NCBI GenBank assembly: GCA_021513715.1
Contig: CP084167.1
Span: forward strand, 3,040,001 to 3,104,000
Length of the DNA: 64,000 nt
Source of the DNA: Candidatus Heimdallarchaeum endolithica
Lineage (GTDB): Archaea > Asgardarchaeota > Heimdallarchaeia > Heimdallarchaeales > Heimdallarchaeaceae
Direction: 5' to 3'
A model generated the notes under the pieces. It made no database searches. It was not told the origin of the DNA and worked only from the letters and a program-made list of their open reading frames with translations. Below, piece after piece: positions 1 to 64,000 of the stretch (positions are counted from its first letter, which is position 1; each line of letters opens with the position of its first letter). Position numbers and translations under genes: made by a program.

Positions 1-588
1 TTTGGGAGTAAACATTCCTACAATAATAAGAAACATTTTTTTGAGAAAATTTAAAGGTTTAATGGAATCAAATATCTCTCTCAATGACCTTGAAGTATCT
101 CCAGTGAAAACTCTAAATGCACATGCTTTATCATATTTACAATTTATACAATTTTTCCTGAACTTTTCTCCTTCTTCTAGTAGTCCATTTTCAACAATAA
201 AGTTTTGGAACACATTAAAAACAGAAATATCTCCATTGAAGAAATCAACTTGTTCTCCGAAATTGTCATCAAAGAGCTCTGCCATTAGCCTTAATCTATT
301 TGTATACTCGTCTATATTTACTGGAGGTTTCAAGGCAAATATTGCATTAATTCTTTCAGTTTGATAACTAAGAACAATTGACTTTTCCATTTCAAATAAA
401 TGAAATTCATATGATTGAGTTCTATCATAGATGATTTTTGCACTAAATAAAGCAGATTTTAACAAGGATTCATCATCCATAGTTGCATCTTTCGACAAAT
501 CAATACAGTGGACCCCAATATGACACATTAAAGATCTTGCAAATAGAGGTATTCCTGCTTGATTTGAAATGATTAAATTTTGTATCAT
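1..588 (-). CDS. Longin/roadblock-like domain protein with CxxC-x5-C motif (3' end runs off the window)
   Basis: Not in the ORF track. Manual translation from ATG at 588 is open to position 1: MIQNLIISNQAGIPLFARSL...ESLLKSALFSAK...FNGDISVF...NCINCKYDKAC. The N-terminal strand-G-I-P-L-F pattern and GDISVF resemble longin-fold proteins. Confidence 0.7.
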   Translation of the reverse strand, partial: MIQNLIISNQAGIPLFARSLMCHIGVHCIDLSKDATMDDESLLKSALFSAKIIYDRTQSYEFHLFEMEKSIVLSYQTERINAIFALKPPVNIDEYTNRLRLMAELFDDNFGEQVDFFNGDISVFNVFQNFIVENGLLEEGEKFRKNCINCKYDKACAFRVFTGDTSRSLREIFDSIKPLNFLKKMFLIIVGMFTPK

Positions 589-709
589 ACTTATTGTAAC
601 TAGAAATGACCATTTAAATAACTTTTCGTGATTTTTTGGTTTCTTTGTTTGTTGTCCTTTAGATATTGAAAAAATATTAATAATAAATTATAAAAATATA
701 TATAAAAAT

Positions 710-1189
710 TTAGACTCCACTACTAGAAAAAATGATTCTTTTATTTACTCCGTCAAATAGGTAGGTTACTGTTGGATTTTTTAATGAACTAACTATCTCT
801 CCAGAAAAAGTCACATCTGTATTTTCAAGGTACAAAGTTACAGTTGCAGAAACATCTTCATTTTCTACTAAATATGCGTAAAGAAGATATTCTGTTGCAC
901 TTTCTGGTAATAAATAAGTTATAACATATTCTTCTTCTTGGACATCGTTGGGTAGAGACAAAGACAGTTGTATCTTGAAATCTGTTGCTCCTTGCTGAAT
1001 TTTTTTGTCCCCCATCTGTTTTAGATCCAAAATTGAGTTAGCTACTTTTTGTAATATTTGCTCTAGACTTGTTTCTATTGCCCTATTTTCTAAAGAATTG
1101 TTTAAACTAACCATTGTTGCTGATATTCCAGCAATAGCTAACGAACCAATCATAATAATAGATAAATACATAACATATTCGCTTGGCAA
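710..1189 (-). CDS. Pilin-like small membrane-anchored protein
   Basis: TTG start, single N-terminal hydrophobic helix (SEYVMYLSIIMIGSLAIAGI), directly downstream of a class III signal peptide gene. Confidence 0.55.
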   Translation of the reverse strand: MPSEYVMYLSIIMIGSLAIAGISATMVSLNNSLENRAIETSLEQILQKVANSILDLKQMGDKKIQQGATDFKIQLSLSLPNDVQEEEYVITYLLPESATEYLLYAYLVENEDVSATVTLYLENTDVTFSGEIVSSLKNPTVTYLFDGVNKRIIFSSSGV

Positions 1190-1198
1190 ACTTTCTTT

Positions 1199-2056
1199 TC
1201 ACCCTACAATATTAATATTGATGTTTATCTTAATAATATTAACGTAAAGATAATGAAAACTGTAATTTGTGTTTACTGGAACATATACTGCCTGTTCTTC
1301 TTCCAAAGAGTGATGTTCTCCATAAATATTAGCTTTACCTATTAAATCAGAATTGAAAGCGATAGGTTCTAAAGATATCTTCTCTGTTCCACTAAACTCA
1401 ATTTCTAAAGGAATAGATTTTGTTGTGTTTTCGACTCCAAAATCGCTGTTGGTATTAATTGATACATGGATAATATCAATGGTAAATATTTCTTCTGTTC
1501 CTACAACTCTATAATCAATATCAATGCAATATCTATAGTACAAGGACATATATAGATAAGCAGGATCAAATATTGTCCTGGTCTCATTTATTACTGTAAT
1601 ATCATTGTATAGTTTAGTACTGCCATTAATGAATAAGTAATCTTGATCTTCAGGACCTTTAAGGTATCTGTGCTCTCCTTCTTCAAAGTCTTCAACATTT
1701 GTGCTCTTATGAACCAGTCTAGTCAAGTTTTCTGCAATAATTGACTTGCTAAAAGAACTTGCTGTATCATATAAAGTAAAATAAACTACTTTACTATTAT
1801 CGAAATACAATGAACCATCTTCTTGGTAATAATCAAATGAAATAGCTTGAGGAGGTGGGTTAACAAGCAAGTTCTGGATGTTTGAGTCTAGAGCACTAAA
1901 ATATAAACGAACAGAATTGTTATAGCTATTATCTTTAAATTGTATAATGCTAGGAAACATATAAACTAAAGATACTCCTATAGCTGCTAAAATAAGCGTA
2001 AACATAAGTATTGTTGCTACTATTGGAGATACTCCCTTCTTTTTACTCAGTTTCAT
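1199..2056 (-). CDS. Archaeal type IV pilin/archaellin N-terminal domain protein
   Basis: Class III signal peptide KKKG|VSPIVATILMFTLILAAIG. Confidence 0.8.
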   Translation of the reverse strand: MKLSKKKGVSPIVATILMFTLILAAIGVSLVYMFPSIIQFKDNSYNNSVRLYFSALDSNIQNLLVNPPPQAISFDYYQEDGSLYFDNSKVVYFTLYDTASSFSKSIIAENLTRLVHKSTNVEDFEEGEHRYLKGPEDQDYLFINGSTKLYNDITVINETRTIFDPAYLYMSLYYRYCIDIDYRVVGTEEIFTIDIIHVSINTNSDFGVENTTKSIPLEIEFSGTEKISLEPIAFNSDLIGKANIYGEHHSLEEEQAVYVPVNTNYSFHYLYVNIIKINININIVG

Positions 2057-2360
2057 TCTCTTGTTTTATTTTGACTATAACAAATATAACCTTATTGGTT
2101 TTCTTTTACTCATTAAATATTGTCGATAGTAATTCGAAATTATAGATTTAATTATTAATCTCTATTATTTACTAACAATTATTGATCTTTTTTCAACTCT
2201 CTTTTTCTTTCATTATTCTACCCATTTTTCATTGCATTACTTTTCAAAATAATTTTACTTTTTAATTCCTTTTTATTCTATCTAGTAAGTCGTATATAGT
2301 TTGTGTAATGACATTTTGTCGGGTGTTTAAAGGCTTGAAACACTTAATCACGAAATAATA

Positions 2361-2382
2361 TTTTTACAATATATTGTAAAAA
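2361..2382. promoter_or_regulatory. Perfect 22-bp palindrome upstream of nrdJ, NrdR-box-like core
   Basis: TTTTTACAATATATTGTAAAAA. The core ACAATATATTGT resembles the NrdR box consensus acaCwAtATaTwGtgt. Confidence 0.45.
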
Positions 2383-2518
2383 AAAAACAAGTGAAAAAAA
2401 AAGTTGGGTGCTTATAAAGAGAAAAAAAGTTTGGAATAGTAGAGTAAGCTTTAAGAAAAATTTTCTAGTTTAAGTACTAAAGTCTTTAAAATTTATTAGA
2501 AGAAAATAGGGGATAATA

Positions 2519-5500
2519 TTGGCAGATCTAGAACTATCAGAAAATGCATTAACTGTACTACAAAAAAGGTATTTGCTAAAAAACGAGAAAAATGAGGTAA
2601 TTGAAACTCCAGAACAGATGTTTGAAAGAGTAGCAAAAAGTATAGCTTCAAATGATGAAGAAAAAAAGGAATTTTATGAACTCATGACTTCATTAAGATT
2701 CCTGCCTAATAGTCCTACTCTTATGAATGCCGGAACAAAATTAGGTCAACTATCTGCTTGTTTCACTGGAGAACAGGTAATAATCACAGCTGAAGGAAAT
2801 AAGCAAATAAGAGATATTCAGATTGGAGATTTGGTTCTGACAGCTGAAGGTAATTTTAGAAAGGTTACCCAAACTATGCAGAGAAAAGTTGACAAAAGAT
2901 ATATTATTGATGTTTTGAAACTACCTAACTCTACTCTTTCTGTAACAGAAGATCATCCTATTCTTACCTATAAAGATGGAAAAATTAAGTGGAGTTTGGT
3001 AAAGGAATTAAGTAAAAACGATTTTGTAGCTTTATCATACCCAAAGGAAGTTGAAGATATTTCTTCAATTAATGTTATAGATTACTTATCTGATAAGCAT
3101 TATAAAGTAAAAGATGGTGTAGTAGTAAATAAAAATATAGAAGTTGAAACAGAATCTAGTGAAATAAGCGTTCATAAAGTCCCAATCAAAAATAAGATAG
3201 AAGTAGATGAAGATTTTCTTAGATTTTTGGGTTATTATGCTAGTGTGGGAGAATCAGATAAAAAAATAGTAAGATTCAGTTTTTCAGATAAGGAGATGGC
3301 TTATGCTGAAGAACTAATAACTATTGCAAAAAGAAAATTTGGATTAGATACAAGAGTAGAAATCTTGAATGAAAATATAGTAAAAGTTCAGTTTTGTTCT
3401 TCTATAATTAGTGAATTTATTAAGAAAATTATAGGAGATGTAAATAATAAAAGAGTCCCCATATGGATATTAAAATTACCCCCAGAAAAACAAGAAAACT
3501 TTGTTTTAGGGTGTTTTAGAGATGATAATTCTCTATTTTCTAATGGTTATATGCTTAATGCTCGATTATCTGCATGTAATGATAATTTAGTATATTCTAT
3601 ATGGATTATGTTAATGAGAATGGGAATAGTTCCCAATCTCGATAAATCATCTATTCCTAAAAGTGAAACCACCTATTCCTACTCTCCCTATATTAGTGAA
3701 ACAAAAGAGAGCAATTCCTTTGTAGAAATTCATGGAAAAGAAAGTAAAGGATCTTCACAACTATCTTTACAAAAATTAAAACATATAGTTGTTAATGATA
3801 CAGTTTTTCTCCCTATACAAAATATTGAATGTATCGAAGAACCTGTGACTGTATTTAATTTAGAAGTAGAGGAGGAACATACATATGTTGCAAATTTTGT
3901 TTCAGTTCACAATTGTTTTGTACTGCCAATAGATGATTCTCTTCCCTCCATTTTTGACGCAGTAAAAAAAGCAGCATTAATACACCAAAGTGGAGGAGGA
4001 TGCGTTGCTGAAGGAACAGTAATACCTACAGAAGAATTCGGTTTTATACCTATTGAGCAGATTTCTGGATTCGAAAAAATACCAGCTGATGAACAAGGAC
4101 ATGATTGTGAACCTTTTACTGTTTTTTCGTTTGATGAGGATTCAGAATCTTTCAAAAAAGGAAAAGTAACAAAACTTTGGAAATTTAAGAAAAGTAAGTA
4201 TTTACAAGTTAAATTCGGAAAAGAAGGAGTAATAGAAGTTACACACTGGCATCCTTTCATAGTTTATGTGCCTTCTGAAGAGCAAAAAAAAGAAGGAAAT
4301 TATACTGAAAAACGAGCAGATGAATTGAAAGTCGGAGATCTGTTGGTTAGTCCATCTACCCATAGGATAACTGAAACGTCTGGTATTTCAGATGCACACA
4401 AAGTTAGAGTAGAAGAAATAAAAGAGATAGAAGAAGAAAAAATATTCTATGACTTTACAGTAGAGAAATATAATAATTATCTAGCGGGGAATAAACAATT
4501 TACAGTGATTCATAACACTGGGTTTAGTTTTAGTAACATTAGACCAAAAAATGATGTAGTCAAAACTACTGGTGGGGTAGCTTGTTTTCCTGAAGATGTA
4601 AGGATTTATACTAACAAGGGATTATTAACAATCAAAGAAATAATCCAATCTGATCAACCAATTAAAGCTTTGACTCATGATGGATTCCACGAAATAATAA
4701 ATAAATACGATAACGGAGAAGCTGAAGTTTACAGACTTATTACATCTAATGGATATTCAGTTAAGGCAACCTCTACTCATAAATTTTTAACAATAGAAAA
4801 TAATGAGTTGGTACTAAAACCTCTTAATAAACTTCAAGAAGGAGATTATGTTCTTCTTTTTTCTACTTTTGAATCTGTTGATGAAAAAGAACCATTTAAG
4901 CTATCTCCTATTACTGACGATGGACAAACTTTTGATGAAATTTATCTTGATGAAGATCTTGCATATTTCATAGGATTAACTTATGCAGATGGACATATTA
5001 TTGATGATGGAAGACATTATAGCGTAAGAATCACTTTAAACAAGAACCAAATACGTATAATCGAAAAAATAAAGAAAATAGTTAAAACTAAGTTTGACTA
5101 TGATTTGAAAGTCTATGAGCGTAAAAATGTAAATAAAGTTGAACTTGTTCTACATGGAAAAAGATTTGTAAAATTGTTAAAAGAAAATAATTTACTTAAA
5201 GAAAAATGTGAAAATATTCGTATTCCAGAATTATTATTTCAAAGCCCAAGAAATGTCCTAAACTCATTTATTGCAGGATACTTCGATGGTGATGGTCATG
5301 TAAGTAAAAGCGGGCGAATTAGCATTAAAACAATATCCAAACAAATGAGTGAAGATTTTTCATTATTGATAACGCGGTTAGGTGTACTATCTACAACTCA
5401 TATTAGTCCCCCTATTTATGGAATAAGAAGAAATAAAAAAAGTTACAGAGTTTCAATCCCAACAGCTCTCTTCAAGAAAAGATTTGTAGAACAGCTTTCG

Positions 5501-8500
5501 AAATACTCAATAAAACTAGAAAATTATACACTGAAAGAAGGATCTACAAATAAACTTTTTTCTTATCCGTTTAACATCTTAACTCATATTGGGAATCCTT
5601 CCACGAGGGCAGATATATCTAGAACAATAATACCTTATAATAGGAAGAATACTTATCGTAAAGCTATTCTACGTATTCTTAAAAATTCTGATAAATATGG
5701 ACTTACACCAGATGAAATTGCTTTCTTAAAGAAACTAGAAAATCTTTACCCTATAAAGATAAAATCTATTAAAAAAGAAGGAATTGAACATGTTTATAAT
5801 CTCGAAGTTAAGAATGTCCATCGACTTGTTGCTAATGGATTTTATGTTTCAAATTCAGGCCCCATAAGTTTTATGGAAGTTTTTAATGCTGCAACAAATA
5901 CTATCAAACAAGGGGGATGTATTGCTGCTGAGAGTTTAGTAAGAACTACAAATGGTGTTCTTCCTGCTGGTGATTTACTTAATTGTCCTCCCCTTGGCGA
6001 AAACAACACTCAAGAATTAATCTATGATGGAGAGTCGTATAATAATGCTTTTCTGTCTCTGGATAATGGTTTTGCGGATGTATTAATTCTTGAAACTGAT
6101 CTGGGTTTAACTTTAAAAGCTACATATAATCATTTAATTGCTACAGTATATGAAAACGGGAATATTGTATGGACTGAGGTTGAGAAGATTAAGAAGGGCG
6201 ATTGGGTTGTAGTTGTATTAGGGGGTCACATTGGACAAAAAATCTTCCTCCCAAAAATAGAAAATCAACATCATAATGCTAATCCCATTAAAATCCCTGA
6301 ACAATTTAATGCTGAGCTTGGCGAAATCTTAGGTTTGTATATGGCTGATGGCTTTATTAGTACTGATGGTAAAATCATCTTTAGCGTTGACAATAAGGAT
6401 TCAGATCTCATTAAAAGAATCGAGTATTTAATGAAAAAAGTATTTAATTTAAAACTTGGAAGAATAGAAGATAAACAAACTTACTCGGATGTTATTTTCT
6501 ATTCTCGTGATCTATGCGACTATTTCAGTAAAATGAATTGGAAAAAAGAGTCATCATCAAAAGCTTTTGTCCCTAAAGAGATTTTTATTTCTGAACCAGA
6601 AATAGCAAAAGCATTTGTCAGAGGATTGTTTGAAGGCGATGGAAATGTTCATTCTGATGGATATCCAAGACTTTATTCTACATCTAAAGCATTAATTGAA
6701 CAAACTCAACAACTTCTTTTAGGACTTAACATTGTTTCTTCTGTAATAAAGGGAGAAGATAGAAGCAAGAGTTTAGGTGATTTATCTATCTATCAATTAT
6801 TAATAATTCTTGAAAGAAGTGTTATAAAATTCAAAGAAGAAATTGGTTTTATATCAAACAGAAAAAAACAGTTGCTGGAATCTAGGTTTACATGTAGAAA
6901 TTCCAAACAAATTAAGAATTCCAAGCATTTCCAACAGATGTCTGATCCAAAATACTATTTTACAAAGGTTATAGATATTAAAGAAAATCGAACTTATACA
7001 ATGGATTTTGAGGTGCCAGAATCCAGCAAATTCGTAGCAAATGGTTTCTTGGTACATAATCGTCGTCGGGGCGCTAACATGGGTATCCTTCGTGTTGACC
7101 ATCCTGATATCATGTCTTGGATTACTTGTAAAGAAGACCAGACCAAATTTACTAACTTTAACATTTCTGTTGCAGCCACTTCTGCGTTCATGCAAGCAGT
7201 AGAAGAAAATAGAGATTATGACTTGATTAACCCTCGTACAAAGAAAGTAGTAGGCAAACTTAATGCTACAGAAGTCTTTAACAAAATTGTGGAGATGGCT
7301 TGGAAGAATGGTGAACCTGGAATAGTTTTTATTGACCGCATGAATGAATTCAATCCTACTCCTGAAGTTGGAGATATAGAAAGTACTAACCCTTGTGTGG
7401 TAGGTGATTCATTAATATCTACAGAATTTGGATTAATGAAAATGCGTGATTTAGTCTCCAAGTTTCCTGAAGGTTCTGTAAAAATAGTTACAGATAACCG
7501 TGTTCCTCAACAAATATTAGCATCTGGAAACCAAGTGCAGTTGTTGGATACTAAAACTCAAGGAGTATCATTGAATACTATCACACATGCTTTCTCTACT
7601 GGGATAAAAGATGTATACAAACTAACTACAGTATCAGGTTATGAGTTGAAAGCTACTGGAGATCATAAAGTACTAACCAATGAAGGTTGGGTACAAGTAA
7701 AAGACTTAGATTGTAAAAAATATAGAATAAAGATACAATCTGGAGAAGGAGTTTTTAATAGTGTAAAAGAGTTACCCTTCAAAGTCGAAAATGAAATAAC
7801 TGGTGCGAACGGAAGAAAATATAGTTTTAATTTACCAAAAACATGGTCAAAAGAGTTAGGTCATGTACTTGGTTGGTTGGTAGGAGATGGTTGGATAAGG
7901 ACTGGAGATAAGAATAGAAGAGTAGGATTTACTTTTTCAAAGAAAGATGAAGAAGTGTTAAGGTATCTCAAGGATGTATTAAACAGATGGTATAACAAAC
8001 AAATAAATGAAATAAAAAGAGAAACAAATGTTTATCATTTAAGTTACCATTCAAAATATTTTGTTGATTTCTTCTTAAAATTAGGCGTTAAACCAGTAAA
8101 ATCAGCAAAAAAGGTTGTACCAGAGTCAATGTTTCTAGCTACTAAAGACGCTGTAATTGCTTTCCTACAAGCACTTTTCTCTGCAGATGGAACAATACGT
8201 TGCTCAAAGAAATCTTCAAGCGAATGGATAGCCCTTTCATCAAAAAGTAAAGAATTGTTAAAAGGAGTACAACTGTTATTGTTAAACTTGGGTATCAAAT
8301 CACGAATATTTGATCGAACAAGAAAAAGAAGAGAAAAAACATTCAAGTACATCGATAAAAATGGTTCTCTAAAATATTACAATAGTGATGGAATACTCTA
8401 TGAACTAGGAATATTTGGAAAAAATATTGACATATTCAAAGAAAAAATAAATTTCTTACAGGAGGAGAAAAAAGAAAAATTAGCGAAACTTAAGCCAAGA

Positions 8501-10006
8501 AAAAGAAGAGAAATCATTTTTGAAGAGAAGATAAAGAGTATCAAATATGTTGGAAAGAAAGAAGTATATGATTTAACTGAACCAAAAACATTAAGTTTCA
8601 TTGCAAATGGAATTGTAAGTTTAGATTGCGGAGAGCAACCCCTTCTCTCTTATGAGTCTTGTAATCTAGGTTCTATTAATCTTGTAAAGCATGTTAACGA
8701 TGGAGCGATAGACTGGTCTCTACTTGAATCAACTATCCGTACAGCTGTTCGCTTTTTAGATAATGTAATCGATCGTAATGTTTACATTATTCCTGAAATA
8801 GAAGAGATGACTAAAGCTAATAGAAAGATTGGCCTTGGATTAATGGGTTTTGCTGATTTACTTGTCGAACTGGGTATAAGATATGATACAGAAGAAGCAT
8901 TAGAAATAGCTGAAAAAGTTATGTCTTTCATTCAAAAAGTAGGCAGAGATGAATCTGTCAAATTAGGTGAAGAAAGAGGTAGTTTTCCTAACTTTGATAG
9001 AAGTATTTACAGAGAAAAGTACAAAACCATGAGAAATGCAACAATCACAACAATCGCTCCTACAGGAACTATTTCTCTTATTGCTGGATGTTCAAGTGGT
9101 ATCGAACCTTATTATGCAATAGCTTTTGTGCGAAATATACTAGGTGGAAAGAAACTTTTTGAAATTAATCCCATTTTCGAAAAAATAGCTAAAGAGAAAG
9201 GATTCTACTCTGAAGAGCTTGTGGAAAAAATTTCTTCTGTTCATTCTATACAGAAAATAGAGGAAATACCAGAAGAAATTAGAAAATTGTTTGTAACAAG
9301 TCAAGATGTTTCCCCTGAATGGCATGTGAGAATCCAAGCAGCTTTTCAGAAGTATACAGATAATGCTACTAGTAAAACAATTAATTTCTCAAAAGAGGCT
9401 ACAAAAGAAGATATAGCAAAAGCTTACAAGCTTGCTCATAAGCTGGGGTGCAAAGGTGTAACAGTCTATCGTGATGGTTCAAGGAAATATCAAGTATTGT
9501 CTACAAAAACGAAAAAGAAGCAAAAAGAGAAGCAACATGTTGTTACTACAGCTAAAGTTGTACCTAGAGCCAGACCAGAAATAACAATTGGTAAAACACA
9601 CAAAGTTAGAAGTGGTTGTGGTAATCTTTACGTTACTGTTAATCAAGATGAAAATGGGGATATTTTTGAAGTCTTTGTTCAAGTAGGTAAATCTGGAGGA
9701 TGTATCACCTCTCAAAGTGAGGCAATTGGAAGATTAATTTCTCTTTCACTTCGTTCTCATGTTTCAGTTGAATCCATTGTGAGACAACTGTCAGGGATAC
9801 GCTGTCCTAACCCTAGTTTCTACAAAGGAAAAAGTATTCTCTCTTGCGCTGATGGTATAGCTTTAGTGCTTGAGCAATATATCAAAGGAAATCCTAACGT
9901 ACGTGAATCTAATGGCTCTATCGTTTGTCCTGATTGTGGAGGAGTTTTAGCTTTTTCTGAGGGTTGCTATACTTGTACAAGCTGTGGTTACAGTAAGTGT
10001 AGTTAA
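2519..10006 (+). CDS. nrdJ: Adenosylcobalamin-dependent (class II) ribonucleotide reductase precursor with five inteins and a C-terminal TSCPD-like/Zn-ribbon domain
   Basis: Extein motifs FLPNSPTLMNAG, QLSA/CFV, GGG/TG, SGPISF, RRGANMG, TNP/CGEQ, CNLGSINL, TIAPTGTIS, KGVTVYRDG, SCADG, CPDC..CTSC. Removing 1773 aa of inteins leaves about 722 aa. Confidence 0.97.
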   Translation: MADLELSENALTVLQKRYLLKNEKNEVIETPEQMFERVAKSIASNDEEKKEFYELMTSLRFLPNSPTLMNAGTKLGQLSACFTGEQVIITAEGNKQIRDIQIGDLVLTAEGNFRKVTQTMQRKVDKRYIIDVLKLPNSTLSVTEDHPILTYKDGKIKWSLVKELSKNDFVALSYPKEVEDISSINVIDYLSDKHYKVKDGVVVNKNIEVETESSEISVHKVPIKNKIEVDEDFLRFLGYYASVGESDKKIVRFSFSDKEMAYAEELITIAKRKFGLDTRVEILNENIVKVQFCSSIISEFIKKIIGDVNNKRVPIWILKLPPEKQENFVLGCFRDDNSLFSNGYMLNARLSACNDNLVYSIWIMLMRMGIVPNLDKSSIPKSETTYSYSPYISETKESNSFVEIHGKESKGSSQLSLQKLKHIVVNDTVFLPIQNIECIEEPVTVFNLEVEEEHTYVANFVSVHNCFVLPIDDSLPSIFDAVKKAALIHQSGGGCVAEGTVIPTEEFGFIPIEQISGFEKIPADEQGHDCEPFTVFSFDEDSESFKKGKVTKLWKFKKSKYLQVKFGKEGVIEVTHWHPFIVYVPSEEQKKEGNYTEKRADELKVGDLLVSPSTHRITETSGISDAHKVRVEEIKEIEEEKIFYDFTVEKYNNYLAGNKQFTVIHNTGFSFSNIRPKNDVVKTTGGVACFPEDVRIYTNKGLLTIKEIIQSDQPIKALTHDGFHEIINKYDNGEAEVYRLITSNGYSVKATSTHKFLTIENNELVLKPLNKLQEGDYVLLFSTFESVDEKEPFKLSPITDDGQTFDEIYLDEDLAYFIGLTYADGHIIDDGRHYSVRITLNKNQIRIIEKIKKIVKTKFDYDLKVYERKNVNKVELVLHGKRFVKLLKENNLLKEKCENIRIPELLFQSPRNVLNSFIAGYFDGDGHVSKSGRISIKTISKQMSEDFSLLITRLGVLSTTHISPPIYGIRRNKKSYRVSIPTALFKKRFVEQLSKYSIKLENYTLKEGSTNKLFSYPFNILTHIGNPSTRADISRTIIPYNRKNTYRKAILRILKNSDKYGLTPDEIAFLKKLENLYPIKIKSIKKEGIEHVYNLEVKNVHRLVANGFYVSNSGPISFMEVFNAATNTIKQGGCIAAESLVRTTNGVLPAGDLLNCPPLGENNTQELIYDGESYNNAFLSLDNGFADVLILETDLGLTLKATYNHLIATVYENGNIVWTEVEKIKKGDWVVVVLGGHIGQKIFLPKIENQHHNANPIKIPEQFNAELGEILGLYMADGFISTDGKIIFSVDNKDSDLIKRIEYLMKKVFNLKLGRIEDKQTYSDVIFYSRDLCDYFSKMNWKKESSSKAFVPKEIFISEPEIAKAFVRGLFEGDGNVHSDGYPRLYSTSKALIEQTQQLLLGLNIVSSVIKGEDRSKSLGDLSIYQLLIILERSVIKFKEEIGFISNRKKQLLESRFTCRNSKQIKNSKHFQQMSDPKYYFTKVIDIKENRTYTMDFEVPESSKFVANGFLVHNRRRGANMGILRVDHPDIMSWITCKEDQTKFTNFNISVAATSAFMQAVEENRDYDLINPRTKKVVGKLNATEVFNKIVEMAWKNGEPGIVFIDRMNEFNPTPEVGDIESTNPCVVGDSLISTEFGLMKMRDLVSKFPEGSVKIVTDNRVPQQILASGNQVQLLDTKTQGVSLNTITHAFSTGIKDVYKLTTVSGYELKATGDHKVLTNEGWVQVKDLDCKKYRIKIQSGEGVFNSVKELPFKVENEITGANGRKYSFNLPKTWSKELGHVLGWLVGDGWIRTGDKNRRVGFTFSKKDEEVLRYLKDVLNRWYNKQINEIKRETNVYHLSYHSKYFVDFFLKLGVKPVKSAKKVVPESMFLATKDAVIAFLQALFSADGTIRCSKKSSSEWIALSSKSKELLKGVQLLLLNLGIKSRIFDRTRKRREKTFKYIDKNGSLKYYNSDGILYELGIFGKNIDIFKEKINFLQEEKKEKLAKLKPRKRREIIFEEKIKSIKYVGKKEVYDLTEPKTLSFIANGIVSLDCGEQPLLSYESCNLGSINLVKHVNDGAIDWSLLESTIRTAVRFLDNVIDRNVYIIPEIEEMTKANRKIGLGLMGFADLLVELGIRYDTEEALEIAEKVMSFIQKVGRDESVKLGEERGSFPNFDRSIYREKYKTMRNATITTIAPTGTISLIAGCSSGIEPYYAIAFVRNILGGKKLFEINPIFEKIAKEKGFYSEELVEKISSVHSIQKIEEIPEEIRKLFVTSQDVSPEWHVRIQAAFQKYTDNATSKTINFSKEATKEDIAKAYKLAHKLGCKGVTVYRDGSRKYQVLSTKTKKKQKEKQHVVTTAKVVPRARPEITIGKTHKVRSGCGNLYVTVNQDENGDIFEVFVQVGKSGGCITSQSEAIGRLISLSLRSHVSVESIVRQLSGIRCPNPSFYKGKSILSCADGIALVLEQYIKGNPNVRESNGSIVCPDCGGVLAFSEGCYTCTSCGYSKCS
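2759..3913 (+). mobile_element. Intein 1 (385 aa), degenerate LAGLIDADG endonuclease
   Basis: QLSA|CFTGEQ...VTEDHP...FVSVHN|CFV. Endonuclease motifs eroded (LGYYASVG, LGCFRDDN). Confidence 0.92.
4001..4516 (+). mobile_element. Intein 2 (172 aa mini-intein)
   Basis: SGGG|CVAEGT...VTHWHPF...FTVIHN|TGF. No endonuclease domain. Confidence 0.92.
4583..5854 (+). mobile_element. Intein 3 (424 aa) with LAGLIDADG endonuclease
   Basis: GGVA|CFPEDV...ATSTHKF...IGLTYADG...IAGYFDGDG...GFYVSN|SGP. Confidence 0.92.
5918..7060 (+). mobile_element. Intein 4 (381 aa) with LAGLIDADG endonuclease; +1 residue is Arg
   Basis: KQGG|CIAAES...ATYNHL...LGLYMADG...VRGLFEGDG...GFLVHN|RRRGANMG. Confidence 0.9.
7394..8626 (+). 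mobile_element. Intein 5 (411 aa) with LAGLIDADG endonuclease; C-terminal Asp
   Basis: STNP|CVVGDS...ATGDHKV...LGWLVGDG...LQALFSADG...NGIVSLD|CGEQ. Confidence 0.9.
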
Positions 10007-10086
10007 TTTTGCAAAAAAATAATTTTTTTCTCTATACTTTCCTATTTTTCCAAAGATTTTTAATAATAATAGTGAAAGAAAGTTTA

Positions 10087-11145
10087 ATGTTAATTTGGTT
10101 TGATGCAGTAACGGCAAAGGAGCCATTGTTGTTTGATGCAATAGCTAAAGAATTGGAAAAAGAAGGACATTCAGTAATTTTTACCTGTAGAGAATATGAT
10201 TATGTTTCTTCACTTTTTGAACTGTTAGGACGAGACGTGGCTGTATTTGGAAAACATGGAGGAAAAACATTATATGGAAAGCTTATTGCAGGAAATGAAA
10301 GAATAAAGTTACTTGCTGATTATATTAATGATTTAGATAAAAAACCAGATTATCATATATGTTTTGGTTGCCCAGAGTCAACAAGAGTAGCATTTGGACT
10401 AGGTATTCCTGTAATTAATATTAATGATTCTCCACATGCTTGGGCAGTAGCTAAATTAACTATTCCTTTATCGAAATATTTAGTATATAGTGGTTGTATA
10501 AAAGAAGAAGAGTGGTTAAAGTTGGGTGCAGTAAAAGAGCAATTGTACCCATATGACGGAATAGATGAAGTTGCTTGGTTAAAATCGTTTGAACCTAATG
10601 AAGAAGTTCTTTCACTATTGGGTCTATCTAAAGAAGATCACTTTATTGTTGCAAGACCAGAAGAAAGCAGTGCAGCTTATATGTTGAACGATAACATTAC
10701 TTCTTCAACTTATTTAGATGTTATTCTGGATGCGTTATTAAAAATATATAAAGGAAAAGTAGTAGTTTTTCCAAGATATCAAAAACAAAAAGAATTGCTG
10801 CAAGAACGCTATAAAGAAAAAATCATTGTACCACCTAAAGCTGTCGATACTCTCTCACTTTATTATTATGCTGATTTATGTATAACGGGTGGGGCAACAA
10901 TGGCAAGGGAATCTGCAGCTATAGGAACTCCAGCGATATCATATTTTCCTAGAGAACTCGCTGTGCTAAAACACATATCAAAGACAGGAATCCCTCTTTA
11001 TAATGAATACACAATTTCTGACGCAATAAAAAAAGCAAAAGATCTATTATTCTCTAATAATAAAGAAAAACAGAGAAAAAAAACAAAAAAGATACTATCA
11101 CAAATGGAGTCTCCAGTAGACAAAGTAATAGAGCTGATTAAATAA
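10087..11145 (+). CDS. DUF354 family (GT-B fold-like) protein
   Basis: IWFD start, GKHGG, GGATMARESAAIGTP. ATG at 10087 preferred over the track's start at 10009. Confidence 0.8.
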   Translation: MLIWFDAVTAKEPLLFDAIAKELEKEGHSVIFTCREYDYVSSLFELLGRDVAVFGKHGGKTLYGKLIAGNERIKLLADYINDLDKKPDYHICFGCPESTRVAFGLGIPVININDSPHAWAVAKLTIPLSKYLVYSGCIKEEEWLKLGAVKEQLYPYDGIDEVAWLKSFEPNEEVLSLLGLSKEDHFIVARPEESSAAYMLNDNITSSTYLDVILDALLKIYKGKVVVFPRYQKQKELLQERYKEKIIVPPKAVDTLSLYYYADLCITGGATMARESAAIGTPAISYFPRELAVLKHISKTGIPLYNEYTISDAIKKAKDLLFSNNKEKQRKKTKKILSQMESPVDKVIELIK

Positions 11146-11224
11146 ACGAAATTTAATCTTTTATTTTCTTATAAAAATAACGTTGTTGCAAAAAATTTAA
11201 TTTATCTTTGTTTATTTACAAAGT

Positions 11225-12385
11225 ATGAAGTTTTTTTCAGAAAAATTGAACAATATAAAACCAAGTGGAATAAGAGAACTTTTTGCTAAAGCACAAGGAA
11301 TAGAAGGAGTAATATCTTTAGGAATAGGAGCTCCAGATATAGAAACTCCCAAGAAATTAAAAGAAGCTTTAGTTGAAGCTGTTTTAAATAATTTCAATAA
11401 TTATGATCAAACACCTGGAAATGTTCAATTGAGAGAAGAGATAGTTCAAAAATATAAGCAAGAATATAATATGGACTATGACAAAAACAATGGAGTAATT
11501 GTAACTTCTGGTGGAGTAGAACTAATTTACCTGGCCTTACAAGCATTTTTGAAAAAAGGAGAGGAAGTGTTAATTCAAGACCCATGCTTTCTGACCTATC
11601 CTCGTCAGATAATTCTGGCAGGAGGAACACCTGTTTGGGTTAAATCCACATCTGATTTTAAAATGGATTTGGAATCAGTGAAGGAGAGTATTACTGATAA
11701 AACCAAAGCAATTATGCTTAATTTTCCCAATAATCCAACAGGAGCAATGATGGACAGAAATGAGTTGAAAGCAATAGTAGATTTAGCTGTTGACAATGAT
11801 TTGATTATTTTAAGTGATGAAGTTTATGAATATTACGTGTTTGATAACAAAGAACATGTACATGTTGCTTCAATAGGTGATGCTTATCACAATACTATCA
11901 CAATTAATTCTTTTTCAAAGTCCTTTTGTGTACCTGGGTGGAGAATGGGTTACGGTGTCTCAACTCCTGAGCTTATAGGGCCAATATTGGGTTACCATTC
12001 TTTTGTTGTAGCAAATGCAACCACTCCTACTCAAGTAGCTTTGGCAAATTATATAAATTCAGAGGATGCAAAAATCTTTAGAGAAAAAATCAGAGAAACA
12101 TTCCAAAAAAGGAGAGATAAAATAGTAAAGGGCTTGAATTCTATTTCAGGAATAGAAGCTCATAATTCATCTGGATCATTCTATGCATATTTTAATGTCT
12201 CTGGTTTGGATATGACAGGAGAAGAATTTTCTGATTTTGCATTTAAAAAAGCAAAAGTAGTTTTTGTTCCTGGAACAGAGTTTGGACAAGAAGAAAGCCA
12301 AAAAACCTTCTTAAGAGCAAGTTTCGGTTCTGTAGATGAAGAAAAAATAGAGCAAGTGATTGAAAGATTAACGAAACTTTTATGA
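11225..12385 (+). CDS. PLP-dependent class I/II aminotransferase
   Basis: NFPNNPTG, SDEVY, NSFSKSFCVPGWRMG. Confidence 0.93.
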   Translation: MKFFSEKLNNIKPSGIRELFAKAQGIEGVISLGIGAPDIETPKKLKEALVEAVLNNFNNYDQTPGNVQLREEIVQKYKQEYNMDYDKNNGVIVTSGGVELIYLALQAFLKKGEEVLIQDPCFLTYPRQIILAGGTPVWVKSTSDFKMDLESVKESITDKTKAIMLNFPNNPTGAMMDRNELKAIVDLAVDNDLIILSDEVYEYYVFDNKEHVHVASIGDAYHNTITINSFSKSFCVPGWRMGYGVSTPELIGPILGYHSFVVANATTPTQVALANYINSEDAKIFREKIRETFQKRRDKIVKGLNSISGIEAHNSSGSFYAYFNVSGLDMTGEEFSDFAFKKAKVVFVPGTEFGQEESQKTFLRASFGSVDEEKIEQVIERLTKLL

Positions 12386-12600
12386 GTTTAAAAGAGAAAA
12401 GGAATATGAAAAAGATGAGTGAAAAAAAGCAAGAACTAGATTTTTATTGTAAATTCTGTGATAAAGTAACAACGCAAGTATTTGTTGGAGCAGATAGAAA
12501 AAGAACTTTCACTATAACTTTCTATTGTCCTAGCTGCGGGAGTTATCACACCTTTGAATTCTTCGGTTCACAGTTTGCGCAACCTACTGATTTAGAATAA
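12382..12600 (+). CDS. Small Zn-ribbon protein
   Basis: CKFC...CPSC. ATGA overlap with the aminotransferase stop, although the real start may be a downstream Met. Confidence 0.6.
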   Translation: MSLKEKRNMKKMSEKKQELDFYCKFCDKVTTQVFVGADRKRTFTITFYCPSCGSYHTFEFFGSQFAQPTDLE

Positions 12601-12615
12601 TAATTCTTTTTTTTA

Positions 12616-13400
12616 GGATTGTGATTAAGTAATTGTAACTATGAAGATAATATCTAGTTTTTATACCACCTCCTAGGCAAAAAGGAACTAAGGGGTGAAG
12701 TCCCAAGCTCTGATGAGGATGAACGAAATTATAATGGAGCATAAAGAGAGTATGGAAACAAGAAAGATGAGTAGAACTATAGACGGCACGGATAAGACAA
12801 GTGCAGTGGAGAATAGAATGAAACCAACGATAACTCTTAAGGTATCATTAAAACGTTCAATATAGGAGCGTAAACCACCTTTGATAACAGAGATTTTGAT
12901 ACCTAGACGAAGTAAGACTGGATATCATATACCATACCCCTGCATCTGTAACAACAATACGCGGCTTAAAACCCCATACCAACATTTGAATTAATAACGG
13001 AAAGTTAGTAAACATTCAAGATTACTCCGTCCCTTAGTAATACTAAAACCCAGTAAAGTCTTGTTATAAGGATGGAACTAACGCGAACCACAAATATATT
13101 GAGCCTTGAGAGGTCTTAATCTCCGTTTCATCTACTACTATAATCTCTGGTATTCCCCCTCTCTCTGCTACAACTCTATGTAAACTTTCCCTAAAGAGCC
13201 TGAACTTCTTTACTCAATACCATAACACTATTGTTTGGTGTGTTAAACTATTCTTCCATCCTACTGTCCTCAACCCATTCTTTGAACCAATCTATTCCTA
13301 AATTGCTTTTATTATTATCTTTTTGGGGACTCTGCATCTCTTAAAAAAAGTAGATAGTTTTTGAATTTTCATATCTTGCTATTAGAGTCCCCACAACTAT
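12616..13400 (-). pseudogene. Decayed IS6-family DDE transposase / IS relic
   Basis: Minus-strand fragments across frameshifts and stops from ATG 13372: MKIQKLSTFFKRCRVPKKIIIKAI, HQTIVLWY*VKKF, IIVVDETEIK..IYLWFAL, KPRIVVTDAGVWY, YIERFNDTL, HYNFVHPHQSLG. Element ends approximate. Confidence 0.8.
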
Positions 13401-13502
13401 TTTTGTCGGAAGAAAATTAGACGTACCAACTTATAAATATCGTTATGTTTATATTCTAGAAACTGTATATATTTTAATAGAACCTTAATGGGGTTTGAAC
13501 TT

Positions 13503-16500
13503 ATGAATAAAAAAATATTTTTAGCGATAGCAATAATTATTGCATTATTGCCAATTTATCATTCTGGGGTTAACACTCAAGCAACAACTCAACCAGTTGT
13601 TAATAACAATCAAATAACTCCTGAAGAAATTGGTATAGGAAGTAAACTAATCTATCAAATTACGCAATTTGAACTAGGTTCTGGCTTTGATCAATTGTTA
13701 CAAGAGATAACTCAGGATCCAGAAACACCAGAAATAGAAATTGGCTATGATGGTAGTTTAGTAGGAAGCGAAGTATGGTTTTACATTACTCTTGAAGATG
13801 AATTACAACTCTTTCAATATGATTATTCTGATGATTATTCCAAAGAAAATATTACTCAAAAGGATGCAATGCAAGTTTTAGCTGGAGTGCAATTAGGTGA
13901 TGATTTATCAGCTTTTGCAAATCTATCTCAACTATCCTACCCAGATGATGCTGTAAGACAAGATTCTGCTTATTACTATGATTCTTGGCCAATGTCTCAT
14001 TTTGACACACCAATAACAAGTGACGATTTCTGGGACGGATTTAGTGAGGGTTTTATTGATGGCTTTAATTGGGGATTCAATGATGAAGTAAATGCATACG
14101 GTTGGGCTTGGTTTGAATGGCCTGAACCAGATCATTATAATGATATTTTCTGGTTTGCAAGACAATTCGGAGAAATATGGGGATATGAAACAGGACGCGA
14201 AGCAGGATATTTAGCCGTAGAAGAAGATTCAGATGACCCTTGGGGAACAAGTTGGTTTGATGCAGAAACAGCAGAAGGAGCTTTTAAAGTAGGTTTCTTA
14301 GAAGCTAGAGACGACGGATATAACAAAGGAAGAGATGATTATACAACTGATAGAATACCAGAAAAAGTTTGGACTAATCCTTATGATACAGCTAACCTAG
14401 TCAATTTAGGTAAAAAACATGGATACAACAATGCTTGGCCAATGTATTATGATGCAGGTTTCTTATATGAAGGAGCTCAAGAATATTTCAATGACGATAT
14501 TTATTGGGAGTTATATGCAGAAATGTGGAATACTTATCCTGCAGGTTATGTAGATGGGTTCTCAGATGGTTATGCGGAAGGTACCAATGATGGACAATAT
14601 GACCATGATTATGGAAGCTATGGAGATAATTTTGAAACTCCTGAAGGATACTGGGATCCCCGTGGAGATTATGAATGGGGATATAATGCTGGTTTAGAAG
14701 ACGGTTATCAATATGGATATGATGATGGCTACAATATGGTATACGACTATGGAGACTTTATTAATGGAATGTATAATTATATCTGGCAAGCACATGAAGA
14801 TGGTTTTCAAGTTGGAGCTCAAGATTACATAAATAATCTTGGTTATGATAATTCAACATTCACCTTACCTTATTCCAGTCCAGCTAACATGTTTGAAGAG
14901 GGATGCAACTTCATTTATGAAATGATGTACCTTGAAGCTTATGATGATGGATGGAAATATGCTTTTCTTACAGATAGAGATGGAGACGATATGAACTGGT
15001 TAGAGCATGAAGGACCATTCTATTACATGTATTTACCTGATTTAATCTTATCTTTAGAATCTGGTTCAATTATACCTGTTCCTACAGATATGATAATGTT
15101 CAAGGAATTGAATATTAGTCTGATGGATTATGATATTGATTATGAATACGGAGAAAATACTGACCTCTTTTCAGAACACATGTCACCCTTTAGCATTTAT
15201 GCTCCAGAAAGTGATTGGACAGAACTAGATACTTGGGATTGGGATTTTGACCCAGATAGTGACATGCCTGGAGTAACTACCACTATTGATGGAGACATAT
15301 TCGAAATGATTGTTAATTGGGAAGAAGAAGATGGAGACATAGCCTTTGAATTAACAATCCGTTATGATATGACCACTAGTGTTTTACAATACACTGGTTT
15401 TAGTGTAGATTTCACAACTGAAACAGATATGTACCTTAATGTAGCAATGGAGTATGAATCAGATACACAAATTAACTTACCAACACCAGATCCAACTTCA
15501 TGGTCTTATCTAATAGATACATTTAGCTTTAATTATGAATTACCAGATGATGCTCCACCAGAAGTTTCTGATGGTTTAGATGAGTTCAAGAATGGAGGAG
15601 AAGATGCTGTTGGAGAAGAATTTATGGACATTGATTGGATTCAACATATTGGTTTATGGAATGAATACAATGTTACATTAAAAGATCCTAACAATCCATC
15701 TGATACATCTGATACAGTTGGTGTAATGCAACCCTGTTTGAGTCCTGGTCTGCAAATATTACCTGATTGGGACCTTTGGGGAGGAATTATGCAAACTGGA
15801 GATTCATACCTAGCTATGTCAGAATGGATAGGTAATGCAATGGACTTACTAAGTGATGCTAATCCAACCTTTGATGCATTTAGACACGATCTATACTACG
15901 ATATGAGTACATATCATGATTCAACTAACAACGTAATGTACCTTTATGCTGGTATCTCTGGAGCTTACGAATTACGTGTTGAAATGCTAAATGGAGACTG
16001 GGAGTGGGAAGAAACAACTGTTTCTCTATACTTCAAACTTGTTATTTGGACAGCTTTTGATTATACTACTGGTATTTTCCTAGGTGCTGGTGTAGAAGGA
16101 ACAGTAGATGAAACATTCACTTCAGATATTCCAACATCACCTCAATTTACACTATATGCAGATATTGACATCAGAATTAGAGCAGATTTAATATCCAGTC
16201 TAGCAAGTATTACTGATATTCTCACATTTGCAGAAATGCCAGGAAAAGACACTGATGCTCCTGTTATATCTGATGTAACTTATAGTCCAGATAAACCTAC
16301 TGAAGAAGATACTATTGTTATTAGTGCTAATGTTACAGATGAAAGCGGAGTTTGTTCAGTTATCTTACACTATAAGAATGGTACATCTGATTGGCAAGAA
16401 ATAGAAATGGTTGATGATGGCACTGGTGTTTACAGCGCTGAAATAGGCCCATTCTCTGCTGATACAGTTGTAGAGTTTTACATTACTGCAACTGATATGA

Positions 16501-16670
16501 CAGTTGATCAAAATGAAGCTGTAGATAATAATGGAGGAGCAAATTACACAATTGAAATAAAAGGAAAAGGTGTCCTTGGAATTGGATTCAATTTTGTAGA
16601 TGTTCTCATTATGGGTCTAGGATTAATCAGTATAGCTTCTCTCCTTACATTAGTAAAGAGACGAAAATAA
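13503..16670 (+). CDS. Large acidic cell-surface protein with Gly/Tyr/Asp helical repeats, Ig-like domain and C-terminal membrane anchor
   Basis: Signal peptide MNKKIFLAIAIIIALLP, repeated GY.DGF..GY..G, DTDAPVISDV...ANVTDESGV Ig-like unit, TM plus KRRK. Confidence 0.8.
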   Translation: MNKKIFLAIAIIIALLPIYHSGVNTQATTQPVVNNNQITPEEIGIGSKLIYQITQFELGSGFDQLLQEITQDPETPEIEIGYDGSLVGSEVWFYITLEDELQLFQYDYSDDYSKENITQKDAMQVLAGVQLGDDLSAFANLSQLSYPDDAVRQDSAYYYDSWPMSHFDTPITSDDFWDGFSEGFIDGFNWGFNDEVNAYGWAWFEWPEPDHYNDIFWFARQFGEIWGYETGREAGYLAVEEDSDDPWGTSWFDAETAEGAFKVGFLEARDDGYNKGRDDYTTDRIPEKVWTNPYDTANLVNLGKKHGYNNAWPMYYDAGFLYEGAQEYFNDDIYWELYAEMWNTYPAGYVDGFSDGYAEGTNDGQYDHDYGSYGDNFETPEGYWDPRGDYEWGYNAGLEDGYQYGYDDGYNMVYDYGDFINGMYNYIWQAHEDGFQVGAQDYINNLGYDNSTFTLPYSSPANMFEEGCNFIYEMMYLEAYDDGWKYAFLTDRDGDDMNWLEHEGPFYYMYLPDLILSLESGSIIPVPTDMIMFKELNISLMDYDIDYEYGENTDLFSEHMSPFSIYAPESDWTELDTWDWDFDPDSDMPGVTTTIDGDIFEMIVNWEEEDGDIAFELTIRYDMTTSVLQYTGFSVDFTTETDMYLNVAMEYESDTQINLPTPDPTSWSYLIDTFSFNYELPDDAPPEVSDGLDEFKNGGEDAVGEEFMDIDWIQHIGLWNEYNVTLKDPNNPSDTSDTVGVMQPCLSPGLQILPDWDLWGGIMQTGDSYLAMSEWIGNAMDLLSDANPTFDAFRHDLYYDMSTYHDSTNNVMYLYAGISGAYELRVEMLNGDWEWEETTVSLYFKLVIWTAFDYTTGIFLGAGVEGTVDETFTSDIPTSPQFTLYADIDIRIRADLISSLASITDILTFAEMPGKDTDAPVISDVTYSPDKPTEEDTIVISANVTDESGVCSVILHYKNGTSDWQEIEMVDDGTGVYSAEIGPFSADTVVEFYITATDMTVDQNEAVDNNGGANYTIEIKGKGVLGIGFNFVDVLIMGLGLISIASLLTLVKRRK

Positions 16671-16793
16671 AAAATTACAATAATTTTTTTCTTTTTTTCT
16701 TTTTATTTTTCATTTATTTTTAATTAGATTTGAAATTGCCAGTGAAAAAGAAAACTGAAATAAAAATAAAAAAGAAAGGAAAGATAAATGAAA
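16671..16793. terminator. Bidirectional oligo-T terminator region between convergent genes
   Basis: T-tracts on + at about 16684-16721 and A-tracts (T on -) at about 16745-16790. Confidence 0.5.
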
Positions 16794-18260
16794 CTAAATA
16801 AAAGGGTTTTTTACTAATCCCAAAGCCATTAAAGTTTTTAGTATTTTCATTCCTATTCTGATTTTGAAATCCATTTTTTTAGCTGTCACACTTAATTTAG
16901 AAACACGTATATATGGTACTTCATTGTTCAGTCCTTGTCTACGTTCTTTAGAGATTAGATCAATATTTTGTATAAGTTCAGGTATTGTTCCTGAAATAGT
17001 AATATCTTGAACTGGAAAAGCTATTTCACCATTCTTGATGTACCAACCAGAACCAGTAACAGAAAATCTTCCAGAAGAGAAGTCGCTCATGTGTATTCCC
17101 ATGAAGTTCTGAAGCATAAAACCTTCTTTGGTCTCTTGAATCATTTCTTCTTTTGAAGAATCACCTGGTTCAATTATAGTAGCATAATTTCCAATTGAAG
17201 GAGAGCGTTTGATGGGATTTCCTCCAAAAAATCCTCCTCTAGTTGCTTTGCCATTACTTTCCATGTTTAGTTTATTGGCATAATAGGAATTCAAATAATA
17301 GGTTTGTAATATTCCATTCTCTATTAAAGTTGTTTTTTGAGTGGGTACTCCTTCAGCGTCATAATTTGTACTTGTTATCATATCTGGATGAAGAGGATCA
17401 TCGATTAAAGTAAAATTATCTGCAGCTACTTTCTCACCTATTTTATCAGAGAAAACAGTTTCTCCTCTTGAAGCCTTATCTCCTCTTAGTAAGTCTGTTA
17501 GTATCATAAATAATCCACCGAAAAGGCCATATGACCCTTCTGGAGGAAGAATAATAGGATACTCTCCTGATAATGACAAAGTTTGAGGTTTAGCTACTGC
17601 TAACGTTTTTTCAATGGCTTTTTTAGTTATTTCTTGTGGGATAATTTTTCCCCATTCTCTAGCTCCTTCAAAATGAAAATCATAAATAGGAAAGCCATGA
17701 ATAGACAAAAATCCAATTCCTAGTCCATATCCTGCTTCTTGTTTGTATATATCTATTCCTGAAGTGTTTTTTAGAAAAGTTTCTCCTGAGTCAATGTTTC
17801 CCATTGCAGTTAAGAAATATAGATTCTTGGGTAGTTTAGAGGGAAGAAGTTGTTCAAAAGGTTCTACAGATTCGTCGATCCCCATATCTAAAAACTTTTT
17901 ATCCAGCTTAAGTGGATGTTCTGCTTTTTTAGTTTCTGGAAAAGGAACAATATCTGGATCTGGTTTTTTAGTCTTAGCATTTTGGATGGCTGCTTTTACT
18001 GTTTGCTGTATGTCTTCGCTTTTAAAAGAAGAAGTATACGCAAAACCATAAGCATTGTTTGCAATAACTCTAAATGCAATTCCATGTAAAATACCTAAAT
18101 TATGTTTTGGTTTGTTTTTCTCTAATTCAAGATTAAAAGTTTTTTCTAGTATTCCAAAACCTTCAGCGTGTTCTGCACCATTCTTTTTTGCATATTCTAG
18201 ACCAATATCTAGAGCCTTTTGTATTTTATCTTTTAAATCACTACTTACCATTTGTTTCAC
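16794..18260 (-). CDS. pmbA: PmbA/TldE family protein
   Basis: DAEGVPTQKTTLIENG, SGRFSVTG, follows tldD, lacks the HExxH motif. Confidence 0.9.
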   Translation of the reverse strand: MKQMVSSDLKDKIQKALDIGLEYAKKNGAEHAEGFGILEKTFNLELEKNKPKHNLGILHGIAFRVIANNAYGFAYTSSFKSEDIQQTVKAAIQNAKTKKPDPDIVPFPETKKAEHPLKLDKKFLDMGIDESVEPFEQLLPSKLPKNLYFLTAMGNIDSGETFLKNTSGIDIYKQEAGYGLGIGFLSIHGFPIYDFHFEGAREWGKIIPQEITKKAIEKTLAVAKPQTLSLSGEYPIILPPEGSYGLFGGLFMILTDLLRGDKASRGETVFSDKIGEKVAADNFTLIDDPLHPDMITSTNYDAEGVPTQKTTLIENGILQTYYLNSYYANKLNMESNGKATRGGFFGGNPIKRSPSIGNYATIIEPGDSSKEEMIQETKEGFMLQNFMGIHMSDFSSGRFSVTGSGWYIKNGEIAFPVQDITISGTIPELIQNIDLISKERRQGLNNEVPYIRVSKLSVTAKKMDFKIRIGMKILKTLMALGLVKNPFI

Positions 18261-19658
18261 CTATCCTACAACAATGTTCTTAACTGCAAGCCAACCTCCT
18301 GAGACTCCTACAGGAGCAGATTGACCATCTTTTCCACAAAAACCTATGCTATCCAGGGGGTTTTCAAATTCAGGAGAAACACCAATTATTTTATTTAATG
18401 TTTCTAAGGTATTGCCGGCTAAAGTAGTAGGACGATATCTTTCTCCTATTTCACCTTTCTCGATTTTATACAGCTCTGCTACACCAAAGTTAAAAGTACC
18501 TTTAATTGGGTCTACTTGTCCTCCTCCGCCTTGCATGAGGAGAAAACCTTCTTTAGTCAATTCTAGCAACTCTTCAGGTTTCATTGGATCTTTTGCTGGA
18601 GCAATATATGTGTTGGTCATTCTAACGATTTGAGGAACATTATAAACTTCAGCTCTAGCATTGCCTGTAGGTTTAAGATTAAAGTGAGCAGCTGTAGCTC
18701 TATCAGTAAGGTATGTTTCAAGAACTCCATTTCTGATAATATAAGTTTTCTGCCCTGGTACTCCCTCATCGTCGTATTTAATATAACCAAAAGTGTTTAC
18801 ACCGTTGGATTTAATCATTGAACCATCATCTATAAGATTTACAACTGGGTTAGCTATTCTTTTTCCCAATTTATTACGAAAAACTCCTGCTACTTGAACA
18901 AAGTCTCCTTCAGCTGAATGCCCAGCAGCTTCATGTGCAAATAAGTGGTTAATTGTACCATCTAAAACTACTGGATACCTGCCTGATTTAACCTTAGGAG
19001 TTTTTAGCCCTTCAATAGCTCTTTCTTTAGCTTGTTTTCCTGTTTCTTCAGGAGAACGAATGTCGAATAATTCTAATCCTCCAATGTGACCAATTCTACT
19101 CCTACCTTCTATTGTTTCTGCTCCTTCTCTAGCAACACTTGTACAAACCATCATTACATAAGGAACTTTATATTCAATTCTTAATCCTTCTGTAGTAACA
19201 AGAATTTGATCTCTCATAACTTCTCTATACATAGTTAAACGAGACTTTATCCTCTCGTCTTCTTGTGCTTTATCTGCTTCTAGAGTTAATTTTATTTTTT
19301 CATCAAAGCCAAAGTCTTTAATTTTCTTTTTTTGTTCTCCAATAAATTTATCTTCGATAATCTTAATTTCAGCAAGTTTAATATCTTCTTTCTTCTGTTT
19401 AACGTTCAGTTTATTAGCTTGCAAAGCCATAGAGACTACTTCTTCATATTTTTCAAAAGGGCCATAGGCAAAACCCCAGGCGCTTTGATTGAGTACTCTT
19501 ACTCCTATACCTGACTCTATGCCTGTACTTGAAGTTTCAATTCTTCCATTAACAGCTTTTATTTCTGTCATGAGAGAACTCTCAGCTCTTATGTCTGCAT
19601 AAGTTACTTTTTTTTCCTCTAAAAGTTTAAGAACTTTAGAAATTGTTTCTTCTCGCAT
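18261..19658 (-). CDS. tldD: TldD family metalloprotease
   Basis: HEAAGH, YDDEG, RMTNT, CGKDGQ. ATG at 19658 preferred. Confidence 0.93.
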   Translation of the reverse strand: MREETISKVLKLLEEKKVTYADIRAESSLMTEIKAVNGRIETSSTGIESGIGVRVLNQSAWGFAYGPFEKYEEVVSMALQANKLNVKQKKEDIKLAEIKIIEDKFIGEQKKKIKDFGFDEKIKLTLEADKAQEDERIKSRLTMYREVMRDQILVTTEGLRIEYKVPYVMMVCTSVAREGAETIEGRSRIGHIGGLELFDIRSPEETGKQAKERAIEGLKTPKVKSGRYPVVLDGTINHLFAHEAAGHSAEGDFVQVAGVFRNKLGKRIANPVVNLIDDGSMIKSNGVNTFGYIKYDDEGVPGQKTYIIRNGVLETYLTDRATAAHFNLKPTGNARAEVYNVPQIVRMTNTYIAPAKDPMKPEELLELTKEGFLLMQGGGGQVDPIKGTFNFGVAELYKIEKGEIGERYRPTTLAGNTLETLNKIIGVSPEFENPLDSIGFCGKDGQSAPVGVSGGWLAVKNIVVG

Positions 19659-19762
19659 TGTAATCAAAAATAATTCTAAATCTATATTAATAAACCTATT
19701 CAAATTTTTACATATCTTTGGAAAGATTAATCTACTAGATATTTCAATTAATCACGAGCAAA

Positions 19763-20479
19763 ATGAGCCAAAATCAACACATTAATGTTGTAGAAAATTA
19801 CTATAATGTACTTTCTAACATTGAAAAAAGTGCTAAAAAAGTAGGACGAGATCCATCAGAGATTACTTTGGTTGGAGTAACAAAGAGAATAGAAGTTCAG
19901 AGAATAGTTCCTGTATTAAAAGAAGGTTTAACAACAATTGGTGAAATAGTTGGAAAGGATCTAAAACAAAAGTATGAGCTGTTAAAACACAATAATGTTT
20001 CTATTCATGTGATTGGAAAATTACAGTCAAATAAAGTAAAATATGCAGTTGAAAAATGTGATCTTGTTCAATCAGTTCATAATGAAAAAATCCTTTCTTT
20101 AATTAATAAAAGAGCAAAAATGAACAAAAGAGTTTTTCCAATATTCTTACAGGTTGACTTTAGTAATCTTGAAGTCAAAAAAGGATTAAATCTGGAAGAA
20201 ACCAAAAATATCATCCACCTAATCAAAACAAAATATAATTTTGTTCAAATACAAGGTTTTATGACAATTGCTCCTTTGCAATATATGGAAAATAGAAGAA
20301 TTCTTGCAAAATTCTTTAAAAAAACAAGAGAGTATGTAGATAAAGAGCTTGTTCCAAAAATAGAATATGATAACTTGCAACTCTCAATGGGTATGACAGA
20401 TGCATATCAACTCGCAATTGAAAACGGTTCAACAATGGTAAGAGTTGGAACAGCAATATTTGGTCCTCGAAACAAATGA
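19763..20479 (+). CDS. yggS: YggS family PLP homeostasis protein
   Basis: VGVTK, HVIGKLQSNK, LSMGMT, GSTMVRVGTAIFG. Confidence 0.92.
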   Translation: MSQNQHINVVENYYNVLSNIEKSAKKVGRDPSEITLVGVTKRIEVQRIVPVLKEGLTTIGEIVGKDLKQKYELLKHNNVSIHVIGKLQSNKVKYAVEKCDLVQSVHNEKILSLINKRAKMNKRVFPIFLQVDFSNLEVKKGLNLEETKNIIHLIKTKYNFVQIQGFMTIAPLQYMENRRILAKFFKKTREYVDKELVPKIEYDNLQLSMGMTDAYQLAIENGSTMVRVGTAIFGPRNK

Positions 20480-20559
20480 TTTTTTATTTATGTTTAAGAG
20501 TATTATTTTTATAACAGTATTTCATTATCTTTTAATAGTAGTTAAAGTAGGTTTAATCA

Positions 20560-21774
20560 ATGGCAATCTGGAGATTAGTTAAAAATTCTATAAGATTCGC
20601 ATTCAGAGCAAAAAAAAGATGGATAACATTTGTGATAATATTTGCTCTCCTGTCTGCTTTTGTAACACTTTTTGTAAGTACTTTCAATGGTTATTCAACT
20701 GAAAAACTGATGTCTCAAAAAGGATTCTATATTAAAGCTGCAGGAACAAGTGAAAATGCAGGAACGGTAACAGAACAACAAGGAAATAACTTTTATGAAG
20801 AGATAATAGCTCTTACCCAAGTAGAAAAAGTGACACTATTTCGTTATTTTGACTTAGGAAATTCGGTACGTATTTTCAGTGTCGAACCAGATTCAAGATG
20901 GATGTTTCTAGAAGCAAAACCTTCTAAGATCGTAGATGGTAAATATATTACAAAAGATAATGAAGCCTTAGTTTCTCTTGATGCTTCAATTACAGCTGAT
21001 ATAGGAAACATATCTGCATCTTTATCAGCAACATTACATAAAGGAGAAGTGTTAAGTTTCAAAAAAGATAACAATGAACTTGATATAACCATTGTTGGAG
21101 AAATTGAAGATACAATAAATGCTCCAGGAAAGTTTAAACTATTTGTATCAGATACAACTTTTGATCAAATTCAAGAATTTTATAGCGACAATTCTCCAGT
21201 ATTTTGTTATAGTATCGCAATTTTAGTTAAGGGAGATTTGTTTAAACCCTTTAATCATGATATAAAAAATAATATTGAAACCCTTTCCCCTCAATCTAGT
21301 ATAATATGGATTAATCCTGATGATCCAGCAGAAACAAGCGAGTATGGAGTGTGGGCAGAACCACTTGTTCCAGACGCTAGAGCATCTGAAAAACAAAGGT
21401 TAACAGACTTTTTGTATTTCTTTGTTGGAATTTTGGGAGGAATGATTCTTGTTTTGTTGTATAATGCTTTAATTGTATGGTTTAGAAAAAGAGAGATAGC
21501 TGTTTTACGTGCAATGGGTTATAAGAAAAGAGAAATAAGAATAAATTTATTAGGTGAAAGTTTGACAATAAGCTTATTGGGTTTCATAATAGGTCTTTCA
21601 GCCATGCTAATCTATTTCTGGACACAAGGGTTAACATTTACAAATCAAGTAATCACACCATTAACTTTATTGATGTCATTTGGAATTGTGGTTGGTTTGT
21701 CAATTCCAGGATTGTTAATATCTAGTGTGTCTTTTACAAGAGTTAATCCAATTCTATTGTTTAAAGCAAGGTGA
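20560..21774 (+). CDS. FtsX/MacB-like ABC permease
   Basis: N-terminal TM, extracellular domain, RKREIAVLRAMG, three C-terminal TMs. Confidence 0.88.
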   Translation: MAIWRLVKNSIRFAFRAKKRWITFVIIFALLSAFVTLFVSTFNGYSTEKLMSQKGFYIKAAGTSENAGTVTEQQGNNFYEEIIALTQVEKVTLFRYFDLGNSVRIFSVEPDSRWMFLEAKPSKIVDGKYITKDNEALVSLDASITADIGNISASLSATLHKGEVLSFKKDNNELDITIVGEIEDTINAPGKFKLFVSDTTFDQIQEFYSDNSPVFCYSIAILVKGDLFKPFNHDIKNNIETLSPQSSIIWINPDDPAETSEYGVWAEPLVPDARASEKQRLTDFLYFFVGILGGMILVLLYNALIVWFRKREIAVLRAMGYKKREIRINLLGESLTISLLGFIIGLSAMLIYFWTQGLTFTNQVITPLTLLMSFGIVVGLSIPGLLISSVSFTRVNPILLFKAR

Positions 21775-22526
21775 GAAAAATGAGTAGTAATGCAATATTA
21801 AAATGTGAAAAAGTAACAAAAATTTACCGTAGAGGGCGTTCAGAATCTGTTCACGCTTTGAAAGATATAGATCTTGAAATTCGTCCTGGAGAAATAATAA
21901 TGATCGCTGGTCCTTCTGGTTCGGGAAAAACAACATTGTTGAACGTTCTTTCTGGCTTAGATAAACCAACAAAAGGAAAAATATTCTTTAATATATCTAA
22001 AGCGAGTGACAAATTCAAAGTTAAAGGATTGGATGAAGAACCAACTAAAAAACAAAAATTTATAGATATTACACAGTGGGATGAAAAACAATTAACAGAG
22101 TATAGACGATACAATGTGGGCTTCATCTTTCAAGCTTGGGAGTTAATACCAACACTTAAAGCGATAGAAAATGTGGAATCAAGTTTATATCCTTTAGATA
22201 TTCCCATAGGAGAAATAAGAGATAGAGCAAAAAAACTGTTCCGTAAAGTACAACTATTTGACAAAGAAAATGCTTTTCCAGACCAACTCAGTGGAGGAGA
22301 GCAACAAAGAGTAGCTATATGTAGAGCATTAATTAAAGAACCAAAGATCGTATTTGCAGATGAACCTACAGGAAATCTAGATAGTGAGACTGGAGAACAA
22401 ATTTTAAGGCAAATGAAGTTAATTAGTAGAGAAGGAGCAGCAGTAGTACTCTCTACTCACAATTTAGAATTAAGAAAGTTTGCTGATAGAGTTATTAGAT
22501 TACACGATGGTCAAATAACTTATTAA
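21771..22526 (+). CDS. ABC ATP-binding protein (LolD/MacB type)
   Basis: [26 protein letters not shown]. Confidence 0.95.
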
Positions 22527-22539
22527 TTTATAAAAGGAA

Positions 22540-24171
22540 GTGAAAAATATGAGTAATATATTCTTGAAATTGATCAGCAGTGATTTTGCTGGAGAAGAAA
22601 GAGAAAAAGTAGAATATTCTGCAATAGTTGGATTTGCTTTGGACCACTTCAATAAGGGGGAACAACTAGAAGGAATCTATGTGTGTTATCTCCCCTTTTT
22701 TGGAATAAGAGTGAATGAATCAAACTTTGCCATTATCAATGCATTAGATAAAGGAAAAAATCAGTTGTCTGTAAATAAAATCCCTGATTCCTCTGATATA
22801 AAAAAAATATTAAGTTCAGATATATCGATTCAAGAAAAATATAAACAAATTGAGTCTAGGCTTCTAAAAAAGAATGAAGAAGTAATAGAAGTAAATGGGA
22901 TTTTGAATAGAGATGGAATACAAGGATTAGCTAAACTTTTGCCACAACATACAGGAACAGCTAATAATAACTACAAAAAACTAAGTCCTATAATTTCTAG
23001 AGAGGAAGTGACAAACCAGATTCGTAAACTTCAGAATTATATTTTATCTGATATTGAAGTAGAAGAAAGAATAAATGCTTTTTTGGAAGATCTTGAGATA
23101 GTTATAACCAATGAGATTGAAAAATTAAAGAAAGAGAGAGTAAGTACAGAGAAAAAATACGCTGAAAAAATAGCTAAAAAGAAAGCAGAGATTCAACAAA
23201 AACTACAAGAAATGGAAGCTGAGGAAAAAGCAGAACACGCTAAAATAGACAAAGAAGTAGCAAAAAACCAAGCTAATGTAATTAAAAGTTTGCAATCAGA
23301 TACTAGATGGAAACAATATGAGAATGATATTAAAAGTCTAGTAGCAAATTATAATAAATTTTTATCCAAAATTAATGCTGCTAAAGACGAAAAAGACTTA
23401 GAGTTATTAGTTAAAGAAATAGATATTCTTCAACAAGATGTTCAATCAATAGGTATAGGATTGAATTCTGCTTTATCTGAAGTAAAAAACAGACATCTTG
23501 AATATGGTGACTATGAACAACAAGGTATAGTAGACAAGAGAAATATATCAGAAAGACTTGAGTCTTTAAGAGAAGAAGAAAGGACAGCATATAGATCAAT
23601 TGAAAATGAAAAAGAAACTGCTTTACAAGATATAGATAAAGAAATTAATGACGCAAAATCAATACTTAAAGAACTAAAAAACAAAAAGAAAGATCTCAAA
23701 AAACAAATCATGCAGAATTATGAAATGAAAGGGACTGATTTTACTTTGAATGCTGACGTTTTAGGTGTAGAACCAACAGTTAATAGTATAAATATATATG
23801 TTCCTTTAGCAATTGCTCGATATAAATACAAAAACAAGCTAGGACATATCGTCATTCCTCCATTCGAAATAGCAAACAATATGAGTAAACCAAAGAAATT
23901 AGCACTAGTTGGAGTTAATGGAAATATTGGTTTTGATTGCATAGGAATATCCTTGCTTTCAAAAATAAAAAGAAGTTTGGAATATCTACTTGATGAAAAT
24001 CAAAATCTGCAAAATGAAATTATTGGAAACAATAATGAAGTAATAGAAACAGGAGATTTAAATAAACTTAATGATGGCGTAGAACTATTAGAGCAGAAAA
24101 AGAAATGGAAAGATAAACAATCTGATAGGATCATACTTCAATATAGAAAAGTAAGAAGTTCAAGATCTTAA
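22540..24171 (+). CDS. Hypothetical protein with long central coiled coil
   Basis: About 200 aa of E/K-rich helical sequence flanked by globular alpha/beta regions. Confidence 0.7.
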   Translation: MKNMSNIFLKLISSDFAGEEREKVEYSAIVGFALDHFNKGEQLEGIYVCYLPFFGIRVNESNFAIINALDKGKNQLSVNKIPDSSDIKKILSSDISIQEKYKQIESRLLKKNEEVIEVNGILNRDGIQGLAKLLPQHTGTANNNYKKLSPIISREEVTNQIRKLQNYILSDIEVEERINAFLEDLEIVITNEIEKLKKERVSTEKKYAEKIAKKKAEIQQKLQEMEAEEKAEHAKIDKEVAKNQANVIKSLQSDTRWKQYENDIKSLVANYNKFLSKINAAKDEKDLELLVKEIDILQQDVQSIGIGLNSALSEVKNRHLEYGDYEQQGIVDKRNISERLESLREEERTAYRSIENEKETALQDIDKEINDAKSILKELKNKKKDLKKQIMQNYEMKGTDFTLNADVLGVEPTVNSINIYVPLAIARYKYKNKLGHIVIPPFEIANNMSKPKKLALVGVNGNIGFDCIGISLLSKIKRSLEYLLDENQNLQNEIIGNNNEVIETGDLNKLNDGVELLEQKKKWKDKQSDRIILQYRKVRSSRS

Positions 24172-24338
24172 ATCCTTTTTACTTTTTTACATTATAATGA
24201 AAAACTCTTTTTTTCTTCTTTTTTGAAAATAGAACAAGATTTAATACATATTAATCTTATAACTTCATTTTATAATGTATATTTGTAAACTCAGAAACAA
24301 AGGTTCAAAAACATAGTAAGAAGCCTTACTCCTAGGTT

Positions 24339-25259
24339 ATGAAATCTACAAAATTTATTTTTACTACTCTTAATCTTTCTAAAGAGTTCCTAGAATCGAT
24401 TTTTACATTGGCGAGCAAAATAGAACAAAATCTTGAAAATTATTCAGACAAGTGTAAGGGTAAAATATTAGCTACTCTCTTTTTTGAACCTAGTACAAGG
24501 ACAATGTTATCTTTTGAAAGTGCAATGTTAAGATTAGGAGGTTCAATATTAGGTTTTTCTAGTGCTAAAACCAGTAGTTTAGCAAAAGGAGAAACTATTG
24601 CTGATACTCTGAGAATGATTAATGGATATGCAGATATAGCAGTTATACGACATTTCTTGGAAGGAGTAGGAGAAATAGCTAAAAAATATTCATCTATACC
24701 TGTTATTTCTGGGGGAACAGGAACACAAGCTCACCCAACCCAAGCGATGCTAGATCTATATACAATAAAAAATGCATTTGGTACAATTGATGGACTCAAA
24801 GTTGCATTGATGGGCGATCTAAAATATGGAAGAACAATTCCTTCTCTTTTATATGGGTTAGCAAAATATGAAAACGTTACTGTATATTTAGTATCTCCCA
24901 AAGAACTAAAGATAAGAAATCATGTGAGACAAAGGTTGAAAGATTTTAACTTAAAATTCTATGAGATAGATGACGTTTCTCAAATAATTGATGAATTAGA
25001 TGTGTTATATGTTACCAGAATACAAAAGGAAAGATTTCCTGATCAACTGGATTATGAAAGATTAAAGAGCTCCTATAAAATTTCACCTAGCACACTTAAA
25101 GATACAAAAAAATCTTTTATTTTACTACACCCTCTTCCTCGAGTGGATGAAATAACTCCAGAAGTAGATGATTTGGGTTGTGCAAAGTATTTTGAACAAG
25201 CAAAAAATGGAGTATACGTGAGAATGGCAATTATTCTCAAGTTACTTGGAGTTGAATGA
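24339..25259 (+). CDS. pyrB: Aspartate carbamoyltransferase catalytic subunit
   Basis: FFEPSTRT, HPTQ, GDLKYGRT, HPLPR. Confidence 0.96.
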   Translation: MKSTKFIFTTLNLSKEFLESIFTLASKIEQNLENYSDKCKGKILATLFFEPSTRTMLSFESAMLRLGGSILGFSSAKTSSLAKGETIADTLRMINGYADIAVIRHFLEGVGEIAKKYSSIPVISGGTGTQAHPTQAMLDLYTIKNAFGTIDGLKVALMGDLKYGRTIPSLLYGLAKYENVTVYLVSPKELKIRNHVRQRLKDFNLKFYEIDDVSQIIDELDVLYVTRIQKERFPDQLDYERLKSSYKISPSTLKDTKKSFILLHPLPRVDEITPEVDDLGCAKYFEQAKNGVYVRMAIILKLLGVE

Positions 25260-25260
25260 A

Positions 25261-25734
25261 ATGGAAACAGTAAAAGAAAAAAAATTAATCGTAACAAAAA
25301 TCAAAGAAGGAACTGTTATTGATAGAATTCCTCCAGGAAAAGCTATGAAAGTTTTACATGTTCTTGGTATTAATGAGAATTACCCCTATACTGTGGCTTT
25401 AGCTATGAGGGTTAAATCAAAAAAAATGCAATTAAAGGACATTGTAAAAATTAAAGGAAAAATGTTAACTCCTGAAGAAAGTCAAAAATTATCTCTTATA
25501 GCTCCAAACGCTGTTGTAAATATCATTAATGATTATAAAGTAGAGAAAAAGATAGTTCTGGAAATCCCTGAACAGGTAAGTGAAATAATAAGGTGCTTAA
25601 ATCCAAACTGTGTCACTAATAATAGAGAACCTGTTTCTCCCATTTTTTCTGTTGTATCTAAGGAACCTTTAATTCTCAGATGTAAATATTGTGACAGATT
25701 ACTTGAAGGGCAAAACCTTTCTGAGCAATTATAG
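25261..25734 (+). CDS. pyrI: Aspartate carbamoyltransferase regulatory subunit
   Basis: IKEGTVIDRI, KDIVKI, CLNPNC...CKYC. Confidence 0.95.
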   Translation: METVKEKKLIVTKIKEGTVIDRIPPGKAMKVLHVLGINENYPYTVALAMRVKSKKMQLKDIVKIKGKMLTPEESQKLSLIAPNAVVNIINDYKVEKKIVLEIPEQVSEIIRCLNPNCVTNNREPVSPIFSVVSKEPLILRCKYCDRLLEGQNLSEQL

Positions 25735-25815
25735 TAAAAAATGGTTATTTTACTTAATTTAGAATTGAAAAAAAGAAAAAATCATTAATTCTTTTTTAAT
25801 TATCACATAAGAAGA

Positions 25816-28800
25816 TTATTTCTCTTCTGCAGAAATTGATGGATAGTCAGATAATCTAAATATTGCTTCTTTCATAGTTTCTATTAAGTCAATTACCTTT
25901 TTATCTCCTTGTTCAAGTAAATAATTTGTTGCAACTTTAATCCCATCGATTAAAGGTTCAGTCATCTCATCAAACTTATACCTTGCTACAAAACGAATAA
26001 TATCACTTATTACTACTAATCTGTCTAAATGCCTTGTCATCTTCTTAAAGTATTCAGGTTCAATGTAACATTTAACAATCCAGTTTTTTCCTCCAGATAT
26101 AACAGAAATATTGTCAAATCTGTAAAGAGCTGTTACTTCACTTTTAGTTGTAAAAATCTCCTTAGGAATAGTCCCAAGATCGATATAGAAACCTTTTCTA
26201 TCTGTTGATAGTTCTAAATCACGGTTAATGAACGAATCATGAATTAGACGAATATAATTGTTAATCAGCTTAATTAAAGTATTGCCGAGAGAGCGCATGT
26301 TAATGTATAGGTTTGTTTCGAACTCTTTTCTAGTTTTACTTTTTGTCCAAGCTCTTTTAACAGTAAGCATTGCACTTTTTGCATCTTGAATCATTTGATT
26401 ATATGAATCATCAATAACATAGTCGGGGATTCTACGATAAAGTAAAATAGAAAGAGCAATCTCTAGGAAATTTTTTGGCAATTCTTCTAATTCTCGTTCT
26501 CTTACTTCTTTAATTGTTGCATCAATTTTTGTCTTGCATTCTTCTACACTAGGAGTAAATTGATTAGGTTGAAGTTTTTTGTAGTGAAAAGCGTCATCAA
26601 TCCACTTTTCATAATTTTTCCTGATATAGTCTAAATGCGTGTCAATGGTACCTATTTTGAACTTTACCCAGTGTTGAATGTCAGAAAATATTTTTTTGTT
26701 TACAGGTTCCCATGATTTTATTATTTTTCCTCTTATTTTCTTAAGTTCTTTTTCAGCAGAAGTGTAAAGTTTTTTTGCTATTTCGCAGTAATGAATATCA
26801 TTGCTCCTTAGTTGAGCAAAAGAGGAAAGCAAAGTCTGTAAAGCTTTTTGAACCTTACTTGAATTCTTATTCCAAATATCATAACAACTAACATGATAGT
26901 TTTTGTTTGCAAAGTTTTCTGGAACATCTTTGAATTCAGGAAAAGATGGAAATGATTCTTTAATCTCTGGAAGTAAATTAGCATTTCTTAATTTAGATAC
27001 TCTTTCCTTTTGGAATAGTGTGATGAGATTATCCAATTTAGCTACTATGTCTGATTCAAATTTGAATATTTTTTCAGGATAACTACTCATCATTTTTCTA
27101 ATTATAGAATTCTCATAACTTGCGTAAAGAATTTTATGGTCAATTAAACAAGCTGTTAAAATCTCAGCATTTGATTCTGCTTGCGATAGGGAAAAAACAC
27201 TATTGTCATATCTAACCGTTAAACTTGGTTTCAGTAATAATTCATAAACTGAAATTGTTCTTTTATCAAATTTTAGTTGTATTTTACCAAAAAAACTCTT
27301 TTTATGGACTACAGGTACAGACTTAATATACGCTTTTAGAAAACCAGTGTTTATGGCTCCTCCTATCAAATCTCTCGCTGTAAGACTTAATTGTTTGCCT
27401 ATTTCAAGTTCTCTTTTACGTATATCTTGAATATAGTTGGAAACGATAGACGAGAAAATATATAATGGAATGATTTTTTTGAAAGAATTTATTATGTATA
27501 AATAAATATTACCGAGAATGGAATTAAAGAATTGATCTTCAACGATCTTGACTAATGTTGAAATGATTGCTCTCTCTAGAGCCTTTGAGAAGATAACTGA
27601 TTCCTCAATATTTGAAATCTGGAGTCTCTCTCCCACACCAGCATTTTCAATAATTGAAGTAAGTTCTTTGAGAAGATTTTTACTTATATTTGTAAGTTTT
27701 TGAATTTTGCTAATAATAAATTCTTTTTTAAGATTAAGTGTTGATCCACCCTTCTTTGATTTTTTAACCGATTTTATATTTTCTTCACTGATAATAGCAA
27801 AAGTAAAATCACATATGACGCTCCAAACACTTGGTGGAAGTTCTCTTTCTTTGAATGAACTTATTAGTTGGTTAAAGAAAAGCCTTGCTCCTTGAAGAAT
27901 TAGAGGTTCAGCGTCTTCTGTTAATGCATTACAAATAATATCCCCTTGATTGATTGTACTTATTTTTTCTTTAATCATACTTTGAAGTTTTTGATATATT
28001 TTAACATCTCTAAAATCAATTAATCCCATTAGTGGCTGCTTTTTAGCAATGTTTAGAATAATTTCTTTGCTTAATTCATCAGCAATAAAAGTTTCTGCTG
28101 AATGTATCGCAGAAATTGAAAGATTAGGGTAAATAGAGTTAATTTTCTTTTCTACTTTTTTACCTAGATATTCATTAATTAAGTCTTCAGCGTTGGGAGA
28201 ATGTTTCTTGAGATAATTTTCAATTCTAGATGATATTTCATCTACTGCATATCTAGGTTTTTTATATTGTAAAATAGTAAAAGGATTCTCAAGAGAAATA
28301 ACATTTAAAATGTCTTGAGAGAGCATTTGGATAATAAGTTGACGTTTAAATGAGTTAATTGTTCCTTTGTCCCATGATTGTTCCTCTTCTTTTAGCCACG
28401 CATCTAAATTTTTCATCTGAAGAAGAGTAGGGAAGATATCTGGTTGTGTAGCTGCTTTTTCTATATGTGCATTAATTAAATTAATGAAAACAGAACTGTT
28501 TTCCTTTATGCTGATTTTTTGTCTTGCAATTGTACAAGCATTAAGAAATGATTTAGAAACATAATCTGGAGAAACAGTTCTTCCTGATTCTACATTATCA
28601 TAAAAATTAGGCGTAAGAGTAATAAATTTACCAAAGGATAAAGCTAATTCTTGTACTAAACTTTCATCCTCAATTGAAATTGAATTAGCTGTCTCAGAAC
28701 GAACAATGTATTGAACAACAATATTTGTTTCTTCGCTAGGCATAGTAAAGCTACCAAAGCGAACAAATTCATTCTGACCTGTCATAAATTGTGAATCGCT

Positions 28801-28962
28801 AACATTAACTTCTGTAGTCATTAAACTTTGTAGTGACAATAAAATACCTTGCATCATACTTGAATCTTTAGGTAAATGACCTACTGAAGCAAAACTTATT
28901 CCCGCATCACTACCAACAGAAATCCATAAATCGTAGGGATATTCTTTACTCATATTTCTCAC
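25816..28962 (-). CDS. Large hypothetical protein, N-terminal longin/roadblock-like domain plus long helical body
   Basis: 1048-aa ORF. DAGISFASVG...DSSMMQGILLSLQSLMTTE resembles longin-type helix 1. Confidence 0.65.
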   Translation of the reverse strand: MRNMSKEYPYDLWISVGSDAGISFASVGHLPKDSSMMQGILLSLQSLMTTEVNVSDSQFMTGQNEFVRFGSFTMPSEETNIVVQYIVRSETANSISIEDESLVQELALSFGKFITLTPNFYDNVESGRTVSPDYVSKSFLNACTIARQKISIKENSSVFINLINAHIEKAATQPDIFPTLLQMKNLDAWLKEEEQSWDKGTINSFKRQLIIQMLSQDILNVISLENPFTILQYKKPRYAVDEISSRIENYLKKHSPNAEDLINEYLGKKVEKKINSIYPNLSISAIHSAETFIADELSKEIILNIAKKQPLMGLIDFRDVKIYQKLQSMIKEKISTINQGDIICNALTEDAEPLILQGARLFFNQLISSFKERELPPSVWSVICDFTFAIISEENIKSVKKSKKGGSTLNLKKEFIISKIQKLTNISKNLLKELTSIIENAGVGERLQISNIEESVIFSKALERAIISTLVKIVEDQFFNSILGNIYLYIINSFKKIIPLYIFSSIVSNYIQDIRKRELEIGKQLSLTARDLIGGAINTGFLKAYIKSVPVVHKKSFFGKIQLKFDKRTISVYELLLKPSLTVRYDNSVFSLSQAESNAEILTACLIDHKILYASYENSIIRKMMSSYPEKIFKFESDIVAKLDNLITLFQKERVSKLRNANLLPEIKESFPSFPEFKDVPENFANKNYHVSCYDIWNKNSSKVQKALQTLLSSFAQLRSNDIHYCEIAKKLYTSAEKELKKIRGKIIKSWEPVNKKIFSDIQHWVKFKIGTIDTHLDYIRKNYEKWIDDAFHYKKLQPNQFTPSVEECKTKIDATIKEVRERELEELPKNFLEIALSILLYRRIPDYVIDDSYNQMIQDAKSAMLTVKRAWTKSKTRKEFETNLYINMRSLGNTLIKLINNYIRLIHDSFINRDLELSTDRKGFYIDLGTIPKEIFTTKSEVTALYRFDNISVISGGKNWIVKCYIEPEYFKKMTRHLDRLVVISDIIRFVARYKFDEMTEPLIDGIKVATNYLLEQGDKKVIDLIETMKEAIFRLSDYPSISAEEK

Positions 28963-29215
28963 ATAACCTTACTGTTCCCCAGACACTAGTTCTAATATAT
29001 AAAGCGTGTCTTATATTCTTTTCGAGTAAAATTACTCCAATAACTAGATTGTTTACATCATTTTTAAATGATTTTTTAGGTTCTGAGAATAGAAAAAGTG
29101 AGAAAATGAAGAAAAGAAAGTTAAACTGTTTTAAAAAAGAATAAAGAAAAAATTGAAAACTTTTTTTTCTGAATTTTAGTCTATAGTCAATAGTGTCTGA
29201 AACCTCTCTTTTTTC

Positions 29216-30049
29216 TTAGGAGGATTTAAGGGTTCTATACCAATGCTTTTTGCCTTTTTCTTTCTTTTCTGAATCCATTTCATATAATATTTTAGCAGCT
29301 AAGTTAGCAGCTTGAATTGCTTCTTTTTCACCCTTTGTAGCGAATTCATTTGTAACTCTATTGGCATAAACTGCACAAATAGCTCCAGTTCGCAATCTGT
29401 AAATTTGTCCTAAAGTAAAAATATGCGACGCCTCCATCTCAAAGTTAAGAACACCCATTTTCTGTAAGTCAGGGACTATTAAATCCGTTTTACTTAATTT
29501 ATAATTGTTAACTCCTGGACGACCTTGGCCTAGATAAAAACTAGATGATGAAGCAGTTATTCCAAGATGATATCTGAATCCTAATGTTTCACAAGCTTCA
29601 ATAAGTGCAAGAACTAGTTCATAATGAGCCATCGCAGGATATTCAGGAATAGCATAAAATCTGCTTGAACCTTCCATTTTTACTGCTCCAGTGCTGATTA
29701 TGAGATCTCCCAATTCTATTCCTGGCTGTATTGCTCCTGATGAACCAACACGAATAAAAGTATCACATCCAATATTTACTAATTCTGTCATAGCTATCTC
29801 ACATGCAGGAGTACCAATGCCTGTAGATGTAACACTTATAGGAACACCATGTACTTTTCCTGTATAAGAGTAATATTGCCTGTGAGCTGCAACTTGGCGC
29901 ATTTCATCCCATGAAGAAGCAATTCTTCTTGCTCTTTCTGGATCTCCTGGAAGTAAAACAAGTCCTTTTAAATCTCCCGGTTTGCATTCTATATGATACT
30001 GCATTCCTTGCTCAAAAATGGGTTTATCAGCTGATACTTTTTTCGACAT
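29216..30049 (-). CDS. udp: Uridine phosphorylase
   Basis: LLPGDPERA, STGIGTP, FIRVGSSG, NFEMEAS. Confidence 0.92.
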   Translation of the reverse strand: MSKKVSADKPIFEQGMQYHIECKPGDLKGLVLLPGDPERARRIASSWDEMRQVAAHRQYYSYTGKVHGVPISVTSTGIGTPACEIAMTELVNIGCDTFIRVGSSGAIQPGIELGDLIISTGAVKMEGSSRFYAIPEYPAMAHYELVLALIEACETLGFRYHLGITASSSSFYLGQGRPGVNNYKLSKTDLIVPDLQKMGVLNFEMEASHIFTLGQIYRLRTGAICAVYANRVTNEFATKGEKEAIQAANLAAKILYEMDSEKKEKGKKHWYRTLKSS

Positions 30050-30053
30050 TCTT

Positions 30054-31319
30054 TCACTTCCTAATTTTTTTTAAAATTTCTAATGCTTTATCATATGTTA
30101 TTTCTTTTAATTCTATAAGTTTACTGGCTACTTTTTCCATTTCTTCTCCTTTGGCACCTATAGATACTGCAAGATTGCGAGCATGAAGTGACATATGACC
30201 TGCTTGTATTCCCTCACTTGCTAGTGCTCGAATAGCTGCTAAGTTTTGTGCTAATCCTACAGACCCTGCTACTATAGCCAATTCTTCTGCTGTAGAAACA
30301 TTAAGAATTTTTAATAAAGTCTTATAAGTTGGATGGACATGAATAGCTCCTCCCACAATTCCAACAGAGAGAGGTAATTCCAGATAACCCACTAAATCTC
30401 CATTCTCATCCTTTTCAAATTTAGATAATGAAGAATAGTTTCCATCTTTTGAAGCATATGCATGAGCTCCAGCTTCAATTGCACGAGTGTCGTTGCCAGT
30501 CGCAAGCATAACAGCTGTTATTCCATTCATAATACCTTTATTATGTGTAACAGCTCTAAAAACATCATGTTTAGCAAAGTCATAAGCAAATAGAATATTT
30601 TCAACTACTTCATCTCCTCCTAGAAGCTCTTTATCAAATGTAGCTTTGACTTTAACAATACGTTTGATGGCATAATTAGATAAAATCCGAAGCAAAACTT
30701 TACAATCAACAATACTTTCAATGAAAGGTTGTAATTTTTCTAACATAGTATTAACTGCATTAGCACCCATTGCATCTTTTGTATCAACAATTAAGTGCAG
30801 AATGAAATACTCTCTTAGATCTCCTTTAACTCTCCTTATTTCTATGTCTTTAGCTCCTCCACCTAATTTTACTAAAAATTCATTTGTGGAGTTTGCAATT
30901 TCTATAATTTTTTTCTTGTTTGAAGAAATGATCTGTTTTACAGCTTCGAAAGGTTCTGAAGTTAAAAGTTGTATTTGTCCAATTACTATTGAACCTGAAT
31001 ATTCAGCAGTAAATCCTCCTTTCTTTCTAGCTATTTTTGCAGCATGACTAGCTGCAGCAACAACAGAAGACTCTTCGATAACCATGGGAATAAGATAATC
31101 CTTGCCGTTAATCTTGAAATTTGTGGCTATGCCAATGGGAAAAGGTATTTTTCCTATTGTATTCTCTATCATAACTTCAAAGACAGAATCATTGATTTCT
31201 TGATCTTGTAAATACTTGAGGTCTTGTTCATTGAAATTAAACATTGAAGCAATAATATTTCTCCTTTCTTCCTGTGAGAAAGAATAAAATTTTGGTATTC
31301 TTGAATTAAGGCTCATCAA
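30054..31319 (-). CDS. mvaA: HMG-CoA reductase, class II
   Basis: ENTIG, EESSVVAAAS, DAMGANAVN, THNKGIMNG, GIQAGHMSLH. Confidence 0.93.
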   Translation of the reverse strand: MMSLNSRIPKFYSFSQEERRNIIASMFNFNEQDLKYLQDQEINDSVFEVMIENTIGKIPFPIGIATNFKINGKDYLIPMVIEESSVVAAASHAAKIARKKGGFTAEYSGSIVIGQIQLLTSEPFEAVKQIISSNKKKIIEIANSTNEFLVKLGGGAKDIEIRRVKGDLREYFILHLIVDTKDAMGANAVNTMLEKLQPFIESIVDCKVLLRILSNYAIKRIVKVKATFDKELLGGDEVVENILFAYDFAKHDVFRAVTHNKGIMNGITAVMLATGNDTRAIEAGAHAYASKDGNYSSLSKFEKDENGDLVGYLELPLSVGIVGGAIHVHPTYKTLLKILNVSTAEELAIVAGSVGLAQNLAAIRALASEGIQAGHMSLHARNLAVSIGAKGEEMEKVASKLIELKEITYDKALEILKKIRK

Positions 31320-31400
31320 GGATAGAAACTAAGCAGAAATTTAAAAACTTTTCAAAATAAGTTTAGATAAGACAAATGTCTAAAGAATAATAAAAGAGGT

Positions 31401-31619
31401 TTATAATTCTTCCAAAACTTGGATAGTTTTATCTTGGAATTTTCGCATGATACGAGTAACATAGCCTGCAATTCTATTTCTCATGTGTTTTGTCATAGGA
31501 CTGCAAACTTGTTCAACGACATGCTTATTATTTTGAAAATCTAAATTTAATTGATCATGAAAGTCTCTAACTATTTGTTTAGCGAGTTTTTTGATTTGAC
31601 TTGTTCTTACATTACCCAT
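31401..31619 (-). CDS. rps17e: 30S ribosomal protein S17e
   Basis: MGNVRT..IKK, DFQNNK, RNRIAGYVTR. Confidence 0.95.
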   Translation of the reverse strand: MGNVRTSQIKKLAKQIVRDFHDQLNLDFQNNKHVVEQVCSPMTKHMRNRIAGYVTRIMRKFQDKTIQVLEEL

Positions 31620-31766
31620 ATAATTCACCTAGGATTGGAATCTCTCGTTAGTTTTTCTTGAATTCAATGAAATAGGTAGGAATTTAAAACTTTTGTTCAT
31701 TTAGAATTATTTGTTAAATTTAAAGAATAAAAAATGAAATTTCCGACAGAAAAAGTAAAAATAAAT

Positions 31767-32486
31767 TTAGAAATAAAATTGTTCATCTACATGTACAATT
31801 ATCCCACTTTTTGTAATAGTGAACGGTCTTTCCATCATCTCATGTTTTTGTCCACGCATTTTTCGAATATTAAGGCTTCTTACACCTAGAGTATTGACAA
31901 ATTTGTAATTGAGGACAATTACTCCTTGACTCATAAACTCTTCCACTCCAAAACGGGAAACTTCAGTTCCTGCCATTTCACTTGTTAATATTGTTGTGCA
32001 ATCTAAAGAGCTCATTACTGCAGAAAGCTTAAGGATCTCTCTTCTGATTTGTTGTTCACTAGCCATCGAAAGAGCTAAGGCAGTAATACTGTCAATAACA
32101 ACTCTTTCGGCTCCAATTGCATCTATAGTTGTAATTAACTGGTTAATGAGTTCGTCTACATCTACAGGAGTTTGAAATTTCTCATTAGAACTAACTCCAG
32201 CTCTAGGACTAAAACCATCGATTATCACTAATAAATCTTGTTCTTCAAGTTCTCGAAGATTCCAACCGAAATTAAGGCATTGTTGTCTCACATGTTCTGG
32301 GTGTTCATCAAATGAGACGAAAATACCTGTTTCTCCAGCAGAGACAATACCATGATAAAGAAATTGGTGGCCAAAAGTAGACTTTCCTCCACCAGCAGGC
32401 CCAGCTAATAATATTGTTCTTCCTTTAGGAAGACCACCACCCAAAATTTTGTCTAGTCCTGGAATACCAGTTTCTACTAATTCCAT
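31767..32486 (-). CDS. Single-domain KaiC-like RecA-superfamily ATPase
   Basis: TGIPGLDKILGGGLP, GPAGGGKS, RVVIDS, IRKMRG. ATG at 32486 preferred. Confidence 0.92.
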   Translation of the reverse strand: MELVETGIPGLDKILGGGLPKGRTILLAGPAGGGKSTFGHQFLYHGIVSAGETGIFVSFDEHPEHVRQQCLNFGWNLRELEEQDLLVIIDGFSPRAGVSSNEKFQTPVDVDELINQLITTIDAIGAERVVIDSITALALSMASEQQIRREILKLSAVMSSLDCTTILTSEMAGTEVSRFGVEEFMSQGVIVLNYKFVNTLGVRSLNIRKMRGQKHEMMERPFTITKSGIIVHVDEQFYF

Positions 32487-32573
32487 TATTATCACAAAAA
32501 GATAATAACTAGGAAATAATAAGTTTTTGCACATTGCAAAGTCTTTTCAGAATCAAGCTGAAGATTTGTAAAC

Positions 32574-34415
32574 TCAATCAATATCGTCTTCTACTTCATC
32601 AATGTTAATTGTTTCCTCTCTTTTAGGTAAGTGCCATCCTCCTCCTGGTGTTTTAATAACTACTGTTGGATCACTAGTTTGATCGATGAATATTAGTAGT
32701 TCAACATTGAATTTTTTCTTTACATAAGAAGAAGCTTCTATAATAGTATATTTTCCATCAACTAAGTAGATAATTGAACCTAGCACTGCTTTTTCAATAC
32801 AAGAGCTCTTTTCATCTACAATCCCCACTCTTGCTGTTAGATCCCAGTTCATTGTTCTAATTAAGGGAACAAATCCAATATTCTTGATTTTTATTGTTTC
32901 AGAAGAGAGAATGTAATAGGGAGAGCTCATCTCTTTTGGATATTCTTCAAGTAATTTTGGTGAAGAACTAACAAACCTCTTTAGTGCAGATTTAGAACTC
33001 TTTAACTTAAGAACAGGTTTATATGAATCTTTGATTTTTGGAGATTTTCTAATAAGCTTATCATAATATTCTTCAATAGTTGTTTTCAATTCTGGGATAC
33101 CAGAAAAAAATAACCAGGTAAGAAATTCTAAACTTAAAATACACAAGCCATAGTTTTCAGAGTTTAGAGCTAAATGGAAAGATTGCTCAAACATTAAACG
33201 TGATTGTAATGTTTTTCCTTGTTGCATAAATTTAAATCCAATTTGATTAATAAACTCTATATCTTCGTAACTTCTTGGAACAGCTTTTTCTTCAAATTTT
33301 CCGTTACTTAAAACTACAGAGAGTAAGATAAGTGTATGAACTAAATTGGCTAAATCTGGTCTATTACGTCTAATGCACAAATCTTCAAAGGCAGGAGTAA
33401 AATATGAAGGCAATCGATGAATCTGTTCAGTTAATAAAAGTAAAACTATCCTGAGGAAATGAATTTCCATATCTAAATCAGTGACAACTGCATTACTCTG
33501 GAAGAAAATCATTAAAAGTTCATCCATAAAGACTCTTCCAAGTTCAAGTTCTCTATTTTCAATAAGGCATATGCATGCAAGGTAAAGAAGACGGCTTAAA
33601 AGAACTAATGAAGAATTATAAATAGGATGGTCTTCAATATCTGATGAAGCTAATCGCCAATCTACTATAGCATCTATTATTTCTCTAACTCTAGAAATCA
33701 GTTCTGGTTGTAATTCTTCGTATTTTTCTTCTCTGAAATCTGTTTCAAGAATGCTAAGATCCTCCCATACTTCAGCGATTAGTTCCTTTAATTGTAAAGC
33801 TTGTATAGAAAACTCTTCTTCACTTATGTCTCCTTCTTTGATTTCGCTCATCTTTTCTTCATATTCAGCTTTAATTACAGAAATTGCTGAATCAAAAATT
33901 TTTGAGATGCGCTTAACAGGATCATAGCGATTCGTACTACTGACTGAATAACGTATTTCTGCACTGAAAAGTTTTCTTTCCAACTCTTGAAGAAATCTAA
34001 GAGAGGAAGAATCATCACACTTTTTTATAAGATAACGAATAAAAGCACTATCAATATAAGATTGAATATTAACTAATTCTGCAGTTTCGACGAGTTTAAT
34101 GTCGCTACTAACAATTTTTGCTTTAAGTTTGTACGCTACATAAATTACACTTAAATCCGGTTTTTGAGGAACACTAGTGGTAAGTGAATAAAGTCTTGTT
34201 AGAAATTGGTTAAAATCTTCTGTATCCACCTTCTCAACTGAAATGTGAGGTTCAAGTTCACGAAAAAGAAAATGTCTCATCTCACCTTTTATATAAGAAG
34301 TGATGACAATCTTTATTTTGAGTTTCTTTACTATTTGAGCAAACTTAGAGTACTTTTGAGGTTCAGATTGAAAACCTGAAATAAAGAAGTTAGTGTCAAC
34401 TACAAATGCTTCCAT
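32574..34415 (-). CDS. PIN-domain protein with long helical C-terminal extension
   Basis: FVVDTNFF, GEMR, PDLSVI, SSDIKL give the acidic PIN tetrad; TPR-like helices follow. Confidence 0.75.
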   Translation of the reverse strand: MEAFVVDTNFFISGFQSEPQKYSKFAQIVKKLKIKIVITSYIKGEMRHFLFRELEPHISVEKVDTEDFNQFLTRLYSLTTSVPQKPDLSVIYVAYKLKAKIVSSDIKLVETAELVNIQSYIDSAFIRYLIKKCDDSSSLRFLQELERKLFSAEIRYSVSSTNRYDPVKRISKIFDSAISVIKAEYEEKMSEIKEGDISEEEFSIQALQLKELIAEVWEDLSILETDFREEKYEELQPELISRVREIIDAIVDWRLASSDIEDHPIYNSSLVLLSRLLYLACICLIENRELELGRVFMDELLMIFFQSNAVVTDLDMEIHFLRIVLLLLTEQIHRLPSYFTPAFEDLCIRRNRPDLANLVHTLILLSVVLSNGKFEEKAVPRSYEDIEFINQIGFKFMQQGKTLQSRLMFEQSFHLALNSENYGLCILSLEFLTWLFFSGIPELKTTIEEYYDKLIRKSPKIKDSYKPVLKLKSSKSALKRFVSSSPKLLEEYPKEMSSPYYILSSETIKIKNIGFVPLIRTMNWDLTARVGIVDEKSSCIEKAVLGSIIYLVDGKYTIIEASSYVKKKFNVELLIFIDQTSDPTVVIKTPGGGWHLPKREETINIDEVEDDID

Positions 34416-34510
34416 TAATATTATTATAATTCATTACCACATAAAACATTTTTGCAAATATTAGGAAAAAAAGACTAAAATAATTATTAAAAAATGGTCA
34501 GTTTACAAAT

Positions 34511-35419
34511 TTATACAACATTATAGTAAATCTCTGTTAACCCTTCTTCTAAACGTATCTTTGGATTAAAATTAAGTTCTTTCTGAGCTTTAGAAATTGA
34601 ACAATAGCTGTGTTTTATGTCTCCAGTTCTTGGTTCTGTGTAATTTATTGACAAGTCCTTCTTTCCAATTTTAAGAAGTAAATTTGCAAGTTCTAAAATC
34701 GAAGTTTGCTTTCCTGTACCTATATTATAACTTTCTCCGTTGGATTTGTCGTTTTTTAAGACGAGTTTTATAGCAGAGACAACATCTTGAACATGTATAA
34801 AATCTCTTGTTTGTGTTCCATCGCCTTCAATAATTGGTGAAGAATTAAGATGAATTAGATGTATAAATTTACTAATAACTCCAGAATAAGGATCATCTAT
34901 TTTTTGTAGGTTGCTGTAAAGATTAAATAGGATAAGAGATGTAGTAGGAAGATTATATAGCGAATTATATAACATCGTGTAACGTTCTCCAACAAGCTTA
35001 GATAAACCGTAGGGAGAAAGAGGTTCACGAGGATGTTCTTCAGTAATTGGAAGAAATTTTGGTACTCCAAAAGTAGCTGCAGAACTTAAATAAACGAACT
35101 TTTTGATATCTCGTTTACGAGCAAATTCTAGTAATTTAAGTGTTCCTTCTATATTTGTTTTGGCATCAAATACAGGTTCTTTTGTTGACTTCTTAACTGA
35201 AATTTGAGCAGCTGTATGTATGATAAAATCAATTTCAGGAAGAGAAGAATAGATTGCGTCATCCAGAATATCTCCTTTAATAAATAAACAGTCATTTGGA
35301 GGAGAAATTTTAGCGTTAGATAAATTATCCAGAAGAATTAATTCAAAGTCATTTTTTAGATATTTGTAAATATGAGCACCAACTTGACCAAGACCTCCTG
35401 TTACAAGAATCTTATTCAT
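34511..35419 (-). CDS. NAD-dependent epimerase/dehydratase (GalE-like)
   Basis: ILVTGGLGQVG, YGLSK, RDFIHV, RTGDIKHS. Confidence 0.92.
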   Translation of the reverse strand: MNKILVTGGLGQVGAHIYKYLKNDFELILLDNLSNAKISPPNDCLFIKGDILDDAIYSSLPEIDFIIHTAAQISVKKSTKEPVFDAKTNIEGTLKLLEFARKRDIKKFVYLSSAATFGVPKFLPITEEHPREPLSPYGLSKLVGERYTMLYNSLYNLPTTSLILFNLYSNLQKIDDPYSGVISKFIHLIHLNSSPIIEGDGTQTRDFIHVQDVVSAIKLVLKNDKSNGESYNIGTGKQTSILELANLLLKIGKKDLSINYTEPRTGDIKHSYCSISKAQKELNFNPKIRLEEGLTEIYYNVV

Positions 35420-35598
35420 AAATACCAATATTACAACGTCTAATTAAATTTTTTTGTACTACTATTGTTTCTTCTCTTTAATAACCTTTATATTGTTAAA
35501 TTAATTAATTATTAAATATGTCGAAATTTAATCAATCAACAATATTAACAAAAATACTCCAAATTACTGGAGGTGTTCTGTTAATTTTAATATCAATT

Positions 35599-35615
35599 GT
35601 AGGTATGATCGATAC
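35599..35615 (+). repeat. Target-site duplication, left copy (right copy 36634..36650)
   Basis: GTAGGTATGATCGATAC identical on both flanks. Confidence 0.95.
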
Positions 35616-36633
35616 TGTATACTCAACTCACATTAGTAACAAATAAATAGAAGTGGGTTACGTGGGTAAGTGATATATTATGAACAAAAACGAACGTAAC
35701 CTGGAGAAACTAAGAAAGATTGTGGTTAAAAAAGCTTTGGAAGGAGAGAAGATAAAAAAGGTAGCTCACAAGAATATGGTGAGTAGGAAGTTTGTGTATA
35801 AGTGGTTGAAGAGGTTCAAAGAGAACCCTGAAGGAGAATGGTGGAAAGATAGATCTTCCAGACCAAAAACTATACACAGGAAAGTAGATGAGGAGTTAAA
35901 AGAGAGGATAAGGGAGTTAAGAATAAAACAAGGAATGAATGTAGAGAAGATAGCTTATTTGTTGAAGAGAGAAGGAAAAGCACTCTCCCAGACGACAGTG
36001 ACGAAAGTAATAAAAGAGTTAGGTCTTCCTTTATGGGTTAATAGAAAAAAGAGGAAGAGACCTCGATACAAGAGTTTTGAACGTCAAAAACCTAACGAAT
36101 TCTGACAAATAGATGTGAAAGGACCATTTTGGGTAGAAGAACAAGGATAGACGACATCAAATAACTTTGATAGACGACTACTCACGATTTAGCCTAGGAG
36201 CTAAACTCCACCCTTTTGCACAAAGAAAAGAGCAGATAATAAGTTTGCTAGAGGATGCAATAGAAAAATATGGTCGCCCCGAGTCTATACTCACGGACAA
36301 TGGAGCACTCTTCTCTTCCGTTAGAGGAGAAACAAGTACCTTCTCCCGTTTGTGCCAAACTAAACAGATGGAATAAAGCACATCAGAGCTAGAGTTTTTC
36401 ACCCCAAAACATGTGGAAAAGTAGAAAGACTACATGTGACCCAACCATCATCCGTGAGATAGAAAGATTAGGTCTAACCTACTACAACGCTGATCTCTTC
36501 ACCTACCGCTCTTACTACAATTTTAGTCGTCTTCACCAGTCTCTTAACTTCCTCACCCCAGGAGAAAGATTTATGAAACACCCCTATGTATCTCTAGTGC
36601 TTAAAAGTGTAACCCAAGTCTATTGAGTAAACA
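35616..36633 (+). mobile_element. IS481-family element (1018 bp) with inactivated transposase
   Basis: TGT...ACA ends and imperfect TIRs (TGTATACTCAA / TGTTTACTCAA). HTH SRKFVYKWLKRF, DRSSRP, NEF*QIDVKGPF, IDDYSR, ILTDNG, CGKVER in shifting frames, YNFSRLHQSL..TP. Confidence 0.92.
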
Positions 36634-37166
36634 GTAGGTATGATCGATACTGAAAAAACTTTACAGATTATGCGTTGGGTCTTATCTTCAATTTTGATTG
36701 TTTTCGCGATTGCTATGATACTCTATGCCTTTTTAGCAATAGAAAAAACAGAAAAAACAAAACAAATTCTGTATATAGTGGCAAGTGTTATTGTCCTATT
36801 TCTAGGAATACTACCTATGATCTTTGGTTCTGTGGCAAGTCAAATGATAACTATAATTTTAATGATACTAATGTTTGTAGTAGGTTGTTTGCGAATATCA
36901 ATAGGTTTCAAATCGTCTACACTTCCCAGATGGAAAACTAACATTTACATATTGGTAGGCTCTGTAGCTGCAACACTTTCGTCTGTAGTACTAATCTTTT
37001 ATTCAAGATCAGTCTCTTCTTCTGTTGTGTTCTTTTTTGCATTTCTCTTGATATTAACAGGAGGCACTCTTATTCTCGATGGAGTAACTAAACCCAAAGA
37101 GGGTTATCACAAAATTCGAGAAGAGAAAAAAAGGCAGAAGAGTAAAGAAAAATTAGAAACAAAAAC

Positions 37167-37208
37167 AGAAGAAAAAATAGAAGAAAAAATAGAAGAAAAA
37201 ATAGAAGA
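37167..37208 (+). repeat. 12-bp coding tandem repeat (AGAAGAAAAAAT x3.5; EEKI)
   Basis: Read directly from the sequence. Confidence 0.9.
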
Positions 37209-37416
37209 GCCAACTGAAACAGAAGAAAAAGATGTTAACGAAACAAAGGAAGAGTAATTTTTTCTTTTTTTCCTATTTTTACTTTTTTTGTTATCATAAG
37301 AGTATACCAATAGGAAACTCGCTAAACTTATTTACTCCAATTAAAGCATAAGTTGGAAATTATAGCAAAAATATTAAAAAGGTATGACAAATTGCATTGA
37401 TGTAGAGAAATAATGG

Positions 37417-38244
37417 GTGGATAAAAAGGTGAAAAAACATTATATCCTTGCTTTGATTTTTATAATTAGTTTGTCATTTAGTTTAACTCCAAAACTAAAA
37501 ATTAGTGCTCAAATAGAAGAAGAAAACATAAAATGGGACTATTCTGGTTTAGTAAAATTTCAGGCAGATAGAGTAAAATTTGATGAGGAAACTCCACTTA
37601 AATTGAGATACTATTATCATCTCTTCTATAACGAAGAAACAGAAACAGTAGAATCCCTAGTTGTTATTTATGGATTAAGACCCATTATAAGTGCTCCTTA
37701 TTATTCAAGGTTTTTCAGTGAAGGAGCAACTTATACCCGTTTTAGTTACTGGTTGAACGATTCTTATGGACTTAAATGGGTAAATATAACCTATGAATCT
37801 GTAACAAATGAAAATTCAGAAGCCTATGCTCCTGAATATTTAACAGTTTACAATGTTATTGCTAATAATTCATTATTTAAGTCACGCTCTGATGTTTGGG
37901 AAAGTTCTGGAGTAATAAAGTTTCCAATCCACTTTGCTAACTTATCTAGTGTTATAGGAGAAACAATAGGATTATGGGAAATTATTCAAAGAGATGGTAC
38001 AATCATTCGTGGGCAATTTACAACTTATGGTAAAACTAATCCTATTTTTGAAGATCCAAAATCAAGCTATACTTGGCCAGACTATAATGTAACAGTTGCA
38101 CAAGATATAGAAAGATCTTCGTTGCCAAGAGAACACTCTGTTAAAGTTCCTTTTTCTCTTACGTCAACAGTATTAACAAGTTTTGTGTTAACTTTGTTCC
38201 TAAATGTTCTGAAAAGAAGTAAAAAAAAGGAGTTGAAAAATTAA
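37417..38244 (+). CDS. Secreted, C-terminally anchored protein (paralog A)
   Basis: Signal peptide, C-terminal TM plus basic tail, shares motifs with the next gene. Confidence 0.75.
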   Translation: MDKKVKKHYILALIFIISLSFSLTPKLKISAQIEEENIKWDYSGLVKFQADRVKFDEETPLKLRYYYHLFYNEETETVESLVVIYGLRPIISAPYYSRFFSEGATYTRFSYWLNDSYGLKWVNITYESVTNENSEAYAPEYLTVYNVIANNSLFKSRSDVWESSGVIKFPIHFANLSSVIGETIGLWEIIQRDGTIIRGQFTTYGKTNPIFEDPKSSYTWPDYNVTVAQDIERSSLPREHSVKVPFSLTSTVLTSFVLTLFLNVLKRSKKKELKN

Positions 38245-47867: not shown

Positions 47868-49697
47868 ATGGGTTGGGCAGTAAGGAGACTAGCGAGAGAG
47901 GAAGAAGAAAGAAAAAAATTATACTCTGATAGAGAACTTTTTGTTAAGGTAATCAAAATTTTTGGCTACTATAAAGCAGAAACATTTTCAGTTATTGCAA
48001 TTATAATTACAGTTTCAGTTTTTTCTTCTCTTATCCCCATAATCATGCAAAGAGCGATAGATTCATTCATCTATGTAGGAATATCTACAGAAAGAACTAA
48101 AGGCATCATAATTATGGCCTTTATCTACCTTACTTTCATCTTGATGAATGCAGCTCTAATATTCATTCGAACTGTATTTTTCTCAAAACTAGGTCAAAAA
48201 ATAATCTATAGACTACGAACTGAACTATTTAGAAAACTTCAGTATTTATCCTTTAGTTATTTTACAGAAACAGAATCAGGAAGAACAATTTCTAAAGTTA
48301 CAAATGATGTAGATGCGCTAGGAGAACTATTGACTACAGGATTGATAGATATCTTTGCTGATTTTTTCAGTTTGATTTGGATAGTTGCGATAATGTTTAG
48401 CTACGACATAAAAATGACTTTACTCACTTTTACTGTTATACCTATTCTTATTTTTGTAATATTAATGTTCCAACGTAAAGTGAGAGTAGCATATAGAAAA
48501 ACTAGGGTTGCAATAGCTAAAGTTACAGCTAATCTGCAAGAAAGTATCAGTGGAGTAAAAGTGACTAAAGCATTATCAAGAGAAGAGGAAAATATATCCA
48601 CATTTAAAAATATTAACCAAGAAAATTATAAGGCAAATGTAGAAGCAGCAGGTGTTTCAGCTTTATTTATGCCACTTATACAATTTATCTCTGCGATAGG
48701 AACAACCATAATACTCATCTTTGGTGGAATTTCAATCATTAAATTTGGGACGATAACTATTGGAGAACTTTATGCATTTTTAGAATACTCAAATAGGTTT
48801 TTTATGCCAATAATCAGTTTATTCACCTTCTATACAGTAATTCAATCAGGATTTGCAGCAGCAGAGAGAATATTCGAAGTTTTGGATGAAGAATATACAG
48901 TAAAAAATAGTGAAAATCCAATCATACCAGAAAAAATTGAAGGAAGAATAGAGTTTAGAAATGTTTACTTCTCTTATACTCCTGATGTTCCAATACTTAA
49001 AAACATAAATTTGGTAATTGAAAAGGGAGAAAGTGTAGCTCTTGTGGGTGAAACAGGAGCAGGAAAAACAACAATAACTAAACTCCTTTCACGTTATTAT
49101 GATGTTAATGAGGGAGAGCTATTAATTGATGGAATAAATATTAAAGATATAGAACTCTCTTTCTTAAGAAAAAATATAGCTGTTGTTCCTCAAGATGTTT
49201 TTCTTTTCTCAGGAACAATAATGGAGAATTTGAAGTACGGAAAGAAAGAAGCAACAGATGAAGAAGTGTATAGAGTTTGTAAAACTTTAAGTTTACATAA
49301 ATACATTCTCAATCTTCCAGAAGGTTATGAAACAGATGTAAAAGAAGGAGGATCAAGGTTATCTCTAGGACAAAGACAGCTAATCTCACTAGCTCGAGCT
49401 TTAATCGCTGATCCTAAAATACTTATTTTAGATGAATGTAGTAGTTCAGTTGATCCTATTACTGAAGCGCTAATCCAAAAAGGAATAGACATCTTACTTA
49501 GAAATAGAACCTCAATAATCATAGCTCACAGATTAAGTACGATAAAAAATGCTTCAAAGATAGTGGCTCTTGATCATGGAGAAATAATAGAACAAGGAAC
49601 ACATCAAGAATTGCTTAAAAAAATGGGCAAGTATTACTCTCTCTATGAAACACAACTAACAGCGAATACAATAGTAACTGAGGAAAGCAAGAAGTAG
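47868..49697 (+). CDS. Heterodimeric ABC exporter subunit (TMD-NBD)
   Basis: GETGAGKT, LSLGQRQ, ILDE, AHRLST. Confidence 0.93.
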   Translation: MGWAVRRLAREEEERKKLYSDRELFVKVIKIFGYYKAETFSVIAIIITVSVFSSLIPIIMQRAIDSFIYVGISTERTKGIIIMAFIYLTFILMNAALIFIRTVFFSKLGQKIIYRLRTELFRKLQYLSFSYFTETESGRTISKVTNDVDALGELLTTGLIDIFADFFSLIWIVAIMFSYDIKMTLLTFTVIPILIFVILMFQRKVRVAYRKTRVAIAKVTANLQESISGVKVTKALSREEENISTFKNINQENYKANVEAAGVSALFMPLIQFISAIGTTIILIFGGISIIKFGTITIGELYAFLEYSNRFFMPIISLFTFYTVIQSGFAAAERIFEVLDEEYTVKNSENPIIPEKIEGRIEFRNVYFSYTPDVPILKNINLVIEKGESVALVGETGAGKTTITKLLSRYYDVNEGELLIDGINIKDIELSFLRKNIAVVPQDVFLFSGTIMENLKYGKKEATDEEVYRVCKTLSLHKYILNLPEGYETDVKEGGSRLSLGQRQLISLARALIADPKILILDECSSSVDPITEALIQKGIDILLRNRTSIIIAHRLSTIKNASKIVALDHGEIIEQGTHQELLKKMGKYYSLYETQLTANTIVTEESKK

Positions 49698-49772
49698 AAT
49701 AGTATAATTTTGAGATGAAACAACAACTCCATTTCAAAATCTTTTTTATAACTTAATTTTTTACCTTCTTGT

Positions 49773-51629
49773 ATGAAACTTAAAGAGCTTATTGCTAATG
49801 AAGAAAAAAGAGCTCTGTGTTTAGGAAATGAAGCCATTGCTCGAGGAGCAATAGAAGCGGGAGTACAAGTTTTTGCAGCTTATCCTGGTACCCCTTCTTC
49901 AGAAGTTAGTATGGCTTTAAACGCAGCAGCTCCTGAATTAGGTTTTTACGCTGAATGGAGTGCAAATGAAAAAGTAGCCATGGAAATCGCTTATGCTGCT
50001 TCAATTAGTGGAAAAAGGGCTATGACTGCATGTAAACATGTAGGATTAAATGTTGCTGCTGATGTTTTCTATTCTTTCATGTACATGGGTTGTAAAGCCG
50101 GTTTTGTAACTGTAGTAGGAGACGACCCTCATTGCTTTAGCAGTCAAAATGAACAAGATTCAAGATGGTTAGGTGTATCTGCTAATTTTGTAATAGTAGA
50201 ACCATCAGATCCTCATGAAGCGAAAGAATTCACTAAAAGGGCATTTGATATAAGTGAAAAGTTCGGTGTTCCTATACTCTTAAGATCAACAACAAGAATC
50301 TCTCACGCGCGTGCAGATGTAAAATTCGAGAAATATGATGTTGATTTTACTTATAATAATGGTAACTTTGAAAAAACAAGACAATTTGTTTGTCTTCCTG
50401 CTTTAGCGAGAGCCAACCATCCAAAATTAGTACAAAAGATGAGAGAGATAGCTGAGTGGATACCTGAAAGCGGATTAACAAAAATAGAAGGACCAAAGGA
50501 GCATGAATATGGAATAATAACTTCTGGAATATCTTATGCTTATGTAAAAGATGCTCTACGTAATTTGGGGGTAGATCTACCTATTTTGAAATTAGGAATG
50601 GTTTCTCCACTTGATGAAAAATCAATTTTAGAATTTGCCAAAACTAAAAAACAAATAATATTCATAGAAGAAGTTGATCCTTACTTAGAAGATAGAATTT
50701 CTGCTCTATTTATGAAAAATGGTGTCCAAGTTAAAGTTCATGGAAAATATAATGGAATAACTAACTACTATCACGAGTTGAATTCTTATCTAGTAGCTCA
50801 TGCTATTGCTAAAGTTATAGGAATAGAAACTGAAAATGTTGATAAGATACAACAAGCTGTAGAAGAAACAAAAGAATATGTTCCTATTAGACCACCATTA
50901 TTCTGTGCTGGATGTCAACATAGAGCTACTTTTTATGAATTGTTGAAAGAAGTGAAGAAAAATAATGCTATTTTTGCTTCAGATATAGGTTGTTATTCCA
51001 TGGATCCTTGGGTAACCGATACAATAGTCTGTATGGGTGCATCGATAGGTATGGGTAACGGTTTCTCAAAAGTTATTACAGATAAACCAGTATTCGCAAT
51101 AATAGGAGATTCTACTTTCTTCCACACTGGTCTTCCTGCTCTAGCAAACGCAGTTTATAATAAAGCAAATCTAAATGTGTTAGTACTCGATAATAGAATG
51201 ACTGCGATGACAGGTTTTCAACCTAATCCAACAGAAGATATACCTATAGAAAATGTGGCTAAAGGAATGGGTGTAGATTATGTTGTAGAATTCGACCCCT
51301 ATGACTTTGAAAACTCGAAAAAAGTAATAAGAGAAGCAATAGAACACGAGGGACCAACTGTCCTTATAATGAGAAAAATATGCGCAAATGAATGGTGGAG
51401 ACAAACAAGAAGAAAAGGAATAAAAATAGAGACATATGAAATAGACCCTGAACTATGTACTGCTTGCGGAATATGTTTAGTGCAATATCAATGTCCTGCA
51501 ATCTCTTGGAGTCTAGATACAAATTCAAAAGGAAAAAGATATGCAGTAATAGATCCTTCAATGTGTACAGGTTGCAGCGTGTGTTCTCAGATATGTCCAT
51601 CAGGAGCAATATCTAAAAGAAAGGAGTAA
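49773..51629 (+). CDS. iorA: Indolepyruvate:ferredoxin oxidoreductase alpha subunit
   Basis: GNEAIARGA, YPGTPSSE, KHVGLNVAAD, SQNEQD, GDSTFFH, C-terminal ferredoxin Cys motifs. Confidence 0.95.
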   Translation: MKLKELIANEEKRALCLGNEAIARGAIEAGVQVFAAYPGTPSSEVSMALNAAAPELGFYAEWSANEKVAMEIAYAASISGKRAMTACKHVGLNVAADVFYSFMYMGCKAGFVTVVGDDPHCFSSQNEQDSRWLGVSANFVIVEPSDPHEAKEFTKRAFDISEKFGVPILLRSTTRISHARADVKFEKYDVDFTYNNGNFEKTRQFVCLPALARANHPKLVQKMREIAEWIPESGLTKIEGPKEHEYGIITSGISYAYVKDALRNLGVDLPILKLGMVSPLDEKSILEFAKTKKQIIFIEEVDPYLEDRISALFMKNGVQVKVHGKYNGITNYYHELNSYLVAHAIAKVIGIETENVDKIQQAVEETKEYVPIRPPLFCAGCQHRATFYELLKEVKKNNAIFASDIGCYSMDPWVTDTIVCMGASIGMGNGFSKVITDKPVFAIIGDSTFFHTGLPALANAVYNKANLNVLVLDNRMTAMTGFQPNPTEDIPIENVAKGMGVDYVVEFDPYDFENSKKVIREAIEHEGPTVLIMRKICANEWWRQTRRKGIKIETYEIDPELCTACGICLVQYQCPAISWSLDTNSKGKRYAVIDPSMCTGCSVCSQICPSGAISKRKE

Positions 51630-52238
51630 GTGATGAAAATGACAAAAGAATACAGTATGGTAATCGTTGGCGTGGGAGGACAAGGTATACTCACCATTTC
51701 AGATATCATCTCGATCGCTACAAGAAAGAAAGGATGGCATATACTAGGTTCTGAAGTGCATGGAATGGCTCAAAAAGGAGGTTCTGTAATAACAAATCTG
51801 AAAATAGGTGAAGAACTTTATTCGCCAACTATTCCTGTAGGAGGGGCAGAACTACTAGTAGGATTAGAACAAAACGAAACTTTAAGGTTTATCCAATACC
51901 TTAAACCAGGAGGAAAAGTGATTTCAGCCAAAACTGTTCTTTACCCTGTAGGTTGGAAGAAAAACAAGAAAGCAGCTGATGAAGCTAGAGAAAAAATAGC
52001 AGAGAATCTAGCTAAATTCGATGCAAAAGTGATAATGATTGATTCAGAAAAGTTAGCTCTAGAAGCAGGGTTAGCTCTAGCTCAAAATATTGTCATGCTA
52101 GGAGCATTATCACAAGTTGAAGGTTTTCCTTTAACTGAAGAAGAACTAAGAGAAGCTCTAAAAGAAAGAGTACCTCCAAAATACTTGGAACCAAATCTAA
52201 AAGCTTTTGAACTTGGGATTCAAAGCATGAAATCCTAA
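51630..52238 (+). CDS. iorB: Indolepyruvate:ferredoxin oxidoreductase beta subunit
   Basis: GVGGQG, SEVHGMAQKGGSV, NIVMLGAL, NLKAFELG. Confidence 0.95.
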   Translation: MMKMTKEYSMVIVGVGGQGILTISDIISIATRKKGWHILGSEVHGMAQKGGSVITNLKIGEELYSPTIPVGGAELLVGLEQNETLRFIQYLKPGGKVISAKTVLYPVGWKKNKKAADEAREKIAENLAKFDAKVIMIDSEKLALEAGLALAQNIVMLGALSQVEGFPLTEEELREALKERVPPKYLEPNLKAFELGIQSMKS

Positions 52239-52329
52239 TTCTTTTTTTTTATTATATTAATTTTGTATTCAATATTGAAAATATAAGAAAAAATTGAAGT
52301 AAAAGAAAAAGAAAAAATAGCTATCCAGC

Positions 52330-52638
52330 TTATTTTAATAAATCTTCTTCTTCAGGAAGTCGAACAGTATCAATAATCTGCTCTCCAACTACAACTTCAT
52401 CTACACTGTGGATAGAACAACCATAGTCACGTAAAGTTTCTTCTATTAATTCATAGTCTAGATCTTGTCCAACCATAGTTACAATAATCCCTTCAGTACT
52501 TCTATCAGTTTCAGTTCGAATGATGTTAACAGAATCTAAACCCTCAAGTTTACCTAGGTCAAGAGCTAAAACATCTATTCTAGGTTGATGAGGTTTCAAA
52601 ACATCCAATACTAATCTTCTAATTCTTGGATCCTTCAT
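52330..52638 (-). CDS. DUF211 family protein
   Basis: IRRLVLDVLKPH...SIHSVDEV. Confidence 0.9.
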   Translation of the reverse strand: MKDPRIRRLVLDVLKPHQPRIDVLALDLGKLEGLDSVNIIRTETDRSTEGIIVTMVGQDLDYELIEETLRDYGCSIHSVDEVVVGEQIIDTVRLPEEEDLLK

Positions 52639-52736
52639 TTTCTTTTACCAGTTAAATATTTAGTAAAGAACAAGAAAAAATCAAGAATATAAGTATTATT
52701 ATTAATCGATAAGCAGTTGTTGAACAAGAAAAAAAA

Positions 52737-53516
52737 CTATTTAGAAAGTTTTAGTTTGAAAATTCCAGGAAAATAATATTGACCTGTTTCTTCATCTTCA
52801 ATAGCCAATCCAACTTCTACCATCTTAGATAATGTGTCTAGTGCTCTTTCTGAAGACCAACCTAAATGGGAAACAAGAATATCTTTAGTTAGAGATTCTA
52901 ACCCTGTAGCTAACTGAAGAACAGCACGAAAATCAGAAGATGTTTCCAAAGGCTTGAATCTGATTAATACTTCATCTTCTCCAAGGTCAACTTCAGGGGG
53001 AATGACTTTATCTTTCTGGAGAGAGCGAATAGCTCTGATGATGTGACTAGGACTAACTTCCCAATTAGGACGAGTTTCTTTAAAGTAATTAATAAAATTA
53101 CCTAAAGTAATAGCTCCACCAAATTCATCTAATTCCTCATTACCGATTAAAAGTATTTCTTGTCTGAGTTTCTGTTCAAACCCTTTACTACCAAAAAGAA
53201 CAGGATTTTTCATTTTTCCTGCAGTACCAATTGAACCACTAAGTCCAGCTTGTTTGCGCAACTCCATGATTTTATTAACTAAAAGTTTGGAAGATTTTAG
53301 GAGTCTCTTTGATTCCTTTTCAACCCTAATAATTCCTTCTTTGAGAATCTCTTTACGCTTTTGCTTATCTTTTTCTTGGGTGGAAACTAAATCAGTATCA
53401 AACGCTTTATACGCTTGTGAAAGAGAAGAACGAAAATCATCATTAGAAATTTCTTCAGTTTCTTTTTTATCGTCCTTGCTTTCTTTATTCCCTTTTCCTT
53501 TTCCCATTAGTATCAT
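52737..53516 (-). CDS. ESCRT-II Vps22/Vps36 (EAP30)-like tandem winged-helix protein
   Basis: GGAITL, VSPSHIIRAIRSL, VLQLA, LGWSSERALDTL..MVEVGLA...YYFPG match Vps22/SNF8 motifs (GGLITL, DLIRAIKKL, VLQLA, LKWETERA, YWLP). Start at 53516 or 53507. Confidence 0.85.
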   Translation of the reverse strand: MILMGKGKGNKESKDDKKETEEISNDDFRSSLSQAYKAFDTDLVSTQEKDKQKRKEILKEGIIRVEKESKRLLKSSKLLVNKIMELRKQAGLSGSIGTAGKMKNPVLFGSKGFEQKLRQEILLIGNEELDEFGGAITLGNFINYFKETRPNWEVSPSHIIRAIRSLQKDKVIPPEVDLGEDEVLIRFKPLETSSDFRAVLQLATGLESLTKDILVSHLGWSSERALDTLSKMVEVGLAIEDEETGQYYFPGIFKLKLSK

Positions 53517-53762
53517 GAGAAAATAAACAGCATTATTTAAAAAACTATTCAATTCAAAAAACCAGCATTTTTCAGAGGTAAAAAAAACTATTTGACTTGT
53601 TCTAGCTACTCTAGTTAATTTCTGTTTAATCCAAACATTAAAAACGTTTGTAGCTAAAGAAGCTCTAGGTCTAAAGAATATTAAGATTAGGATTTAAAAA
53701 TATTAAAACAAAAATCAAAAATATATTAATAAATTAGAACAGAAACAAATAAACAATTTATA

Positions 53763-55130
53763 GTGATGCTTATGAAAAATTTACAAATTACTGCTTACGG
53801 CGCAACCAACTTCGTAGGAAGAAGTGCTTTTACAATAAGCGATAAAGATAGAACAGTGATGTTAGACTGTGGAATAGAACTAGTGCCAAAGAAACTGTCT
53901 ATAGCACCAAAAGGTGTAGATGCAATAGCTAAAAATGTAGACGCTTTTTTGCTCAGCCATGCACATATCGACCATTCAGGATATGTTCCTAAACTAGCTC
54001 AGAAAGGGTATAGAGGAAAATTCTATATGACCCATCCAACAAAAGATATAGTTTTTAGATTATGGTTAGATCATCTGAAAATAGAGGGAGAAAGACATTG
54101 GACAGAAGATGATCTGGATAAAACATTCAATAGAATAGTGACAAAAAAATATCATGAAAAATTCAAAATAGCAGATGGAATAACTGCAGAATTTATAAAT
54201 GCTGGACATATTTTAGGTGCAGCGCAAATTTTAATAGATTGGGACGGACAACTGATATTATATTCAGGAGATATAAACGACAGACAAACACCTTTCTTTG
54301 ATGGATTTGAATATCCAGAAGAAGAAGTGGATATTCTAATTACAGAAAGTACAAATGGAGATAGATATGTCCCAGAGAGAAAAAAGATAGATGTAGGTTT
54401 TAGATTACTCTCAAAACAAGTAGCAGAAAGCGGAAATAAGATGCTTCTACCCAGTTTTGCAGTAGGAAGATCACAAGAACTACTAACAACTTTAGCTTTT
54501 GACGATGATATAGACGATGTACCAATATATACTGATGGAATGATAAACATGATGAATACACTAACAGAAGCGTATCTAACAAAAGATTGGGTGTCTGATA
54601 GATTTCTGAAAGAATTGAAAAGTAGAAAAATGAATTCACCGTTTGATAAAGAGAATATTATTCCAATAAATAGAGCTCAATCTCCACATCAATTCAGAAG
54701 ACAAATAGCTAAAAGTAAAGAAGGAGCAATTATAGTAACAACTTCAGGAATGCTAGAAGGAGGACCAATACATACTTACCTGGATTTCTGCGCAGGAAAT
54801 GAAAACAATACACTAGGTTTCACAGGCTATCAAGTAGAAGGAACAATAGGGAGAGAGTTATACGATGGAGCAGAAGAAATAACAATATTTAATGATAGAA
54901 GATTTAATCACCCGAAAAAAATAAAGGTAAAATGTAAAATAATGAAATTCCCATATTCAGGACATAGTTCAGCAGAAGGGCTAGCAAAATACGTGAAAAA
55001 AATAAATGCAAAAAAAGTAATTCTAGTTCATGGAGTAGAAAAGAATCAATTGTATCTAAGAAACTTGATAAAAGAATACTCCCATCCCATAACTCTAGAA
55101 GAAAATAAACCAGAAGTATTTAAAATGTGA
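53763..55130 (+). CDS. beta-CASP metallo-beta-lactamase ribonuclease (no KH domains, aCPSF2-like)
   Basis: HAHIDH, AGHILG, YSGD, TEST, GRSQE, SGML.GG, SGHS, LVHG. Confidence 0.92.
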   Translation: MMLMKNLQITAYGATNFVGRSAFTISDKDRTVMLDCGIELVPKKLSIAPKGVDAIAKNVDAFLLSHAHIDHSGYVPKLAQKGYRGKFYMTHPTKDIVFRLWLDHLKIEGERHWTEDDLDKTFNRIVTKKYHEKFKIADGITAEFINAGHILGAAQILIDWDGQLILYSGDINDRQTPFFDGFEYPEEEVDILITESTNGDRYVPERKKIDVGFRLLSKQVAESGNKMLLPSFAVGRSQELLTTLAFDDDIDDVPIYTDGMINMMNTLTEAYLTKDWVSDRFLKELKSRKMNSPFDKENIIPINRAQSPHQFRRQIAKSKEGAIIVTTSGMLEGGPIHTYLDFCAGNENNTLGFTGYQVEGTIGRELYDGAEEITIFNDRRFNHPKKIKVKCKIMKFPYSGHSSAEGLAKYVKKINAKKVILVHGVEKNQLYLRNLIKEYSHPITLEENKPEVFKM

Positions 55131-55277
55131 ACCTTCTTTTTTATTTTGTAGAGATATAATTAGGATTTATTTATCAATTTAGTGAAAAATATCAGAAAAA
55201 GAAAAGGAATAGCCAGTTCTATATTATAAACAAAGATAAGAGAAACATTTATTAAAAAAAAATTAGCATTAATAACC

Positions 55278-58200
55278 ATGTTGTCTGATGCCAAAATTTC
55301 TTTTTTACTTATTTTAATAATTTTACCTAGTTTTACTATAATGTATGAAAATGTTAATATTCAAACCTCCAACTTGAAAAATGAAGAGAATAATAAAAAT
55401 AAAATTTATTCGTTAAATAATAGTGATAACAAAAAAATAAGTAGAAATACGAATCAAAATAATTATAATAATATAAGGTATAACACAAAAAATAATGATT
55501 TTGATAAAATCTATTTTTCTTCTTTACCAGAAAAAGCTAAATGGGTAGAAAGAAATGAATCTTTTACTGGTAGAGTTTTATACTCATTATGTGATTTAGA
55601 TGAAGATAAAATCCCAGAAATTATTACATTTTCTGATGTTAATGGACAAATTCAAGATAGAAGAGAACCAGGTTACACTAAATTTTTAGAATATAATGAA
55701 ACTACAGGAACTTTTTCTAATGAACTTTTGAGTATTAGCACTATAGGACCAACTATTTACTATCCTGTTGAAGCATATACAGATAACGAAGCATATCTAC
55801 TAGAAAAAACATTTTCTGATAATTATCCTGATAACATTTTTGTCTGGAAAAAGTGGAATGGAACTGGACTTGTAAATGTTTCTTCAGAAACTTACATTAA
55901 GAATGATGGATTATATGATTGTGATAGTTATGATTTTGACTTAGATGGAAATGTAGATTTAGTTTGTAATTGGGGTTATTACACTGGTTTATGGACTAGA
56001 TTAGAATTAGAAAATGGGCTTTTTTCTTCTACTGATTATTCATTTTATAATGGTGGTAGATCTATTTTTGTGAGTGATTTAGATAACGATGGTAATCCAA
56101 ATGTAGCTGTATTATACGCATCTGGTAAAATAAACATTTATAATTATAACCCAAGTATAAACGATTTCCAATTTCAACAACAAATATCAGGAATTAGCTC
56201 ACTAAAAGTTATGTATCCATGGGATTATGACCATAATGGTTATACTGATATTATAGTTGTTTCCACACCGTCTGAAGCTGTTATTTATTCTTATGAATGG
56301 GATAGTACTTCTTCATCTTATATCCAAAAATTGTCATATGCAATTCCTGGAGCAACAGGTAGTCAATGGACTGGAATTCCTCGATACTGTGATTTGCTAG
56401 GAAATGGAGAAATAACAATGGTTTTTGATATTGTTCGTAATTCTCGTTCAGAGATAGGCTTTATCACTTACGAAAATAATAACTTTGTTTTTAATTCCAT
56501 CTACAACCATACAGATAGTTCAAAAATTTTTCCTATAACAGCTCAAATTGATGATGATGCAGAAAGGGAAGTACTGGTAAACTATGAAAAGAATGTAGAT
56601 GAATATTATACAAAAATATTAGATTTGGAAGCGTTTAATGAGAGTCGGTATTTTGAAACATTTGATACTAATATTTTTGATTCTTCACCAAATTCACTGT
56701 ACTCTTGGAGTAAAAGTGGCAGTAGTGTGATTGTATCAGATGGGCTGTTAAAAATTTTGGCTGATGGAACAAATGATGATTATGCAAAAATTAGTTTGTC
56801 TAATGAAACCAGATCTATTCAGATTAGAGCAAGAGTAACATTAAATGGCGATAAATATTCATATCCAGAAATAATAATAAAAAATGACAATGCTGATATA
56901 ATAGCTAATTTCACTTTTAGTCAAATTGATGGATGGAGATTACCTCAATTAGGTTATTTAAGAGATTATAGAGGCCCAACAGTAAAAGGTGTTTGGTATG
57001 ATTTAATGATCAATTTTGGGGATAATTCATTAACATTTTATACAAAAAAACCTTATCAAGATTATTGGAGATATATTGCCAGATTCAACATTAGTGGTAA
57101 TTTGAACAATTTATTCTTTTATCAACGTAATAATGCAGAAATAGAAATTGAATCTGTAGATATATATTATAGTGGATATGATACTGATTCTGATGGTTTG
57201 ACTGATAATGATGAGCTTAACATTTATTTTACTGACCCTAATAATAATGACACTGACAGTGATGGTATGTCTGATGGTTGGGAGGTTGGTAACAGTCTGG
57301 ATCCTTTAACTGATGATTCTTCATTAGATCCTGATAGTGACGCTTTAACTAACTTGAATGAATATCAAGCTGGTACTGACCCTAATGATTCTGATACCGA
57401 TAATGATGGTTTAGTCGATGGTGATGAGGTTAATACTTATTTTACTGACCCTACTGTTAGTGACACTGACAGTGATGGTTTAGTCGATGGTTGGGAAGTA
57501 GACAACAGTTTGGATCCTTTAACTGATGATTCTTCATTAGACCCTGATAGTGACGCTTTAACTAACTTGGGTGAATATCAAGCTGGTACTGACCCTAATG
57601 ATTCTGATACCGATAATGATGGTTTAGTCGATGGTGATGAGGTTAATACTTATTTTACTGACCCTAATAATAATGACACTGACAGTGATGGTATGTCTGA
57701 TGGTTGGGAAGTAGACAACAGTCTGGATCCTTTAACTGATGATTCTTCATTAGACCCTGATAGTGACGCTTTAACTAACTTGGATGAATATCAAGCTGGT
57801 ACTGACCCTACTGTTAGTGACACTGACAGTGATGGTATGCTTGATGGTTGGGAGATAGGTTGTGGTTTAGACCCTCTTGTTGATGATTCTTCATTAGACC
57901 CTGATAACGATGGATTAACTAACTTGGATGAATATCAAGCTGGTACTGACCCTAATGATTCTGATACCGATAGTGATGGTTTAATTGATGGTGATGAGGT
58001 TAATACTTATTCTACTGACCCTAATGATTCTGATACCGATAGTGATGGTTTAATTGATGGTGATGAGGTTAATACTTATTCTACTGACCCTACTAATAAT
58101 GACACTGACAGTGATGGTTTAATTGATGGTGATGAGGTTAATACTTATTCTACTAACCCTGTTGATTCTGACACTGATTCTGATGGACTAACAGATGGTG

Positions 58201-61200
58201 ACGAAGTCAATATTTATAGTACTGACCCTAACAATTCTGACACTGACAGTGATGGTATGCTTGATGGTTGGGAAGCGGATAATAGTCTGGATCCTTTAAC
58301 TGATGATTCTTCATTAGATCCTGATAGTGACGCTTTAACTAACTTGAATGAATATCAAGCTGGTACTGACCCTAATGATTCTGATACCGATAATGATGGT
58401 TTAATTGATGGCGATGAGGTTAATATTTATTCTACTGACCCTACTAATAATGACACTGACAGTGATGGTATGCTTGATGGTTGGGAGATAGGTTGTGGTT
58501 TAGACCCTCTTGTTGATGATTCTTCATTAGACCCTGATACCGATGGATTAACTAACTTGGAGGAGTATACTAACTCTACTGACCCTACTAATAATGATAC
58601 TGACAGTGATGGTTTAGTCGATGGTGATGAGGTTAACATTTATTTTACTGACCCTAATAATAATGACACTGACAGTGATGGTATGTCTGATGGTTGGGAA
58701 GCGGGTAACAGTCTGGATCCTTTAATTGATGATTCTTCATTAGACCCTGATAGTGACGCTTTAACTAACTTGGATGAATATCAAGCTGGTACTGACCCTA
58801 ATGATTCTGATACCGATAATGATGGTTTAGTCGATGGTGATGAGGTTAATACTTATTCTACTGACCCTACTAATAATGACACTGACAGTGATGGTATGTC
58901 TGATAGTTGGGAAGTAGACAACAGTCTGGATCCTTTAACTGATGATTCTTCATTAGACCCTGATAGTGACGCTTTAACTAACTTGGATGAATATCAAGCT
59001 GGTACTGACCCTAATGATTCTGATACCGATAATGATGGTTTAGTCGATGGTGATGAGGTTAATACTTATTCTACTGACCCTACTAATAATGACACTGACA
59101 GTGATGGTATGCTTGATGGTTGGGAAGCGGGTAACAGTCTGGATCCTTTAATTGATGATTCTTCATTAGACCCTGATACCGATGGATTAACTAACTTGGA
59201 GGAGTATATTAACTCAATTGATCCCAATAATAATGACACTGACAGTGATGGTTTAATTGATGGTGATGAGGTTAATATTTATTCTACTGACCCTACTAAT
59301 AATGACACTGACAGTGATGGTATGTCTGATAGTTGGGAAGTAGACAACAGTCTGGATCCTTTAACTGATGATTCTTCATTAGATCCTGATAGTGACGCTT
59401 TAACTAACTTGGATGAATATCAAGCTGGTACTGACCCTAATGATTCTGATACCGATAATGATGGTTTAGTCGATGGTGATGAGGTTAATACTTATTCTAC
59501 TGACCCTACTAATAATGACACTGACAGTGATGGTATGCTTGATGGTTGGGAAGCGGATAACAGTCTGGATCCTTTAATTGATGATTCTTCATTAGACCCT
59601 GATACCGATGGATTAACTAACTTGGAGGAGTATATTAACTCAATTGATCCCAATAATAATGACACTGACAGTGATGGTATGCTTGATGGTTGGGAAGTAG
59701 ACAACAGTCTGGACCCTTTAATTGATGATTCTTCATTAGATCCTGATAGTGACGCTTTAACTAACTTGGATGAATATCAAGCTGGTACTGACCCTAATGA
59801 TTCTGATACCGATAGTGATGGTTTAATTGATGGTGATGAGGTTAATACTTATTCTACTGACCCTAATGATTCTGATACCGATAGTGATGGTTTAATTGAT
59901 GGTGATGAGGTTAATACTTATTCTACTGACCCTACTAATAATGACACTGACAGTGATGGTTTAATTGATGGTGATGAGGTTAATACTTATTCTACTAACC
60001 CTGTTGATTCTGACACTGATTCTGATGGACTAACAGATGGTGACGAAGTCAATATTTATAGTACTGACCCTAACAATTCTGACACTGATGATGATGGTAT
60101 GCCTGATGGTTGGGAAGTAGAGAATAGTTTAGACCCTTTAACTAATGATTCTTCTTTAGACTCTGACAATGATGGATTAACTAATATTGAAGAATATTCT
60201 AACTCTACCGACCCCAATAATAGTGATACTGATTCTGATGGTTTAACTGATGGCGAAGAAGTCAATACTTACGGTACTGACCCTTTGGTTTCTGACACTG
60301 ATTCTGATGGTATACCTGATGGTTGGGAAGTAGACAACGACTTGAATCCTTTGACTAAAGATAGTTCATATGATAATGATGATGATATGTTGTCAAACTA
60401 TTATGAGTATGTCTATCACACTGACCCTAATGATCCTGATACTGATGATGATGAATTAGATGATTATAAGGAAGTAATGGTTTTTCATACTGATCCTTTG
60501 GATTCTGATACAGATAATGACGGTTTAACAGATGGTGAAGAAGTAAACATATATTCAACTAATCCCAAGAAATCTGACAGTGACAATGACGGTGTTTCAG
60601 ATGGTGATGAGGTGAATGTTTACAGAACTGACCCTCTTGATTCTGACACTGATTCTGATGGTATCTCTGATGGAGAAGAAATAAAACAAGGTAAGAATCC
60701 TAAAACTCCTTTAATCATTGTTTCTTTAATGCTATTATTTGGTAGCCAGCGTAATATAATTATTGCAGGGGTAGGAATTACAGTAGTATTTGTAGTAATT
60801 TCTTTATTAGTTATAGTTACAATTAAAAAGAGAAAAAGGAAAGAAAGAGAAATAAAGAAGAAAAGAATAAGCAAAAGAAAAAAAACTCTATTAAACATTT
60901 TTAACGATAAGTTAAGTTCAATTGAAAATGATTGGCTATGGATAGAGAAAACTCAAAAATTAGGTCAAAATTTATTCAACCCTGAATATTCTGAGAAAAT
61001 ATCAGAATTGTTTGTGAATACAATCAATCTTTTAGTAGACTTTAATTACAGTTTCACAGAAAATATCAGATATTTAACAAATCCTAATTGGTTAGATTTA
61101 AAGAAGCGATTAAATACATTACTTGATAAATTTAGAAATTTCTTACTAAGAGAACTAAAAGAAATTGATGTTAATGAGAAATTTAACGAAATCAGTGAAG

Positions 61201-61766
61201 AATTAAAGAAAGTAGCATTAGAAAATATAGAAAACTTATCTGAAGAAAAATTATTGCAACCGTTTAATATTTTACTTAATACATTATCACAAATTGAGAA
61301 ATCAATAAAAAGAACTGATGATTTTATTAATGAATTCACTTTTTCTAAACTTTCATATTACTGGGGAAATTTAACTGATATCATAACTAATTTGAAACTA
61401 GATGTTGAAGATAAAAAAGAAGAAATTAGAAAAGATGTTGAAGAAATAAGTAAAGTGCTTAAGGATAAAAAGATGAACGTTGAGAGGATAGAGACGCTTA
61501 ATAAAGTGGTTTCAGTTTATAAACAGATTTCACTAACCAAACTGGCTTATATGCTCAAATTTTCTTCTTCCTCTGCGTTAATTTACTGGTTATCAAAGCA
61601 AAATTTAGATGTTTCTTATATAGTCGTTGATGATGAAATAATTTTTGATAAACAAGAAGAAAAGGAAGAAGAATTAGACTATGATAGTGAAGTGGCAAAA
61701 GCAATAGATTCTCTGTTAAAGCAATATGATGAATGGTCAAAAGGTGATGAAGGAAAAAAGATTTAA
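55278..61766 (+). CDS. 2162-aa single-pass surface protein: FG-GAP/VCBS-like region, beta-sandwich, TSP3-like Ca-binding repeats, TM, cytoplasmic helical and PCI-like domain
   Basis: DLDEDKIPEI, DFDLDGNVDL, DLDNDGNPNV, DYDHNGYTDI; many DTDSDGLxDGxE..TDP units; TM IIIAGVGITVVFVVISLLVIVTI then KKRKRK. Confidence 0.85.
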   Translation: MLSDAKISFLLILIILPSFTIMYENVNIQTSNLKNEENNKNKIYSLNNSDNKKISRNTNQNNYNNIRYNTKNNDFDKIYFSSLPEKAKWVERNESFTGRVLYSLCDLDEDKIPEIITFSDVNGQIQDRREPGYTKFLEYNETTGTFSNELLSISTIGPTIYYPVEAYTDNEAYLLEKTFSDNYPDNIFVWKKWNGTGLVNVSSETYIKNDGLYDCDSYDFDLDGNVDLVCNWGYYTGLWTRLELENGLFSSTDYSFYNGGRSIFVSDLDNDGNPNVAVLYASGKINIYNYNPSINDFQFQQQISGISSLKVMYPWDYDHNGYTDIIVVSTPSEAVIYSYEWDSTSSSYIQKLSYAIPGATGSQWTGIPRYCDLLGNGEITMVFDIVRNSRSEIGFITYENNNFVFNSIYNHTDSSKIFPITAQIDDDAEREVLVNYEKNVDEYYTKILDLEAFNESRYFETFDTNIFDSSPNSLYSWSKSGSSVIVSDGLLKILADGTNDDYAKISLSNETRSIQIRARVTLNGDKYSYPEIIIKNDNADIIANFTFSQIDGWRLPQLGYLRDYRGPTVKGVWYDLMINFGDNSLTFYTKKPYQDYWRYIARFNISGNLNNLFFYQRNNAEIEIESVDIYYSGYDTDSDGLTDNDELNIYFTDPNNNDTDSDGMSDGWEVGNSLDPLTDDSSLDPDSDALTNLNEYQAGTDPNDSDTDNDGLVDGDEVNTYFTDPTVSDTDSDGLVDGWEVDNSLDPLTDDSSLDPDSDALTNLGEYQAGTDPNDSDTDNDGLVDGDEVNTYFTDPNNNDTDSDGMSDGWEVDNSLDPLTDDSSLDPDSDALTNLDEYQAGTDPTVSDTDSDGMLDGWEIGCGLDPLVDDSSLDPDNDGLTNLDEYQAGTDPNDSDTDSDGLIDGDEVNTYSTDPNDSDTDSDGLIDGDEVNTYSTDPTNNDTDSDGLIDGDEVNTYSTNPVDSDTDSDGLTDGDEVNIYSTDPNNSDTDSDGMLDGWEADNSLDPLTDDSSLDPDSDALTNLNEYQAGTDPNDSDTDNDGLIDGDEVNIYSTDPTNNDTDSDGMLDGWEIGCGLDPLVDDSSLDPDTDGLTNLEEYTNSTDPTNNDTDSDGLVDGDEVNIYFTDPNNNDTDSDGMSDGWEAGNSLDPLIDDSSLDPDSDALTNLDEYQAGTDPNDSDTDNDGLVDGDEVNTYSTDPTNNDTDSDGMSDSWEVDNSLDPLTDDSSLDPDSDALTNLDEYQAGTDPNDSDTDNDGLVDGDEVNTYSTDPTNNDTDSDGMLDGWEAGNSLDPLIDDSSLDPDTDGLTNLEEYINSIDPNNNDTDSDGLIDGDEVNIYSTDPTNNDTDSDGMSDSWEVDNSLDPLTDDSSLDPDSDALTNLDEYQAGTDPNDSDTDNDGLVDGDEVNTYSTDPTNNDTDSDGMLDGWEADNSLDPLIDDSSLDPDTDGLTNLEEYINSIDPNNNDTDSDGMLDGWEVDNSLDPLIDDSSLDPDSDALTNLDEYQAGTDPNDSDTDSDGLIDGDEVNTYSTDPNDSDTDSDGLIDGDEVNTYSTDPTNNDTDSDGLIDGDEVNTYSTNPVDSDTDSDGLTDGDEVNIYSTDPNNSDTDDDGMPDGWEVENSLDPLTNDSSLDSDNDGLTNIEEYSNSTDPNNSDTDSDGLTDGEEVNTYGTDPLVSDTDSDGIPDGWEVDNDLNPLTKDSSYDNDDDMLSNYYEYVYHTDPNDPDTDDDELDDYKEVMVFHTDPLDSDTDNDGLTDGEEVNIYSTNPKKSDSDNDGVSDGDEVNVYRTDPLDSDTDSDGISDGEEIKQGKNPKTPLIIVSLMLLFGSQRNIIIAGVGITVVFVVISLLVIVTIKKRKRKEREIKKKRISKRKKTLLNIFNDKLSSIENDWLWIEKTQKLGQNLFNPEYSEKISELFVNTINLLVDFNYSFTENIRYLTNPNWLDLKKRLNTLLDKFRNFLLRELKEIDVNEKFNEISEELKKVALENIENLSEEKLLQPFNILLNTLSQIEKSIKRTDDFINEFTFSKLSYYWGNLTDIITNLKLDVEDKKEEIRKDVEEISKVLKDKKMNVERIETLNKVVSVYKQISLTKLAYMLKFSSSSALIYWLSKQNLDVSYIVVDDEIIFDKQEEKEEELDYDSEVAKAIDSLLKQYDEWSKGDEGKKI
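57178..60690 (+). repeat. Coding tandem array of about 50-55 near-identical 60-66-bp units
   Basis: Recurrent GACACTGACAGTGATGGT, ACTGACCCTA, GATGATTCTTCATTAGA blocks, with higher-order duplications. Confidence 0.93.
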
Positions 61767-61943
61767 TTTTTCTATAATTGAAGGTTAAATGTTTTTTAAT
61801 CTTTTAGCACTAAGTTTATGTAAACAATAGTTGAATATTATGGCTGTTTTGTTGAAGATAATACAAGATTATACAATTTTAGTTTCTAGTTTTCTTCTCT
61901 CTTTCGATAATTTTACATACTCTCTTGATTTTCGTTATTTAAC

Positions 61944-62588
61944 ATGACATTAACAGATTTTCCTTATATTCAAGTTGCTTTGGATATTATTGATTTAAAA
62001 TTTCTTGAAAAGGTTTTATCTTTTCTTCCTAATAGTAATAAATTGCTTATCGAAGCAGGCACTCCTTTGATTAAAAAATTTGGTTCCGGAGTGATTAATA
62101 CCATTAGACAATATTTTCCTGATTCTTATGTTATTGCAGATATGAAAACTTTGGATGTAGGAAAAATTGAAGTAAAGATCTGTGCAGATGATGGAGCAAA
62201 TGCTATGGCTGTAAGTGGATTAGCTCCTTTAGAGACAATAGTTTCTTCTATTAAAGCTGGAAAAGAGAGGAATATCGATATCATTTTGGATTTAATGAAT
62301 GTAGCTGAACCGTTAAAATTACTTTCTGAGCTTCCTGAGCTTCCTAAGATAGTACTATTTCATAGAGGGATAGATCAAGAAGGGAATATGGAACATCCTT
62401 GGAATTTAATCCAACAAATAAGAAAAGATTTTCCGCACGTTTTAGTCGCAGTAGCTGGAGGATTAAACCTTGAATCAAGTGTAAAAGCTCTTTCTAAAGG
62501 TGTTCAAATTATTGTTATTGGAAGAGCAATAACTGCTTCTGAGGACATAACTAGAAGTTGTAATGATTTCTTGAAACTTCTTAAATAA
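61944..62588 (+). CDS. 3-Hexulose-6-phosphate synthase-like (OMPDC/HUMPS barrel)
   Basis: QVALD, IEAGTPLIK, ADMKTLDVG, HRGID, AVAGG, IGRAIT. Confidence 0.88.
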   Translation: MTLTDFPYIQVALDIIDLKFLEKVLSFLPNSNKLLIEAGTPLIKKFGSGVINTIRQYFPDSYVIADMKTLDVGKIEVKICADDGANAMAVSGLAPLETIVSSIKAGKERNIDIILDLMNVAEPLKLLSELPELPKIVLFHRGIDQEGNMEHPWNLIQQIRKDFPHVLVAVAGGLNLESSVKALSKGVQIIVIGRAITASEDITRSCNDFLKLLK

Positions 62589-62612
62589 AATAAGCAAATA
62601 GAAAAAGAAGTT

Positions 62613-63899
62613 TCATTGTAATTTTTCTCCTTTTTTTGAATTGTAGATTGTTGCTACGATTATTGATAAAATAAGTAGTATACCCACAATGGAAGCATAA
62701 AGCCAAGGTAAGTTATAGTTTATGTTGAAGAGTACTCCTGAAACATAAGAGGTGGCAGCATAACCCAAAAAGAAAAGAGTAGTTGAAATAGAGTAAAGCA
62801 ATGAGAAATGTTCTTTTGGTAATTTAAAGGTGTAAATGGTGAAAATTACTGGAAAGAATAGTGCTTGGGCAATATTTTTAACAAATAGAAATGTAGCATA
62901 AAGAGCTACTGATTCGTAGTAGAAGTAAAATAAGAGCAAATTAAAGGTAGTTAGTATGGAAGCAATCAAAAGAAGGTAGTAAGTTAAATTTTGTCTTTTA
63001 GAGACCAATAGTCCTACAAAAGGAGAGATAAGAATAAAGCTCAGTTGTGAAAGGCCTAGGAGAGTACCAACTAGACTTTCTGATAAGTTTAGGACATTTT
63101 TTCCATAAATAGAGAAAAGAGGGTTAGTTAAACCTGCAATTACTCCATATAAAGCGAAACTAAAGGAGAAAAAGAGGAAAATTTGAGAAGTAAGTAATTT
63201 AAACTTGAATTTGGCTTTTTTCTTTCCTTGTTTTAAATCAATTCTTCTCGTAAAGTGTCGTAGTTCTGCTTTTCCTTCTATAAAAAGCAATTTAAACACA
63301 ATCATTCCCACAATTGCAACAACAACAATGACTATTAAAAGAACAATTGGAGGAAGATAATTTAATACAAAACCCAAACCCACTGTACCAATAAGATTTC
63401 CCAACCTTCCAAAACTGGAAATTAGAGAATTATATAGCCCTTTGTATTTAGATCTCAGGTCAGAAACTATTAATCTGCTACTAAGACTATACATGTTGTT
63501 ACTTATACGAAGAACAACAAAAAGAAGAGAAACTATAACGATGTTAGTAGTAAAAATTAACCCACCAACACCTATAATCATAAGAACAAATGAAGTCATA
63601 ATAGTTAGTTTCCTTCCATATTTTTCTAACAACCAAGCAGTAGGAATACGAGCAAAAATACCAGCAAAAGTATAAATTGTAACAATTAATCCCCATTCTA
63701 AAGCTATTTGCTCTGCAGATTTAGTAGTAACTTTTTGTAAATAAAGAGGGTAAAGCTGTTGAAGAGCCATTAGGACAAAAAAACCAATGAATTGTGAAAC
63801 TAAAAAAGGAATAATTTCTCGTGTTTCCTCTGTTTTCATAATTTTAAATAAAGTTAAATCTATCTCTTCTTCATCTGTAGGAATAATGGGTTCAGTCAT
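62613..63899 (-). CDS. MFS transporter
   Basis: About 12 TMs and motif A-like WLLEKYGRK. Confidence 0.85.
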   Translation of the reverse strand: MTEPIIPTDEEEIDLTLFKIMKTEETREIIPFLVSQFIGFFVLMALQQLYPLYLQKVTTKSAEQIALEWGLIVTIYTFAGIFARIPTAWLLEKYGRKLTIMTSFVLMIIGVGGLIFTTNIVIVSLLFVVLRISNNMYSLSSRLIVSDLRSKYKGLYNSLISSFGRLGNLIGTVGLGFVLNYLPPIVLLIVIVVVAIVGMIVFKLLFIEGKAELRHFTRRIDLKQGKKKAKFKFKLLTSQIFLFFSFSFALYGVIAGLTNPLFSIYGKNVLNLSESLVGTLLGLSQLSFILISPFVGLLVSKRQNLTYYLLLIASILTTFNLLLFYFYYESVALYATFLFVKNIAQALFFPVIFTIYTFKLPKEHFSLLYSISTTLFFLGYAATSYVSGVLFNINYNLPWLYASIVGILLILSIIVATIYNSKKGEKLQ

Positions 63900-64000
63900 T
63901 AATATAAAAAAAATTATTCATTTAAAAAATGTTTTTAACTAGCAAAAAATAGAAAATAAAGATGGTTTTGAAAAGCTAAGCTATTGAAATGTCGTTTTAT

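What the first reader, a model, noticed from the sequence alone, without database searches (positions are those of the whole stretch)
5918..7063. Intein followed by Arg: no +1 nucleophile for canonical protein splicing
Seen: QGG|C...TYNH...VHN|RRRGANMG (CAT AAT CGT CGT CGG), with Cys1, block B His, terminal His-Asn and both LAGLIDADG motifs intact. Precise removal restores the normal NrdJ motif QGG-R-RRGANMG, so Arg looks like the native host residue rather than damage. Known: all standard intein classes need Cys/Ser/Thr at +1. Inference: one of three things holds. Ligation may occur by a non-canonical route, such as aminolysis of the Cys1 thioester by the freed alpha-amine after Asn cyclisation. 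Double cleavage may yield a functional two-chain RNR nicked in this loop. Or the allele is dead or miscalled, since CGT is one base from TGT and AGT. If real, this is an undescribed class of mobile intein and a useful ligation tool.
Basis: partly seen in the sequence, partly recalled or inferred. Interest (0 to 1): 0.85.

Follow-up and report, generated by a model that had tools for sequence, protein, structure and literature searches.

The report
Intein without a downstream splicing nucleophile
The only ribonucleotide reductase gene of this Heimdall-group archaeon carries an intact self-excising protein insert (intein) followed by arginine, not the Cys/Ser/Thr that every described intein class needs; a whole old, widespread archaeal intein lineage shares this, so the enzyme must mature by a route never shown for an intein.

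Summary
Window 5918-7060 encodes a 381-aa intein in loop 2 of a five-intein NrdJ. It has Cys1, the block B Thr/His and a terminal His-Asn. It is followed by Arg (CGT, 7061-7063).

It is not an error or a dead allele.
- 133 homologous inteins at QGG|xRRGA carry K, R, I or M at +1, and none carries S, T or C.
- They form one clade (support 99) next to canonical T/S-type inteins at the same site.
- They occur in at least 12 archaeal phyla.
- In the same family, 14 genomes have the empty site KQGG[R/K]RRGANMG. That is exactly the product of precise excision.
- This NrdJ is the only RNR found in eight carrier genomes, four of them closed or single-contig.
- The clade kept the chemistry for thioester formation and Asn cyclisation but remodelled its active site.

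Best reading (about 55%): ligation by attack of the freed alpha-amine on the Cys1 thioester, as proposed for type A bacterial intein-like domains. The main rival is double cleavage giving a two-chain RNR. Nothing here tests the chemistry.

I found no description of this lineage in the paper library. This scan noted the same lineage earlier in three other Asgard genomes.

The parts
2519..10006 (+). nrdJ: class II (B12-dependent) ribonucleotide reductase, 2495 aa with five in-frame inteins. It is the only RNR found in the genome.
   Evidence: Pfam Ribonuc_red_lgN, Ribonuc_red_lgC and TSCPD plus 5 Intein_splicing stretches. One PF02867 match and no NrdD in the 3.33-Mb single-contig genome.
5906..5917 (+). 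End of the N-extein: Lys-Gln-Gly-Gly of the loop-2 motif. Residue -1 is Gly.
   Evidence: KQGG is invariant in the 70 non-redundant clade members.
5918..7060 (+). Intein 4, 381 aa (residues 1134-1514 of the ORF): class-1-like HINT splicing domain plus a LAGLIDADG endonuclease domain.
   Evidence: Pfam. AlphaFold2 model pLDDT 90.4, pTM 0.91. Nearest solved folds are the TliVMA/PhoVMA inteins, PI-PfuI, PI-PkoII and PI-SceI.
5918..5920 (+). Cys1 (TGT), nucleophile for the N-S acyl shift.
   Evidence: Cys in 70/70 clade members and 40/40 canonical relatives.
5942..5944 (+). Arg9 (block A position 9), a clade-specific conserved residue.
   Evidence: Arg in 65/70 clade members and 0/40 canonical relatives, including 0/12 of the sister group.
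6122..6133 (+). Block B: Thr69-Tyr-Asn-His72 (B:7 to B:10).
   Evidence: Thr 70/70 and His 67/70. B:8 is Tyr in the clade and Pro in canonical relatives.
6326..6355 (+). LAGLIDADG motif 1 (LGLYMADGF). The Cys after DG that is conserved in relatives is Phe here.
6617..6649 (+). LAGLIDADG motif 2 (RGLFEGDG).
6890..6895 (+). Scar of a 67-aa in-frame deletion, between intein residues 325 and 326 (nt 6892/6893). The lost segment is conserved in the 448-aa relatives.
   Evidence: Alignment with the same-genus copy and six same-family copies. The lost columns hold residues conserved across the clade.
7004..7006 (+). Block F Asp363 (F:4). The block F His seven residues later in canonical relatives is Ser here.
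   Evidence: Asp/Glu in 68/70. The block F His is present in 32/40 canonical relatives and 0/70 clade members.
7055..7060 (+). His380-Asn381 (G:6, G:7), preceded by Leu-Val (G:4, G:5).
   Evidence: His-Asn 70/70. G:5 is Val/Ile/Leu in 70/70 clade members and Ser/Thr in 37/40 canonical relatives.
7061..7063 (+). +1 residue Arg (CGT): no side-chain nucleophile of the kind used in splicing.
   Evidence: The same-genus genome also has Arg. It aligns with Arg206 of T. maritima NrdJ.
7064..7084 (+). C-extein Arg-Arg-Gly-Ala-Asn-Met-Gly, the rest of the loop-2 motif. It contains no Cys/Ser/Thr.

Best explanation
Intein 4 belongs to one old, widespread lineage of homing-endonuclease-bearing inteins. 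They sit at the QGG|xRRGA loop-2 site of class II RNR and descend from canonical class 1 inteins at the same site. They have lost any need for a Cys/Ser/Thr at +1. Because the interrupted NrdJ is the only RNR found, the intein must be removed.

The most likely route has three steps. (1) An N-S acyl shift at Gly(-1)-Cys1 makes a thioester. (2) Asn381 cyclises and frees the alpha-amino group of Arg+1. (3) That amine attacks the unhindered Gly thioester directly and forms the native Gly-Arg peptide bond. This is the route proposed for type A bacterial intein-like (BIL) domains.

Shown by sequence: the anatomy, the conservation, the single origin, the matching empty alleles, the single RNR gene found, and the remodelled active site. 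Inferred: all three chemical steps, their order, and that ligation rather than mere cleavage results.
For: Recurrence. 133 inteins at this site carry K/R/I/M at +1 and 49 carry T/S.

Single origin. The non-nucleophile rows form one clade in FastTree and in IQ-TREE (support 99, one change). Identity within the clade falls to 27%.

Catalytic residues kept. Cys1 70/70, block B Thr 70/70, block B His 67/70, block F Asp/Glu 68/70, His-Asn 70/70.

Selection. Omega is about 0.07-0.29.

Active-site remodelling on the stem branch. Arg9 was gained. The basic residues at B:11 and B:13 and the block F His-Thr were lost. G:5 changed from Ser/Thr to Val.

No reversion. The +1 residue changed six times among K/R/I/M but never to S/T/C. 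Yet 56 of 58 junction codons are one base away from an S/T/C codon.

Empty alleles. Fourteen same-family genomes read KQGG[R/K]RRGANMG, so a ligated product would be identical to a working native enzyme. One genus holds both states.

Only RNR found. One RNR ORF and no NrdD in eight carrier genomes from three phyla, four of them closed or single-contig.

Precedent. The thioester, Asn cyclisation and alpha-amine attack route is the proposed mechanism of type A BILs (PMC4031507).
Against: No experiment or proteomic datum is available. Type A BILs give mostly cleavage products, not ligated ones (PMC4031507; PMC7664689). From general knowledge, canonical inteins mutated at +1 cleave without ligating. 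Conservation of Cys1 and His-Asn is equally expected if only double cleavage is needed. Loss of the block F His could weaken Asn cyclisation. The active-site differences trace to a single evolutionary event, so they are one observation, not 70.
Confidence: 0.55

Rival explanations
1. Double cleavage without ligation. The Cys1 thioester is hydrolysed or thiolysed and Asn381 cyclises. This releases the intein and leaves a non-covalent two-chain NrdJ nicked between Gly and Arg of loop 2, which is still active.
For: HINT domains without a +1 nucleophile (BILs) give predominantly cleaved products (PMC7664689). A fragmented RNR large subunit can work: phage Aeh1 NrdA-a/NrdA-b (PMC3045599). Conservation of Cys1 and His-Asn fits cleavage as well as splicing.
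Against: The Aeh1 pieces need special tails to assemble. Here the exteins of intein-bearing and empty alleles are identical around the site, with no sign of adaptation to a nick. The nick would add two charged ends inside the substrate-specificity loop. It would also have to be tolerated at once in each newly invaded host across at least 12 phyla. Four other inteins in the same protein must splice normally.
Confidence: 0.22
2. Ligation with help from elsewhere. A remote extein or intein nucleophile, for example one of the RNR active-site cysteines brought near in the folded precursor, takes over the acyl group. Or a host factor joins or trims the pieces.
For: Only indirect. Inteins 1 and 5 of this protein use the catalytic cysteines as their +1 residues. 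Earlier notes of this scan report a second RNR loop-2 intein lineage with Gly at +1 (not tested here), which hints that the site itself may help.
Against: The clade gained no invariant Cys/Ser/Thr compared with its canonical relatives. A remote nucleophile still needs a final attack by the +1 alpha-amine. No candidate factor was found or looked for.
Confidence: 0.1
3. The intein is never removed. NrdJ works with a roughly 380-450-aa domain permanently inserted in loop 2, and the splicing-type residues are kept for another reason.
For: None directly. It cannot be excluded by sequence alone.
Against: Cys1 and His-Asn are invariant over a clade that has diverged to 27% identity, which points to use of the chemistry. 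The insert sits between residues aligned to Gly205 and Arg206 of the T. maritima enzyme, in the loop that reads the substrate base (from memory of the T. maritima NrdJ structural work).
Confidence: 0.05
4. Sequencing or assembly error, or a dead allele: the true codon is AGT/TGT, or the gene is a pseudogene.
For: CGT is one base away from AGT and TGT.
Against: The same-genus closed genome and seven other same-family assemblies have R or K. So do 133 sequences from independent projects. The ORF is open over 2495 codons. It is the only RNR found. Selection is purifying.
Confidence: 0.02

Closest known systems
Canonical class 1 LAGLIDADG inteins at the same NrdJ site (QGG|C...[S/T]HN|[T/S]RRGA), e.g. 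P0022, P0024, P0030, P0031 from Woesearchaeota and other MAGs
   Same: Same insertion point, same domain architecture and length, about 30-35% identity. They share Cys1, block B Thr/His, block F Asp and His-Asn. They are the sister or paraphyletic stem of the clade.
   Different: They are followed by Thr/Ser. They also keep the block F His-Thr, the basic residues at B:11/B:13 and Ser/Thr at G:5. The clade has lost all of these and gained Arg9.
Type A bacterial intein-like (BIL) domains (Dassa et al. 2004 J Biol Chem; Aranko et al. 2013 FEBS J, PDB 2lwy; as summarised in PMC4031507 and PMC7664689)
   Same: HINT domain with an N-terminal Cys and C-terminal His-Asn and no +1 nucleophile. The proposed ligation route is thioester, Asn cyclisation, then alpha-amine attack.
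   Different: By the literature and my own knowledge, BILs are small bacterial domains without an endonuclease, found in variable, non-essential proteins. They mostly cleave. This element is a mobile, endonuclease-bearing intein at a conserved site of an essential archaeal enzyme. It is related by descent to canonical RNR inteins, and no BIL-type Pfam family matched it.
Solved homing-endonuclease inteins: TliVMA and PhoVMA (7qss, 7qsu, 7qst), PI-PfuI (1dq3, an RNR intein), PI-PkoII (2cw7), PI-SceI (1vde)
   Same: Same overall fold in the predicted model: Foldseek E 6e-27 to 1e-13, TM 0.56-0.69. Sequence match to 7qsu at E 3e-17.
   Different: 12-21% identity. To my knowledge all of them are canonical inteins with a +1 nucleophile.
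[quoted passage not shown]
   Same: Natural inteins that splice although one canonical nucleophile is missing. Each arose as one lineage with compensating active-site changes.
   Different: Those classes lack the N-terminal nucleophile and still need Cys/Ser/Thr at +1. Here Cys1 is kept and +1 is lost.
Fragmented NrdA of Aeromonas phage Aeh1 (PMC3045599)
   Same: An RNR large subunit interrupted by a mobile element that works as two chains. It is the precedent for the rival reading.
   Different: The split is at gene level, caused by a free-standing endonuclease. Assembly needs dedicated tails. No HINT chemistry is involved.

Membership tests
Class 1 intein | HINT splicing domain (blocks A, B, F, G) | tested here: met
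   Pfam Intein_splicing 43.9 bits, above the 35.8 cut-off. High-confidence intein fold.
Class 1 intein | Cys or Ser at intein position 1 | tested here: met
   Cys1, TGT 5918-5920. 70/70 in the clade.
Class 1 intein | Block B Thr-x-x-His and a C-terminal (His-)Asn | tested here: met
   T69/H72 and H380/N381.
Class 1 intein | Cys, Ser or Thr as the first C-extein residue (+1), needed for the branched intermediate | tested here: not met
   +1 is Arg (CGT 7061-7063). K/R/I/M in all 133 clade members.
Class 1 intein | Demonstrated protein splicing | not testable with these tools
   Needs expression and mass spectrometry.
Class 3 intein | No N-terminal nucleophile; Trp B:12, Cys F:4, Thr G:5 (WCT) | tested here: not met
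   Cys1 is present, F:4 is Asp and G:5 is Val.
Type A BIL domain | HINT domain with N-terminal Cys, C-terminal His-Asn and no +1 nucleophile | tested here: met
Type A BIL domain | Small domain without an endonuclease, in variable bacterial proteins; its own sequence family | tested here: not met
   It carries a LAGLIDADG domain, sits at a conserved site of an archaeal NrdJ, and groups with canonical RNR inteins. The only Pfam matches are Intein_splicing and LAGLIDADG_3. No BIL profile was available for a direct test.
LAGLIDADG homing endonuclease | Two LAGLIDADG motifs with their acidic residues | tested here: met
   LAGLIDADG_3 in two stretches, 74.6 bits. The motifs are ...MADG and ...EGDG.
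LAGLIDADG homing endonuclease | Complete, active enzyme (mobility) | tested here: inconclusive
   This copy lacks 67 conserved residues that are present in the same-genus copy. The lineage as a whole shows presence/absence within one genus and low dS for inteins 3-4 compared with the exteins.
Class II ribonucleotide reductase (NrdJ), the host protein | RNR barrel, N-terminal all-alpha domain, and similarity to solved B12-dependent RNRs | tested here: met
   Pfam. The C-extein segment matches T. maritima NrdJ 1xje at E 1.7e-16.

The most novel reading that the evidence does not exclude
This lineage is a fourth mechanistic class of inteins. It is a mobile, endonuclease-bearing intein that efficiently ligates its exteins with no side-chain nucleophile at +1, by direct alpha-amine attack on the Cys1 thioester. 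Its active site is re-tuned for this: Arg at A:9 was gained, the block F His-Thr and the basic residues at B:11/B:13 were lost, and G:5 is hydrophobic. The re-tuning goes so far that Ser/Thr/Cys at +1 is no longer used or tolerated.
Probability: 0.4. Interest if true: 0.9.

Novelty: new variant of a known kind. Interest (0 to 1): 0.8.

Why it matters
A Cys/Ser/Thr at +1 is treated as a defining requirement of all three intein classes, and it limits where inteins can be used in protein engineering because it leaves a scar residue. Here a large, old, mobile lineage breaks that rule inside an essential enzyme in Asgard, DPANN, methanogen-related and other archaea. If it ligates, it extends protein-splicing chemistry beyond BIL domains to true inteins. 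It would offer a naturally optimised scaffold for ligation next to Lys, Arg, Ile or Met. It would also show how an intein can colonise alleles that lack a nucleophile. If it only cleaves, many archaea run on a two-chain RNR nicked in the specificity loop, which would be equally unexpected. Either way the question can be settled with one expression construct.

Tried and rejected
1. Error or pseudogene: rejected (see rivals).
2. Shifted intein boundaries. No Asn/Gln/Asp followed by Cys/Ser/Thr lies near either junction, block G (F-V-A-N-G-x-L-V-H-N) ends normally, and the C-extein has no S/T/C in its first 8 residues.
3. A substitute nucleophile inside the intein. A column-by-column comparison found no invariant clade-specific Cys/Ser/Thr. 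Cys23 occurs in only 44/70 and Ser3 in 56/70.
4. A second RNR that would make this gene dispensable: none found. PF02867 matched once and PF13597 not at all. The genome is estimated 92.6% complete but is a single contig.
5. Literature. Nine full-text searches and reading of PMC4760082, PMC5784728 and the 2025 actinophage-intein preprint found no description of an intein lineage lacking a +1 nucleophile. The library misses most subscription papers, so absence is not proven.
6. The AlphaFold model gave fold and confidence only, not coordinates. The position of Arg9 relative to the junctions could not be measured.
7. dN/dS. Most same-family pairs are saturated at synonymous sites, so the omega values are rough.
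8. Complex prediction and the RNA tools were not relevant and were not used.
Full report
**What is in the window.**
An open frame at 2519..10006 (+) encodes 2495 aa. Pfam finds the N-terminal, barrel and TSCPD domains of a ribonucleotide reductase, interrupted by five Intein_splicing and four LAGLIDADG_3 stretches. The C-extein piece after the finding matches the B12-dependent NrdJ of Thermotoga maritima (1xje) at E 1.7e-16.

By inspection the five inteins are as follows:

| Intein | ORF residues | Junctions |
|---|---|---|
| 1 | 81-465 | SA\|C...HN\|C |
| 2 | 495-666 | GGG\|C...HN\|T |
| 3 | 689-1112 | GVA\|C...SN\|S |
| 4 | 1134-1514 | QGG\|C...HN\|R |
| 5 | 1626-2036 | TNP\|C...LD\|C |

Intein 4 is the finding. 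Cys1 is TGT at 5918-5920. Thr69-Tyr-Asn-His72 lies at 6122-6133. His-Asn is CAT AAT at 7055-7060. Next comes CGT (Arg, 7061-7063), then Arg-Arg-Gly-Ala-Asn-Met-Gly.

On its own, intein 4 passes Pfam's cut-offs for Intein_splicing and LAGLIDADG_3. A 70-sequence alignment gives an AlphaFold2 model with pLDDT 90.4 and pTM 0.91. The nearest solved folds are endonuclease-bearing archaeal and yeast inteins: TliVMA, PhoVMA, PI-PfuI, PI-PkoII and PI-SceI.

**Not an error, and not a one-off.**
I ran an exhaustive HMMER search of 1.84 billion representatives with the intein plus flanks, and a second search of the 90% clusters. Together they returned 182 inteins at exactly this site. The residue after His-Asn is K 107, R 17, I 8, M 1, T 29, S 20.

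After thinning to below 85% identity, 110 rows remained. The 70 rows with K/R/I/M form a single clade in FastTree (local support 99) and in IQ-TREE (SH-aLRT 99). One change of state is needed, against about 33 expected for shuffled labels. The nearest rows outside the clade are canonical Thr-type inteins at the same site. Loss of the nucleophile within an ordinary class 1 lineage is therefore the parsimonious direction, although the root was not inferred.

The clade is old. Pairwise identity runs from 27% to 85%, median 46%. A scan of one genome per species found it in many groups:
- Heimdall-, Hod-, Hermod-, Thor- and Promethearchaeota;
- Micrarchaeota, Aenigmatarchaeota, Woesearchaeota and Nanobdellota;
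- Methanobacteriota (including Methanoperedens and a Methanospirillum MAG), Thermoplasmatota, Hydrothermarchaeota, Culexarchaeota and Nitrososphaerota;
- a few bacterial MAGs (Chloroflexota, Actinomycetota, Acidobacteriota and one Patescibacteria bin).

One of the two scan patterns was built on the K/R/I junction, so this list shows breadth, not frequencies.

**Arg is the host's own residue, and the gene must work.**
The window lies in a 3.33-Mb single-contig genome. Its same-genus relative G001 is Candidatus Heimdallarchaeum aukensis PM71.

In 22 same-family genomes that hold this NrdJ, eight carry the intein. Their +1 residue is Arg seven times and Lys once. The other fourteen have the uninterrupted sequence ...NT[IV]KQGG-[R/K]-RRGANMGILR[VI]D. 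One genus contains both states. Precise excision of intein 4 would therefore recreate an allele that demonstrably exists and functions in close relatives. The residue also aligns with Arg206 of the T. maritima enzyme.

PF02867 (class I and II large subunits) matches only this ORF, and PF13597 (class III) matches nothing. This holds in the window's genome, in five other carriers of the family, in the complete genome of Nanoarchaeota archaeon YN1, and in a Micrarchaeota chromosome. The positive controls matched as expected. Eight carrier genomes in three phyla thus have no other RNR that these profiles detect. DPANN cells might obtain deoxynucleotides from a host, but that is less likely for a 3.3-Mb Heimdall-group archaeon.

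**The splicing machinery is kept but re-tuned.**
Across the 70 clade members the catalytic residues are conserved:

| Residue | Conservation |
|---|---|
| Cys1 | 70/70 |
| Block B Thr | 70/70 |
| Block B His | 67/70 |
| Block F Asp or Glu | 68/70 |
| His-Asn | 70/70 |

The three rows without the block B His include the YN1-type sublineage. Two of them also carry His in place of the block F Asp.

Nei-Gojobori omega between same-family copies is 0.07-0.29 in both the splicing and the endonuclease parts. Synonymous sites are mostly saturated.

Compared with 40 canonical relatives, including the 12 of the sister group, the clade differs at positions next to the catalytic ones:

| Position | Clade (70) | Canonical relatives (40) |
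|---|---|---|
| Block A position 9 | Arg 65/70 | Arg 0/40 |
| B:8 | Tyr | Pro |
| B:11, B:13 | Lys/Arg lost | Lys/Arg |
| Block F His-Thr (7-8 residues after the block F Asp) | His 0/70 | His 32/40 |
| G:5 | Val/Ile/Leu | Ser/Thr |
| G:4 | Leu | Val |

The numbering of B:7, B:10, G:6 and G:7 follows PMC4031507. All these changes map to the stem of the clade. They are one historical event, not independent confirmations.

No new invariant Cys/Ser/Thr appeared. Inside the clade the +1 residue changed at least six times among K, R, I and M, and never to S, T or C. Yet 56 of 58 distinct junction codons are one base away from such a codon, and intein-free NrdJs often have Thr or Ser there. The side chain at +1 is evidently not the nucleophile, since Ile and Met are accepted. 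A nucleophile there is either not needed or not welcome.

**How it most likely works.**
[quoted passage not shown] They also state that the HINT domains lacking this residue are the bacterial intein-like domains (PMC4031507; PMC7664689).

For type A BILs, which have Cys1 and His-Asn, the proposed route has three steps: a thioester forms at the N-terminus, Asn cyclises at the C-terminus, and the freed alpha-amine attacks the thioester. The anatomy here fits that route. The needed residues are conserved. The -1 and -2 residues are invariant Gly, which gives an unhindered thioester in a flexible loop. Any long +1 side chain is tolerated.

I rate this at about 0.55. The main caveat is that BILs give mostly cleavage products.

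The main rival, at about 0.22, is double cleavage leaving a two-chain RNR. A fragmented RNR can be active: phage Aeh1 NrdA works in two pieces, but only with dedicated tails (PMC3045599). Here the intein-bearing and empty alleles share identical flanks. The nick would lie in the specificity loop. It would also have to be harmless immediately after each invasion of a new host.

The remaining rivals are a remote nucleophile or helper factor (0.1), permanent retention of the intein (0.05), and error (0.02). None of the chemistry is shown by anything I could run.

**This particular copy.**
Compared with the 448-aa copies in the same-genus genome and six relatives, the window's intein has a clean 67-aa in-frame deletion after residue 325 (nt 6892/6893). 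The deletion removes a segment whose residues are conserved across the clade. The copy also has Phe in place of the conserved Cys after the first LAGLIDADG motif. The endonuclease is probably inactive here, while every splicing residue is intact. That is the pattern expected of a fixed intein that must still excise.

Between the two Heimdallarchaeum genomes, synonymous divergence is 0.42 in the exteins, 0.058 in intein 3 and 0.136 in intein 4. The other inteins give 0.22-0.39. This suggests that the stretch from intein 3 to intein 4 was exchanged more recently than the rest of the gene. It fits the presence/absence pattern, but it rests on a single pair of genomes.

**Comparison with what is known, and novelty.**
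By descent and architecture this is a class 1 LAGLIDADG intein. It fails the class 1 definition on one tested feature, the +1 nucleophile. It resembles type A BILs in its probable chemistry, but it is not a BIL: it carries an endonuclease, sits at a conserved essential site in archaea, and groups with RNR inteins.

Nine full-text searches and three papers read found no description of such a lineage. The library is incomplete. I rate the finding a new variant of a known kind. It would become a new mechanistic class if ligation is demonstrated.

Earlier AI notes of this scan reported the same lineage in three other Asgard genomes. They also reported a separate Gly+1 intein lineage in viral class I RNR loop 2. 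I re-derived the first claim independently here and did not test the second.

Noticed in passing
window 7394-8626 (intein 5, ORF residues 1626-2036): Intein 5, at the thiyl-radical Cys site (TNP|C...SLD|CGEQ), ends in Leu-Asp instead of His-Asn. At this site, 5 of the other NrdJ sequences collected here end in LD. Others end in RQ, HQ, LQ, RN or HN. C-terminal Asp/Gln inteins are known to splice (PMC4031507).
   Followed up: partly
window 4583-5854 (intein 3, ORF residues 689-1112): Intein 3 ends in Ser-Asn, so it lacks the penultimate His. This is a known minority variant. Its +1 residue is Ser.
   Followed up: no
window 6890-6895 (within intein 4): A 67-aa in-frame deletion in the endonuclease part compared with the 448-aa copy in Ca. 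Heimdallarchaeum aukensis and six same-family genomes. The endonuclease is probably dead while the splicing residues are intact.
   Followed up: yes
window 4583-7060 versus L032 (G001:C1:2809500-2818500): Synonymous divergence between the two Heimdallarchaeum nrdJ genes is 0.42 in the exteins, 0.058 in intein 3 and 0.136 in intein 4. The 21-codon extein between them gives 0.16. This looks like a more recent exchange (homing or gene conversion) of this block. It rests on one genome pair.
   Followed up: partly
whole genome G000, e.g. C1:3120822-3121550, 2462778-2466471, 1674508-1676001, 1975836-1977311: The genome is intein-rich: 20 Intein_splicing matches in at least 10 long ORFs besides nrdJ. 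I did not check the +1 residues of those.
   Followed up: no
P0019, P0021 and locus L081 (Nanoarchaeota archaeon YN1, AP031373.1:276546-280592): A sublineage of the clade has also replaced the block B His with Glu and the block F Asp with His, and lacks Arg9. It still interrupts the only RNR ORF found in a complete 773-kb genome. This is a second step away from the canonical active site.
   Followed up: partly
window 2759-3913 and 7394-8626: Inteins 1 and 5 use the two conserved active-site cysteines of NrdJ (SAC|F and NPC|GE) as their +1 nucleophiles. Three of the five inteins therefore sit directly on catalytic or specificity elements.
   Followed up: no
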